Positions 1-64,000 of a DNA stretch of 64,000 nucleotides are shown here, piece by piece (within the stretch, counting starts at the first letter, position 1; every line of letters starts with the position of its first letter). The DNA is from Eledone cirrhosa. Lineage: Eukaryota. The notes beneath the pieces are model-generated. The model was not told the origin of the DNA. It saw only the letters and a program-made list of their open reading frames with translations, and made no database searches. The stretch spans positions 305,164,001-305,228,000 of the forward strand of contig OZ024742.1 in NCBI GenBank assembly GCA_964016885.1. The letters are read 5' to 3'. A program made the position numbers and the translations under genes.

Positions 1-139
1 CTGTATGTATGTATATATGTATTTTTGTGAAGCGTGAGACGATTAGTCTTCATTAAGACATCTCTCTATGATATAAAATCAGATATAAAATCTGTCTCCG
101 TTTACATTCAATGATGTAGAGCAGTTCATCTTTTTAGGC

Positions 140-365
140 AAATGCTTTCGATGTTCAGAGACTCGGATTGGTTCCGTGCAGAGCCTTTCCTCACTTAAAA
201 AACTTGAAGCACAGGCGTCGCTTGATATGTGACATTTCTTGAAATGCATGGCATTGCTGGTCATAGGCAAGTCGCTGGCAGGACTAAAAAGCCATGTCCG
301 TGATGCTTATGCTTAACAATCAAGCGATGGCATTACTCGAAATTGAGTTGTAGCCCTCATCATGT
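140..365 (+). mobile_element. RTE-clade LINE 3' relic (C-terminal C2H2 motif + 3' UTR stem-loop + (TGTA)n tail)
   Basis: 269-301 translates KSLAGLKSHVR, homologous to RSLAGLKSHIR (58270-58491) and KSLAGLESHTH (57.6 kb). 3' UTR tactcgaaattgagttg matches tactcgaaaacgagttg on the minus strand at ~57555-57570. Left boundary approximate. Confidence 0.6.
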
Positions 366-454
366 ATGTATGCCTGTATGTATATATGGGCTTAATACAA
401 CACCAATAACAGAAAGACGTTAAGTTAAAATGGTTACTTAGCTAATCATTAAAA

Positions 455-572
455 TATATCGATACCAGGCGAAACTTAACTACTGTGGTCACTATGGTCG
501 ACTAAAACGCTCTTGGAGATTGTGCCTCAGCATGGTTGCAGTCCAATAACTGAAGCCAGTAAAAAAAAAAAT
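455..572 (+). mobile_element. SINE 3' fragment (second SINE tail type)
   Basis: cagcatggttgcagtccaataactgaagccagtaaaa resembles the reverse complement of 57912-57966; A-rich end. Confidence 0.5.
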
Positions 573-1779
573 ATTTAAAACTGAAATACTATTGCTATAT
601 ATATACACACTAATGAATCATTAGAGATTACAAGAATTGTTTGTGTATTCCAGCTAGGAGTCTGAGGACAGCTGTTGAATGCAATTTTTTCTGTGAATGG
701 CGAAGCATGTGTTTTCTGTGCACACTTGCCACTACTTGACTCCAAGATGTTTGTCTTGCTGGATAGACTGCTGTCACTTCTACCACTAGCTTCCTGTTGT
801 TTTGGCAGTAGCTTTTCTAGCATTTTTATTGTTGGGTTTTTGTTTTGTATTTGATATTGTTGTTGTTTTTCTCCTCTTGTGTCTCTTGCTGCGACTGCTA
901 ATGATTTTGTGTTGTTTATTAATCCTTGTTATTTTCGTTTTTTTTTTTGTCTTTTTAAATCTTATTGTCGTTGTATTGGTAAAAGTTATTGTGGAATTTT
1001 TTTTCTGCTATGCTGTCATTTTTATTGTTGTTATTATTGTCTTCTTTGTTGTTGATATTTAAGTTCCTGCTGTTATTGTTGCTGCTGTTGTGGCTGCCGC
1101 TACATCTGCATCTGATGCTGTAGATAACATTTGTTCACGTCACGTGTTATATTATTGGCAATATTTCAACAGTGAATATGTGGTTAATTACTGTTTTTGT
1201 TATTGTTGTGTGTGTGTGTTTATGTCTGTGTGAGTGTGTGTTTTGTTCTTGTCATATTGGAGGTGGTCGTTTTCGTTGTCAATGTATTACCTTCTCCCTT
1301 TCAGGCTTGTAGTGTTATGTGTTTTAGAAATGAAAATATATTTTTTTTTTCTTTTCTTGTTTTTTTAATTTTTATTTTTATATTTGCTTTTATTTTTTGA
1401 TTTGGTGGTTGGTGGCGGGGACTTTTCCACTCAGACCAATCCTGCTTATGAATAATATTATCATTATTTATATTTTCCGATTCTTTATATTCTGCTTTCA
1501 AATCGCGCTGAAGTAAACATTTTCAGGGTTGATAAAATAAAGTGCCATTCAAATACTGGGTCAAATTCATTTACTGAACCATCCCTTATTCAAAATGTTT
1601 GGCCTTGTGTCTACAAGAGAAAAATTACCTCAGTAGTCTCATTTTTATTTGATGTCCATACTGAAGAGAACGTAACAGTTTGGCAATAGGTAAAGAAGAA
1701 ATATAAACAGAAGAAAGTTCTGTTGTATATATCGTGTACCCCATATATCTTATTTCTGGTCTCAGAAATTGGTTTATAC

Positions 1780-2190
1780 ATATGAAATTGTTATGATAAT
1801 ATTCAATGTTTTATCTATATTCCTATGCAGATTACAATTTGCTAAGAATGCGCCTCTATGCTCACTATTATCAAAAGACGATGGGGTATAGGAGGTTTCA
1901 CAGAGGGACGGCGTTCTCTTCGGTGCAGAAGGCTTCTAGAGTCTACACCTTCCCATTTCCAACCACAGACTGTGGACCGAAGATTGCAGGTTCTAAACCT
2001 CATTTCCATCACTGACAACAAAACCGAAACTTCCTCCTAAGCAATGCAGATCATACAGGCAGCAGAATCCACTCATGGGCTCTGCAACGGACAGTCAGGC
2101 AGTTCTTTAGAATGAAACCATAGAAATACCTGTGGTTTACATGAAGTAGTTACTTCCCAGCCAAAATTGAACTTACACATAAAATCCAAT
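1780..2190 (+). mobile_element. Highly degenerate CR1/Jockey-group LINE RT C-terminal relic
   Basis: LYAHYYQKTMGY / SVQKASRV / FQPQTVDRR loosely follow the LYxxxxRPxMEY..LDxVQRRA..L+xRR order. Many frameshifts. Confidence 0.3.
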
Positions 2191-2557
2191 TATTCATGTA
2201 GCCAAACTCATACACGTCATCGATTAACGATGGACGAATAATATTTCAAATATATAATTAGTAAATCCTATATTTGGAAAATATTCTTGTTTTTCCATAT
2301 AGTTATTTTTGTTATTGTTATTATATTTTATTCATTATATCCTTCTTAAAGTAGGAAGTCACCAAATATATTTCATGACTATTTTAGTAATTTCCTAAAT
2401 TGAAGTTCCTAAATCTGAACATATTTTGTTGTTTTTGTTGATGGTGGACTTCTTACTGTCCTTTATGTCGAGGCTGCTGTTAGTGGTGGTAATGATGATG
2501 CTGCTTTTTACTGTTCATTTCTTTTTAATCAATCTTATTAGCTGGACGTTCACATAA

Positions 2558-2614
<57 letters not shown>

Positions 2615-2632
2615 GACACACACACACACATG

Positions 2633-2688
<56 letters not shown>

Positions 2689-2807
2689 CACACGCGCAGA
2701 CACACACACACATGCACACGAGCGCGCGCACACACACAGAGATAAGATGTTTCAGATTTCATATACTTTTATAGTGTATTTCAGGAATTCTCGTGTGCAT
2801 GATTATG

Positions 2808-2892
<85 letters not shown>

Positions 2893-2896
<4 letters not shown>

Positions 2897-3290
2897 TGAT
2901 AAAAGGAAAAGAAAATGCTGACAAATTGTTCCCAGTGAAAAATAGTTTAATTAGGAATAAGTAAAAATTAGTAATAGTATTGGTTAGTATTCAGTTTTGG
3001 TAAAACCAAAACTGAATACTAACCAATGCTATTACTATGACTATTTTAGTAATTTCCTAAATTGAAGTTCCTAAATCTGAACATATTTTGTTGTTTTTGT
3101 TGATGGTGGACCTCTTACTGTCCTTTATGTCGAGGCTGCTGTTAGTGGTGGTAATGATGAAAACTGAATACTAACCAATACTATTACTAATTTTTATTTA
3201 TTCCTAATTAAACTATTTTTCACTGGGAACAATTTGTCAGCATTTTCTTTTCCTTTTACCAATATATCATAACTCCTGTGTTATTCTTTT
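2893..3290 (+). mobile_element. Fold-back element in (TA)n: arms 2893-3001 / 3005-3037+3160-3265, tail 3266-3290
   Basis: Direct reverse-complement match of the arms, axis ggt-aaa-acc. Tail contains taactcc. Interrupted by a 124-bp copy of 2375-2498. Confidence 0.8.
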
Positions 3291-3302
3291 ATATATATAT
3301 AT

Positions 3303-3481
3303 ATAGGAACAAGTATGACCCCGACGGCAGAGCTCAAGCCGTTTCGATGGCTATAGCCGTCGAAACGGCTTGAGCTCTGCCGTCGGGGTCATACTTGTTC
3401 CTATTACCCACTCTACTACCCTAAGTATTGAGTACTTTGGTGCGTTATGATCCATCTGGTTCCTTACCACATTTCATTCGT
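3303..3481 (+). mobile_element. Family-A fold-back element: 102-bp palindrome (3303-3404) + tail, in (TA)n
   Basis: Palindrome axis 3353/3354 with one mismatch. Contains the HHR 3' half gccgtc-GAAA-cggct-t-gagc. Tail shared with five other loci in this window. Confidence 0.9.
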
Positions 3482-3496
3482 TATATATATATATAT

Positions 3497-3582
<86 letters not shown>

Positions 3583-4475
3583 TGAGTGAGATATAGATCG
3601 ATATATATATAGAGATACTGAGAGATATATATAGAGAGAGACTGAAAGATATATAGATCGATAGATGGATAGATATTATACATATATATATATATATATG
3701 TGTGTGTTTATTGATGATAGTTTTATATGTGTTTAAAAATAAACATTTCAACTCATCTAAACATGAAATATATTTCAGTGAAAATGCCCACCAAGCAAAT
3801 AAAAATGAGTTAGGGCCATGACTACAACGTGTATGGGAAAGAAATAGAACAATCTGGATGAATTTTGAATATATAAATTTAAAAGAGATATTTATACATT
3901 ACCTTAATTCGGAGAATAATTTTAGTTATGATGAGTGGGTATAGTTGTCATCTTGTTTTTAAATCAGAGCAAGCCTGCCTCGATGAGCAAAACTAGGATA
4001 ACAAATATTTGATACATTAGAGCAACAGATTACATTATACTGGTGTCATTTATTTTACGATGGGGCCAGTGCTTAGGTGTGCTTAAGCACAGGGCCCCAT
4101 TGGCCCGAAAATTGTTTACCTCCTTCATGGCCCAATTAAGAGGCCTCATAATTTAACTAGCACAGGGCCTTATTTGTCCTAAATGCGACAATGTATGGTC
4201 TGGTTTCCTTTCTCATTGTATTGTTGCTGTTGTTGTTCATTAAGTAATTGAAGAATTCTTGATGATGATGCTTGTATAAGTTTTGATGTTAATGGTAGTT
4301 GTTTTAGCGTCGATTGTAGCTGTGTGGTTGCCCATGATAGATAGTGTGGGCGCTGCACATAGATTTTGATAATGGTATACGACCGTTAGGCAACTGTCCT
4401 CATATCGTTTATTGTTCATCTAATATTCCTTTCCTTTCTACTGCCTGAGATTACACACAAACACCCATAAACGCG

Positions 4476-4510
<35 letters not shown>

Positions 4511-4659
4511 TCTCTCTCTCTCTCTTTCTTACTCTCCCTCTCTCTCTCTATATATATATCTATCTATCTATTTCCCTTCCCCTCTCTCTATCTCTCTCTA
4601 TCTATCTATCTATCGATCTATCTCTCTCTATCTATCTATCTATCTATCTATTTGCACTC

Positions 4660-6004
4660 ACTCAGAAGTGGGCAGAGTGCAAACTGTCCTTGAAAGGTCG
4701 AGCGGAGGTGGCGAACACTTTCATAGCGTCCGTCATCTACTACCGCTTGACTGTCGTGCCTTGTCCCCGTGAACACCTCGCCAAGATGGAACGCATGCTC
4801 TTCCAGTTTCTGTGGAAGAAGCAGGCTCCGCTGGTGAGGAGATCCGTCTGCTGTCAGCACCCTTCCAACGGAGGGCTGGGAATGCCGTGGCTGATGATGC
4901 GCAAACATGCGCTGAGGCTGCGGCATCTCCAGGTATTCCTCACCGACCCCCAACCGGTGTGGGCACCGTTTGTGAGACAGGCTTTCCCACAGCTCGTCTC
5001 GCTAACGGAGCTGCAGTCCTGGGTGAAGAAAAGACCGAAAACGATGGGCGCCTGGCACATTGAATGCGCTCAGGCGCTCACAGTCCTCTGGCAAGCGGGC
5101 GCAGCAATCAGTGGAGACTCCACTTCGACATTCTATAGAGGGATTGTACGTTACAAGGGCGACGACGTGCTCGGAGAGACTCTGGGCGTCGAAGACGATG
5201 AGCTCACCAGTATGTTTGGTAGGACTTTCCGCCCGGGACCTATGGACAACTTCCAGAGGTCCCTGACCTGGCAGTGCTACCGAGGAGCTCTACCGGTTCG
5301 TGACAAGATCTACAGGCACGGACGCCCTGGCAGAGATCCTTCCAAGAGGACGTGTCCAAGATGTGCGCAGGACATTGAAACAGTTCTGCACGCAATTGTA
5401 CACTGCCCGGGCGTAAGCGACCTGTGGAACTATGCAGAACAACTGCTGTCGCGTATGGGACAAATACAGTTGACTGCCGAGTCCATAGTAAGGATCAAAC
5501 CGCCAGACTCTTTCAAAAACGAAAGAGAGGCGGTTTTCCTCTGTACGGTGGCTATGGTGAAAGAAGTTATATGGTGGACGAGGTTGAGAGGACTGAGGAC
5601 AGATGCCTTTCTCTCCGGACAACAATTGATTCCATTCTTTAAGTATCACTTTAGAAGGAGAATCAGGGTGGAGAGAGAGGCACTGCACCCCAGTAAATTT
5701 ACTGAAAGGTGGGTGAATGAAGCGAAAATGGCCCGAGTGATTGGGCCTTCTCTGTTTATAAGCCTGTAGGTTGAGGAAGAGAGCAAAAGGAAGAAAGGAG
5801 CACTTGCACAACACGCTCCTTGAGTTGAGGGTTGTTCTATCGACGGGGTATTAAACAACCCATTTGTGGCGCCTCCCCCCTATTGGGGATTTCGATTGTT
5901 GAAATTGTTTGTTTTTATATTTTTTTTACACGACTGTATGTAAAATCCCCGGCATGTCTTTGTATTATCCCCTTTCTTGTTGCGCCCTTGTGGCTAATAA
6001 AGAA
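4660..6004 (+). mobile_element. Tx1/L1-clade non-LTR retrotransposon, 5'-truncated: ORF2 C-terminus (4660-5769) + 3' UTR
   Basis: WAECKLSLKGRAEVAN, FQFLW, GGLGMP and the zf-RVT CCHC motif CPRC-x8-H-x4-C. Stop at 5769, AATAAA at 5996-6001, (TCTA)n on both sides. Confidence 0.92.
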
Positions 6005-6332
6005 ATCTATCTATCTATCTATCTATCTATCTCTCTCTCTATCTATCTATCTCTCTATCTATCTCGCTATCTATCTATCTATCTCTATCTATATATCTAT
6101 CTATCTATATATCTATCTATTTATCTCTCTCTTCAAGTGTAGTGCGTTAGCAGAGTTGTTAGATCGTAGGGTAGAATACTTTACGGTATTCATGCCGTCT
6201 TTCTGCACTTATACGATCGAGGTCAAATGCTCTTTTCTTTCTTTCGATGTCGATACTAAATTACCAGTCCAGCAGTAGCAGAGACACACAATAGACATTT
6301 GCTGGTATGGTGACTTAATGCATGTAATAGTC

Positions 6333-6435
<103 letters not shown>

Positions 6436-6491
6436 GTCGCAAGGCTCTGATACCACCAACACCATAAACACAGAGCTGGCATATCTGACTA

Positions 6492-6547
6492 ACTGCCTGA
6501 TGAGTTCATAGCCATTCAATGGCTATCAGCGAAATATATATAGCAGT
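6492..6547 (+). ncRNA. Minimal type I hammerhead ribozyme
   Basis: ACUGC-CUGAUGA-GUUCAUAGCCAU/AUGGCUAUCAGC (stem II)-GAA-AUAUAUAU-A|GCAGU. Intact core, 5-bp stem I, palindromic stem III. Lies in a ~160-bp insert (6431-6592) between (TA)n tracts. Confidence 0.88.
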
Positions 6548-6608
6548 AAATAAAGGATTATGAGTCATGCAATTGACTTATGTTTCGTTACTATATATAT
6601 ATATATGT

Positions 6609-6687
<79 letters not shown>

Positions 6688-6878
6688 GCTCGATTGACTG
6701 GCACTCGAGATATATAAGATATACAGGTGAGTGCGTGTGTATGTATGTGTGTGGAGGAATAGAAACATGTTAACAGGAAATCATTGATTCATATATAAGT
6801 ATGTAATTACTTATATCCATGTAGGGACACATGCAGAGGATGTGTATATAAGCATATTTATAAACATATATACACCTA

Positions 6879-6949
<71 letters not shown>

Positions 6950-6967
6950 TTATTTATATATATATAT

Positions 6968-7116
6968 AGAAGGTTTCATACAGATGGTTTCATATGAATG
7001 AAGCAATTCTAGTCCTGTAGAAGTCATTTCTATATGAATAAAGATGGATGTACTCTCCTAGCGCATTGAGTACATTTTTTAACTGTAGCCACCACTCGAT
7101 ACCCACTTCTCGCACC

Positions 7117-7120
<4 letters not shown>
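6968..7120 (+). mobile_element. PLE-type pLTR/tail fragment in (TA)n
   Basis: tactctcc...attgagta motif at 7051-7072. gaatgaagcaattctagtcctgtagaag is near-identical to gaatgaaacagctctagtcctgtagaag at ~55279-55306. Confidence 0.55.
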
Positions 7121-7161
<41 letters not shown>

Positions 7162-7912
7162 TGTGTGTATTTGCATGTAGGTGTGTGTATGTGCTTGTGC
7201 ACATGTAGATGTGTGTATGTATGTATTTATGCTTGTATGTATGTAGGTATGTATAAATTAATTGATTGATTGATTGATTGATTGAAGTTTGTTATTTTGG
7301 TTAATGCACTCTGTTTTTATATCTTATTAGATTTTTGAAGAACAAATTCATCGATTTTCTAATCAGTGTTCATGTGGTTGCAATTTTATGGATGCAGATG
7401 TGTACGTATTTATTTTCATGTCACTGGTTATTATTTCTATAAATATGGTTTTCTCGACATTATTTTTGCTTCTGTTTATTGATGTTTCAACAATGAAGGG
7501 CTGTACAAATACCTGATAATAAAAGACGACAAAAACCTATAACGTGAAATGAATTTTCCTGTAAAATACTATTCCAAATTCTGATAACAGAACAAAAAAC
7601 AAAACTTTAACAACAAACTAAATTATGCGATGCAAAAGTTTAAATACTTTGCTTCGCCACTCTATTTTTTTATCTTCCTTTATATTTTTCATCTTCTATA
7701 TCTATATGCATAGGAGTGTATATATACATATATATTTATATATATACATCCTTATGTGTATGTATACACGTAAGGGCGTGTATGTTTTGGTACTTTTGAA
7801 TATATTTATATATATATACATAAGAGAATAGAAACAAACAGATACACACATATCCATATATATGCACACATACTTTCGCATACATTTACACATGAATACA
7901 TACATACATACT

Positions 7913-8025
<113 letters not shown>

Positions 8026-8078
8026 GTAGAACACTGGAGGGTTATATCAGTAGTAGTGGAGCACTCAGTCCATGGGAC

Positions 8079-8126
<48 letters not shown>

Positions 8127-8339
8127 TAGAAATTAGAAATTATAAGCTTTCACCGTATTTTAGACTAAAGAAATTTCTAGCCTGATAGTGGGGTTATAAC
8201 CCTCGGAGAAATGGAAAGAGATGAGTGTTGCCGTATATGTATATATATATATTTATAGATTTACATCTCTGAATCTTTATACGCTTTAGTATATCTGCCT
8301 GTTTCGGGTATCGTTTTGTTTAGTTCCTTTTGCTATCTT

Positions 8340-9040
8340 ACGGATGAGTAGATGACATGAGATCATCCCACTGCATGGTCACTATCCCTGTCACAAACCT
8401 ACCCTACTCAAAGCCCAACTCATGAAGGTCTTAACACACCTACATTACATCATACTGGATTCAAATCCAGGGAGAATATGAGTGTTGTTTTTTTTGTGAA
8501 TAGGTACAGCACGAAACCAGCAACTTCTAGCATCTTGCAGTGATGGCATTACGTAGTTTCTTCAGCACAATCTTTTCTATGACCATTACATTCGTGATCT
8601 TCTTACGCCAAGAAATTTTAAGAATGGTCGTCAGACAAGGTCTATGGAAAACATCTACAGTTCTATAGGTACTACTGGTTGTTTACTATGTCTCACAAAC
8701 ATAAGGCACCGATGTCTCGTGGATTGATGTACACTGGCGCAGTATTGTTTCTTAGCTGGTAGAAGTTTTGAACCATACTGTATCCAGGTACTGAAAGACA
8801 GCTGCAAATTCCTCTCAAGAGTCTCTGTGTTGTCAACGTTAACGAAGTTACTGCCCAGGTATATGAAGTTGTCAACGATTTCCAGAGTTTAGTCCTCTAG
8901 CTGAACTGGTTGTTGCTGTATAATCAACACCTTCGACATTCGAAAAACAACATTTAAGCTGCTGTTGCTAAGCCTGGTACAACAAGTCATAGATCATCAA
9001 CGTAGCTAAGGTCTGTGAATTTTTCTTGTCTCCTTAAGGA
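8340..9040 (-). mobile_element. RTE-clade LINE RT relic (degenerate)
   Basis: Minus strand gives FTDLSYVDDL (YADD box, ~8990-9020), LEIVDNFIYLGS, QYGSKT and FHRPCLTTILK.SWRKKITN in the expected order, with frameshifts. Confidence 0.8.
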
Positions 9041-9803
9041 ACTGTATGTGGATTCTCTTCTTAATCGATCACATTTGTTGTTATTTTCCATATTTCAATT
9101 CTACAAATAACAAATTTGTAAACAAATTTACAGCACATTTCCTTCTCAATATAAACATCTATTGTTTCGATTACCATACAGATATAGTCTACCACAACCT
9201 AAAGTGAAAGTCCTGTGCATAATTCAATTTGCTATGGACGACAATCACATCCCTCTTTAGGACATATTTGATAACCTAATATTTCTACCAGATCAAGCTA
9301 ACTAGTTTCAAAGCTATATCATTCAGAGATACGTATTTTCTGTCTGAAAACAAAGTCTTACGTTAAGTATTTTAGATCAACGATGACCAGGGACTGGACA
9401 ACATAAACAACAAAATTACGGATAATCTCCATTCTTTAATATAACATATTTCACTCCTGTATTTTACACTGTACATACTACATCTATTTTACTGTGGATC
9501 AAAGTCTTCCCTTATGTGTTGTACCTCCCTTCACCTGACATCATTTTAGTTTGAACATTTTTCCGTTTTCTTTGAGAATGTGCCCGTCACAAATAAGTTA
9601 GATATTTTTTTAATTCCCTTGATTTTTAAGAGTTTCCTTATTTTATACATTCGTTGGTTATGTTTATATCTAATAAATACATTCAGTCTGTATTTATAGA
9701 ATTCTAAACCTAACCTCGGACATTTTTAACCCTGCCTACTTCATTTATGTTGATAATGAATAATAACGCTCAGGAAAATGTCATAGATGTTATACACAAC
9801 ATA

Positions 9804-9984
9804 ATAACTGTTTCTACTTTTAGTACAAGGCCAGCAATTACCCAGTGCATTACTCGTACTTTATTTTATCGACCCCGTAAGGATGAAAGGCAAAGTTAAC
9901 CTCGGCGGGATTTGAACTCAGATCATACAGGGAGGTAACTCTATGCTTCAAAGCATGGCGTCCGACCCTTTACCGATACTGCCA
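9804..9984 (-). mobile_element. tRNA-derived Nin/Deu-domain SINE
   Basis: Matches 48216-48403: A box tggcagtatcgg, B box gttcaaatcc, core gcctttcatccttacggggtcgataaaataaagta. Confidence 0.9.
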
Positions 9985-10443
9985 TAATAACACAACATTT
10001 TTATAACTATTAATTACAAAAGTATTACTACTGATTTTTCATCACAATAATAGTTATCTAGATATCTGAAAATATATCTCGGAAAATCATCACGAAAAAA
10101 TAAGCGTTACACTGAAACAAATTTGGGTGGAGCGATGAATGTAGTTATGCTCATATATTTCCTGCAAGGTAGCTTAAATGTATGGTGTCTGAATTTGCAT
10201 GCAACAGAACTGGTTAATTAGCATGGAGGGAAATGGTGGTAAATGAGGACTGTTGGTGTGATCAAGAGTTATGTCAATTGAATGAAGGTAGTAATGGGGC
10301 TTTGATGTTAATTGATTATCAGCTGTCAGGTTTCGACCGTCCGTTCGCTCTACACTAACTATATAACTACAGTCACCCCCACCCCCCACCCTAATAACAT
10401 CCTATATAATCTTAAATAATGAAAGCGCACATTATATGATATA

Positions 10444-10608
10444 GGATTGGTAGCATCGGTAGATTTATGGCTCTTTACGATCTGAGTTCAATTCTTGTCG
10501 AAGTTAGCTTTGCCTTTCATCCTTACGGGGTCGATAAAATAAAGTACCAGTAAGCACTGGGGTCGATTTAATCGACTTTCCCCTCCCCTTCAAATTGCTG
10601 GCCTTGAT
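10444..10608 (+). mobile_element. Nin-domain SINE
   Basis: Same core and B box. Confidence 0.85.
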
Positions 10609-11014
10609 TACATATTATGTAATCCTAATTACTTAGAAAAAAATGGGATGGTCATGGTTGGAATTCCTTCCATCATACTTGTTTAAAATTAACTGTAGTC
10701 GCTAAGTTAGCTTACTTGACGCATCAAGTGATGTAAATAAATAAAAACTAGTCATCAGCTGTCGTGGCTTAACATAACATGTGTCAGTAGCTGACAAATT
10801 CAAAGTGAGTTTACCTCTTAAGTAAGTGAAGGATTTTAAAAGAGGCTGGCTGATTGGTTAATTGTTTACCCCGGTTAACTCTGATCATCAAAGGTCACTC
10901 CAACCATACCTTTCACATATTTTTCTTAACACTAGTGTAGCCCGATGATGCTATGTATCTTTGAGATGGTAACAGTGTATGGAGATAGAGCGGTGCTACT
11001 GTGGTTAGTTAAGA

Positions 11015-11290
11015 GGCAGTGGATAGGTGAGATCGTTAGAATGTCGAACAAAAATGCATTACAATTTTTGTTCAGCCTAGTGCAATGGCACTAGTGTGAT
11101 AAAAGAGCCATTGCGGTATTTATTCTTGCTCTTTATGTTTTGAATTTAAATCCCATCAAGGTCAACTTCGCTTTTCATCCATCAGAGGTCGAAAAAATAC
11201 GTACCACAATAGCTCTAGAGTTGATTAAATCAACTTTGCGCTTCACACAAATTTGGTGGCGTGGTGCACAAATTAGAAATCAATATTATT
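11015..11290 (+). mobile_element. Nin-domain SINE, older diverged copy
   Basis: gcttttcatccatcagaggtcgaaaaaatacgtacc core and tagaaatcaatattatt tail. Confidence 0.7.
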
Positions 11291-11395
11291 TGTTCAGGAC
11301 CTTTGCCTTCTGAGTTCAAATCCCACAATGACCAACATAATTACTACTGCACCCATCTCACTCTCTGAATGTAATGCCCCCCCCCCCACACACAC

Positions 11396-11453
<58 letters not shown>

Positions 11454-11464
11454 TTCTCACTCTC

Positions 11465-11499
<35 letters not shown>

Positions 11500-11744
11500 C
11501 TCTCTATCCCCCTCTCTCTCTCAGACAAAACACATCTCCCCCCCTATACGTCTCTCTTCTTTTTTTGTCAAGCATTAGATTTTTTACTGAGGTAAGATTA
11601 GGTCGAGAGGGTGTCCGTATCTGCTCGTAACATCATGGACCCCTAAACCCATTAGCGAAAGCAAAGTACACGCTACCATGTATTTCTCGAGTGACAGTCG
11701 TAGTTAGCTGATGTAGACTATAAGTTAGAACAATTAGTTGACTC

Positions 11745-11953
11745 ATCGATAGTATCGGTAGCGCGACAACATGCTTTGTGGCATTCAGTTACGGCCCTTT
11801 ACGTTCTGAGTTCAAATTCTACCGTGGTAAAGATTGCCTTTCATTCTTTTAATATTCGATAAAATAAAGTACCAATTTAGTACTGGGATCGATATAATCG
11901 ATTTTTTCTTCCTCCAAATTGCTGGCCTTGTGCCTAAATGAAAAACCATTATT
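11745..11953 (+). mobile_element. Nin-domain SINE
   Basis: B box gagttcaaattc, core and ggccttgtgcctaa tail. Confidence 0.85.
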
Positions 11954-13293
11954 TGAGTCAGTGGGAATTGGTGATAGAACTGATGGAAATAGTGCGGTGA
12001 GTGAGTAGTTAAGTAAGGTGTAATAGCTTGTGAGTTAGTTGTGAGAAATACCACGTGATAAGAGCGAAGCTAGTTAACCAACTTATGATGTTGCGATGGC
12101 CACGGTCTACTGCAGTCGTCTCAAATCACTGACAGAAGCTGATGTACTCTATATCGATTGATGATGACTTCACCGACTGATCGATTTGATCTACTTATCG
12201 ATCTGGCTACGCTTCTTAGTTCGACGTTATGCTGTGTGCTACAGTGTGCTTATTAATTGGGTTGTTTGTCATGGTGGTGGTGGTGGACATGGTAGTGGCC
12301 ATGTCATAACGAAGGTGAGGATGTTGTTGGTGGTGGTGGTGGTGGTCGGCGTGGTGGTGGTGGTGGTGGTCGTCGTCGTCGTCATCGTGGTCATGGTATT
12401 AGCGGTGTTGTGATGAACTTAATGGCGGAGGTGAAGGTGAGGTTGTTGTTAGTGGTGGTGTCGGAGGTGGTGGTGGTTATGGTAGTGCAGGTGTGGGGAT
12501 GTAATTGACGGATGAAATGAAGTCGCGGATGTTGCTAGCGATGGTGTTGGTAGTGGTGGCTAGTGGTTGTGGTTGTTGTGTTGGTGTTGTTGGTTGTGGT
12601 GATGGTGGTGGTGGTGGTGGTGGTGCTAGTGAAAGTGTGGTGATGTAGTTGACGTATACAAATTAATTTGAGGATGATGTTAATGATGACTTGACAGTGG
12701 CCATAGTAGCGTTTGCCGAGTTACTGCTGATGTTGATGAAGGTGCTGTAAACGGTAATGTCAACATAGATGATGGTAATACAGTTGATGATGATGGCGAT
12801 GGTGATATTGGTAGATGTCATTGTGGTCTTCGTAATAATAGTGCTAATAGTTTTAGTTGCGGAGATTTCAGCTACGTTTTATATGGTGGAGATGGCAGTC
12901 GCATATTTCCTATAGAGTTATAGTGACTGCAGGGATAGTAATGACGGTGTTGGTGTTGGTAGCGAGTCTAATAATGGAGCTAGTAGTTATATTAGTTATA
13001 TATGTGCAGGGATGTAACAGTGGAAATGGGTGTTTAATGATGGGAATAGTCATCTCAGTCTTAATGGTGGCGTAGTGTTAGTGAAATTGGTGAGAATGGT
13101 GAGGCATAGGATATCTCACCACCACCAGAGAAGGAGGGATAGATAGATAGATAGATAGGTAGATAGATAGATAGATAGATAGGTAGATAGATAGAGCGTG
13201 TGTGTATGTGGAAGGAAATGTTACTAGTATTGTTTCACTTTGGTAACTGGTTACAACGATGATTATATCTATCTATGTATCTACCTATCTACA

Positions 13294-13350
<57 letters not shown>

Positions 13351-13436
13351 AGAATAGGATGGGTGTGTAGTTGCTAGTAAAGTTAAGCTTAAATTATATA
13401 TCTATATATCTATATATATATATACATACGTATATA

Positions 13437-13561
13437 TAAGAAAATGGAATCGAAAATACAACTGGGGTCTTTTTAAGAATATTTATTTATTTCCTTTAGC
13501 GGTTTCACAGTGCTTATGCTTTTCAAAAATCTAATTGAGATGGAGAGGTTTGGGTTTGTCT

Positions 13562-13565
<4 letters not shown>
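13437..13565 (-). mobile_element. PLE pLTR-like fragment with decayed HHR-like motif, in (TA)n
   Basis: Minus strand tttgaaaag-cataagcactgt-GAAA-ccgct-aaagg resembles a decayed minimal HHR; flanked by (TA)n. Confidence 0.35.
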
Positions 13566-13620
<55 letters not shown>

Positions 13621-13841
13621 GTTCTGCTTAAATACACTTTTTGAATAGTTGGATTCGAGGATTCGATTAAATTTGATTAAAAGTCAAATGTTAGCGATCC
13701 TAGACTGATTATGTAACACACACAAAGAAACACACACCAGTGTTATGCAATAAATGATGACCCCCATTCTTCTGAAACGAAATGTTTTAAATGATTTTGT
13801 AAATTTCTCTCCTTCCCTCTCTCCCTCACTCTCCCTCTCTT

Positions 13842-13918
<77 letters not shown>

Positions 13919-14031
13919 AGAGAGAGAGAGAGAAAGACGGAGTGGGGGAAAATGTGTGTGCGTCTGTGTTAAAGTTCACTTGAAACATTTTGATATATCA
14001 AATTTGGTTATGTCTAGGAATCCACTTCGAA

Positions 14032-14130
<99 letters not shown>

Positions 14131-14227
14131 ATGGATATGAGATACGTTAAGGTGAAACAAATTGTCCTCGAAAATGGGTAACTAACTGTTGTGGAACTAC
14201 TTCGATATATATAAGGAAAAGAAATTG

Positions 14228-14419
14228 ATAATTGTTTCTACTTTTGGCACAAGGCCAGAAATTATCCCAGTGTATTACTGGTACTTTATTTTATCGACCC
14301 CGTAGGGATGAAAGGCAAAGTTAACCTCGGCGGGATTTGAACTCAGACCATAAAGGGCCGTAACTCTTTGCTGCAAAGCACGGCGTCTGACCCTCTACCG
14401 ATACTGCCAATACACCGCC
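14228..14419 (-). mobile_element. Nin-domain SINE, full length with TSD
   Basis: Full SINE; aaattgataat duplicated at 14222-14232 and 14420-14430. Confidence 0.92.
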
Positions 14420-14599
14420 AAATTGATAATGCAACTGGAGTATATGTATGACCCTAAGGTATTGGAACCGAAAGAAATGCTGAATTAAAAAAAAAGCAAA
14501 CTAGAAATATCCAGGTGGTAGCGAAAACTTTTGACAAGTTGATATTACAAAAAATTCTAGTAAAGCCTGGACTTCCATCGGTTTCGACGAGGCATCTAA

Positions 14600-17500
14600 C
14601 AACACTACCATCATCATCATGATCACCACCATCATCATTACCAACACGATCATCATCACCGCCTTCATAACAGCTATCATCATCACCGCCACTGCCACTA
14701 GTATCAACATCACCACCACTATTGCCACCATCGCCATCACCATTAACACCATCATCATCATCCCCTTTATTACCAGCATCATTATCATCACCATCACCAT
14801 CATCCTTACTACCAACATCACCATCATCATCACCACCATTATCAACCCCTTTTCTGATCCCGACTTAACCCTCAAAGTTATTAACACCTCCACCACTAGC
14901 CTCTCCAGCATTACCACTACTCACAATCCCCAACTACATCACTAGACCCACCGCCATCTCGACTCACATTCCTCATCGACGTCACCAGAACCTCCACCAA
15001 CAACGACACTACCACCACGATCAATATCACCACCATCAGCAAAATCAATATCGTTTACACACCCACAATACACACCCACCAATATCACCACACCATCGAC
15101 TCCACCATCGACGCCACCTCAAACACCAGCAACATCAACACAACCACCACTCACACCCACACAATGCCACCCCCCATAGCCCCTTGTGCCCCTACCACTA
15201 CACTTCCACGCGCCCACTACCATCAACAACACTAGAAACACCACCACCAATACCACCCGTCCCTCCAACACTAGCAGCACGATCATCATCATTAGCAATA
15301 CAGTCACGAACAGCACCTCCACCATCACCACCACCACTATTAACCCAGAACCATCACCACCTACACCTCCACCACTACCACTACCCCACCATTAGTTCCC
15401 CACCACCACTGACACCATTATCACCCACCCATACACCACCACCACCACTACCACATCGTCATCAACAACATCACCAGTATTCCACCCAATACCAACACTG
15501 CCATCAACACCACCCCCATTTCCATAAACACCACCGAACAATCTGAACCAACACCACCTCCGTGAACACCATCACCACCACAAGTTTCATAACACCCACC
15601 ACCACCTCCATCAATACCCCATCACCACTAACACCAACACCACTATCAACACCACCACTTCCATGAACACAGCCCAGCCACCACCAACCATACCACCTCC
15701 ACCACCAGTAACAGAACCACCATCAACACCACCATCGACACAGCCCAACCAAACCAGCATCAACTCCACCACCTCCACCACCAGTAACTTAACCATCATC
15801 ACCAACATCCCCACCACCTTCATCACCACTAACACCAACACCACCATCAACACCACCATCAACACCACCACCACCATCGACACAGCCCAACCAGCATCAA
15901 CACCACCACCTTCACCACCAGTAATCATATCTCCACTCTCCTTAACCCATCGTCAAGCCTTCTGACCTAACTGCTCCCACCTCTCCCCACTCCCCTCTCT
16001 CACTACCACGCCCTTACAGACATTACAAGCATCCTCACTACTAATGCTTTTTCCATTAGTGTTCCTATACTCACAACCACCACACCACCACCACTACTAT
16101 AAACTCGAACCTACAACCACCAGCAACAACATTACCTTCACCACCACCACTACCACCATAACCACTAATAATACTGCCACCACCTCCACCACAATCACCA
16201 CACCACCACCACTACTACAAACTCGAACCTACAACCACCAGTAACAACATTACCTTCACCACCACCACTACCACCATAACCACTAATAATACTGCCACCA
16301 CCTCCACCACAATCACCACACCACCACCACTACTACAAACTCGAACCTACAACCACCAGTAACAACATTACCTTCACCACCACCACTACCACCATAACCA
16401 CTAATAATACTGCCACCACCTCCACCACAATCACCAATAATACTGCCACCACCTCCACCACAATCACCACACCACCACCACTACTACAAACTCAAATCAC
16501 AACCATCAGCAGGATTATCATCACCACCACCACCACCATAACCACACAAACAATACTGCCACCACAACCACGGCAAACACGAACCCCAACCACCAAACCA
16601 CCACTACCACCAAACCACCACTACCACCATCATCATGAGAAACAATAGACTGCATCACCACCACCACCACCAGCATCACCAGCATTTTCACAACAACCAC
16701 CAAACCATTACCAAGAACACACACACCAAAAAAAAAAGAAACACCACCACCACCAGCGCTGCCACAAACACCATCACCCCCATCGCCACCAACTCAAAGA
16801 ACCACTACCACTACATTCTCGTGAATACCTCCAACACCATTACAATTATTACAACACCACTGCCGCCGCCGCCACCACTAGCACCTTATGTAACCACAAC
16901 CATTACACCACCTATACGATCACCAACACCGCTCCATTATCTACCACCATCGCCAACTCTAAAATCAAAGCCACGAATACCACTAATAACGCCGCCACCA
17001 CTACCACCCTACCACCATCACTACCAGAATCATCACTACTACTATCACTACCATTACAGTCACCACCACCACTAGTTCTACAAGCATCATACCACTACAA
17101 CCACCAGCACCTCACCACACCCAAAGTAATTATCATTACAACTAGCACTATCACTGCCACCACAAATATCGCCACAGCCACCGTCACCCCTAAATACTGA
17201 TAGCACCAGCACCACAACCACCACCAGCAACACCATCACCACCACCAGCAACACCATCACCACCACCAGCACTACCACCACCATTGATATCACTACCATT
17301 CCCATTACTACCACTTCATTTCCACTTACTACCATTACCACCACAATATCTCATTACACCACCACCATCACTACCAACACCATCGCCACCACCAACACCA
17401 TCACCACCACCACCATCGCTACCACCACCAACGCCACCCTCACCATCGCTACCACCACCACCATCTCATCACCATCATCGCCACCATCACCAACCAAACT

Positions 17501-17800
17501 AACAGCTCAATCTTTCATGACACAACCACCAAAATCTTTCCCTACAGTAACACCGCCACAACCATAAAGTTTCCATAAAACAACAGCTCCACCGCCACAA
17601 TCCATTTTTACACAACCACCACCACCAATACCACCACCACCATCCACCCCCACCAAATCACGATGACCACCACACCATCCACCATCACCACTACCAGCAT
17701 CACCACTACCACCACCACCACCACCACCACCACCATTACCACAACAACCATCACTATCCCAACAACAACAAAAACAACAGCACAATCATCACAGTACAAC
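14600..17800. repeat. (ACC/CAT)-rich low-complexity tract
   Basis: Degenerate CAC/CAT trinucleotide repeats. Confidence 0.85.
16078..16494. repeat. 118-bp minisatellite, ~3.5 copies
   Basis: aaactcgaacctacaac at 16101, 16219 and 16337. Confidence 0.9.
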
Positions 17801-18323
17801 TATAATAACAACAGCGGCCATTGTTGTGATGTCACGTGATTTCCTTACTTCATTAAAGTGAGAGCCGCGAGTTCATTAATCAATCAAACGGCCAACACAC
17901 ACACACCCTTATAAACATATATATAGATATGTATACACGCACACACACATACATGTATATATATACATACACAAGCCACAGCGGGTGCACACACGCACAC
18001 ACACATATATAGCACATACATATATATTCACAGGCAGACGACGCACATAGTTTTAAACACAGTTGCATACACAAAAGCAAATAGAGATACACCAACACAC
18101 ACAAAGGGATACAAACAGAAGCATACACATAGGACACACATACACATTCAATTAAAGACTCTTATGCAAACACACAAACATAGTCTCCCATACACAAACA
18201 CATACATCTACATGCGCACATACATTAATAGATATAGTCACTGAAACCTGGCACCCCCTCCTCCACTACCACCGACTTCCAGCTTCGTTTCAGTATTTGC
18301 CCTCTGATACGCTTTCATCTTCT

Positions 18324-18665
<342 letters not shown>

Positions 18666-19167
18666 GAGGAGGGGGAGAGAGAACTAGATATATAGAGACC
18701 TTTTCCAACTAACTCGAAACTCATCCAGCCGTGTTACACAAACCTAGTATATTTGATGTACCTGTCACACCTTTTCTCTTCTTCACTTTTTCGTTTATGT
18801 GACGGGGTCTCTAATAAATACCTGCACACAAACTCGTGTGTATGCATATATAGAAAGTGGCTGAGACTGGGGAGACCACTAAACATACTCAAAGCATGGG
18901 GAGATATATAGTGGGTATAGAGATACGTAAAATCCCGAGCGTGACGCCAAATGGTTTCAGCTTGGTCCCGCGGTCAAGATAATACCTATCTTTCTCTCTC
19001 TTTCTATCTGCTTCTGTCGCTCGCTCTCTTTCCCTCCCCATATATATATATATATGAAATACCAATGACCGTTGGCAAATCACTGATGAGGGACTCATTT
19101 TATAACATGTTATCCATGTGCAACCATGCAGTATTCTTCTCCCCATATTTTTCACATATATATATAT

Positions 19168-19693
<526 letters not shown>

Positions 19694-19727
19694 TATATAT
19701 ATATATTATGTATATATATATATATAT

Positions 19728-19760
<33 letters not shown>

Positions 19761-19768
<8 letters not shown>

Positions 19769-20360
19769 ATACTTTGGGGGGGGGGGGTCATGTTGTCAAT
19801 AAGAAACACACGCACCAGCTGCTTTCACTCCAATTTATTATAAATTAAATTTATATATTTAAGAATTTATAAATTTCCGGTTGGTTGGTTGGTTCCATAA
19901 CCGGACGGTTGTTCATATATTGTCAAAGTTCTTTCGTTACACATTCTGTGACCTCTTCAGTGACTGGGGGTTCTTTTCTTTGTTTTGTGATTCTCCTTTG
20001 TTTTGTCCTACGCCATCTTGTTTTTGTCTGTGTTCATCTTGTTTTTGTGTGTGTTCACACACACTAAAACAAGATGGCGTAGGACAGAACAAAGAAGTGG
20101 CACAAAACAAAGAAAAGAACCCCCCAGTCACTGAAGAGGTCACAGAATGTCTGACGAAAGAACTTTGAAAAATATATGAACAACCGTCCGGTTATGGAAC
20201 CAACCAACCGGAAATTTATAAATTTAATTTATAATAAATTGGAGTGAAAGCAACTGGTGCGTGTGTTTCTTATTGGCAACATGACCCTCCCAAAGTATCA
20301 CAATATCAGTTTCAACACACGTTTTCGGATAAAAAATCTTGCTAAACAAATTCAGAAACG

Positions 20361-20363
<3 letters not shown>
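19761..20363 (+). mobile_element. Fold-back element: arms 19761-~20053 / ~20056-20306, tail 20307-20363, in (TA)n
   Basis: Long inverted repeat with a few indels; HHR-like fold in each arm. Confidence 0.9.
20127..20169 (+). ncRNA. Minimal type I hammerhead ribozyme variant (mirror copy 19922-19964, minus strand)
   Basis: GUCA-CUGAAGA-G-GUCA...UGAC-GAA-AGAACU-U|UGA(C). The stem I 3' strand UGAC is intact in the mirror copy; one extra purine follows the core. Confidence 0.7.
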
Positions 20364-20401
<38 letters not shown>

Positions 20402-20453
20402 AATAAGGGCGCTGCGGAGTTGCAAATGGGTTACAATATATATATATATATAT

Positions 20454-20563
20454 AGCTCAAGCCATCGGGGTTAAACATTTTCCTATTACCCACTCTACTA
20501 CCCTAAGTATTGAGTACTCTGGTGCGTTATGGTCTATCTGGTTCCTTACCACAACTCCTTCGT
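20454..20563 (+). mobile_element. Family-A tail fragment in (TA)n
   Basis: cctattacccactctactaccctaagtattgagtact... near-identical to 3400-3481. Confidence 0.88.
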
Positions 20564-20672
20564 TATATATATATATATTTTATGGGTAAATAGTGATTCA
20601 TCTAACCTTAATAAAGTGAATTTTGAAATTGTACTTCAGTATTGAGTACCTTTTACTGTACATACATATATA

Positions 20673-20853
20673 TAGTTTCTACTTTTGGCATAAGGCCAGC
20701 GATTACCCCAGTGCATCACTGGTACTTTATTTTATCGACCTCGTAAGTATGAAAGGCATAATTAACCTCGGTGGATTTGAACTCAGAACGCAAAGGGCTA
20801 TAACTATGCTGCAAAGCATGGTGTCTGACGATCTACCGATTCTGCCGAACCAC
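20673..20853 (-). mobile_element. Nin-domain SINE
   Basis: Matches the SINE consensus. Confidence 0.88.
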
Positions 20854-20883
20854 GGGCCTAACTGATATATATATATATGGGTG

Positions 20884-21607
20884 TGTAAGTATGTATACGC
20901 ACATACATATATGTATACAGACGTACAGAAGTATGTATATACATACATACATGCACATATATATATATATGTACGTATGGATTCACCGAACATTTATTAT
21001 AATGCTCGGTTTGTTTATAAACAAACAGCCCAAATTATTAGCCGTACAGTGTTCGGCAACCATCGCTGCCTTATTTGTTCAACACTGACAAAGGAATGAT
21101 GAAGTAGTTTCTAGCTTACTAGCTGTCATCAGCACCGTATACCTTCCCGTACTAAGAGTGAGAAATGAAATTTCATTTTTTCCATTTATCGTTTTCGGTA
21201 CGCCCGGCCGACTAACTCACTCGATATGCAAATTAGGCTGCTCAGCCGTTAATATGCATGAGGAAAGTATATACTTTCAAAGATTCAATCAACTGACAGG
21301 AGGGTATACAGTGCTGATGACAGCTAATAAGCTAGAAACTAGTTCATCGTTCCTTTGTCAGTGTTGAACAAATAGAGCAGCGATGGTTGCCGAACACTGT
21401 ACGGCTAATAATTCGGGCTGTTTGTTTACAAACAAGCCAAGCATGATAAATGTTCGGCAAACCCATACGTACATATATGTATGTGTGCATGTATGTATGT
21501 ATATACATACTACTGTACGTCTGTATACATATATGTATGTGCGTATACATACTTACATTTAAATATCAGCCGTAATAAGAGTGTGAAATGAAATTTCATT
21601 TTTTTCC

Positions 21608-21613
<6 letters not shown>
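20884..21613 (+). mobile_element. Retrozyme-like fold-back element: arms 20884-21147 / 21299-21557; + strand 21147-21613 is a terminally redundant ~423-bp monomer
   Basis: Inverted arms; 21147-21189 repeated at 21570-21613; HHR at 21311-21347; ATGCAAAT at 21226-21233. Confidence 0.85.
21311..21347 (+). ncRNA. Minimal type I hammerhead ribozyme (mirror copy 21099-21135, minus strand)
   Basis: GUG-CUGAUGA-C-AGCU-AAUA-AGCU-A-GAA-ACUAGU-U|CAU; palindromic stem III ACUAGU. Confidence 0.8.
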
Positions 21614-21643
<30 letters not shown>

Positions 21644-21648
<5 letters not shown>

Positions 21649-21819
21649 AACGAGTAGGACCCCGACGTCTGAGCTCAAGCCGTTTCGACGGCTAGCCGTC
21701 GAAACGGCTTGAGCTCAGACGTCGGGGTCCTACTCGTTCCTATTACCCACTCTACTACCCTAAGTATTGAGTACTTTGGTGCGTTATCGTCCACCTGGTT
21801 CCTCACCACATTTCCTTCG

Positions 21820-21820
<1 letters not shown>
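21644..21820 (+). mobile_element. Family-A fold-back element: perfect 100-bp palindrome (21644-21743) + tail, in (TA)n
   Basis: Axis 21693/21694; homologous to 3303-3481. Confidence 0.92.
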
Positions 21821-21875
<55 letters not shown>

Positions 21876-22074
21876 ACGTGTTTGGCGTATTTAACTTCTG
21901 TTATTATTAGTATATACATCAGTTAGTTTCTGCGTGATCATGTTTTCAATTTTGTATTTAGTCATCATTTTCATCTACGTCATCGTTAAGTCTTTCCTTT
22001 AGCCCCCCTCCCCCAGTTGCATTCCGTTATTTCAATGCTCCTACATTTCTACATTCATTATATGCATTTATCGG

Positions 22075-22165
22075 ACGCTGGTTTGGTAGTTTCGGTAGAG
22101 CGTCAGACAACATGCTTTGCGGCATATAGGTACATCCCTTTACGTTGTGAGTTCATATCCCGTCG
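22075..22165 (+). mobile_element. SINE 5' (tRNA-like) fragment
   Basis: tggtagtttcggtagagcg...gagttcatatccc. Confidence 0.65.
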
Positions 22166-22240
22166 AATTGATAAGAAATCATTATATGCATTTATGCACT
22201 AACATAATACTTAAGTAACACATGTATATATATATATATA

Positions 22241-22637
22241 TATTACTTCAAAATATTAACAAAATATAGACATTCATGGGATCAAATATATGTTATTATA
22301 TATATTTCAGAGGTACTGAGCTGTTTCATCAGTACGGCCTCATCAGATAAAATAAATTAATGTCTGACATACGTCAACTGTGCTGATGGTTCAATTCCAG
22401 TTTTGGCATTGAACTATCAGCACAGTTGAGGTATGTCAGACATTAATTTATTTTATCTGATGAGGCCGTACTGATGAAACAGCTCAGTACCTCTGAAATA
22501 TATATAATAAAATATATTTGATCACATGAATGTCTATATTTATTAATATTTTTGAAGTAATATTAATAACTCCAGAAAACCCTCTTGTTGAGTGCTTCTA
22601 ATCTATTGTAAAACTATATTCATTGATCAATCAATTA
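22241..22637 (+). mobile_element. Family-B fold-back element: arms 22241-~22399 / ~22404-22562, tail 22563-22637
   Basis: Inverted arms with an HHR in each; tail taactccagaaaa...gttgagtgc. Confidence 0.9.
22449..22514 (+). ncRNA. Type I hammerhead ribozyme (mirror copy 22289-22354, minus strand)
   Basis: UAUUUUAU-CUGAUGA-GGCCGUACUGA/UCAGUACCUCU-GAA-AUAUAUAU-A|AUAAAAUA. 8-bp stem I; base of stem II imperfect. Confidence 0.82.
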
Positions 22638-22676
22638 ACTTTGTTAAACTTTTGGTCATATATATATATGTATATA

Positions 22677-22761
<85 letters not shown>

Positions 22762-23289
22762 CTGTGTGTGCGTGCGTGGGTGTGTGTATATAATGCGTGT
22801 GTGTGTGTGTGTGTGTATAATGCGTGTGTGTAAGCATATGCAGCATTATATGTAAGATATAATATAATATACCTGAAGGACGTGTAGCAAAACTGAAAAA
22901 ATACTTTAGAATTGGCCTTAAACTTAAAGTTGCTGATCCCTAGTGTTGAACGGACCCTCGTCAGTTTCGATGATGACTCGTCCAGTTTTTTAATCGATGG
23001 AACAGCCTACTCAGGAAAGTAACGCATAATTGGAGGAGCAGTCCATAGACACGTGTAGGCTGAAATAAATGTTAGACAGATACTGCCTGACACATGCTGG
23101 ATTATTGAGTTATAGTTACACACCATCCGTCGGACATCGAAATATATTCTGTCTCCCCAATTTCTCTCACAACTAATAAAAAGTGATATACAGTGGAATT
23201 GAACCTGAAACCTAATGATAGCAAAACAAATTTTCTTAACCATTCGACCATGCTGCATCAGCCCTGGCTTATACAAAAGTAACATGAAA

Positions 23290-26200
23290 AGCCCGCAACA
23301 GTAAAATCGACAGAAAACACAAGATAAACGACAATATCAGCAACAACGACAACAAGAACATTAACAACAACAAAAACAATAAAACCACTGACAACAGTAA
23401 CAACAACAGCAACAAGGACAAAAACAACAGCAACCTCAACAACAAAAATAACAAAAACAACAGTAGCAACAACAACAACAATAACAAAAACAACAGTAAC
23501 AACAACAGCAACAATGACAAAAACAACATTAAAAACAACAACAACAATAACAATAACAACAGTAACAAGAAGGGCAACAATAACAAAAACAACAGTAACA
23601 ACAACAACAATAACAAAAAAGAACAGTAACAAGAACGGCAACAATGACAAAAACAACAGTAACAACAGCAACAATAACAAAAACAACAGTAACAACAACA
23701 GCAACAATAACGAAAACAACAGTAACAACAACAACAGCAACAATAACAAAAACAACAGTAACGACAACAATAACAATAACAAAAACAACAGTAAAACAAC
23801 AACAACAACAACAATGACAAAAACAACAGTAACAACAACAGTAACAATGAGAAAAACAACAGTAACAACAACAACAACAATGGCAAAGACAACAGTAACA
23901 ACAACAGCAACAATGACAAAAACAACATTAACAACAACAACAACAATAACAATAACAACAGTAACAAGAAGGGCAACAATAACAAAAACAACAGTAACAA
24001 CAACAGCAACAGTAACAACAACAACAATAACAAAAAACAACAGTAACAAGAACGGCAACAATAACAAAAACAACAGTAACAACAGCAACAATAACAAAAA
24101 CAACAGTAACAACAACAGCAACAATAACAAAAACAACAGTAACAACAACAACAGCAACAATAACAAAAACAACAGTAACGACAACAATAACAATAACAAA
24201 AACAACAGTAAAAACAACAACAACAACAACAATGACAAAAACAACAGTAACAACAACAGTAACAATGAGAAAAACAACAGTAACAACAACAACAACAATG
24301 ACAAAAACAACAGTAACAACAACAGCAACAATAACAAAAACAACAGTAACAACAACAACAATAACAAAAACAACAGTAACAACAGCAGCAACAATGACAA
24401 AAACAACAGTAACAACAACAGCAACAGTAACAACAACAACAACAATAACAAAAAGAACTGTAACAACAACAGCAACAATGACAAAAACAACAGTAACAAC
24501 AATAGCAACAATGACAAAAACAACAGTAACAACAACAGCAACAATGACAAAACAACAGTAACAACCACTACAATGACAAAAACAACAGTAACAACAACAA
24601 CAACAATGACAAAAATAACAGTCATAACAACAACAACAATAACAAACACAACAGTAACATCAGCAAAAATAACAAAAACCACAGTAACAACAACAACAGC
24701 AATGACAAAAACAACAGTCATAACAACATCAACAAAAAGAACAGTAACAACAGCAACAATGACAAAAACATCAGTAACAACGACAGCAACAATAACAAAA
24801 ACAACAGTCATAACAACAGCAACAATGACAAAACAACAGTAACAACAACAATAACAAAAACAACAGTAACAACAGCAACAATGACAAAAACAACAGTAAC
24901 AACAAAAGCAACAATAACATAAACAACAGTAACCACAACATCAACAATAACAAAAACAACTGTAACAACAACAGCAACAATGAAAAAAACAACAGTAACA
25001 TAAACAATGACAAAAACAACAGTAACAACAACAACAATGACAAAAACAACAGTCATAACAACAACAACAATAACAAACACAACAGTAACATCAGCAACAA
25101 TAACAAAAACCACAGTAACAACAACAACATTGACAAAAACAACACACATAAAAACAACAACAATAACAAACACAACAGTAACAACAACAGAAACAATAAC
25201 AAAAACAACAGTAACAACAGCAACAATGACGAAAACAACAGTAACAACAACAATAACAAAAACAACAGTAACAACAGCAACAATGACAAAAACAACAGTA
25301 ACAACAGTAACAATGACAAAAACAACAGTAACAACAACAGCAACAATGTCAAAAACAACAGTAACAACAACAGCAACAATGACAAAAACAACAGTATCAA
25401 CAACAGCAACAATGACAAAAACAACAGTAACAACAACAGCAACAATAACATAAACAACAGTAACCACAACATCAACAATAACAAAAACAACTGTAACAAC
25501 AACAGCAAAAACGATAAAAACAACAATAACAACAACAACAATGACAAAACAACAGTAACAATGACAAAAATAACAGTCATAACAGCAACAACAATAACAA
25601 GCAAAACATTAACATCAGCAACAATAATAAAAACCACAGTAACAACAACAACAATAACAAACACAACAGTAACAACAACTGCAACAATAACAAAAACAAC
25701 AGTAACAACAGCAACAATGACAAAAACAACAGTAACAACAACAATAACAAAAACAACAGTAACAACAGCAACAATGACAAAAACAACAGTAACAATAGTA
25801 ACAATGACAAAAACAACAGTAACAACAACAGCAACAATGACAAAAACAACAGTAACAACAACAGCAACAATGTCAAAAACAACAGTAACAACAACAGCAA
25901 CAATGACAAAAACAGCAGTAACAAAAACAGCAAGAATGACAAAAACAACAGTAACAAGAACAGCAACAATGACAAAACCAACAGTGACATCAACAGCAAT
26001 AATAACAAAATCAACAGTAACAACAACAACAACGACAAAAACAATAGTAACAACAACAGCAACAATAAAAAAACAAAAGTAACAACAACAGCAACAATGA
26101 CAAAAACAACAGTAACAACAACAGAAACAATAACAGAAACAACAGTGACAACAACAGCAACAATAACAAAAACAAGAGTAACAACAACAACAATGACAAA

Positions 26201-29200
26201 AAAATCAGTAACAAGAACAACAAGAACAAAAACAACAGTAACAACAACAGCAACAATAACAAAAAAACAGTAACAACAACAACAATAACAAAAACAACTG
26301 TAACAACAACAGCAACAATAACAAAAACAACAGTAACAAGAACAACAAGAATAAAAACAATAGTAACTACAACAGCAACAATAACAAAAACAACAGTAAC
26401 AACAACAGCAACAATGACAAAAACAACAGTAACAACAACAGCAACAATGATAAAAACAACAGTAACAAGAACAAGAACAAAAACCACAGTAACAACAACG
26501 GCAACAATAACAAAAAAACTGTAACAACAACAACAATAACAAAAACAACAGTAACTACAACAGCAACAATAACAAAATCCACAGTAACAACAACAACAAC
26601 AATAACAAAAACAACAGTAACAACAACCACAATAACAAAAACAACGGTAACAACAACAGCAACAATGACAAAAACAACAGTAACAACGACAGTAACAATG
26701 ACAAAAACAACAGTAACAACAACAGCAACTATAACAAAAACAACAGTAACAACAACAACAACAATGAGAAAAACAACAGTAACAACTGCAACAATGACAA
26801 AAACAACAGTAACAACAGCAATAACGAAAAACAACAGTAACAACAACAGCAACAATAACAAAAACAACAGTAAGAACAGCAACAACAATAACATAAACAA
26901 CATTAACAACAGCAACAACAATAACGAAAACAACAGTAACAACAATAGCAACAATAACAAAAACAACAGTAACAACAACAGCAACAATGACAAAAAAGAC
27001 AGTAACAACAGCAACAATAACGAAAAACAATAATCACAACAACAGCAACAATAACAAAAAACAACAGCAACAACAACAGCAACAATAACAAAAACAACAA
27101 TAACAACAACAACAATAACAAAAACAACAGTAACAACAACAGCAACAATAACAAAAAGAACAGTAACAACATCAACAACAATAACAAAAAGAACAGTAAC
27201 AACTACAATAATAACAAAAACAACAGTAACAACAACAGCAACAATAACAAAAACAACAGTAACAACAACAACAATAACAAAAACAACAGTAACAACAACA
27301 GCAACAATAACAAAAACAACAGTAACAACAACAGCAACAATGACAAAAACAACAGTAACAACAACAGCAACAATAACAAGAACGACAGTAAAAACAACAG
27401 CAACAATGATAAAAACAACAGTAACAAAAACAAGAACAAAAACCACAGTAACAACAACGGCAACAATAACAAAAAAACTGTCACAACAACAACAATAACA
27501 AAAACAACAGTAACTACAACAGCAACAATAAGAAAAACAACATTAACAACAACAACAATAACAAAAACAACGGTAACAACAACAGCAACAATGACAAAAA
27601 CAACAGTAACAACGACAGTAACAATGACAAAAACAACAGTAACAACAACAGCAACTATAACAAAAACAACAGTAACAACAACAACAACAATGACAAAAAC
27701 AACAGTAACAACAGCAACAATGACAAAAACAACAGTAACAACAACAATAACGAAAAACGACGGTAACAACAACAGCAACAATAACAAAAACAACAGTAAC
27801 AACAGCAACAACAATAACATAAACAACATTAACAACAGCAACAACAATAACGAAAACAACAGTAACAACAATAGCAACAATAACAAAAACAACAGTAACA
27901 ACAACAGCAACAATGACAAAAACGACAGTAAAAACAGCAACAATAACGAAAAACAATAATCACAACAACAGCAACAATAACAAAAAACAACAGTAACAAC
28001 AACAGCAACAATAACAAAAACAACAATAACAACAACAACAATAACAAAAACAACAGTAACAACTACAGCAACGATGACAAAAACAACAGTAACAACAACA
28101 GCAATAATAACGAAAACAACATAACAACAACAGCAACAATAACAAAACCAACAGTAACAACAACAGCAACAATAACAAAAACAACAGTAACAACAACAGC
28201 AATAATGACAAAAACAACAGTAACAACAACAGCAATAATGAGAAAAACAACAGTAACAACAACAGCAACAATAACAAAAACAACGGTAACAACAATAGCA
28301 ACAATAACAAAAACAACAGTCACAACAACAACAATAACAAAAACAACAGTAACAACAACAGCAACAATAACAAAAACTACAGTAACAACAACAACAATAG
28401 CAAAAGCAACGGCAGCAACAACAGCAACAATAACAAAAACAACAGTAACAAAAACAACAATAACAAAAACAACAGTAACAACAACGGCTACACTGACAAA
28501 TACAACAATAACAACAATAGCAACAATGACAAAAACAACAGTAACAACAACAACAATGACAAAAACAACAGTCACAACAACAACTACAATGACAAAAACA
28601 ACAGTAACAACAACGGCTACACTGACAAATACAACAATAACAACAATAGCAACAATGACAAAAACAACAGTAACAACAACAACAATGACAAAAACAACAG
28701 TCACAACAAGAACAACAATAACAAAAACAACAATAACAACAAGTGCAACAATGACAACAACAACAGTCACAGCAACAACAACAATAACAAAAAACCACAG
28801 TAACAACAATAGCAACAATGACAAAAACAGCAATAACAACAACAGCTACAATGACAAAAACAACAGTAACAACAACAGCAACAATAACAAAAACAAAAGT
28901 AACAACAACAACAACAATGACAAAAACAACAGTAACATCAACAGCAACAATAACAAAAAAAACAGTAACAACAACAACAATGACAAAAACATCAGTAACA
29001 ACAACATCAACAATAACAGAAACAACAGTAATATCAACAGCAACAATGAGAAAAACAACAGTAACAACAACAGCAAAAATAACGAAAAATATACAGTCAC
29101 AACAACAACAACAATAACAAAAACAACAGTAACAACAATAGCAACAATAACAAAAACAACAGTAACAACAGCAACAACAATGACAAAAACAACAGTAACA

Positions 29201-32200
29201 ACAACAACACCAATAACAAAAACAACAGTAACAACAACAACAATAACAAAAACAACAGTAACAACAACAGCAATAATGATAAAAACAACAGTAACAACAA
29301 TAGCAACAATAACAAAAACAACAGTAACAACAACAACAACAATAACAAAAACAACAGTGACAACAACAGCAACAATAATAAAAACAACAGTAACAACAAT
29401 AGCAACAATAACAAAAAAACAGTAACAACAAAAGCAACAATAACAAAAACAACAGTAACAACAACAGCAATAATGAGAAAAACAACAGTAACAACAATAG
29501 CAACAATAACAAAAACAACAGTAACAAAAATAGCAACAATAACAAAAACAACAGTAACAACAACAGCAACAATGACAAAAACAACAGTAACAACAACAAC
29601 AACAATGACAAAAACAACAGTAACAACAGCATCAATAACAAAAACAACAGTAACAACAACAACAATAACAAAACACCAGTAACAACAACAGCAATAAGGA
29701 TAAAAACAACAGTAACAATAATAGCAACAATAACAAAAAACAACAGTAACAACAACAGCAATAATGACAAAAACAACAGTAACAACAACAGCAATAATGA
29801 GAAAAACAACAGTAACAACAACAGCAACAATAACAAAAACAACGGTAACAACAATAGCAACAATAACAAAAACAACAGTCACAACAACAACAATAACAAA
29901 AACAACAGTAACAACAACAGCAACAATAACCAAAACTACAGTAACAACAACAACAATAGCAAAAACAACGGCAGCAACAACAGCAACAATAACAAAAACA
30001 ACAGTAACAACAACAACAATAACAAAAACAACAGTAACAACAACGGCTACACTGACAAATACAACAATAACAACAATAGCAACAATGACAAAAACAACAG
30101 TAACAACAACAACAATGACAAAAACAACAGTCACAACAAGAACAACAATAACAAAAACAACAATAACAACAAGTGCAACAATGACAACAACAACAGTCAC
30201 AGCAACAACAACAATAACAAAAAACAACAGTAACAACAATAGCAACAATGACAAAAACAGCAATAACAACAACAGCTACTATGACAAAATCAACAGTAAC
30301 AACAACAGCAACAATGACAAAACAACAGCAACAATAACAAAAACAACAGTAACAACAACAACAACAATGACAAAAACAACAGTAACATCAACAGCAAAAA
30401 TAACAAAAAAAACAGTCACAACAACAACAATGACAAAAACAACAGTAACAACAACAGCAATAATGATAAAAACAACAGTAACAACAATAGCAACAATAAC
30501 AAAAACAACAGTAACAACAACAACAACAATAACAAAAACAAAAGTAACAACAACAGCAACAATAACAAAAACAACAGTAACAACAGCAACAACAATAACA
30601 AAAACAACAGTAACAACAACAACAATAACAAAAACAACAGTAACAACAACAGCAATAATGATAAAAACAACAGTAACAACAATAGCAACAATAACAAAAA
30701 CAACAGTAACAACAACAACAACAATAACAAAAACAACAGTAACAACAACAGCAACAATAACGAAAAATATACAGTCACAACAACAACAACAATAACAAAA
30801 ACAACAGTAACAACAATAGCAACAATAACAAAAACAACAGTAACAACAGCAACAACAATGACAAAAACAACAGTAACAACAACAACACCAATAAAAAAAA
30901 CAACAGTAACAACAACAACAATAACAAAAACAACAGTAACAACAACAGCAATAATGATAAAAACAACAGTAACAACAATAGCAACAATAACAAAAACAAC
31001 AGTAACAACAACAACAACAATAACAAAAACAACAGTAACAACAACAGCAACAATAATAAAAACAACAGTAACAACAATAGCAACAATAACAATAAAACAG
31101 TAACGACAAAAGCAACAATAACAAAAACAACAGTAACAACAACAGTAACAATGAGAAAAACAACAGTAACAACAATAGCAACAATAACAAAAACAACAGT
31201 AACAAAAATAGCAACAATAACAAAAACAACAGTAACAACAACAGCAACAATGACAAAAACAACAGTAACAACAACAACAATGACAAAAACAATAGTAACA
31301 ACAGCAACAGTAACAAAAACAACAGTAACAACAACAACAATAACAAAACAACACTAACAACAACAGCAATAAGGATAAAAACAACAGTAACAATAATAGC
31401 AACAATAACAAAAACAACAGTAACAACAACAGCAATAATGACAAAAACAACAGTAACAACAACAGCAACAAGGACAAAAACAACAGTAACAACAATAGCA
31501 ACAATAACAAAAACAACAGGAACATCAATAGCAACAATAACAAAGATAACAGTAACAACAACAGCAACAATGACAAAAAACAACAGTAACAACAACAGCA
31601 ACAATGACAAAAACAACAGTAACAACAACAACAATAACAAAAACAACAGTAACAACAACAGCAACAATAACAAAAACAACATTAACACCAACAACAATAA
31701 CAAAAACAACAGTAACAACAACAGCTACGATGACAAAAACAACAATAACATCAATAGCAACAATGACAAAAACAACAGTAACAACAACAGCAACAATAAC
31801 AAAAACAACAGTAACAACAATAGCAACAATGACAAAAACAACAGTCACAACAACAACAACAATAACAAAAACAACAGTAACAACAATAGCAACAATGACA
31901 AAAACAACAGTAACAACAGCAACAACAATAACAAAAACAACAGTAACACCAACAACAACGATAACAAAAACAACAGTAACAACAACAGCAACAATAACAA
32001 AAACAACAATAACAACAATAGCAACAATAACAAAAACAACAGTCACAACAACAACAATAACAAAAACAACAGTAACAACAACAATAACGAAAACAACAGT
32101 AACAACAACAGCAACAATGACAAAAACAACAATAACAACAATAGCAACAATGACAAAAACAACAGTAACAACAGCAACAACAATAACAAAAACAACAGTA

Positions 32201-34900
32201 ACACCAACAACAACAATAACAAAAACAACAGTATCAAATACATCAACAGTAACAAAAACAACAGTAACAACAATAGCAACGATAACAAAAACAACAGTCA
32301 CAACAACAACAATAACAAAAACAACAGTAACAACAACAGCAACAATAACAAAAACAACAGTAACAACAACAACAACAACAATAACGAAAACAACAGTAAC
32401 AACAACAGCAACAATAACAAAAACAACAGTAACAACAATAGCAACAATGACAAAAACAACAGTCACAACAACAACAATGACAAAAACAACAGTCACAACA
32501 ACAACAACAATAACAAAAACAACAGTAACAACAACAGCAACAATAACAAAAACAACAGTAACAACAACAATAACGAAAACAACAGTAACAACAACAGCAA
32601 CAATAACAAAAACAACAGTAACAACAATAGCAACAATGACAAAAACAAGAGTCACAACAACAACAACAATGACAAAAGCAACAACAGCAACAATAACAAA
32701 AACAACAGTAACAACAATAGCAACAATGACAAAAACGACAGTCACAACAACAACAATAACAAAAACAACAGTAACAACAGCAGCAACAATAACAAAAACA
32801 ACAGTAACAACAGCAACAACAATAACAAAAACAACAATAACAACAATAGCAACAATAACAAAAAAACAGTAACAAAATCAACAGTAACAACAACAGCAAC
32901 AATGACAAAAACGACAGTAACAACAACACCAATAACAAAAACAAATGTAACAACAACAACAACAATGACAAAATCCACAGTAACAACAACAACAACAATA
33001 ACAAAGACAACAGTAACAACAACAGCAACAATGACAAAAACAACAGTAACAACAACAGCAATAATGAGAAAAACAACAGTAACAACAACAGCAACAATGA
33101 CAAAAACAACTGTAACAAAAACAACATCAATAACAAAAACAACAGTACCAACAACAGCAACAATAACAAAAACAACAGTAACAACAATAGCAACAATAAT
33201 AAAAACAACAGTCACAACAACAACAATAACTAAAACAACAGTAACAACAACAGCAACAATAACAAAAACTACAGTAACAACAACAATAATAGCAAAAACT
33301 ACAGCAGCAACAACAGCAACAATAACAAAAACAACAGTAACAACAACAACAATAACAAAAACAACAGTAACAATAACAACTACAATGACAAAAACAACAA
33401 TAACAACAATAGCAACACTGACAAAAACAACAGTAACAACAACAGCAACAATAACAAAAACAACAGTAACAACAATAGCAACAATAACAAAAACAACAGT
33501 CACAACAACAACAACAATAACAAAAACAACAGTAACAACAACGGCTACAATGACAAATACAACAATAACAACAATAGCAACAATGACAAAAACAACAGTA
33601 ACAACAACAACAATGACAAAAACAACAGTCACAACAAGAACAACAATAACAAAAACAACATTAACAACAAGTGCAACAATGACAACAACAACAGTCACAG
33701 CAACAACAACAATAACAAAAAACAACAGTAACAACAATAGCAACAATGACAAAAACAGCAATAACAACAACAGCAACAATGACAAAAACAACAGTAACAA
33801 CAACAACAACAATGACAAAACAACAGCAACAATAACAAAAACAACAGTAACAAGAACGGCAACAATGACAAAAACAACAGTAACAACAATAGCAACAATA
33901 ACAAAAACAACAGTAACAACAACAACAATGACAAAAACATCAGTCACAACAACATCAACAATAACAAAAACAACAGTAACAACAACAGCAACAATAACGA
34001 AAAACAACAGTCACAACAACAACAACAATAACAAAAACAACAGTAACAACAATAGCAACAATAACAAAAACAACAGTAACAACAGCAACAACAATAACAA
34101 AAACAACATTTACAACAACAGCAACAATGACAAAAACAACAGTAACAACAACAGCAACAATAACAAAAACAACAGTAACAACAACAGCAACAATAATAAA
34201 AACAACAGTAACAACAATAGCAACAATAACAAAAACAACAGTAACAACAACAACAACAATAACAAAAACAACAGTAACAACAACTGCAACAATAATAAAA
34301 ACAACTGTAACAACAACAGCAACAATGACAAAAACAAGAGTAACAACAACAGCAACAATGACAAATACAACAGTAACAACAACAGCAGCAATGACAAAAA
34401 TAACAGTAACAACAACAGCAACAATGACAAAAATAACAGTAACAACAATAGCAACAATGACAAAAAGAACAGTAACAACAATTGCAACAATGAGAAAAAC
34501 AACAGTAACAACAATAGCAACAATAACAAAACAACAGTAACAACAACAGCAACAATGACAAAAAACAACAGTAACAACAACAGCAACAATGACAAAAACA
34601 ATAGTAAAAACAACAGCAACAATAACAAAAACAACAGTAACAACAACAACAATTGTAACAATAACTACAGCAAAAACGGTCAAAATAACAGATTAGCAAC
34701 ATTAAAAAAAACTGTAAAAACAACAGCAATAACAACAACAACAACAGTAACAAGATCGAAGACAACAGCAATAACAACAACAGTAACAAGATCAAAAACA
34801 ACAGGAACAACAACAACAAGATCAAAAACAACAGTAACAACAATAGCAACAATGACAAAAACAACAGTAACAACAACAATATTAACAAAAACAACAACAA
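23290..34900. repeat. 11.6-kb (AAC)-derived satellite, 27-33-bp unit ACAATAACAAAAACAACAGTAACAACAACAGCA, with higher-order duplications
   Basis: Direct inspection; paralogous ORF starts offset by 926 (26665/27591), 1559 (28205/29764) and 1678 bp (29473/31151). Confidence 0.95.
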
Positions 34901-34901
34901 A

Positions 34902-35088
34902 AGGCCAGTAATTCGGGGGAGGGGAATGTCGAAAACAGTACATTACTGGTACTTCATTTTATCGATCCCCGCAAGGGAGAAAGGCAAAGCTAACCTCGGT
35001 GGGATTTCAACTCAGAACGTAAAGGGCCGTAACTCTATGCTTCGAAGCATGTGGTCCAACGCTCTACCGATACAGCCAATCCACCGCC
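34902..35088 (-). mobile_element. Nin-domain SINE
   Basis: Matches the SINE consensus. Confidence 0.85.
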
Positions 35089-35098
35089 ATTAATAATA

Positions 35099-35794
35099 AT
35101 AATTGTTTCTACTTTTTGGCACAAGGCCAGCAAATACGCAGTGTATTACTGGTACTTTATTTTATCGACAATACTTTATATATGGATAATTGTTTCTACT
35201 TTAGGCACAAGGCCAGCAAATAACCAGTGTATTACTGGTACTTTATTTTATCGACAATACTTTATATATAGATAATTGTTTCTACTTTAGGCACAAGGCC
35301 AGCAAATAACCAGTGTATTACTGGTACTTTAATTTATCGACAATACTTTATATATGGATAATTGTTTCTACTTTAGGCACAAGGCCAGCAAATAGCCAGT
35401 GTATTACTGGTACTTTATTTTATCGACAATACTTTATATATGGATAATTGTTTCTACTTTAGGCACAAGGCCAGCAAATAGCCAGTGTATTACTGGTACT
35501 TTATTCTATCGACAATACTTTATATATGGATAATTGTTTCTACTTTAGGCACAAGGCCAGCAAATAGCCAGTGTATTACTGGTACTTTATTTTATCGACA
35601 ATATTTTATATATGGATAATTGTTTCTACTTTAGGCACAAGGCCAGCAAATAGCCAGTGTATTACTGGTACTTTATTTTATCGACAATACTTTATATATG
35701 GATAATTGTTTCTACTTTAGGCACAAGGCCAGCAAATAGCCAGTGTATTACTGGTACTTTATTTTATCGACAATACTTTATATATGGATAATTG
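35099..35794. repeat. 86-bp minisatellite (8 copies) derived from the SINE 3' end
   Basis: ataattgtttctac at 35099, 35186, 35272, 35358, 35444, 35530, 35616 and 35702. Confidence 0.95.
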
Positions 35795-35836
35795 ATAGAG
35801 GAACAGACAAATAGATAGATTAAAATGAAACAAGAC

Positions 35837-36485
35837 ATAATTGTTTCTACTTTTGGCACAAGGCCAGTAATTTCCAGTGCATTACTGGTACTTTATTTTA
35901 TCGACCCCCGTAAGGATGAAAGGCAAAGTTAACCTCGGCGGGATTTGAACTCAAAATGGCAAGGGCCGTAACTCTATGCGTCAAAGGATGGCGTCCGACC
36001 CTCTACCGATACTGCCAATCCACCGCCCTTACCGCCATTAATAATTGTTTCTACTTTAGGCACAAGGCCAGCAATCACTCAGTGCATTACTGGTATTTTA
36101 TTTTATCAACCCCGTAAGGATGAAAGGCAAAGTCAACCTCGGCGGGATTTGAACTCAGATCGTAAAGGGACGTAACTATGCTGGAAAGCATGGTGTCTGA
36201 CCCTTATAATAATAATGCTTTCTTAATAATAATAATAATTGTTTCTACTTTTGGCAAAAGGCCAGCAATTATCCTAGTGTATTACTGGTACTTTATTTTA
36301 TCGACCCCCGAAAGGATGAAAATCAATGTTAACCTCGGTGAGGTTTGAACTCAGAATGGCAAGGGCCGTAACTCTATGCATCAAAGCATGGCATCCGACC
36401 CTTCATTACTGGTACTTTATTTTATCGACTCCGTAAAGGGACGTAACTCTATGCTGAAAATCATGGCGTCCGACCCTGTACTGAT
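35837..36485 (-). mobile_element. Tandem cluster of Nin-domain SINEs (35837-36027, 36040-36203, 36235-36401, fragment to ~36485)
   Basis: Repeated SINE consensus, all in the same orientation. Confidence 0.9.
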
Positions 36486-36747
36486 AATAGCCTCAATAAC
36501 AGCAACAACAACAACAAAAGGACCATAACAAATGAAGCAACAACGAGTAAATAGTTACCTATTTTGACTACAAAACAGCTGAATTGCCTGTAAAATCAAT
36601 GACAAGTTCAACGTAATCAATACAACTACAACAATGTTAACAAGAAGAGCAATATTTATAGAACAGACGAAGACAAGGATGAAACACCGGTAACAAATCA
36701 CATCAATTGCAACAATTACAACAACAACAACAACGACAACAACAACG

Positions 36748-36802
<55 letters not shown>

Positions 36803-36994
36803 ACAAACAAACAAACAAACAAAAAAACAAACACAAAACAAAATAAAGATAACATCAACAAGAACGACAAAAACGACGACTTGCATAAAAGGTAGATGGT
36901 TTCATCGACGCATGCTCACAGACTTATTTACATATGGTGAAAATGGACAGATTTAATGGGACACATATTGAAGAAAAAAGAAAAAAAAACTCTA

Positions 36995-37740
36995 CATAGA
37001 ACAAACAAACACACACACACACGTACATAGACAAAAAACATAGCTAAGTGTGTACATATACAAATTATACACTCTCACACACACACACGTACATAGACAA
37101 AAAACATAGCTAAGTGTGTACATATACAAATTATACACTCTCACACACACACACACACGTACATAGACATAAACATAGCTAAGCGTGTGCATATACAAAT
37201 TATACACTCTCACACACACACACACACGTATATAGACATAAACATAGCTAAGCGTGTGCATATACAAATTATACCCTCTCACACACACACACACACGTAC
37301 ATAGACATAAACATAGCTAAGTGTGTGCATATACAAATTATACACACGCACACACACACACACACACACGTACATAGACATAAACATAGCTAAGTGTGTG
37401 CATATACAAATTATACACACACACTCACACACACGTACATAGACATAAACATAGCTAAGTGTGTGCATATACAAATTATACACACACACACACACACACG
37501 TACATAGACATAGCTAAGTGTGTGCATATACAAATTATACACACACACACACACGTACATAGACATAAACATAGCTAAGTGTGTGCATCTACAAATTATA
37601 CACACATATACGCGTAGAAAGACATAGATAGCTAAATGTGGCATATCCCAATTACACACGCATAAACACACGCATACTCACACACACACGTACATAGACA
37701 TATATACATAGCTAAGTGCATGTATATACAAACTACACAC
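36995..37740. repeat. ~60-72-bp minisatellite: cgtacatagacataaacatagctaagtgtgtgcatatacaaattata + variable (CA)n, ~10 copies
   Basis: Direct inspection. Confidence 0.9.
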
Positions 37741-37804
37741 ACACATACACGCACATATGCACACACGCACATACATACACACATACACACACACATATAT
37801 GATA

Positions 37805-37903
37805 CAGGGCGTCCCAAAAAAATGTATAAACACTGATTACCGTTCCAGGCAATATTTATTAGAAAGCTGTTCAAGTGTGTATACATTTTGGGGGGACACA
37901 CTG
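37805..37903. mobile_element. Tc1/mariner-type MITE (99 bp)
   Basis: Imperfect ~30-bp TIRs cagggcgtcccaaaaaaatgtataaacact / agtgtgtatacattttggggggacacactg; TA on both sides. Confidence 0.8.
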
Positions 37904-38130
37904 TATATATATATATATATATGTGTGTGTGTGATAGAGAGAGTGAGAGAGTGTGTATGGGTGTGTGTGAGTATGTGTGTGAGTGTGAGTATGTGTGTGT
38001 GTGTGTGTGTGATATATATATATACATGCACACACACTCACACACATATATGTATATATATAAATACACATTCCTCTACATATTCGACTCATATATGCAC
38101 ATATACGCACGAATATAACGATGCCCACGA

Positions 38131-38169
<39 letters not shown>

Positions 38170-38340
38170 TCCACATTCCCATACAAAAGTACATAAGAAT
38201 GCACTTCTGATGGTACAGTCATCTTGTTAATGTATGTGTGTGAGCTGACAGTTACACAAACACATATATAAAGATATATCGATTCATATATATATATATA
38301 CGCATATATATATAGTGAAAACTGGAACGGGAACAAAAAC

Positions 38341-38375
<35 letters not shown>

Positions 38376-38378
38376 GTC

Positions 38379-38420
<42 letters not shown>

Positions 38421-38503
38421 GCATATAGTCGTATATATATATTTATATATACGCATATAGCCATGCCCACATACGTATATACGTCATTCATACATAGATA
38501 CAT

Positions 38504-38557
<54 letters not shown>

Positions 38558-38722
38558 ATATATGTATATATATATATATACATACGCACATACCTACATG
38601 CATACATACATACAGATATTCCTACATGCATACATATTACATATGTATATACATACATACATACATACATACATACATACATACATACATACATAAATAC
38701 AAACATAAATACATACATGTAT

Positions 38723-38774
<52 letters not shown>

Positions 38775-39621
38775 ACACACACACACACACACACATACGC
38801 GGAAAGGAGCAAATTTCTCTGCGAGACAATGAATAATAAAAAGAAGGAAAAAAATTGTCGCACTGAGAAACACACACATGTAGATACATATCAACATTAC
38901 AACATTTAGATACACACACACAGACGCACACACATACACATGCACACACGCACACACACGTGCATATATACATAGATACAAACATAATGACTCTCATATA
39001 AACTTAAACACACACACACACTTACACACACAAACACACATGCACATACAAGGACACACACACACACACACACACGTAGACACTGATATCAACAACACGA
39101 ATGCAAACCCGCAGCCACACAGGGCCATATACACACACACACACACATAAAACCTACGCACACTTACACACGCCCATGTACACATACGTACAACCACATA
39201 CACACATACTTACACAGGCCCATGTACACACACACATACACACACACTCACTCACAATACAGACACACATGCACTGCTGTAAGGCACATACACACATACA
39301 ACACAGACACACATATGCACTGCCGTGTGGCACAAACACGCACGCACACACACACACAACACAACACATACCCATGCACTGCTGTGTGGCACATACACAC
39401 ACATATACAATACATACACACACACTTACACAGGTTCAGGTACACACGCACGCACACACACGCACACACACACACGCACACACACACACACATGCACTGC
39501 TGTGTGGCACACGATTGTTTGTTCAATATGTGGCACACATATTCAGGCAAAACTTTCTATTTCAAAAGGCGTGTGCAGTCTGCAGTACGTCACGGTCCTA
39601 TGAACTAGCAGCAGACAACCA

Positions 39622-40560
39622 TGGCGGTGATGGTGGTGATGGTGGTGGTAGTGGTGGTGGTGGTGGTGGTGGTGGTGGTGGTGGTAGTAGTAGTGGTGGT
39701 GATGGTAGTGGTGGTAGTGGTACTGGTGGTGGTGGTGATGGTAGTGGCGGTGGTGGTAGTGGTGGTGATGGTAGTGGTGGTGGTTTTGGTGATGGTAGTG
39801 GTGGTGGTGGTGATGGTAGTGGTGGTGATGGTAGTGGTGGTGGTGGTGATGGTAGTGGTGGTGGTGGTGATGGTAGTGGTGGTGGTGGTGATGGTAGTGG
39901 TGGTGATGGTAGTGGCGGTGATGGTAGTGATGGTAGTGGTAGTGGTGGTGGTGGTAGTGGTGGTGATGGTAGTGGTGGTGGTGGTGATGGTAGTGGTGGT
40001 GATGGTAGTGGCGGTGACGGTAGTGGTGATGGTAGTGATGGTAGTGGTAGTGATGGGGGTGGTGATGGTAGTGGCGGTGGTGGTAGTGGTGGTGGTGGTG
40101 ATGGTAGTGGTGGTGGTAGTGGTGGTGATGGTAGTGGTGGTGACGGTAGTGGCGGTGATGGTAGTGGTGGTGACGGTAGTGGCGGTGATGGTAGTGGTGG
40201 TGACGGTAGTGGCGGTGGTAGTGGTGGTGATGGTAGTGGTGGTGGTGGTAGTGGTGGTGATGGTAGTGGTGGTGGTAGTGGTGGTGATGGTAGTGGTGGT
40301 GACGGTAGTGGCGGTGATGGTAGTGGTGGTGACGGTAGTGGCGGTGATGGTAGTGGTGGTGACGGTAGTGGCGGTGGTAGTGGCGGTGGTAGTGGTGGTG
40401 GTGGTAGTGGTGGTGACGGTAGTGGCGGTGGTAGTGGTGGTGATGGTAGTGGTGGTGCTGGTAGTGGTGGTGATGGTAGTGGTGGTGATGGTAGTGGTGG
40501 TGATGGTAGTGGTGGTGGTAGTGGTGGTGATGGTAGTGGTGGTCACGGTAGCGGAGGTGG
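39622..40560. repeat. (GGT)-derived minisatellite, unit GGTGGTGATGGTAGT
   Basis: Direct inspection. Confidence 0.92.
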
Positions 40561-40716
40561 CAGCGACTATGACGATGTGTGGTGTGAGTGAGGCTGGCTG
40601 GTGGTGTCCATGTATTGACGTAGTTGGTGAAGATGGAGGCGATGACGGAACGAGAGGACATTTATTTTATAGCAGAGCAAACGGTCTGACGTGTTAAATG
40701 ACTTCAATCTCAGGAT

Positions 40717-40771
<55 letters not shown>

Positions 40772-40833
40772 ACATACACACACACATATATACAAGTGTT
40801 TATATGTTTGCATACATACATATATATATATAT

Positions 40834-40915
<82 letters not shown>

Positions 40916-42182
40916 GTGTGTGTGTATGCAAACATACAAATACCCACACATTATGACCTACGTACTTACATGTATATATGTGTGTGTGAATACATATAAA
41001 TATATATATGTTTGTATATATATATATGTGTGTGTGTGTCTGTGTGTCTGTGTGTGTGTGTGCCTGTGTGTTAGTACGCGTATATTCATGATTGAAGGCT
41101 CATGCACACGCATTGCATTGGAAGAATTTAAGAGGGTAGGAGTGTAGGTTGCTGGGCTGGATATCTCTTGAGGAGGCGAATGCTGCTGGCGGAGAAGCAT
41201 GTGAGGGTGGTAGTGGGAGCTAGTAAACGAGTTAAAAGAAACAAAATACAAAATAAAGGTGAATGAAAAAATATAAATTACAAAGTGAAAGAGAAGAGTG
41301 GAAGAGAAAAGGGAGATAATATTTGTGTGATGTGATGTGATATAGTGTGTGTTGTGGTGTAGTTTGATGTGATGTGGTGTAGTAGGGTGAAGTATGGTAA
41401 GGAGGTGATGGTTATTGAAGTTGGGTTGCCGACTAGAAGTGAGTAAAAAAAAAATGGGAATGGAGCGAGTTGAATGTGTAAACAGAAAGTGGTTTATGTT
41501 TTGATAGAGTTTAAAGAATAAAAAATCAGAACGAATCGATAAGAAATATATAAAATATTATATCAAAAGATAGCAAAACAAACAAGCAAACAAATATAGA
41601 AGTAAAAATAACAAACACAAAAACAAACAAATTAATAATGCGTCAAGTGGCTTGGCGCGGAACGTTCAAATTAAAAGTGGATACAAAAACGCTACGTAAA
41701 TTGACAAGATGGCAGATGTAGACTGAAACAGGCGATGGAATGATGTATGGCAAGCAAGTTAAGGCGATCGAGAAGACAACGAAGGGAAGTAACTGTGGTT
41801 ATGTCTGTAATTATTGTTACAAAGAGCATCAAGAAATATCGAAATAGTCATTAATGAGAATAAATATAATTAAATAGGACAATACTTTATATACGGATAA
41901 TAGAATGTGATTAGTATCGGACGGATGGATTGATGGGCAGAGAAATGAACAGAAAGGTGAACAGACCGAAAAACAGTAAGATTTACTGAGAGATAGACAG
42001 ACATATAGACACAAAGATAAAGAGACAAGTAAACAGAGAGATGGACAGAGAAATAGACGGACATATGAAGAAGGAGATGAATGGGCCGACGAACAAAGAG
42101 ATAGATAGTGAGACAGATAGTTAGTTAGAAATACGGATGGATAGAGGAACAGACAAATAGATAGATTAAAATGAAACAAGAC

Positions 42183-42370
42183 ATAATTGTTTCTACTTTT
42201 GGCACAAGGCCAGTAATTTCCAGTACATTACTGGTACTTTATTTTATCGACCCCCGTAAGGATGAAAGGCAAAGTTAACCTCGGCGGGATTTGAACTCAG
42301 AATGGCAAGGGCCGTAACTCTATGCGTCAAAGCATGGCGTCCGACCCTCTACCGATACTTCCAATCCACC
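42183..42370 (-). mobile_element. Nin-domain SINE with caagaca TSD
   Basis: Full SINE; caagaca on both sides. Confidence 0.9.
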
Positions 42371-45121
42371 AAGACAATAAGAATGCAACAGACGAAGGAA
42401 GAAATGGTAGTAGAAAATAGTATATAAAATATGTGACACTGGCTTAAAGAATAAAGATATATTGCGAGGAAAATTTAAAAGAAAGACATTAGGCTTTCTA
42501 AAAATAACTGTTTCGGCCTGACCTTAATTTATGAGGTTTCGTACGACGAAATCTTAAGAACTTCCGCCCCAATCTTCATACTAACTAACAGTTAAAGTGG
42601 TCAGTGTGTCCTTAGAACATTTCCGTTCTATTCAATGAAATATAACTAAATCAAGTAATATGGTATTACTTAGAAACCCTCTAATATGTTTCTACTATAC
42701 TTCAGTCATATCTTATATAAGGTCCACCTAAAACCGAGAGAAAATTTACCCAATAACAAACTGCATTGGGACCCCATATTAGAGAGATTTCTTATAACTA
42801 TTTGAAGCCATTTCACTACCTCGCTCCACACACACACTTACAACCACACACACGCACATACATGCTCTCACATACACGCACATACGCACGCACACACAAA
42901 CATATACACTTAGAAACACACACACACTTACACAGTTATACTGTTCTTCAGAAAGTCATATTATTTCATTTATGTTTCCTAAAATAAATAGATATTATTG
43001 TATCTAATTAAAAGAAATATTATTAACAAGTACGGTTGAGCCCACAATAGATATATAAGGATTTTCTGATTCAGTTTCGTTATGAAGATTTGTATTTTAT
43101 CACTTAGGTAGAATGGAAGAGGAGTAACTATTATAGGGACACCGATACGGAGTAAGAAGGATGAAGGTATCCTTAAACCGCAAACCTCGAATACATGCAA
43201 CGGAACGGACTTCGCTAAAGTTGTCCACTATGCGGATGGGAAGGGCGGGTGTTAAACCAGACGATGGATTCATAAGTGACCCTATTTATGTAGAGTGCAG
43301 TCAGATTTTTACTCAGAATACAAAGAGCTGGAACAAATCCCGCAAAGCCTCTTTGTCAATGTTCTAACGATTCTGCTTGTTAACCGCACTAGACTAATAC
43401 TTTCTGTATCGGACCCTGAAACTAAGATTGATGCTAGTGAGGTTTGAATGGAAATGGTAAGACATTTCATCTGGGTCTCAAGCGCTTCTATCAATTTAAT
43501 TGAAAAATGTTTCAACGCCAATCCTTCAAATTGTACAATGTTTTGGGGGGAGTTTCAGACATATGTAATGAAACATTTGAGATGTTATTTTTTAAAAATC
43601 TGTTTGATTTTGAGGCGACAATAATAAAACCGCATTAATAACAGTGGCATCAGAAAAAGGGAACATATACCTGGTCGCCAATCCAATTAGAGATGGGCAG
43701 TGAATTTCCTTCCCGGCAGTAGGAAAGACACATTAGTCAATACAGTCTCAGGGATTATTAAAACGACAAGATTTCCATGGCCGGAACGTATTTGTTCGTC
43801 GTTGACTCTGAACTAATCCAAACCATCACCGACGTATGTATCGTAATAAAATATGAGAAACATATAAATGGTCAGTTAACATACCAGAAATAGCAGCCAG
43901 AAAACCTTCTTCGCTTTTTTTTATTCTCTAAAGTTATTCTGTATGTATGAATAAAATAGGCATAGCTACAATGCCTTTGATCGTGTTTATTTAATCATGG
44001 TTGACCTGGGGCTAAATAACAACAACTACGGTGATGACATCAGCTGCAACCAACAGTTTTATTAGTTACATTCTTAAAACGTCTCATATAATCAATATTC
44101 ATTTCTTTTTATCTTTTTGTTTTTGTAAAAACATCGATATACTAATCTATTTTACTTCCTGTTTTTATCTTCATGGTTCTTTCAAGAAAATTAAGGTCGT
44201 GTCTTTTTACAACCTCGATGTAATTCAAGGTGTTTGTTTTTTTTAGTTCAGATTTAGCCAGGGTTACCGATCTCACCAGTGTCTGAGAAAACCATTATTT
44301 ATATTTTTTTACGTGAGTAAAAATGAGTCCGTAGCTTAATAATACATTCTTGGATTATTTGAAGTGATATTTGGTACGGTTAATACAATTGATTTAGGGT
44401 GATGTTTTTTTTGTTTTTTGTTTGTTTAATAGACCTAAGTAAATGATGATGTATAATATCACTGACACAAAAGACTTTGAACAATACTGTATTAAGAGTA
44501 CAACGTTGTATATTGTTTTGTGTGCGAGGAGATAGAATCAATAGATATATTTTCAATGGGGTTAGATTTACATTATAAATATCGCAAAGATAGAGAAATA
44601 AAAATGGAAGAAATTTCTGTCAAACTGAATTTTAACAAGCTTTCATTTTGCGAGATCATTGCGTTTGTCACTGGCTTATATATAATAGAATCCTCAGTCA
44701 TCATTTTTTCCGATGACAAGAGGGATAATTTGAAATCAACACGCACAAAACGAACACTAATTTACCATCCTGTGATTTTATTTTGTTTATCGATTTTGGA
44801 AATATGAAAAGCAAAGTCTACCGCGGTGATTCTTAACTTCAGAGCCGGTGATGATTGCTCTGCTAGGACATTTAATACAATGTTTCTACAGCAGAGTGTT
44901 TACATCAAAACCAGAAAGATATAATGGCATTTGAAAATGGCAAGTGTTACGAAGAGCTCATAAAGGATGGTGTGTTTTATTTGCTAGTAGAGTGCCACAG
45001 GAAAAGTATATCTGACGCGTGTTGTTGCAAAAGAGATGGCACTTATAGAAAAAGGTATGCAAGATTGATTTAAGTGTGAACGTATAATGAGTTCAGTTCC
45101 CACAGTCAGCTTTACAAAGAA

Positions 45122-45302
45122 ATAATTGTTTCTACTTTAGGCACAAGACCAGCAATTACCCAGTACATTACTGGTACTTTATTTTATCGACCCCGTAAGG
45201 ATGAAAGGCAAAGTTAACCTCGGCGGGATTTGAATTCAGACTGTAAAGGGACGTAACTATGCTATAAAGCATGGCGTCCAACCCTCTACCGATACTGCCA
45301 AA
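45122..45302 (-). mobile_element. Nin-domain SINE
   Basis: Matches the SINE consensus. Confidence 0.9.
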
Positions 45303-45649
45303 TGTGCCATAAACATCACACAATTCTAGATTAGTACTTCACTCTCCCTCTCCAAAATTATGTTGATGTCAATTGACTGTAGAGCAGATAGTAGTGTCCC
45401 TCATTCCCCTAGTAACTCCTATCTCACCAGCTTCTTTGTCACAATAGTTAATATGCGATAAGATTGTACACTATTATGATATCATTACGGTTCTTATTTA
45501 TTCCCTAACGTATTTTTCTTGGAAATTGTCTATGTAAACCTATTTTACCACTGTATATTTAGAAATGAATATTTTCATAGATTAACATGGTTGCTTATCT
45601 TGGCTTTTATTGTCAGATATATGATTTTTTTCCCCACTCTAGGACTATC

Positions 45650-46291
45650 AAGCAACAAGCAACTTAAATATATAGACAGAAGTTCCTGCCAGCATCCTTA
45701 GTTTTTAAAAATCTAATCCCTAGTGTTAGTCGTAGGATTTCTACAGCAATATATAATATGGGGTTATTTGATATGGCAACACTGTACTATAATACAGCCC
45801 TCCTAGATAGCGGCTTCAAAGACGAGATTATATATAGACCAACACTCTCACAGACGACAGGCCTAAGAATAGGAGAAGTAAAATTATCTGGTTTCCCCTA
45901 CACACAAAACGTAAAGACTTATGTAGATAAGAATTTCTTAGACCTGATAAAAAAGAATCCCTTGACCTCTTAACATATATATATAGCAAAATATTCATCA
46001 GGCACTTTGTAAAGATGTGGAATTCCTGCGGCTCCTTCGTGGCTCGATAATAACTGCTAGAACCAAACACAAAAACGATCCAGGGTGTCCTTGCAGGATA
46101 AAGGATGGCAGAAGTCTGCAGCAGAACTGTAACCTTAATTTCATTGTATATAACGCCAAAGTTACCTATTATCACCAACCATGAAGTGAAAAATGTGAAG
46201 CAAGACAGATTTGAATAACAATCCTCGCACATTTCTCGTCCTTCATGCACCGTGATGAGGACCACCATGGCCCTTGCAAAACATGCCTGGC

Positions 46292-46293
<2 letters not shown>
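45650..46293 (+). mobile_element. Penelope-like element (Naiad-type) relic: RT thumb + linker + GIY-YIG N-terminus, frameshifted
   Basis: Across frames: LKYIDRSSC.HP, VFKNLIPSVSRRIS, YNTALLDSGF, RRSKIIWF.P, YTQNVKTYVDKNFLDLI, CPCRIK..SLQQNC...IVYNAKVT, SSFMH, TMALAKHAWQ. Confidence 0.82.
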
Positions 46294-46378
<85 letters not shown>

Positions 46379-46379
46379 A
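46293..46379. repeat. (GTA)n microsatellite
   Basis: Direct inspection. Confidence 0.97.
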
Positions 46380-47498
46380 GGTGGTGGTAAAATTGTTTCT
46401 CACATCATCAACATTAACAAATTATTATCAATGTTATTATTGATAAAAACAACAACTATAACAACAACAACAATAATATATTTATCACTAATAGTAATAA
46501 TTATTCTTGATGTTTGTTTCAAAGTTACTTTTGACGACAGCGTAGTAAAAATAGGTCAACAACGCAGCCACTAATAACAAGAACAATAACAACATCGCAG
46601 CCAGTAATAACACCAACAACAATAACAACAGCCACAGAACTATTAACATAAACAATTTCATCTCCAACAACAACTTCATCCATTAGTAACAACCACACCA
46701 CCATTACTAACAACAACACCTCCATTTCTAACAACAACACCTCCATTAAAATAACAACACAACTAAAACATCGCCATTAACATGAACAACAGCGCCATCA
46801 CTGTCATCGTCAGCAACTTCACTGTTACTATTAACAAGAAAATAAACTACATTACCATCACCGGTACCATCAATAGCACCACCATTGCCATCAACATTAC
46901 CACCATTACCATTAACAATAGCATCAACATTATCTGTAACAACGACGCTATTACCTTCGACAACATCACCAATAATATCAACAACCACCACTCTATTACC
47001 TCCGCCAACAACATCACCATTATCATCAACAACAACAACAACACCATTAACAACAACTACAACAACAGCAACATTGTTACCATCTACAACAACAGTACCA
47101 TTACAATCAGCAACACTAGCACCATCACCAAACACTAGCACCATCACCATCACCATTAACACAAACATCACTACAACATTAACTTCGAAATCATCAACAA
47201 CAACAAAAGCAAAGCCGAGGCCCAACAACAACAATAATAATCATAATTGTAAGAGAAAATTGAGAAATATTGACAAATGTTCCGAATGTTCTGCTCTTGA
47301 AAGCATGAAAGCATTGCAAATTATTACCGTAATTGCTTTTATTACACTGCTGTTTACACCTGAGTGACTGCCTTCCTTTATCAACTTGACGGAACGATAT
47401 CAAGAATACTTCACTGGTCACACAGACAGACAGATGGACAGGTTGAGTGATAACCCGAATATACACACTAATATATATGGATATGTTTATACATACAA

Positions 47499-47602
<104 letters not shown>

Positions 47603-47609
47603 ATATATA

Positions 47610-47654
<45 letters not shown>

Positions 47655-47669
47655 GTATATATGTGTGTA

Positions 47670-47732
<63 letters not shown>

Positions 47733-48060
47733 GCATACATACATATATATAAAAAGAGAGAGAGGGGAGTGAGATAGACACCAATTCACAGTGGCAGAGA
47801 GCAACACAAGAGACATGAAAGAATCTTTGGTTTAAATTTTACAGAGAGCGGAGGATTAAGTTGTTTGAACAAGAAGAATATGAAGATTTTTGTCACGAAG
47901 TAGAGGGGGCAACATACAGAGAGAGAAGCAGATGGTGTAGCTGGGAAAATAATACAGAGACTGAAAGTTATAAAAAAGATTACAAGTTAGATAATAATTC
48001 ATGATTACTTTTAAATTGATTCTACAAACCATATCTTATATAGGCACACACACACACGCT

Positions 48061-48099
<39 letters not shown>

Positions 48100-48135
48100 G
48101 AATATATACGTACACACATGCACACGCACATACAT

Positions 48136-48180
<45 letters not shown>

Positions 48181-48215
48181 CATATATTTATATTATATTA
48201 TATATATATATAAAT

Positions 48216-48403
48216 GGCGGTGAATTGGCAGTATCGGTAGAGGGTTGGACGCCATGCTTTCTAGCATAGTTACGTCCCTTTACAGTCTGAGTTCAAATCC
48301 TGCCGAGGTTAACTTTGCCTTTCATCCTTACGGGGTCGATAAAATAAAGTACCAGAAATGTACTGTGTAATTGCTGGCCTTGTGCCAAAAGTAGAAACAA
48401 TTA
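48216..48403 (+). mobile_element. Nin-domain SINE, full length, in (TA)n
   Basis: ggcggtgaattggcagtatcggtag (A box), gagttcaaatcc (B box), Nin core and tail. Confidence 0.93.
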
Positions 48404-49329
48404 TATATATATATATATAATTATATATTATATATGTATGTATATATTATATATGTGCACATATTTCTTCTTGGGTTATCCCTCCATCGAAGCTGAAAAA
48501 TTCATTTTCCTTTTTTTACTTATGACTAGAATATATGTGGTTCACCACACCTGCATATTCATAGATTTCTCCGCTAATTGGAGCAGTTGTGCCAACCCAT
48601 TGCTGAATTAATTGTCGATCAACTGCAATGCCACTGGTGTTCATGACACCGAGGGCATCTAATTAAACTAATATACGATACTGCTTACTATGAGACAAGC
48701 AGTATTTTTATCGAAATTTACTTCTGTAGATCCGACTTGTTCTACTAGACTATCCTATGATAGCCAGATCAGAGGCACCTCGTGTAAGATGTAGCTTTTC
48801 ACCACTTAGTTCGGTCTTCGAATTGACTAGGAGCTCAGGTTGTATGAACATATATTGTGTGACATTAGTTTGCTGAGTGGCAAGTGCAACTGACAGTGGA
48901 ACTTACGTGGATGCCACAAATGACCATCCTGTGCCAACCAGTGAAATGCACTACAGCTATTACAAATTCGTTATGGACATAGAGCATTTCATTTGCTAAA
49001 TACGTGTTTACACGTGAATATGACTCTCCAACACACCTAAGGAGACAACCATGCACACACATACACTCACACACGTACGCGTACACACATACATACACAC
49101 ACATACGCACACACCAATAACTCAACAAGACACAGCAAAAACATACATTCTGATTCCATTGACAGTTCTTCAACTCAGCCAGAATTTCTTCACCACTCCA
49201 ATGCTACAGTACATAGACAATGGAATATACAAATACCCGCACACATGCCCATACACACACAAACAATCCCTGAAAATACAAAATATATAAACTATTTATA
49301 CTAGAACTTATATGAATGGCCACTAACAG

Positions 49330-49376
49330 CCTGGTGCGTTATGGTCCACCTGGTACCTTACCACACCTTCTTTGTT
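49330..49376 (+). mobile_element. Family-A tail, distal part
   Basis: ctggtgcgttatggtccacctggtaccttaccacacc followed by (TA)n. Confidence 0.8.
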
Positions 49377-49396
49377 ATATATATATATATATATAT

Positions 49397-49809
49397 ATAG
49401 TGAAAGATTGAAGAATAACATGGTCGACTGTACAAAAAAAGGGTTTTATTTCTAGTATGAACAATTGTTTCATTGATCAGGTGAGTCTAAAGTATTCCGA
49501 TGATTTGATCAGAGGCAAACACTGTATTTAAGGTCGAGTGACGCAACTTCGAGTGATTAGCGGCCTTTAGAATCAACTGATCAATAAAACAATTGTTAAT
49601 ACTAGAAATAAAACCCTTTTTGTACAGCCGACCATGTTATTCTTTAATCTTTCACTATTATTACTCCAAGAATAACCTGCATGGGAATTCTTACGAACTT
49701 GCTACCTAACTATGAAAACCTCTTGTTGAGTCAAACAGCACCGTACGCTAAAACTATCCACAATACAGAGTACTCACAACTGGATTACCTAAAACGATAA
49801 CCTGTTATC

Positions 49810-49811
<2 letters not shown>
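49397..49811 (+). mobile_element. Fold-back element: arms 49397-49492 / 49565-49658, tail 49659-49811
   Basis: Inverted arms; tail ttactcc...gaaaacctcttgttgagt shared with family B; (TA)n on both sides. Confidence 0.9.
49492..49602 (+). ncRNA. Decayed type I hammerhead ribozyme with long loop 2
   Basis: GUAUU-CCGAUGA-U-UUGAUCAG...CUGAUCAA-U-(G>A)AA-ACAAUUGU-U|AAUAC. The inverted arm preserves GAAA. Confidence 0.72.
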
Positions 49812-49860
<49 letters not shown>

Positions 49861-49865
<5 letters not shown>

Positions 49866-49974
49866 GTTTCTACTTTTAGTACAAGGCCAGCAATTACCCA
49901 GTGCGTTTCTGGTACTTTATTTTATCGACCTCGTAAGGATGAAAGGCAAAGTTAACCTCAGTGGGATTTGAACT
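49861..49974 (-). mobile_element. Nin-domain SINE, 5'-truncated
   Basis: Core and B box. Confidence 0.85.
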
Positions 49975-50895
49975 ATATTTGAACTATATTTTATTACATA
50001 TATATATAAATATATATATATATTATTGCTCAGTTACTGTACTAACTGGATGTCCATTTAACAAATATTGATAAGGAGAGGTTATTTGGGGGGATTTTTG
50101 TACAATGTATAAATTTACTTGAATATGATAACGTTGAAACCTTACTTTGGGTGAATCGCGTACGACTTTTATCAGGCAGCTAACAATGAATCTGAAAATT
50201 AGCGCATCATGCCTGTATGTATTCTCACAAATACATATATTCTATACAATTCACCATAAGATTTATAGACGCCCAATGCAAGATTATTATGGCGGCTATG
50301 CTGAATTAAAAAAAAAATTAACTGCACTCTGATTTCAATAGACAGACAAATGGTAAATCGTGACATTTGTGGGTTATAGAAGCAATACACTCAGCAATAG
50401 TTTTTGACGTCGGCTGGTCATGTAGTGTTTGAAGTCAGACAGCAACAAGCAGAAACAAAGGCCGCTGTACATTCAGACTAGCAAAGTGAAGAGAAATTCA
50501 CAAACCTAAACTAAATCATAAAAATGATAAACGAAAGCAACTCATAAAATTGTAGTTAGACAGTTTTGTCAGAGAAAATATGAATAATGAACAAAATCTG
50601 TATAATCCAAAATATTTGATAGTTTATATAATGTTTTCAATAAAGGTTTGAAAGATATATTAATTCTCAATTCACTCACGTACACAGATTTTGATATAAT
50701 ATTATATAATATTTAAACGTGACTACTATAACGAAAGTTACTTCTGAAACAAAAAGCAAAGGAAATCCTTACATTTTCTCTGTGTAAAAGTCTGCATCAA
50801 ATTGAATAAATATCTATCTACATTGTTTCTAACTTACAAATCGGTACTATTTAGTTGATTTGTGATTTACTATGTTCCTAATATATTCCGACAAC

Positions 50896-50985
<90 letters not shown>

Positions 50986-51490
50986 GTGTGTGTGTGTGTG
51001 TGTGCGTGTGTGTGCGTGTGTGCGTGTGTGTGTATGTGTGTGTGTGTTTTTTCTATATATCTTTATATCTATATGCCAAACTCAATATCTTCAATTCGGT
51101 TTGGTGCCTGACTTTACCTATGCTAATACTTCTTGGGTAATAACCACAGGAAATGATCATGAGTACAAGCATCCATAATAAGGTTCCTCTGATGGGTTTT
51201 TGAAGTAATGTTACTCAATGTTACTCAATGTTAACTCGGAAATCAAGGAGTACCTACAGGTAGGGCGATAACTTCTACGAATTGAAGATCACCTTTTCGG
51301 TTCTACGATCATGTGGTTAAAATATTTAAGGAAGAAATCGTTGGACAAACTTTACTGGTAAAGCCAGAGGAGGCTCAGAGATGGAGCACAAGAACCATAG
51401 CTGAATAAAATTCCTGCTTCTGATAGGAGACTTTGAAAACCGTGTCTGAAAATTCTGCCTCCAAAACCCTCCCAGAAATAAGTGGACATA

Positions 51491-51558
51491 GAAGAAGAAG
51501 AAGAAGAAGAAGAAGAAGAAGAAGAAGAAGAAGAAGAAGAAGAAGAAGAAGAAGAAGA
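51491..51558. repeat. (GAA)n microsatellite
   Basis: Direct inspection. Confidence 0.97.
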
Positions 51559-52715
51559 GATTCAATTAAGTTTGCATGTATATATAAATACATACAATAT
51601 ACATACACATAAATACTCCCATACATATGTATGTCCGCACGAAAGTATACGCATGTATGTATGCCTATATGCATGTATGTATAATTATTTCCGAGTGATA
51701 CACACCTGTCTTTCCTGTACTACACAAAACTTCACTGTTACAAAGACATGAGGTAGCAAGTAAAGTTACACACATAGTTGTGTGTAAACACAAGTGCAAA
51801 CACACGTGTACATATATAGATACCTAAACACACATATAAACACATACATACATACTTACTTACATACATACTTACAAATATACATATGCCATACATATTT
51901 GCAGGCATACATACATGCTTATATACATGCATATAGATACATATATATACAAATTAATAAATGCAGTCACTCATGCATACATACATACAAATATACATAC
52001 ACACACATACATATATACTTACATCCATACATTCAGACAAACATATATACATCATACATACTTACATACATACATACTTACATACATACATACTAACATA
52101 CTTAAATACATACATACAAAGATACATACATATATACACACATACTTACATACATACATAAATATAAATATACAAATAAATACATACATACACACATGTA
52201 TACATACATACATGCATATATACATGCATACATAAATACATACATACATTTATAAATGAAAATAAACACAGGCATTTACACTTAAACACACACATATATA
52301 GACGCGGAAACAGCTTTCTGAAACACAGATTGAATTTTAATGATAAATGATGAATGGTTATGTTCCACAACTTGGCAATTTGCCTCAATATTTACTCATA
52401 GAACCACAAACACATAGAGATATATAGGCAGAGACACATACACATGGAGAGATTACCATATACATACAGATGATTCTACATTACACACATTATATTTAAC
52501 TAAAGTCTATGAAGTTATCTGCTATCATGAGGCTTTCCACAATCATACAATCAATTTCCCAGAACTACGCTATAAACAGATTTTTTTGTAAGTTATACAT
52601 AATTATGTATACACATGTTCCTATATGCATGTATTCATATGTATGTACATGTATATATACTCATATATATATATATGCACATATATATATATATATATGT
52701 GTGTGTGTAAATATA

Positions 52716-52808
<93 letters not shown>

Positions 52809-52809
<1 letters not shown>

Positions 52810-53228
52810 AACAAAGGGGATAGTCAATTTGTTGGTAATTCAACAAATATAAATGTCTATAGCTGATTCAGAGCACTTGACAGATTTTCTGGAGTATCAA
52901 TGATATTAAATAAATGGAAACTTTATTTATAAAACCATATTTATTCTATTATATATATTTCAAGGGTACCAAAACTTTGGTACTCTCTCATCAGATAGAA
53001 TACAAAGTTTGTTTTATAAATTTTGACATAACTAAAAAAAGATACCTTAACGGTAATAAAAACTTGAACCGTTAAGGTATCTTTTCTTGGTTATGTCAAA
53101 ATTTATAAAACAAACTTTGTATTCTATCTGATGAGAGAGTACCAAAGTTTTGGTACCCTTGAAATATATATAATAGAATAAATATGGTTTTATAAATATA
53201 GTTTCCATCCATTTATTTAATATCATTG
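52809..53228 (-). mobile_element. Family-B-related fold-back element: tail 52809-52897, arms 52898-53054 / 53068-53228
   Basis: Inverted arms; minus-strand tail atactccagaaaa...gtcaagtgc matches the 22.57-kb tail. Confidence 0.9.
53120..53180 (+). ncRNA. Type I hammerhead ribozyme (mirror copy 52942-53002, minus strand)
   Basis: UAUUCUAU-CUGAUGA-GAGAGUACCAAA/UUUGGUACCCUU-GAA-AUAUAUAU-A|AUAGAAUA; intact core and 8-bp stem I. Confidence 0.9.
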
Positions 53229-53249
53229 TATATATATATATATATATAA

Positions 53250-54425
53250 TCCAACAAACCCTCACAATGAACCCTACAGTAACAAAATGCGGAAGACCCA
53301 ACTGTGGCATATGCATATATCTAATAGAAGGTTCAACATTCCATTTTAAACAAGGACAGCGTTTCACAGTTAAACACAACTTTACATGTGCATCTGAAAA
53401 CCTAATCTATGTTTTGACCTGCTCAGATTGTCAAGAGCACTACATAGGACAGACAAAAAACAGCCTCCGTCAACGTATGACAGTCCACAAATCACAAATT
53501 AAAATACAGGAATACAGAAAGATTGCATTTAGGAACATATCGTCAATTGTGCTCACAACCAACATACAAACTTTAAAATTTTCCCCATTTACAAAATCAT
53601 AGACAACGCTACTTTCATCCAACGCATGAATAAGGAAACATATTTCATTAACAAATTCCAACCTCTACTTAATGCTCTAAAAATCGGACCAATCTAAAAC
53701 TGCAACAAACAATCAAACATTTACAAAAGTTACCTCCCTCACACCCTACCTAATCCTTTTTCTTAAATAAATTAAATATCATCCAGCAAGAATTGCTTCC
53801 CCCTGCATATTAACTCTCTAAAAAGGGAAATCATATCAAACCTCAGTCCACCATTTGCCTCCATCGTGGAATCATGGATCAACTAAGTACTCTTGCTATA
53901 TTAACACATTTTGATCTGCTTAACTTCAAGAACTATGCCTGTAAATAACATTATTTTTTCTTCCACGTTGACTTTTTATGCTCTACATTATGTCCGTTTT
54001 CTTTTTCTTTTTTCTTCTTTTCTTTTTTTCTTTTTTTTTCTTTTTTTTTCTTTTTTTCTTTTTTTCTTTTTTTCTTTTTTTTCTTTTTTTCTTTTTTTCT
54101 TTTTTTCTTTTTTCTTTTTTTTCTTTTTTCTTTTTTCTTTTTTCTTTTTTCTTTTTTCTTTTTTCTTTTTTTCTTTTTTCTTTTCACTTCATAAACCTTA
54201 TTTCTAAATAACATTATTCTTTCTACACCTTCTCTTTAACATGTGTGATACCACACTAATACATTTCACTATCATTTGATAATGCATAAAAATGCTGAAA
54301 CCGGTAATAGACAATTATTAAATATATAAATAGATAAATAAATGCCATTGTTAAATAATAAATAAATCAACTAATACCTTAACACTTCACACAAAGTAAA
54401 ACATTTCGTTTTAATCATTTTCTAA
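53250..54425 (+). mobile_element. Penelope-like element (Neptune-type) 3' fragment: Cys-rich linker + GIY-YIG endonuclease (to stop at 53697, one frameshift ~53530) + 3' region
   Basis: CGRPNCGIC...FTCASENLIYVLTCSDCQEHYIGQT..SLRQRMTVH, then EHIVNC...RMNKETYFINKFQPLLN. Decayed HHR-like ttgataa-tgcat/atgct-GAAACCGGT-A|atag at 54269-54310. Confidence 0.88.
53997..54185. repeat. (T5-8C)n polypyrimidine tract
   Basis: Direct inspection. Confidence 0.95.
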
Positions 54426-54506
54426 CCCAGAAAAAAGAGAGAGAGAAACAAAAAGGGAAGAAAATATATTTTTCTTCCTAATAATCGTCTCTTTCGCCCT
54501 GTTTTA

Positions 54507-54631
<125 letters not shown>

Positions 54632-55339
54632 AATAAGTATCTTTTTGCATATATATATATGAGCATCTATATACGGATATATATATTTAGCTGTGTGTTG
54701 GTGTTCGTTTGTATGTATATGTGTTTGTGCATGCGTGGCTATGTGGAAATACTCGATTTTGGTATCCGAGCTTGTGGTAGTGATACACCGAGAGTTCTCG
54801 TTGGGTCAACATCCAGATGGAGCACTTAAATGTAAAACCGGCGACTCGATAGCAGCCAATAATTTTCACCTGTTCTTCATTTTTGGACACCTATCATCGT
54901 TATTCGGAGAGTCGGTCTTCACTTAAAATAAATCCTCAAGCATATGCCTCACTTGATCTAAACGACTTTCACATGTGTTGCATGAACATAGCCTTTTCGT
55001 TTGTCTTTCGATGCAGTATATCGAGAAAGCAACCTAAATACGTCGAAGGACGAAAACGTCATGTTTGTGCCACCCATGTAAGAGGAAAATGTCATGGGAT
55101 AGCAACTCTCCAAACTAAGATGCTGGCGTATATATGTATGAATGGATGTACACCAAAATATGTATATAAATATATATATATATATATATAAAGATATATG
55201 TGTGGGTGTGTGTGCGCGCGCGTGTATGTGTGCGCGCGTGCGTGTGTGTGTAGGTATGCATGTATTTATAAATCCTTCGAATGAAACAGCTCTAGTCCTG
55301 TAGAAGCCGCTTGTATATATATATATATATATATATAAA

Positions 55340-55431
55340 GAGCCCTGACCTCTTTTCCTATTACCTACTCTACTACTCTAAGTATTGATGCATTATGGTC
55401 CACCTGGTATCTTACAACACCCACTTTGTTA
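55340..55431 (+). mobile_element. Family-A tail (diverged) in (TA)n
   Basis: ttttcctattacctactctactactctaagtattga...tatggtccacctgg. Confidence 0.82.
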
Positions 55432-55876
55432 TATATGTATATATATATATATGTGTGTGTGCGTGTGTGTGTATGAATATGTATGTATATGTGGGAGATA
55501 TGGGGTAACTTTCACCATAGCGGCCGATGGCAACTTCTTTCACGTCTTTTCATGAAAAGACTTTATGGGATTAACACTGAAGTAACCATCTGAATATGTT
55601 ATCAGGTCTCTCTCCGTCACTGAAGCATGATTGCTACCATTATAGTATGCTTATCATGGTAAAGATGGTTCTGAAGATAAACTAAGATGTTACAGTGATA
55701 TAGAAGTCATATTCACGTATCACTTGCAATAAGTTGTTTCTGTCAATTCCGCTATGGAACATAATCGTTATAGATTAAACCTAATGATCCGGGACAGTAT
55801 AAATAATCTGTGCACAATAGTCGTGGTAATGGTGGTAGCCTGTGTATTGGTAGCATTATTAGTAGTGGCAGAAGAA

Positions 55877-56231
55877 CGGTGGATTGGCAGTATTGGTAGA
55901 GGGTCAGACACCATGCTTCCCAGCATAGAGTTACGCCGCTTTACGATCTGAGTTAAAATCCCGCCGAGGTTAACTTTGCCTTTCATCCTTACGGGGTCGA
56001 TAAAATAAAGTACCAGTAATGCACTGTGTAATTGCTGGCCTTGTGCCTAAAGTAAAAATCATTATTAGTTGTAGCAGTAGTGCGGTGGATTGACAGTATC
56101 GGTAGAGCGTCGGACACCATGCTTTGCAGCTTAGAGTTACGGCCCTCTACGTTCCGAGTTCAAATCCCGCCGAGGTTAGCTTTGCCTGTCACCCTTACGG
56201 GGTCGATAAATAAAGCACCAGTAATGCACTG
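55877..56231 (+). mobile_element. Two tandem Nin-domain SINEs (55877-56064, 56082-56231)
   Basis: SINE consensus twice. Confidence 0.9.
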
Positions 56232-57154
56232 GCGTCGATGTGTTTGTAGGGGTGTACATTCACACGCAAGTACAGGCTTGTATACGAATATACACGTATG
56301 TAAAGAAAGAGACAGAAAATGAGAGAGGGGAAAAAGAGAGACAGGGTGTAAGAGAGAGAGGGGGAGAGAGAGAGAAAGAAAGAGAGAGGGGAGAGAGAAA
56401 TGTTGCGTATGTATAAGTGTGTGTGTGCACTCTTCTCTGTTAGTGTTTATGTGATTGTACAACAACACATACGTTAAAGAAATAGTGTCTTGAGCTAATT
56501 GATTGATTGAGTGGTTGTGTTGGTGGTGGTAGTGATGGTGGTGGTGGTGGTGGTGGTGGTGATGGTTGTGTATGTGATGGTGATGGTAGTGGTGGTGGTG
56601 ATAGTGGTGGTGATAGTGGTGATGGTAGTGGTGCTGGAGGTGGTAGTGGTGGTGATAGTGGTGATGGTGGTGATAGTGGTGATGGTGGTGTTGGTGGTGG
56701 TAGTGGTGGTTTTGTTTCTGGCTGCGGATTCAGACGCTAGGAACAGAGTCTCCAAGGAGCTGTCAGAAAACAGAAGACACTGCACCAACAACTGAATGGA
56801 GATAGACTGAGAGGTGGGATGAAGGGGATGGGGAGAAAGAGGGGGGTAGACGATGTGTTGAGGAAGGGGAAGTATAATGTGAAAACACCATGACGATTGT
56901 GATTATGGTTGTGAAGGAGTTGGTGGTTTTTCTAATGGTGATGGTACTGGTGTTGGATGTTGGTGTTGGTGTTAGTGGTGGTGATAATGGTGATGGTGGG
57001 GGTGATGGTGGTGATGGTGGTGTTGATGGTGCTGTTGATGGGGGTCGTTGGGGGTGGGGTTATGGTGGTGGTGGTGGTGGTTGTGTTGATGGTGGTGTTT
57101 CTAATGATGATGGTATTGGTGTTGGATGTTGAGACTGACCATTATCATCATGTT

Positions 57155-57255
57155 GAAGAAGAAGAAGAAGAAGAAGAAGAAGAAGAAGAAGAAGAAGAAG
57201 AAGAAGAAGAAGAAGAAGAAGAAGAAGAAGAAGAAGAAGAAGAAGAAGAAGAAGA
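57155..57255. repeat. (GAA)n microsatellite
   Basis: Direct inspection. Confidence 0.97.
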
Positions 57256-57533
57256 GAGGATGGACATTAGAAGTGTAGTGTAAGACATGGCTGTGAGGTT
57301 GAGAGTATCGGTTGAGAGGACCAGCTAACGAGAACAAATTGACAGATGCCTCATTTGACATATGAAAAAATATAATCAGTATCAGATAGATGTCTGCTTA
57401 AGAATCACCTTCTTCAACATACATACATACATACATACATACATACATACATACATACATACATACATACATACATTCATACATATATACAAACATATAT
57501 ACCTTCATACATATATACATACATATATACATA

Positions 57534-57740
57534 CATGGTGACTGCCAACTCGTTTTCGAGTACGGCCACTACTTTATATCCATGTAGGAGAACCCTTACC
57601 GATGCGCTGAATGAGTGTGACTTTCTAGTCCAGCCAGCGACTTGAAAACTCTGGTACAGACACTACACTTGTGACAATTATTGACACATAGTGCTGGGCC
57701 CATGGTACCATGTGACGACAAGTGCAGGGAGATCTCCAGA
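57534..57740 (-). mobile_element. RTE LINE 3' end (C2H2 + 3' stem-loop + (TGTA)n tail)
   Basis: Minus strand HKCSVCTRVFKSLAGLESHTHSAHR*. A second stem-loop-only copy lies at 57781-57823. Confidence 0.75.
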
Positions 57741-57911
57741 TATAAAGCAACGCCTGTGCCGTCAAGCTTTTATATATACACGATGGCTGCCCCCTCGTTA
57801 TCGAGTATGGCCATTGCTCGAGGAGAAAAAAAAAAAAAAATAATAATAATAAATAAATAAAAAAAAATTAAAAAAATAAAAAATAAATAAATAAATAAAT
57901 ATATATATATA

Positions 57912-57966
57912 TTACTCTTTTACCTGTTTCAGCCATCCGGCTGAGGCCATGCTGGGGCACAGCCCA
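57912..57966 (-). mobile_element. SINE 3' tail fragment (second type)
   Basis: Minus strand gtgccccagcatggcctcagccggatggctgaaacaggtaaaagagtaa. Confidence 0.6.
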
Positions 57967-58170
57967 TATATATATATATATATATACATATACATACATA
58001 TACACACACACACACACACACACTCACACACACATATACACACACACATACATTAATAACAATAATAATAATAAAAATAATAACAACAATAATAATAACG
58101 ACAACAACAATAATAATATACATATACATATATATATACACACACACGCACACACACAAGCACACCCACA

Positions 58171-58263
<93 letters not shown>

Positions 58264-58269
58264 TAGCAA

Positions 58270-58530
58270 CTAACAGCGCTGCGATCGAATGTGGCTTTTT
58301 AGCCCAGCCAATGATCTAAAATGTCTTGCACAGAGTCGGCAACCAAAACATTTACTGGGAATAGTCGGCTGTGGTTGGAGTTCGTGTACTTTTGCATGTC
58401 GCTTGAGCCCTGCTGCTGATTTACATTCTCTACAACATGTTTGGCAAGCATGATGAGTAGCATCTCCAACAGTAGCCTGGTAGTCAACCACTGGTCTTAC
58501 TTTATGACTGCGAAGATGACTTTCGAGTCA
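58270..58530 (-). mobile_element. RTE LINE C-terminal double C2H2 fragment
   Basis: CQTCCRECKSAAGLKRHAKVH...CRLCARHFRSLAGLKSHIRS. No TGEKP linkers; same motif as the other RTE tails here. Confidence 0.7.
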
Positions 58531-58698
58531 TAGTAAGTAAAGTTAATTTTTTAAAATTTATTTTGAAACTTTTTCTTATTTGCTAAACCTTGATTATATA
58601 TGTTCTGGCTCGTTAATTTATTAACCTGCCATTGCACATTGGCATATGGTTGGACAATACATGTGTCCCTAAGCGCCTTGTGCGTGTAGGAACATATA

Positions 58699-58751
<53 letters not shown>

Positions 58752-59025
58752 CGGGCATACATACATAAATACTGGTGTCTTTGGCCCTAGGGGCACCTCC
58801 TTGCTCACCACTATCGGCACAGTGTTGGCTACACGCATGTGTGAGCTTCCCGAGCTGAAATTGTTCTTCCACCACTCTGTCAGCCTGGGCCACAGGGAGG
58901 CCAGGGCCCACATTTGCTTATAATAGTGAGAGATGGGGAAAGCGGGAAAGACTGAGGCAGTGATGGTGGGAGTTGGGTTCTTTTGTGTTCGGACCTTGTG
59001 TATGTTTCGGGGACAGACACTCATA

Positions 59026-59212
59026 ATTATTTCTACTTTGGGCACAAGGCCAGCAATTACACAGTGCATTACTGGTACTTTATTTTATAAACCCCGTAAG
59101 GATGAAAGGCAAAGTTAACCTCGGCGAGATTTGAACTCGGATCATAAATTGCCAAAACTCTATGCTGTAAAGCATCGTGTCTGGCGCTCTATCGATACTG
59201 CCAATTTACCGT
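59026..59212 (-). mobile_element. Nin-domain SINE with 15-bp TSD
   Basis: ggacagacactcata at 59011-59025 and 59213-59227. Confidence 0.93.
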
Positions 59213-59436
59213 GGACAGACACTCATATGTGTATTTATTTGTGTTAGTTTGTATACCTAATACATACATACTAGAAGGAGGATACTTGCGGACCATTGAT
59301 GAGGAATTTGTAGAATTTCAGGTTCTCACCTATCATTATTGATGGTACAGGATATTTACCAAAGTAAGACTGCGTGCTCGTTTATGAGCACCCGCAAGCA
59401 TATGCATGTGTTCATGTATGTATATGCGTGTGTACG

Positions 59437-59476
<40 letters not shown>

Positions 59477-59625
59477 AGTGTGTGTATTTGTACGTATACG
59501 AGTGTACGCATCCTTGCGTGTCTATGTGTATATATATTTATGTATATGTCTATATATATATCAAAAGCGTGAACCTAATGAACCATTATTTGTCTGCCTC
59601 TCTGTTTTGTTCCCGTATAAATTTG

Positions 59626-59715
<90 letters not shown>

Positions 59716-59737
59716 TTTATAAATTATATATATATGT

Positions 59738-59833
<96 letters not shown>

Positions 59834-60246
59834 ATATATGTATGTGTGTGTTTGTATGTATGTATGCGGATACTGTAGTTTGTTTAATGATGATTTTCAT
59901 TACAAATGTGTTGCCCTAGACAAATAGCGATCAATAATTAACTCCACAGCCCCCAGCTGACCGGTCATTGTCTTCACTTCATGTTTATGAATATCAAACT
60001 ACCTGACCAAAAAAGAAAACACGTTTAATCACGCCCAAACCAACACAAGTACGCGTATAAAACACGTCAGTTAAAAACAAAGGCACAAACACGCACATAC
60101 CGAGACCCATATGAATAAATACACACATGACCCCCCCCAAAAAAAAAATATATATATATATATGTGCCCACGAGGAGCACTCTAACACTTATATACAACC
60201 ACATACAGGAAAAGAAATAGGGCCGATGTTTATGGATACCCATCAT

Positions 60247-60404
60247 CAGTGGCGGACTGGGTCTAAAAATATTGGTTGCCAGGAGATGACGGGGACCCAC
60301 CTATATAAAGAATGCTAACATTGGTCCCTAAAATACTACAGTGGGCTCTGCAATGTGGGACCCCTGGGACCCACTTCCCATTGAGCAATCTGGCAAATCC
60401 GCCA

Positions 60405-60448
<44 letters not shown>

Positions 60449-61153
60449 TGTTTGTTAAAATGATCAAATTAAATTAATTCAACAGTTAAACACACATAGG
60501 AATAATGAGGTTGTTACCAAAGAGCCAGAAGATTGACAAGTCGACCCTAAATGTAACTAATAGCTCTAGGCAAAGAAAGCCATGAACGACACCATATCTT
60601 TAAAACATTGATTTTGAAAGTAGGTTTAAATTTATCCATTTTCATTATACTTTTGTACTTCTTTCAGTGGCCTAGTTAGAGTCATCATAGGCAGTGGTGA
60701 GCTTCGTCTGAAGTTCGATCCTGATCGGGAGTAGGGCTCCCGGTAAACCTTTTCAGTTTTTTCCTATGGAATGTAAGATAAAAACTGAAAAAGACTACAT
60801 GTACATCTCGACCAGGATTGAACCCGAACCAGGATGGCCACCGTCTCTAGTATCTACCTACTACTAGGCTACAGAGACAACTACGAAAATCTTATGAATT
60901 TTCATACTTATAAACCTACTTTCAAAATTTTCAAAACAAAATGATGTAGTCTTAATATTATTGCTCCTACTTAAGGTTGACTTCTAAACCATTTAGGTAT
61001 TTCATAAACTTTCTTTCTCTTAGACGTTAGGTATTTTTTGAAAGCTAAGCATTGGCTCCTAAAATACTATAGTGGGCCCCTACAGTGCTACCGTGGGTCC
61101 CCTCGGGCCCACTTGCGATTGGGTAACCTGGCAACCTGGCCAGTCCGCCACTG
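60247..61153. mobile_element. hAT-type non-autonomous DNA transposon (composite MITE)
   Basis: Perfect 14-bp TIR CAGTGGCGGACTGG; 8-bp TSD CCCATCAT (60239-60246, 61154-61161); extra internal right end at 60314-60407. Confidence 0.88.
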
Positions 61154-62246
61154 CCCATCATCACATAAATCAAAACAATCACTGCATTCTTTATAATATC
61201 TCTTGTTTGAAAAGCAGTTTGATATATGGAGTCGGGTTCATAACTTCTATGGTTGACTCTGAGCCGATACTCTGCGAAATGCTCGTAACCGTTCGATACA
61301 CAATAAAAAAAAATAGCGACATGTAAACAAAACTTCATCGGTTTTCTTAATATATGCATATATATATATAAGTTTTTTCTTAATATATGCATATATATAT
61401 ATAAGTTTTCGGTGCCTAGATTGGAGAGACCAAAAATCGGGGTAATATTCTGTGGATGGGAAGAAGCCGTGTGGGTTTACCCTTTGAAATACTTGCCGAA
61501 TACAAGCCCCCCCCCCCCCCCCCCATATATATATGTGTGTGTGTGTGTGTGTGTATACTACGTGTCTATGCGAACAGCCATAAGCACACATATTTGGAAT
61601 CTCATATCAGCAGTTGTTAGCTATTTCAAGGGAAAGTAACTCTGATATACACATTTCTAATGATTTTCTTCGCTTCTTTGACATTAATATAGTTTATTTT
61701 GTCCCTTGACGTTCATTTACTCGCTTTTCTATATTTTGTTACCAGATACTAAAACTAATGAGGTGTGTATAGAAGAGAATCGAAGTGTGTGTGTGATCAA
61801 TAAGAGGACAGACATAGAGTGACAGACTGAGTGTGATAGAAAATGTGAGATGTTGAACCGAAGGAAAATATATGTGGAAGAGTATGTCAACTGTTAGTAT
61901 TTAAGCAAGTTATGTAGTGTAGTGATGGGAATAAATATATGAGACTGTGGAGGGGAAGGTTGAATGGGAAAATGAAGGATGTAGGTGAATCTCTTATATA
62001 GTGAGAAGGAAAGCAGAATGTAAAGGCATCACCAATGCTAAATGAAGACGTGCATTTCAACGTGCGGGGGGGATGTGAGGGAAGTAGGTGGGTATCAATA
62101 GAAAGTTACCTGGGTGGAAGTGTCCCAAGGATATATATATATCTGTGTGTGCGTGTGTGTGTGTGTGTGTATGCGCGCGCGCGTGATGATGTGATTTAGC
62201 AGGTAGGTATTTTGATTGGTGAATCGGTACCTAAGAATATGCGTGT

Positions 62247-62277
<31 letters not shown>

Positions 62278-62285
62278 GAGAGAGA

Positions 62286-62404
62286 GAATAAGAACGTAGT
62301 TTCTTATTCATTTTCTTATTCTATATATACTCCGTCGTTCCTATGTGGAAAAAGTACGTTGAGTGTTTGAATTAAATTACATCAATATTTACCGTAAGTA
62401 CAAA
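62286..62404 (+). mobile_element. Tail fragment with vestigial arm (gaataagaa/ttcttattc) in (TA)n
   Basis: tactcc (62328-62333) ... ttgagt (62359-62364) motif. Confidence 0.55.
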
Positions 62405-62452
62405 TATATATATATATATATGTACGTATGTATATATATATATATATGTACG

Positions 62453-62653
<201 letters not shown>

Positions 62654-62924
62654 CGGGAAAAACATTCAGAAAATCCCGTTAACCGTCCACGGTCCCGACT
62701 AGCCACCAAATGGAGATGACAGATGTAATAAAGCACCAGCTTTCATATTACGTAGTTTCTGTATAATGCAACTATTATCATGAGCAGTGACTACAACATC
62801 ATAAGCCGTTCTCCAGTTTCTCCCATCACTATTAGTTCCCCTAAACCCTCTCTATATTAAAGAGATAAAGAATGATTGATTGGCACGTGGGTAGATAAAT
62901 AAATATGTTTATAGTTAGGAAAGC

Positions 62925-63002
<78 letters not shown>

Positions 63003-63003
<1 letters not shown>

Positions 63004-64000
63004 GTTTACATACAGGTATATGGAAATAAAACTATTAATACAATAACAAATAACAATTGAAATCCCCAATAGGGAGGGGGCTACACAGGCATTGTACACA
63101 CCCCGAAAAAATGTACAACCCTCATCTCCATGTGCACCAAGAGTGAGTACTCCCTTCCTCTCTTCCTCTTTTTCCTCAACCTACAGGCTTATATAGAGAG
63201 AAGGCCCAACCACTCGGGCCATCTTTGCCACATTCACCTAACTTTTATAAAATTTGCTGGGGTACAGCACCTCTCTCTCCATCCTGATTCTTCTTCCAAA
63301 ATGATATTTGAAAAAACGAATCAGTTGCTCGCCGGAGAGAAAGGTGTCTGACCTCAGCTCTTTTAACCTCCTCCACCATATAACCTCTTTCACCATAGCC
63401 ATAACACATAGGAAAACCGCCTCTCCCTCGTTTTTGAAGGAGGGTGGCGGTTTGATCATGACAATGGACTCGGTGCTCAACTGGGTTGGTCCCACCCGCC
63501 ACAATAGTCGTTCTACTTAGCCCCACAGTAACGCCCGGGCAGTGTACAAATGCGTGTGCGACGGTTTCCTCGTCGCGCACGCATCTCGGACAGATCTTTT
63601 TCGAAGGGTCCCTACCTGCGCGCCCGTGTCTGTAGAGCTTCTCTCGAACTGGTAGAGCTCCTCAGTAGCACTGCCAGGCCAGGGACTTTTGGAAGTTGTC
63701 CATTGGTCCCGGGCGGAAGGTCCTACCGAACAGACTGGCCAGTTCGTCCTCCTCTACGCCTAGAGTTTCCCCGAGCGTGTCGTCGCACTTGCTGCGGACC
63801 AACCCTCTAAAGAATGTCGAAGTGATGTCTCCACTGATTGCCGGGTCCGTTTGCCAGAGGACTGTGAGCGCCTGAGTACATTCGATGTGCCAGTCGCCCA
63901 TTTTCCTCGGTCTTTTCTTTACCCAGGACTGCAGCTCGGTCAGCGAGACGTGTCGTGGGAAGGCTCGCTTCACGAATGGTGCCCACACCGGTTGTCTGGT
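63003..64000 (-). mobile_element. Tx1/L1-clade LINE 3' fragment, frameshifted paralogue of 4660-6004 (runs off the window)
   Basis: VWAPFVKRAFP...PGPMDNFQKSLAWQCY and ETVAHAFVHCP; stop at 63181-63183; homologous 3' UTR; abuts (TAGA)n. Confidence 0.92.

Follow-up and report, generated by a model that had tools for sequence, protein, structure and literature searches.

Metazoan non-LTR retrozymes, as described in coral, mussel and axolotl, are non-coding units, a few hundred bp long, with low GC content, each bearing a canonical type I hammerhead ribozyme (HHR), and they range from dispersed monomers to long tandems; their circular RNA, which has been demonstrated, is predicted to be highly self-paired (Cervera and de la Pena, 2020, PMC7229834). 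Unit length is given as about 150–450 bp, and as up to 972 in a preprint that proposes non-LTR retrozymes to be non-autonomous derivatives of Penelope-like elements (PLEs), mainly for vertebrates and on the basis of co-occurrence and pseudo-LTR trees (bioRxiv 10.64898/2026.07.22.740005). A 2020 review describes metazoan retrozymes as seemingly without promoters (PMC7761336), and exceptions are on record: Schistosoma repeats with a Pol III promoter, and newt satellite 2, whose snRNA-type promoter is used by Pol II (PMC6765202; PMC2220036). PMC10886601 has no bearing on the promoter question. The SM-alpha HHR repeats of Schistosoma have a Pol III-type promoter upstream of the HHR and depend on a tandem arrangement so that the promoter of one unit transcribes the next (via PMC6765202), and in the tandem HHR repeat of newt satellite 2, stem III is weak and palindromic and an snRNA-type promoter lies within the repeat (cited in PMC2220036 and PMC6765202). 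PLE copies have a tail at one end, an adjacent inverted 5′-truncated copy and partial tandems (Craig, 2021, PMC8557442), the tail being defined by two internal reverse-transcription start sites (Frangieh, 2024, PMC11167929); they also carry HHRs and are found at AT-rich or microsatellite targets (PMC8557442; PMC11167929).

Here, we describe an insertion at 20884–21613 of a 64,000-nucleotide stretch of Eledone cirrhosa DNA, hereafter called the window. It is a non-LTR retrozyme of the ordinary class with clean insertion-end evidence, and it resembles the described metazoan retrozymes in its low-GC (37%) non-coding unit, its HHR, its range of arrangements and its predicted circle. It differs from them in that a host U6-type element and a TATA box precede the HHR; moreover, circular RNA has been demonstrated for those retrozymes and is hypothetical for the present family, which consists mostly of partial tandems. 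It shares with PLEs all the features of insertion listed above, but the unit has no ORF for RT or GIY-YIG and is thus not an autonomous PLE, its HHR is canonical rather than minimal, and its tail is about 45 nt (longer in a sister family). With newt satellite 2 it shares the weak palindromic stem III and an snRNA-type promoter element, and with SM-alpha a candidate Pol III-type promoter upstream of the HHR, together with the need for a tandem arrangement in which one unit would transcribe the next. The class of element is known, and the U6-type promoter feature is the new addition: a search of the literature, with supplements, subscription papers and Repbase/Dfam outside its scope, turned up neither such a promoter in any retrozyme nor a mention of these families.

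Structure of the insertion

The insertion, which is flanked by (TA)6 and (TA)18, comprises a non-coding unit of 423 bp with a type I HHR, together with a terminal repeat of 44 bp and an inverted arm of 267 bp. The direct repeat (21147–21189 versus 21570–21613) is identical at 41 of 44 columns with a spacing of 423, and the stretch 21296–21557 recurs reverse-complemented at 20884–21150 over 267 columns with 91% identity, which bears out the original prediction of a terminally redundant, circularly permuted HHR monomer of about 423 nt. The complete monomer of what we call family A occupies 21147–21569 on the plus strand in a circularly permuted register. In the family majority sequence, GC content is 0.37 and the ORFs are short, the longest from an ATG being 42 aa in sense and 68 aa in antisense. 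No LTR, PBS or PPT is evident in the unit, as judged from its anatomy alone.

On the plus strand, the unit begins with a first copy of the tail (21147–21189), including a hairpin and a T6 run (21176–21181) that may be a Pol III terminator. It is followed by a 12-mer (21225–21236), which contains the predicted octamer at 21226–21233, and, 31 nt after the 12-mer, by the equally predicted TATA-like sequence GTATATAC at 21267–21274; the octamer by itself is unremarkable, occurring three times in the window when both strands are counted. Transcription would start at about 21298–21303, within a predicted extended stem I (21292–21362) that surrounds the ribozyme (21308–21350). Further downstream, an AT-rich self-complementary hairpin (21460–21558) lies immediately upstream of a 3′ end that we call T1, and the stretch from T1 to a second 3′ end, T2 (21559–21613), corresponds to a PLE-type tail, the insertion ending at T2 beside (TA)18. 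The inverted arm (20884–21150, minus strand) is a 5′-truncated copy covering unit positions ~150–411, which ends at the tail-less 3′ end T1 and whose HHR has decayed. The window copy has only one sense HHR.

Other repeats occur in the window. An 11.5-kb CAA-rich tandem array with a period of 33/66 bp extends over 23341–34900, and tandem arrays (86 and 204 bp) of a SINE-like sequence, which also flanks the retrozyme at ~20670–20860, lie at 35099–36403. A 432-aa open frame at 4471–5769 has a weak zf-RVT match below the cut-off and is likely a LINE fragment.

The hammerhead ribozyme

The HHR core consists of CTGATGA at 21314 and GAAA at 21335, and the triplet GUU places the predicted cleavage after 21344. 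An Rfam scan gave nothing at the gathering score; support for the HHR comes instead from covariation with sister families. Between family A and its sister family B, both partners differ in 5 of the 13 base pairs, whereas the core does not vary in A, A2 or B; in this set of five sequences from two lineages, pairing is 94%, compared with at most 47% in slid controls. Stem I has 6 bp, stem II 4–5 bp (4 bp in the window copy) and stem III 1–2 bp with a palindromic loop. Such a geometry is that of the canonical type I HHR of metazoans, which acts as a dimer, and not the minimal form of PLEs (PMC4209133; PMC7229834).

The window copy has one mismatch in stem I, position 21310 being A instead of the G found in most copies, and its own ribozyme is likely to be weakened by it. 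The HHR fold lies 2.5 kcal/mol above the MFE in the majority sequence and 4.2 kcal/mol above it in the window copy, and, modelled as circles, the monomers are predicted to be highly paired (z −7.8 and −10.3). In Anolis PAc an ORF starts at an ATG within the core of the HHR; a counterpart here was considered and rejected, being short and, by eye, unconserved between A and B.

Four other HHR-like motifs occur in the window (6497, 19960/20131, 22346/22457 and 52994/53128), three of which are inverted pairs in long hairpins. The one at 53128 sits just before a GIY-YIG ORF fragment (53177–53599), and the 20131 type recurs in GIY-YIG loci elsewhere in the genome; all four are likely PLE remnants.

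Family members and their arrangement

The assembly searched represents an animal genome of 3.0 Gb. An exact 31-mer of the HHR gave 831 matches, and the spacer and the HHR arm used as queries gave 1,122 and 2,415 first-look candidates, respectively, the family being dispersed over many contigs. Family A segments are 96% identical to the majority sequence (69 segments). The tail runs on into the spacer in many of the 60 best-match loci, so the unit is a retrozyme-type monomer joined head to tail, as had been proposed, and the opposing possibility of local duplication only fails. Most copies are partial tandems, the longer ones including a locus of ~2.4 units (L026), a continuous tandem of 1,145 bp (L288) and pairs of HHRs on the same strand. 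No continuation into a coding PLE was found among the mapped family A loci, so that the spacer does not appear as part of a long coding body, which was the other circumstance raised against the original prediction.

Family B is 63% identical to A, has a unit of 461–469 bp and gives 3,244 HHR pattern matches. Its arrays reach 30 units, but in the long ones variants are shared at periodic intervals, which points to unequal exchange that reshaped them after insertion; therefore, long arrays were dropped as proof of rolling-circle copying. One family B copy (L101:1–620) adjoins a U1 tandem array at an assembly gap.

Insertion ends and the mobilizing enzyme

What inserts such a unit into the genome? 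A 29-mer located downstream of the cut site gave 391 matches, and the ends of family A copies were surveyed at 70 loci taken from the first 100 of these; removal of 4 duplicate loci, likewise left out of the counts of segment identity, arm variants and 12-mer conservation, left 66 loci with 86 anchored segments. The 3′ ends of these segments fall at T1 in 35 cases (unit position 405–420), at T2 in another 35 (positions 33–43 of the next unit) and elsewhere in 16. T1 and T2 are thus two fixed 3′ ends ~45 nt apart, and AT-rich or (TA)n DNA borders 52 of the 70 ends of these two kinds. Head-to-head inversions occur in 33 of the 66 loci. At all 17 junctions where both outer ends can be classified, T1 is paired with T2, never T1 with T1 or T2 with T2 (17 further junctions with an unclassifiable end were left out of this count); if the ends were independent, the chance would be about 1 in 100,000 (0.5^17). 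The same pairing is seen in family B at 7 of the 7 loci with both ends called, and the window copy also follows the rule. In addition, its two arms share a variant present in none of 81 other segments, so the inverted arm derives from the same template, in agreement with the original prediction.

Fixed and paired ends, inversions, partial tandems and (TA)n targets together are the signature of a PLE (PMC8557442; PMC11167929), and we hold it to be highly probable that this non-coding HHR unit has been mobilized by one. The genome is rich in PLEs, with 10,596 GIY-YIG candidates and long ORFs in which RT and GIY-YIG occur together. In 50 of 150 scored GIY-YIG loci from among these candidates, no autonomous PLE sharing the tail or the HHR was found, a difference from PLEs as described (PMC8557442; PMC11167929); the copies of families A and B met there were separate insertions. 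Long RT and GIY-YIG ORFs of PLEs (938 and 1,096 aa, stop to stop) are present at L103, L104 and L105, and the near-identity of L103 to L104 suggests that their PLE family was active recently.

The template for copying

In the same 86-segment census, the 5′ ends are scattered: 4 lie near the cut site versus 3.5 expected, and 1 lies near the predicted transcription start versus 3.2 expected. The left arm of the window copy ends almost exactly at the predicted start, which we regard as a coincidence, as 1 of 68 at-risk segments does so. Altogether, 71 of the 86 segments extend beyond the cleavage site and 42 are longer than one unit, which rules out as the template both a cleaved linear monomer copied through to the end and the primary transcript alone. 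The earlier proposal of copying from a circular or concatemeric RNA therefore holds insofar as the template exceeds one cleaved monomer, but the tail is in itself no sign of a circle because it is the tail that PLEs generally have between their two start sites of reverse transcription.

These data would fit a circle, a multimer left uncleaved or template jumps of high precision, and DNA sequence does not distinguish between the first two. For one PLE, unprocessed RNA was the main substrate in vitro (Frangieh et al., PMC11167929), which weakens the need for a circle, and we consider the case for a circular intermediate to be evenly balanced. Reads across the cleavage-site junction, a check that had been suggested, would not discriminate, since a ligated circle should read like a genomic tandem.

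A U6-type promoter element upstream of the ribozyme

In the host, three U6 loci that are independent of one another carry a motif TATG[CG][AT]AAT[TG]AG at −77 to −79 and GTATA at −31, as do RNase MRP and the best U6atac locus. Left out of this count were likely pseudogenes (the U6 matches L166 and L167, and 5 of 6 U6atac matches, where the motif is absent from this position) and 5 of 11 copies of the C19 U6 array with a SINE inserted in the promoter. The 12-mer of the retrozyme unit matches the one at −78 of U6 locus L154 at 12 of 12 positions and nothing else in the window matches the U6-type motif of the host, the chance of such a match being ~4e-4 per unit. It is absent from U1, U2 and RNase P (0 of 8 loci), of which U1 and U2 carry instead a TCAGT motif near −60, in addition to a TATA-like sequence near −30. 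The original prediction had likened the octamer to the one in the snRNA-type promoter of newt satellite 2, but a newt-type distal enhancer can be rejected: no fixed octamer was found in the 12 U1 and 3 U2 loci examined, and the octamer belongs instead to a proximal element of the U6/U6atac/MRP type beside the TATA box. The octamer of newt satellite 2 is said to be a distal element, and the promoter of SM-alpha reportedly consists of tRNA-like A and B boxes, unlike the external U6-type promoter seen here.

Further observations were made on the host genes. The RNase P gene (L323) has the U1/U2-type TCAGT motif and no U6-type 12-mer, which hints at transcription by Pol II. A distal CCTCCCTT-type element lies near −260 to −290 of U1 (L091–L102), U2 (L295–L298), two U6 loci (L153–L154) and RNase P. 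In the C19 U6 array (L159–L165), the insertion in 5 of the 11 fetched copies is SINE-like, lies between the TATA box and +1 and is accompanied by a short duplication.

Conservation of the element had been suggested as a check. The 12-mer is kept exactly in family B despite the 63% overall identity, but within family A it is kept in 44 of 61 copies and ranks 84th of 299 12-mers, barely above the others, which is to be expected of neutrally decaying copies. A genome-wide search for the pattern 12-mer, TATA and CTGAWGA gave 19,150 matches versus 0 for the reversed pattern, and yielded further families: C (1,302 matches), D, F and E (84 matches). These were recruited by a pattern that contains the 12-mer but does not require a full HHR, and a full HHR follows the pattern in 14 of 22 cases in C, 4 of 4 in D/F and 1 of 20 in E, versus 4 of 3000 in the null. 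Outside low-complexity DNA, neither C nor E resembles A. At least three families beyond A and B thus have the 12-mer, followed downstream by a TATA box and an HHR.

The gap between 12-mer and TATA box is 31 nt in the window copy and 31–32 nt in families A, B and C, versus 35–37 nt in host U6, U6atac and MRP; it is thus 4–6 nt shorter in the retrozymes, only family E having 36. The spacing within snRNA promoters is known to matter in flies. The first run of four or more T lies ~300 nt past the predicted start (P = 0.13 and 0.09 for the lack of such runs in the predicted transcript), and the T runs of the family A monomer are confined to the tail and just after it, a layout that weakly fits a Pol III unit and in which the T6 run should stop much of the Pol III read-through. 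We judge a working internal promoter to be likely and, given such a promoter, its use by Pol III rather than Pol II to be nearly as likely.

If the short-spaced 12-mer recruited Pol II, the T runs would be no barrier to the same element mobilized in the same way by a PLE. This alternative would account for the spacing, which falls below that of host Pol III genes, and for propagation, which requires read-through of the T6 run; newt satellite 2, reportedly transcribed by Pol II, provides a precedent (cited in PMC2220036 and PMC6765202), and in this animal a TATA-like sequence likewise lies near −30 of U1 and U2. We nevertheless think it unlikely, because the 12-mer is of the type shared by U6, U6atac and MRP and because the T runs of family A fall just in and after the tail. 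Slightly less probable still is that the unit, as a retrozyme or mini-PLE, is expressed solely by read-through from host or PLE promoters, which is the prevailing model (PMC7761336), the 12-mer then being a relic of ancestral capture or the site of another factor. The lack of a 5′-end peak at the predicted start and a spacing unlike that of host genes agree with it, as does the fact that no distal element of the kind common to U1, U2 and U6 was spotted by eye in the unit; however, it leaves unexplained why the order and near-constant spacing of 12-mer, TATA box and HHR are kept across families that are dissimilar outside low-complexity DNA, while the four other HHRs of the window have no 12-mer (4–5 mismatches). 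The idea that the unit is nothing more than a satellite amplified in place or the pseudo-LTR of some long coding PLE, without an RNA cycle of its own, which the HHRs, tails and inversions of PLE pseudo-LTRs, the unequal exchange in long arrays and the 2026 preprint deriving retrozymes from pseudo-LTRs (bioRxiv 10.64898/2026.07.22.740005) might recommend, is largely refuted and very improbable in view of the tail–spacer–HHR–tail order at many dispersed loci with up to 1,145 bp of continuous tandem, the unit without ORF, the canonical HHR, and copies on many contigs with fresh T1/T2 ends.

Proposed life cycle and implications

We consider it probable, on balance, that family A is a non-LTR retrozyme likely transcribed from its own copy of a U6-type promoter, with self-cleavage predicted to occur in the dimer, and likely inserted by a Penelope-like RT/endonuclease. 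An outline of such a cycle would be as follows: initially, the 12-mer and TATA box of an upstream unit would direct transcription, most likely by Pol III, from the 5′ strand of the HHR stem onwards. The T5–T6 run in the tail would end most of these transcripts, whereas RNAs that read through it would carry the promoter of the next unit. Paired HHRs would then release unit-length RNA, which may circularize. The PLE protein would nick both (TA)n strands and prime at the internal sites T1 and T2, and a circle or multimer would be copied for a random length, producing partial tandems and head-to-head inversions. Such copying would restore the promoter upstream of the HHR, and in this way an external promoter could travel with the element.

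A U6-type external promoter is normally lost on retrotransposition. More tentatively, at somewhat below even chances, these elements may represent a SINE-like class in which hammerhead cleavage and permutation, circular or tandem, make a U6-type (type 3, external) Pol III promoter heritable and a PLE does the copying, and of which several unrelated families exist in one genome (~19,000 sites with promoter and HHR core). As a by-product, the U6 promoter motif of this animal has been defined, which is useful for guide-RNA expression. For animal retrozymes in general, both transcription and the mobilizing enzyme have been open questions, PLEs having been proposed from co-occurrence and pseudo-LTR similarity. 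The present families offer an answer to both at the level of sequence: a promoter element copied from the host U6 class, and PLE ends with two start sites that are paired without exception wherever they can be classified.
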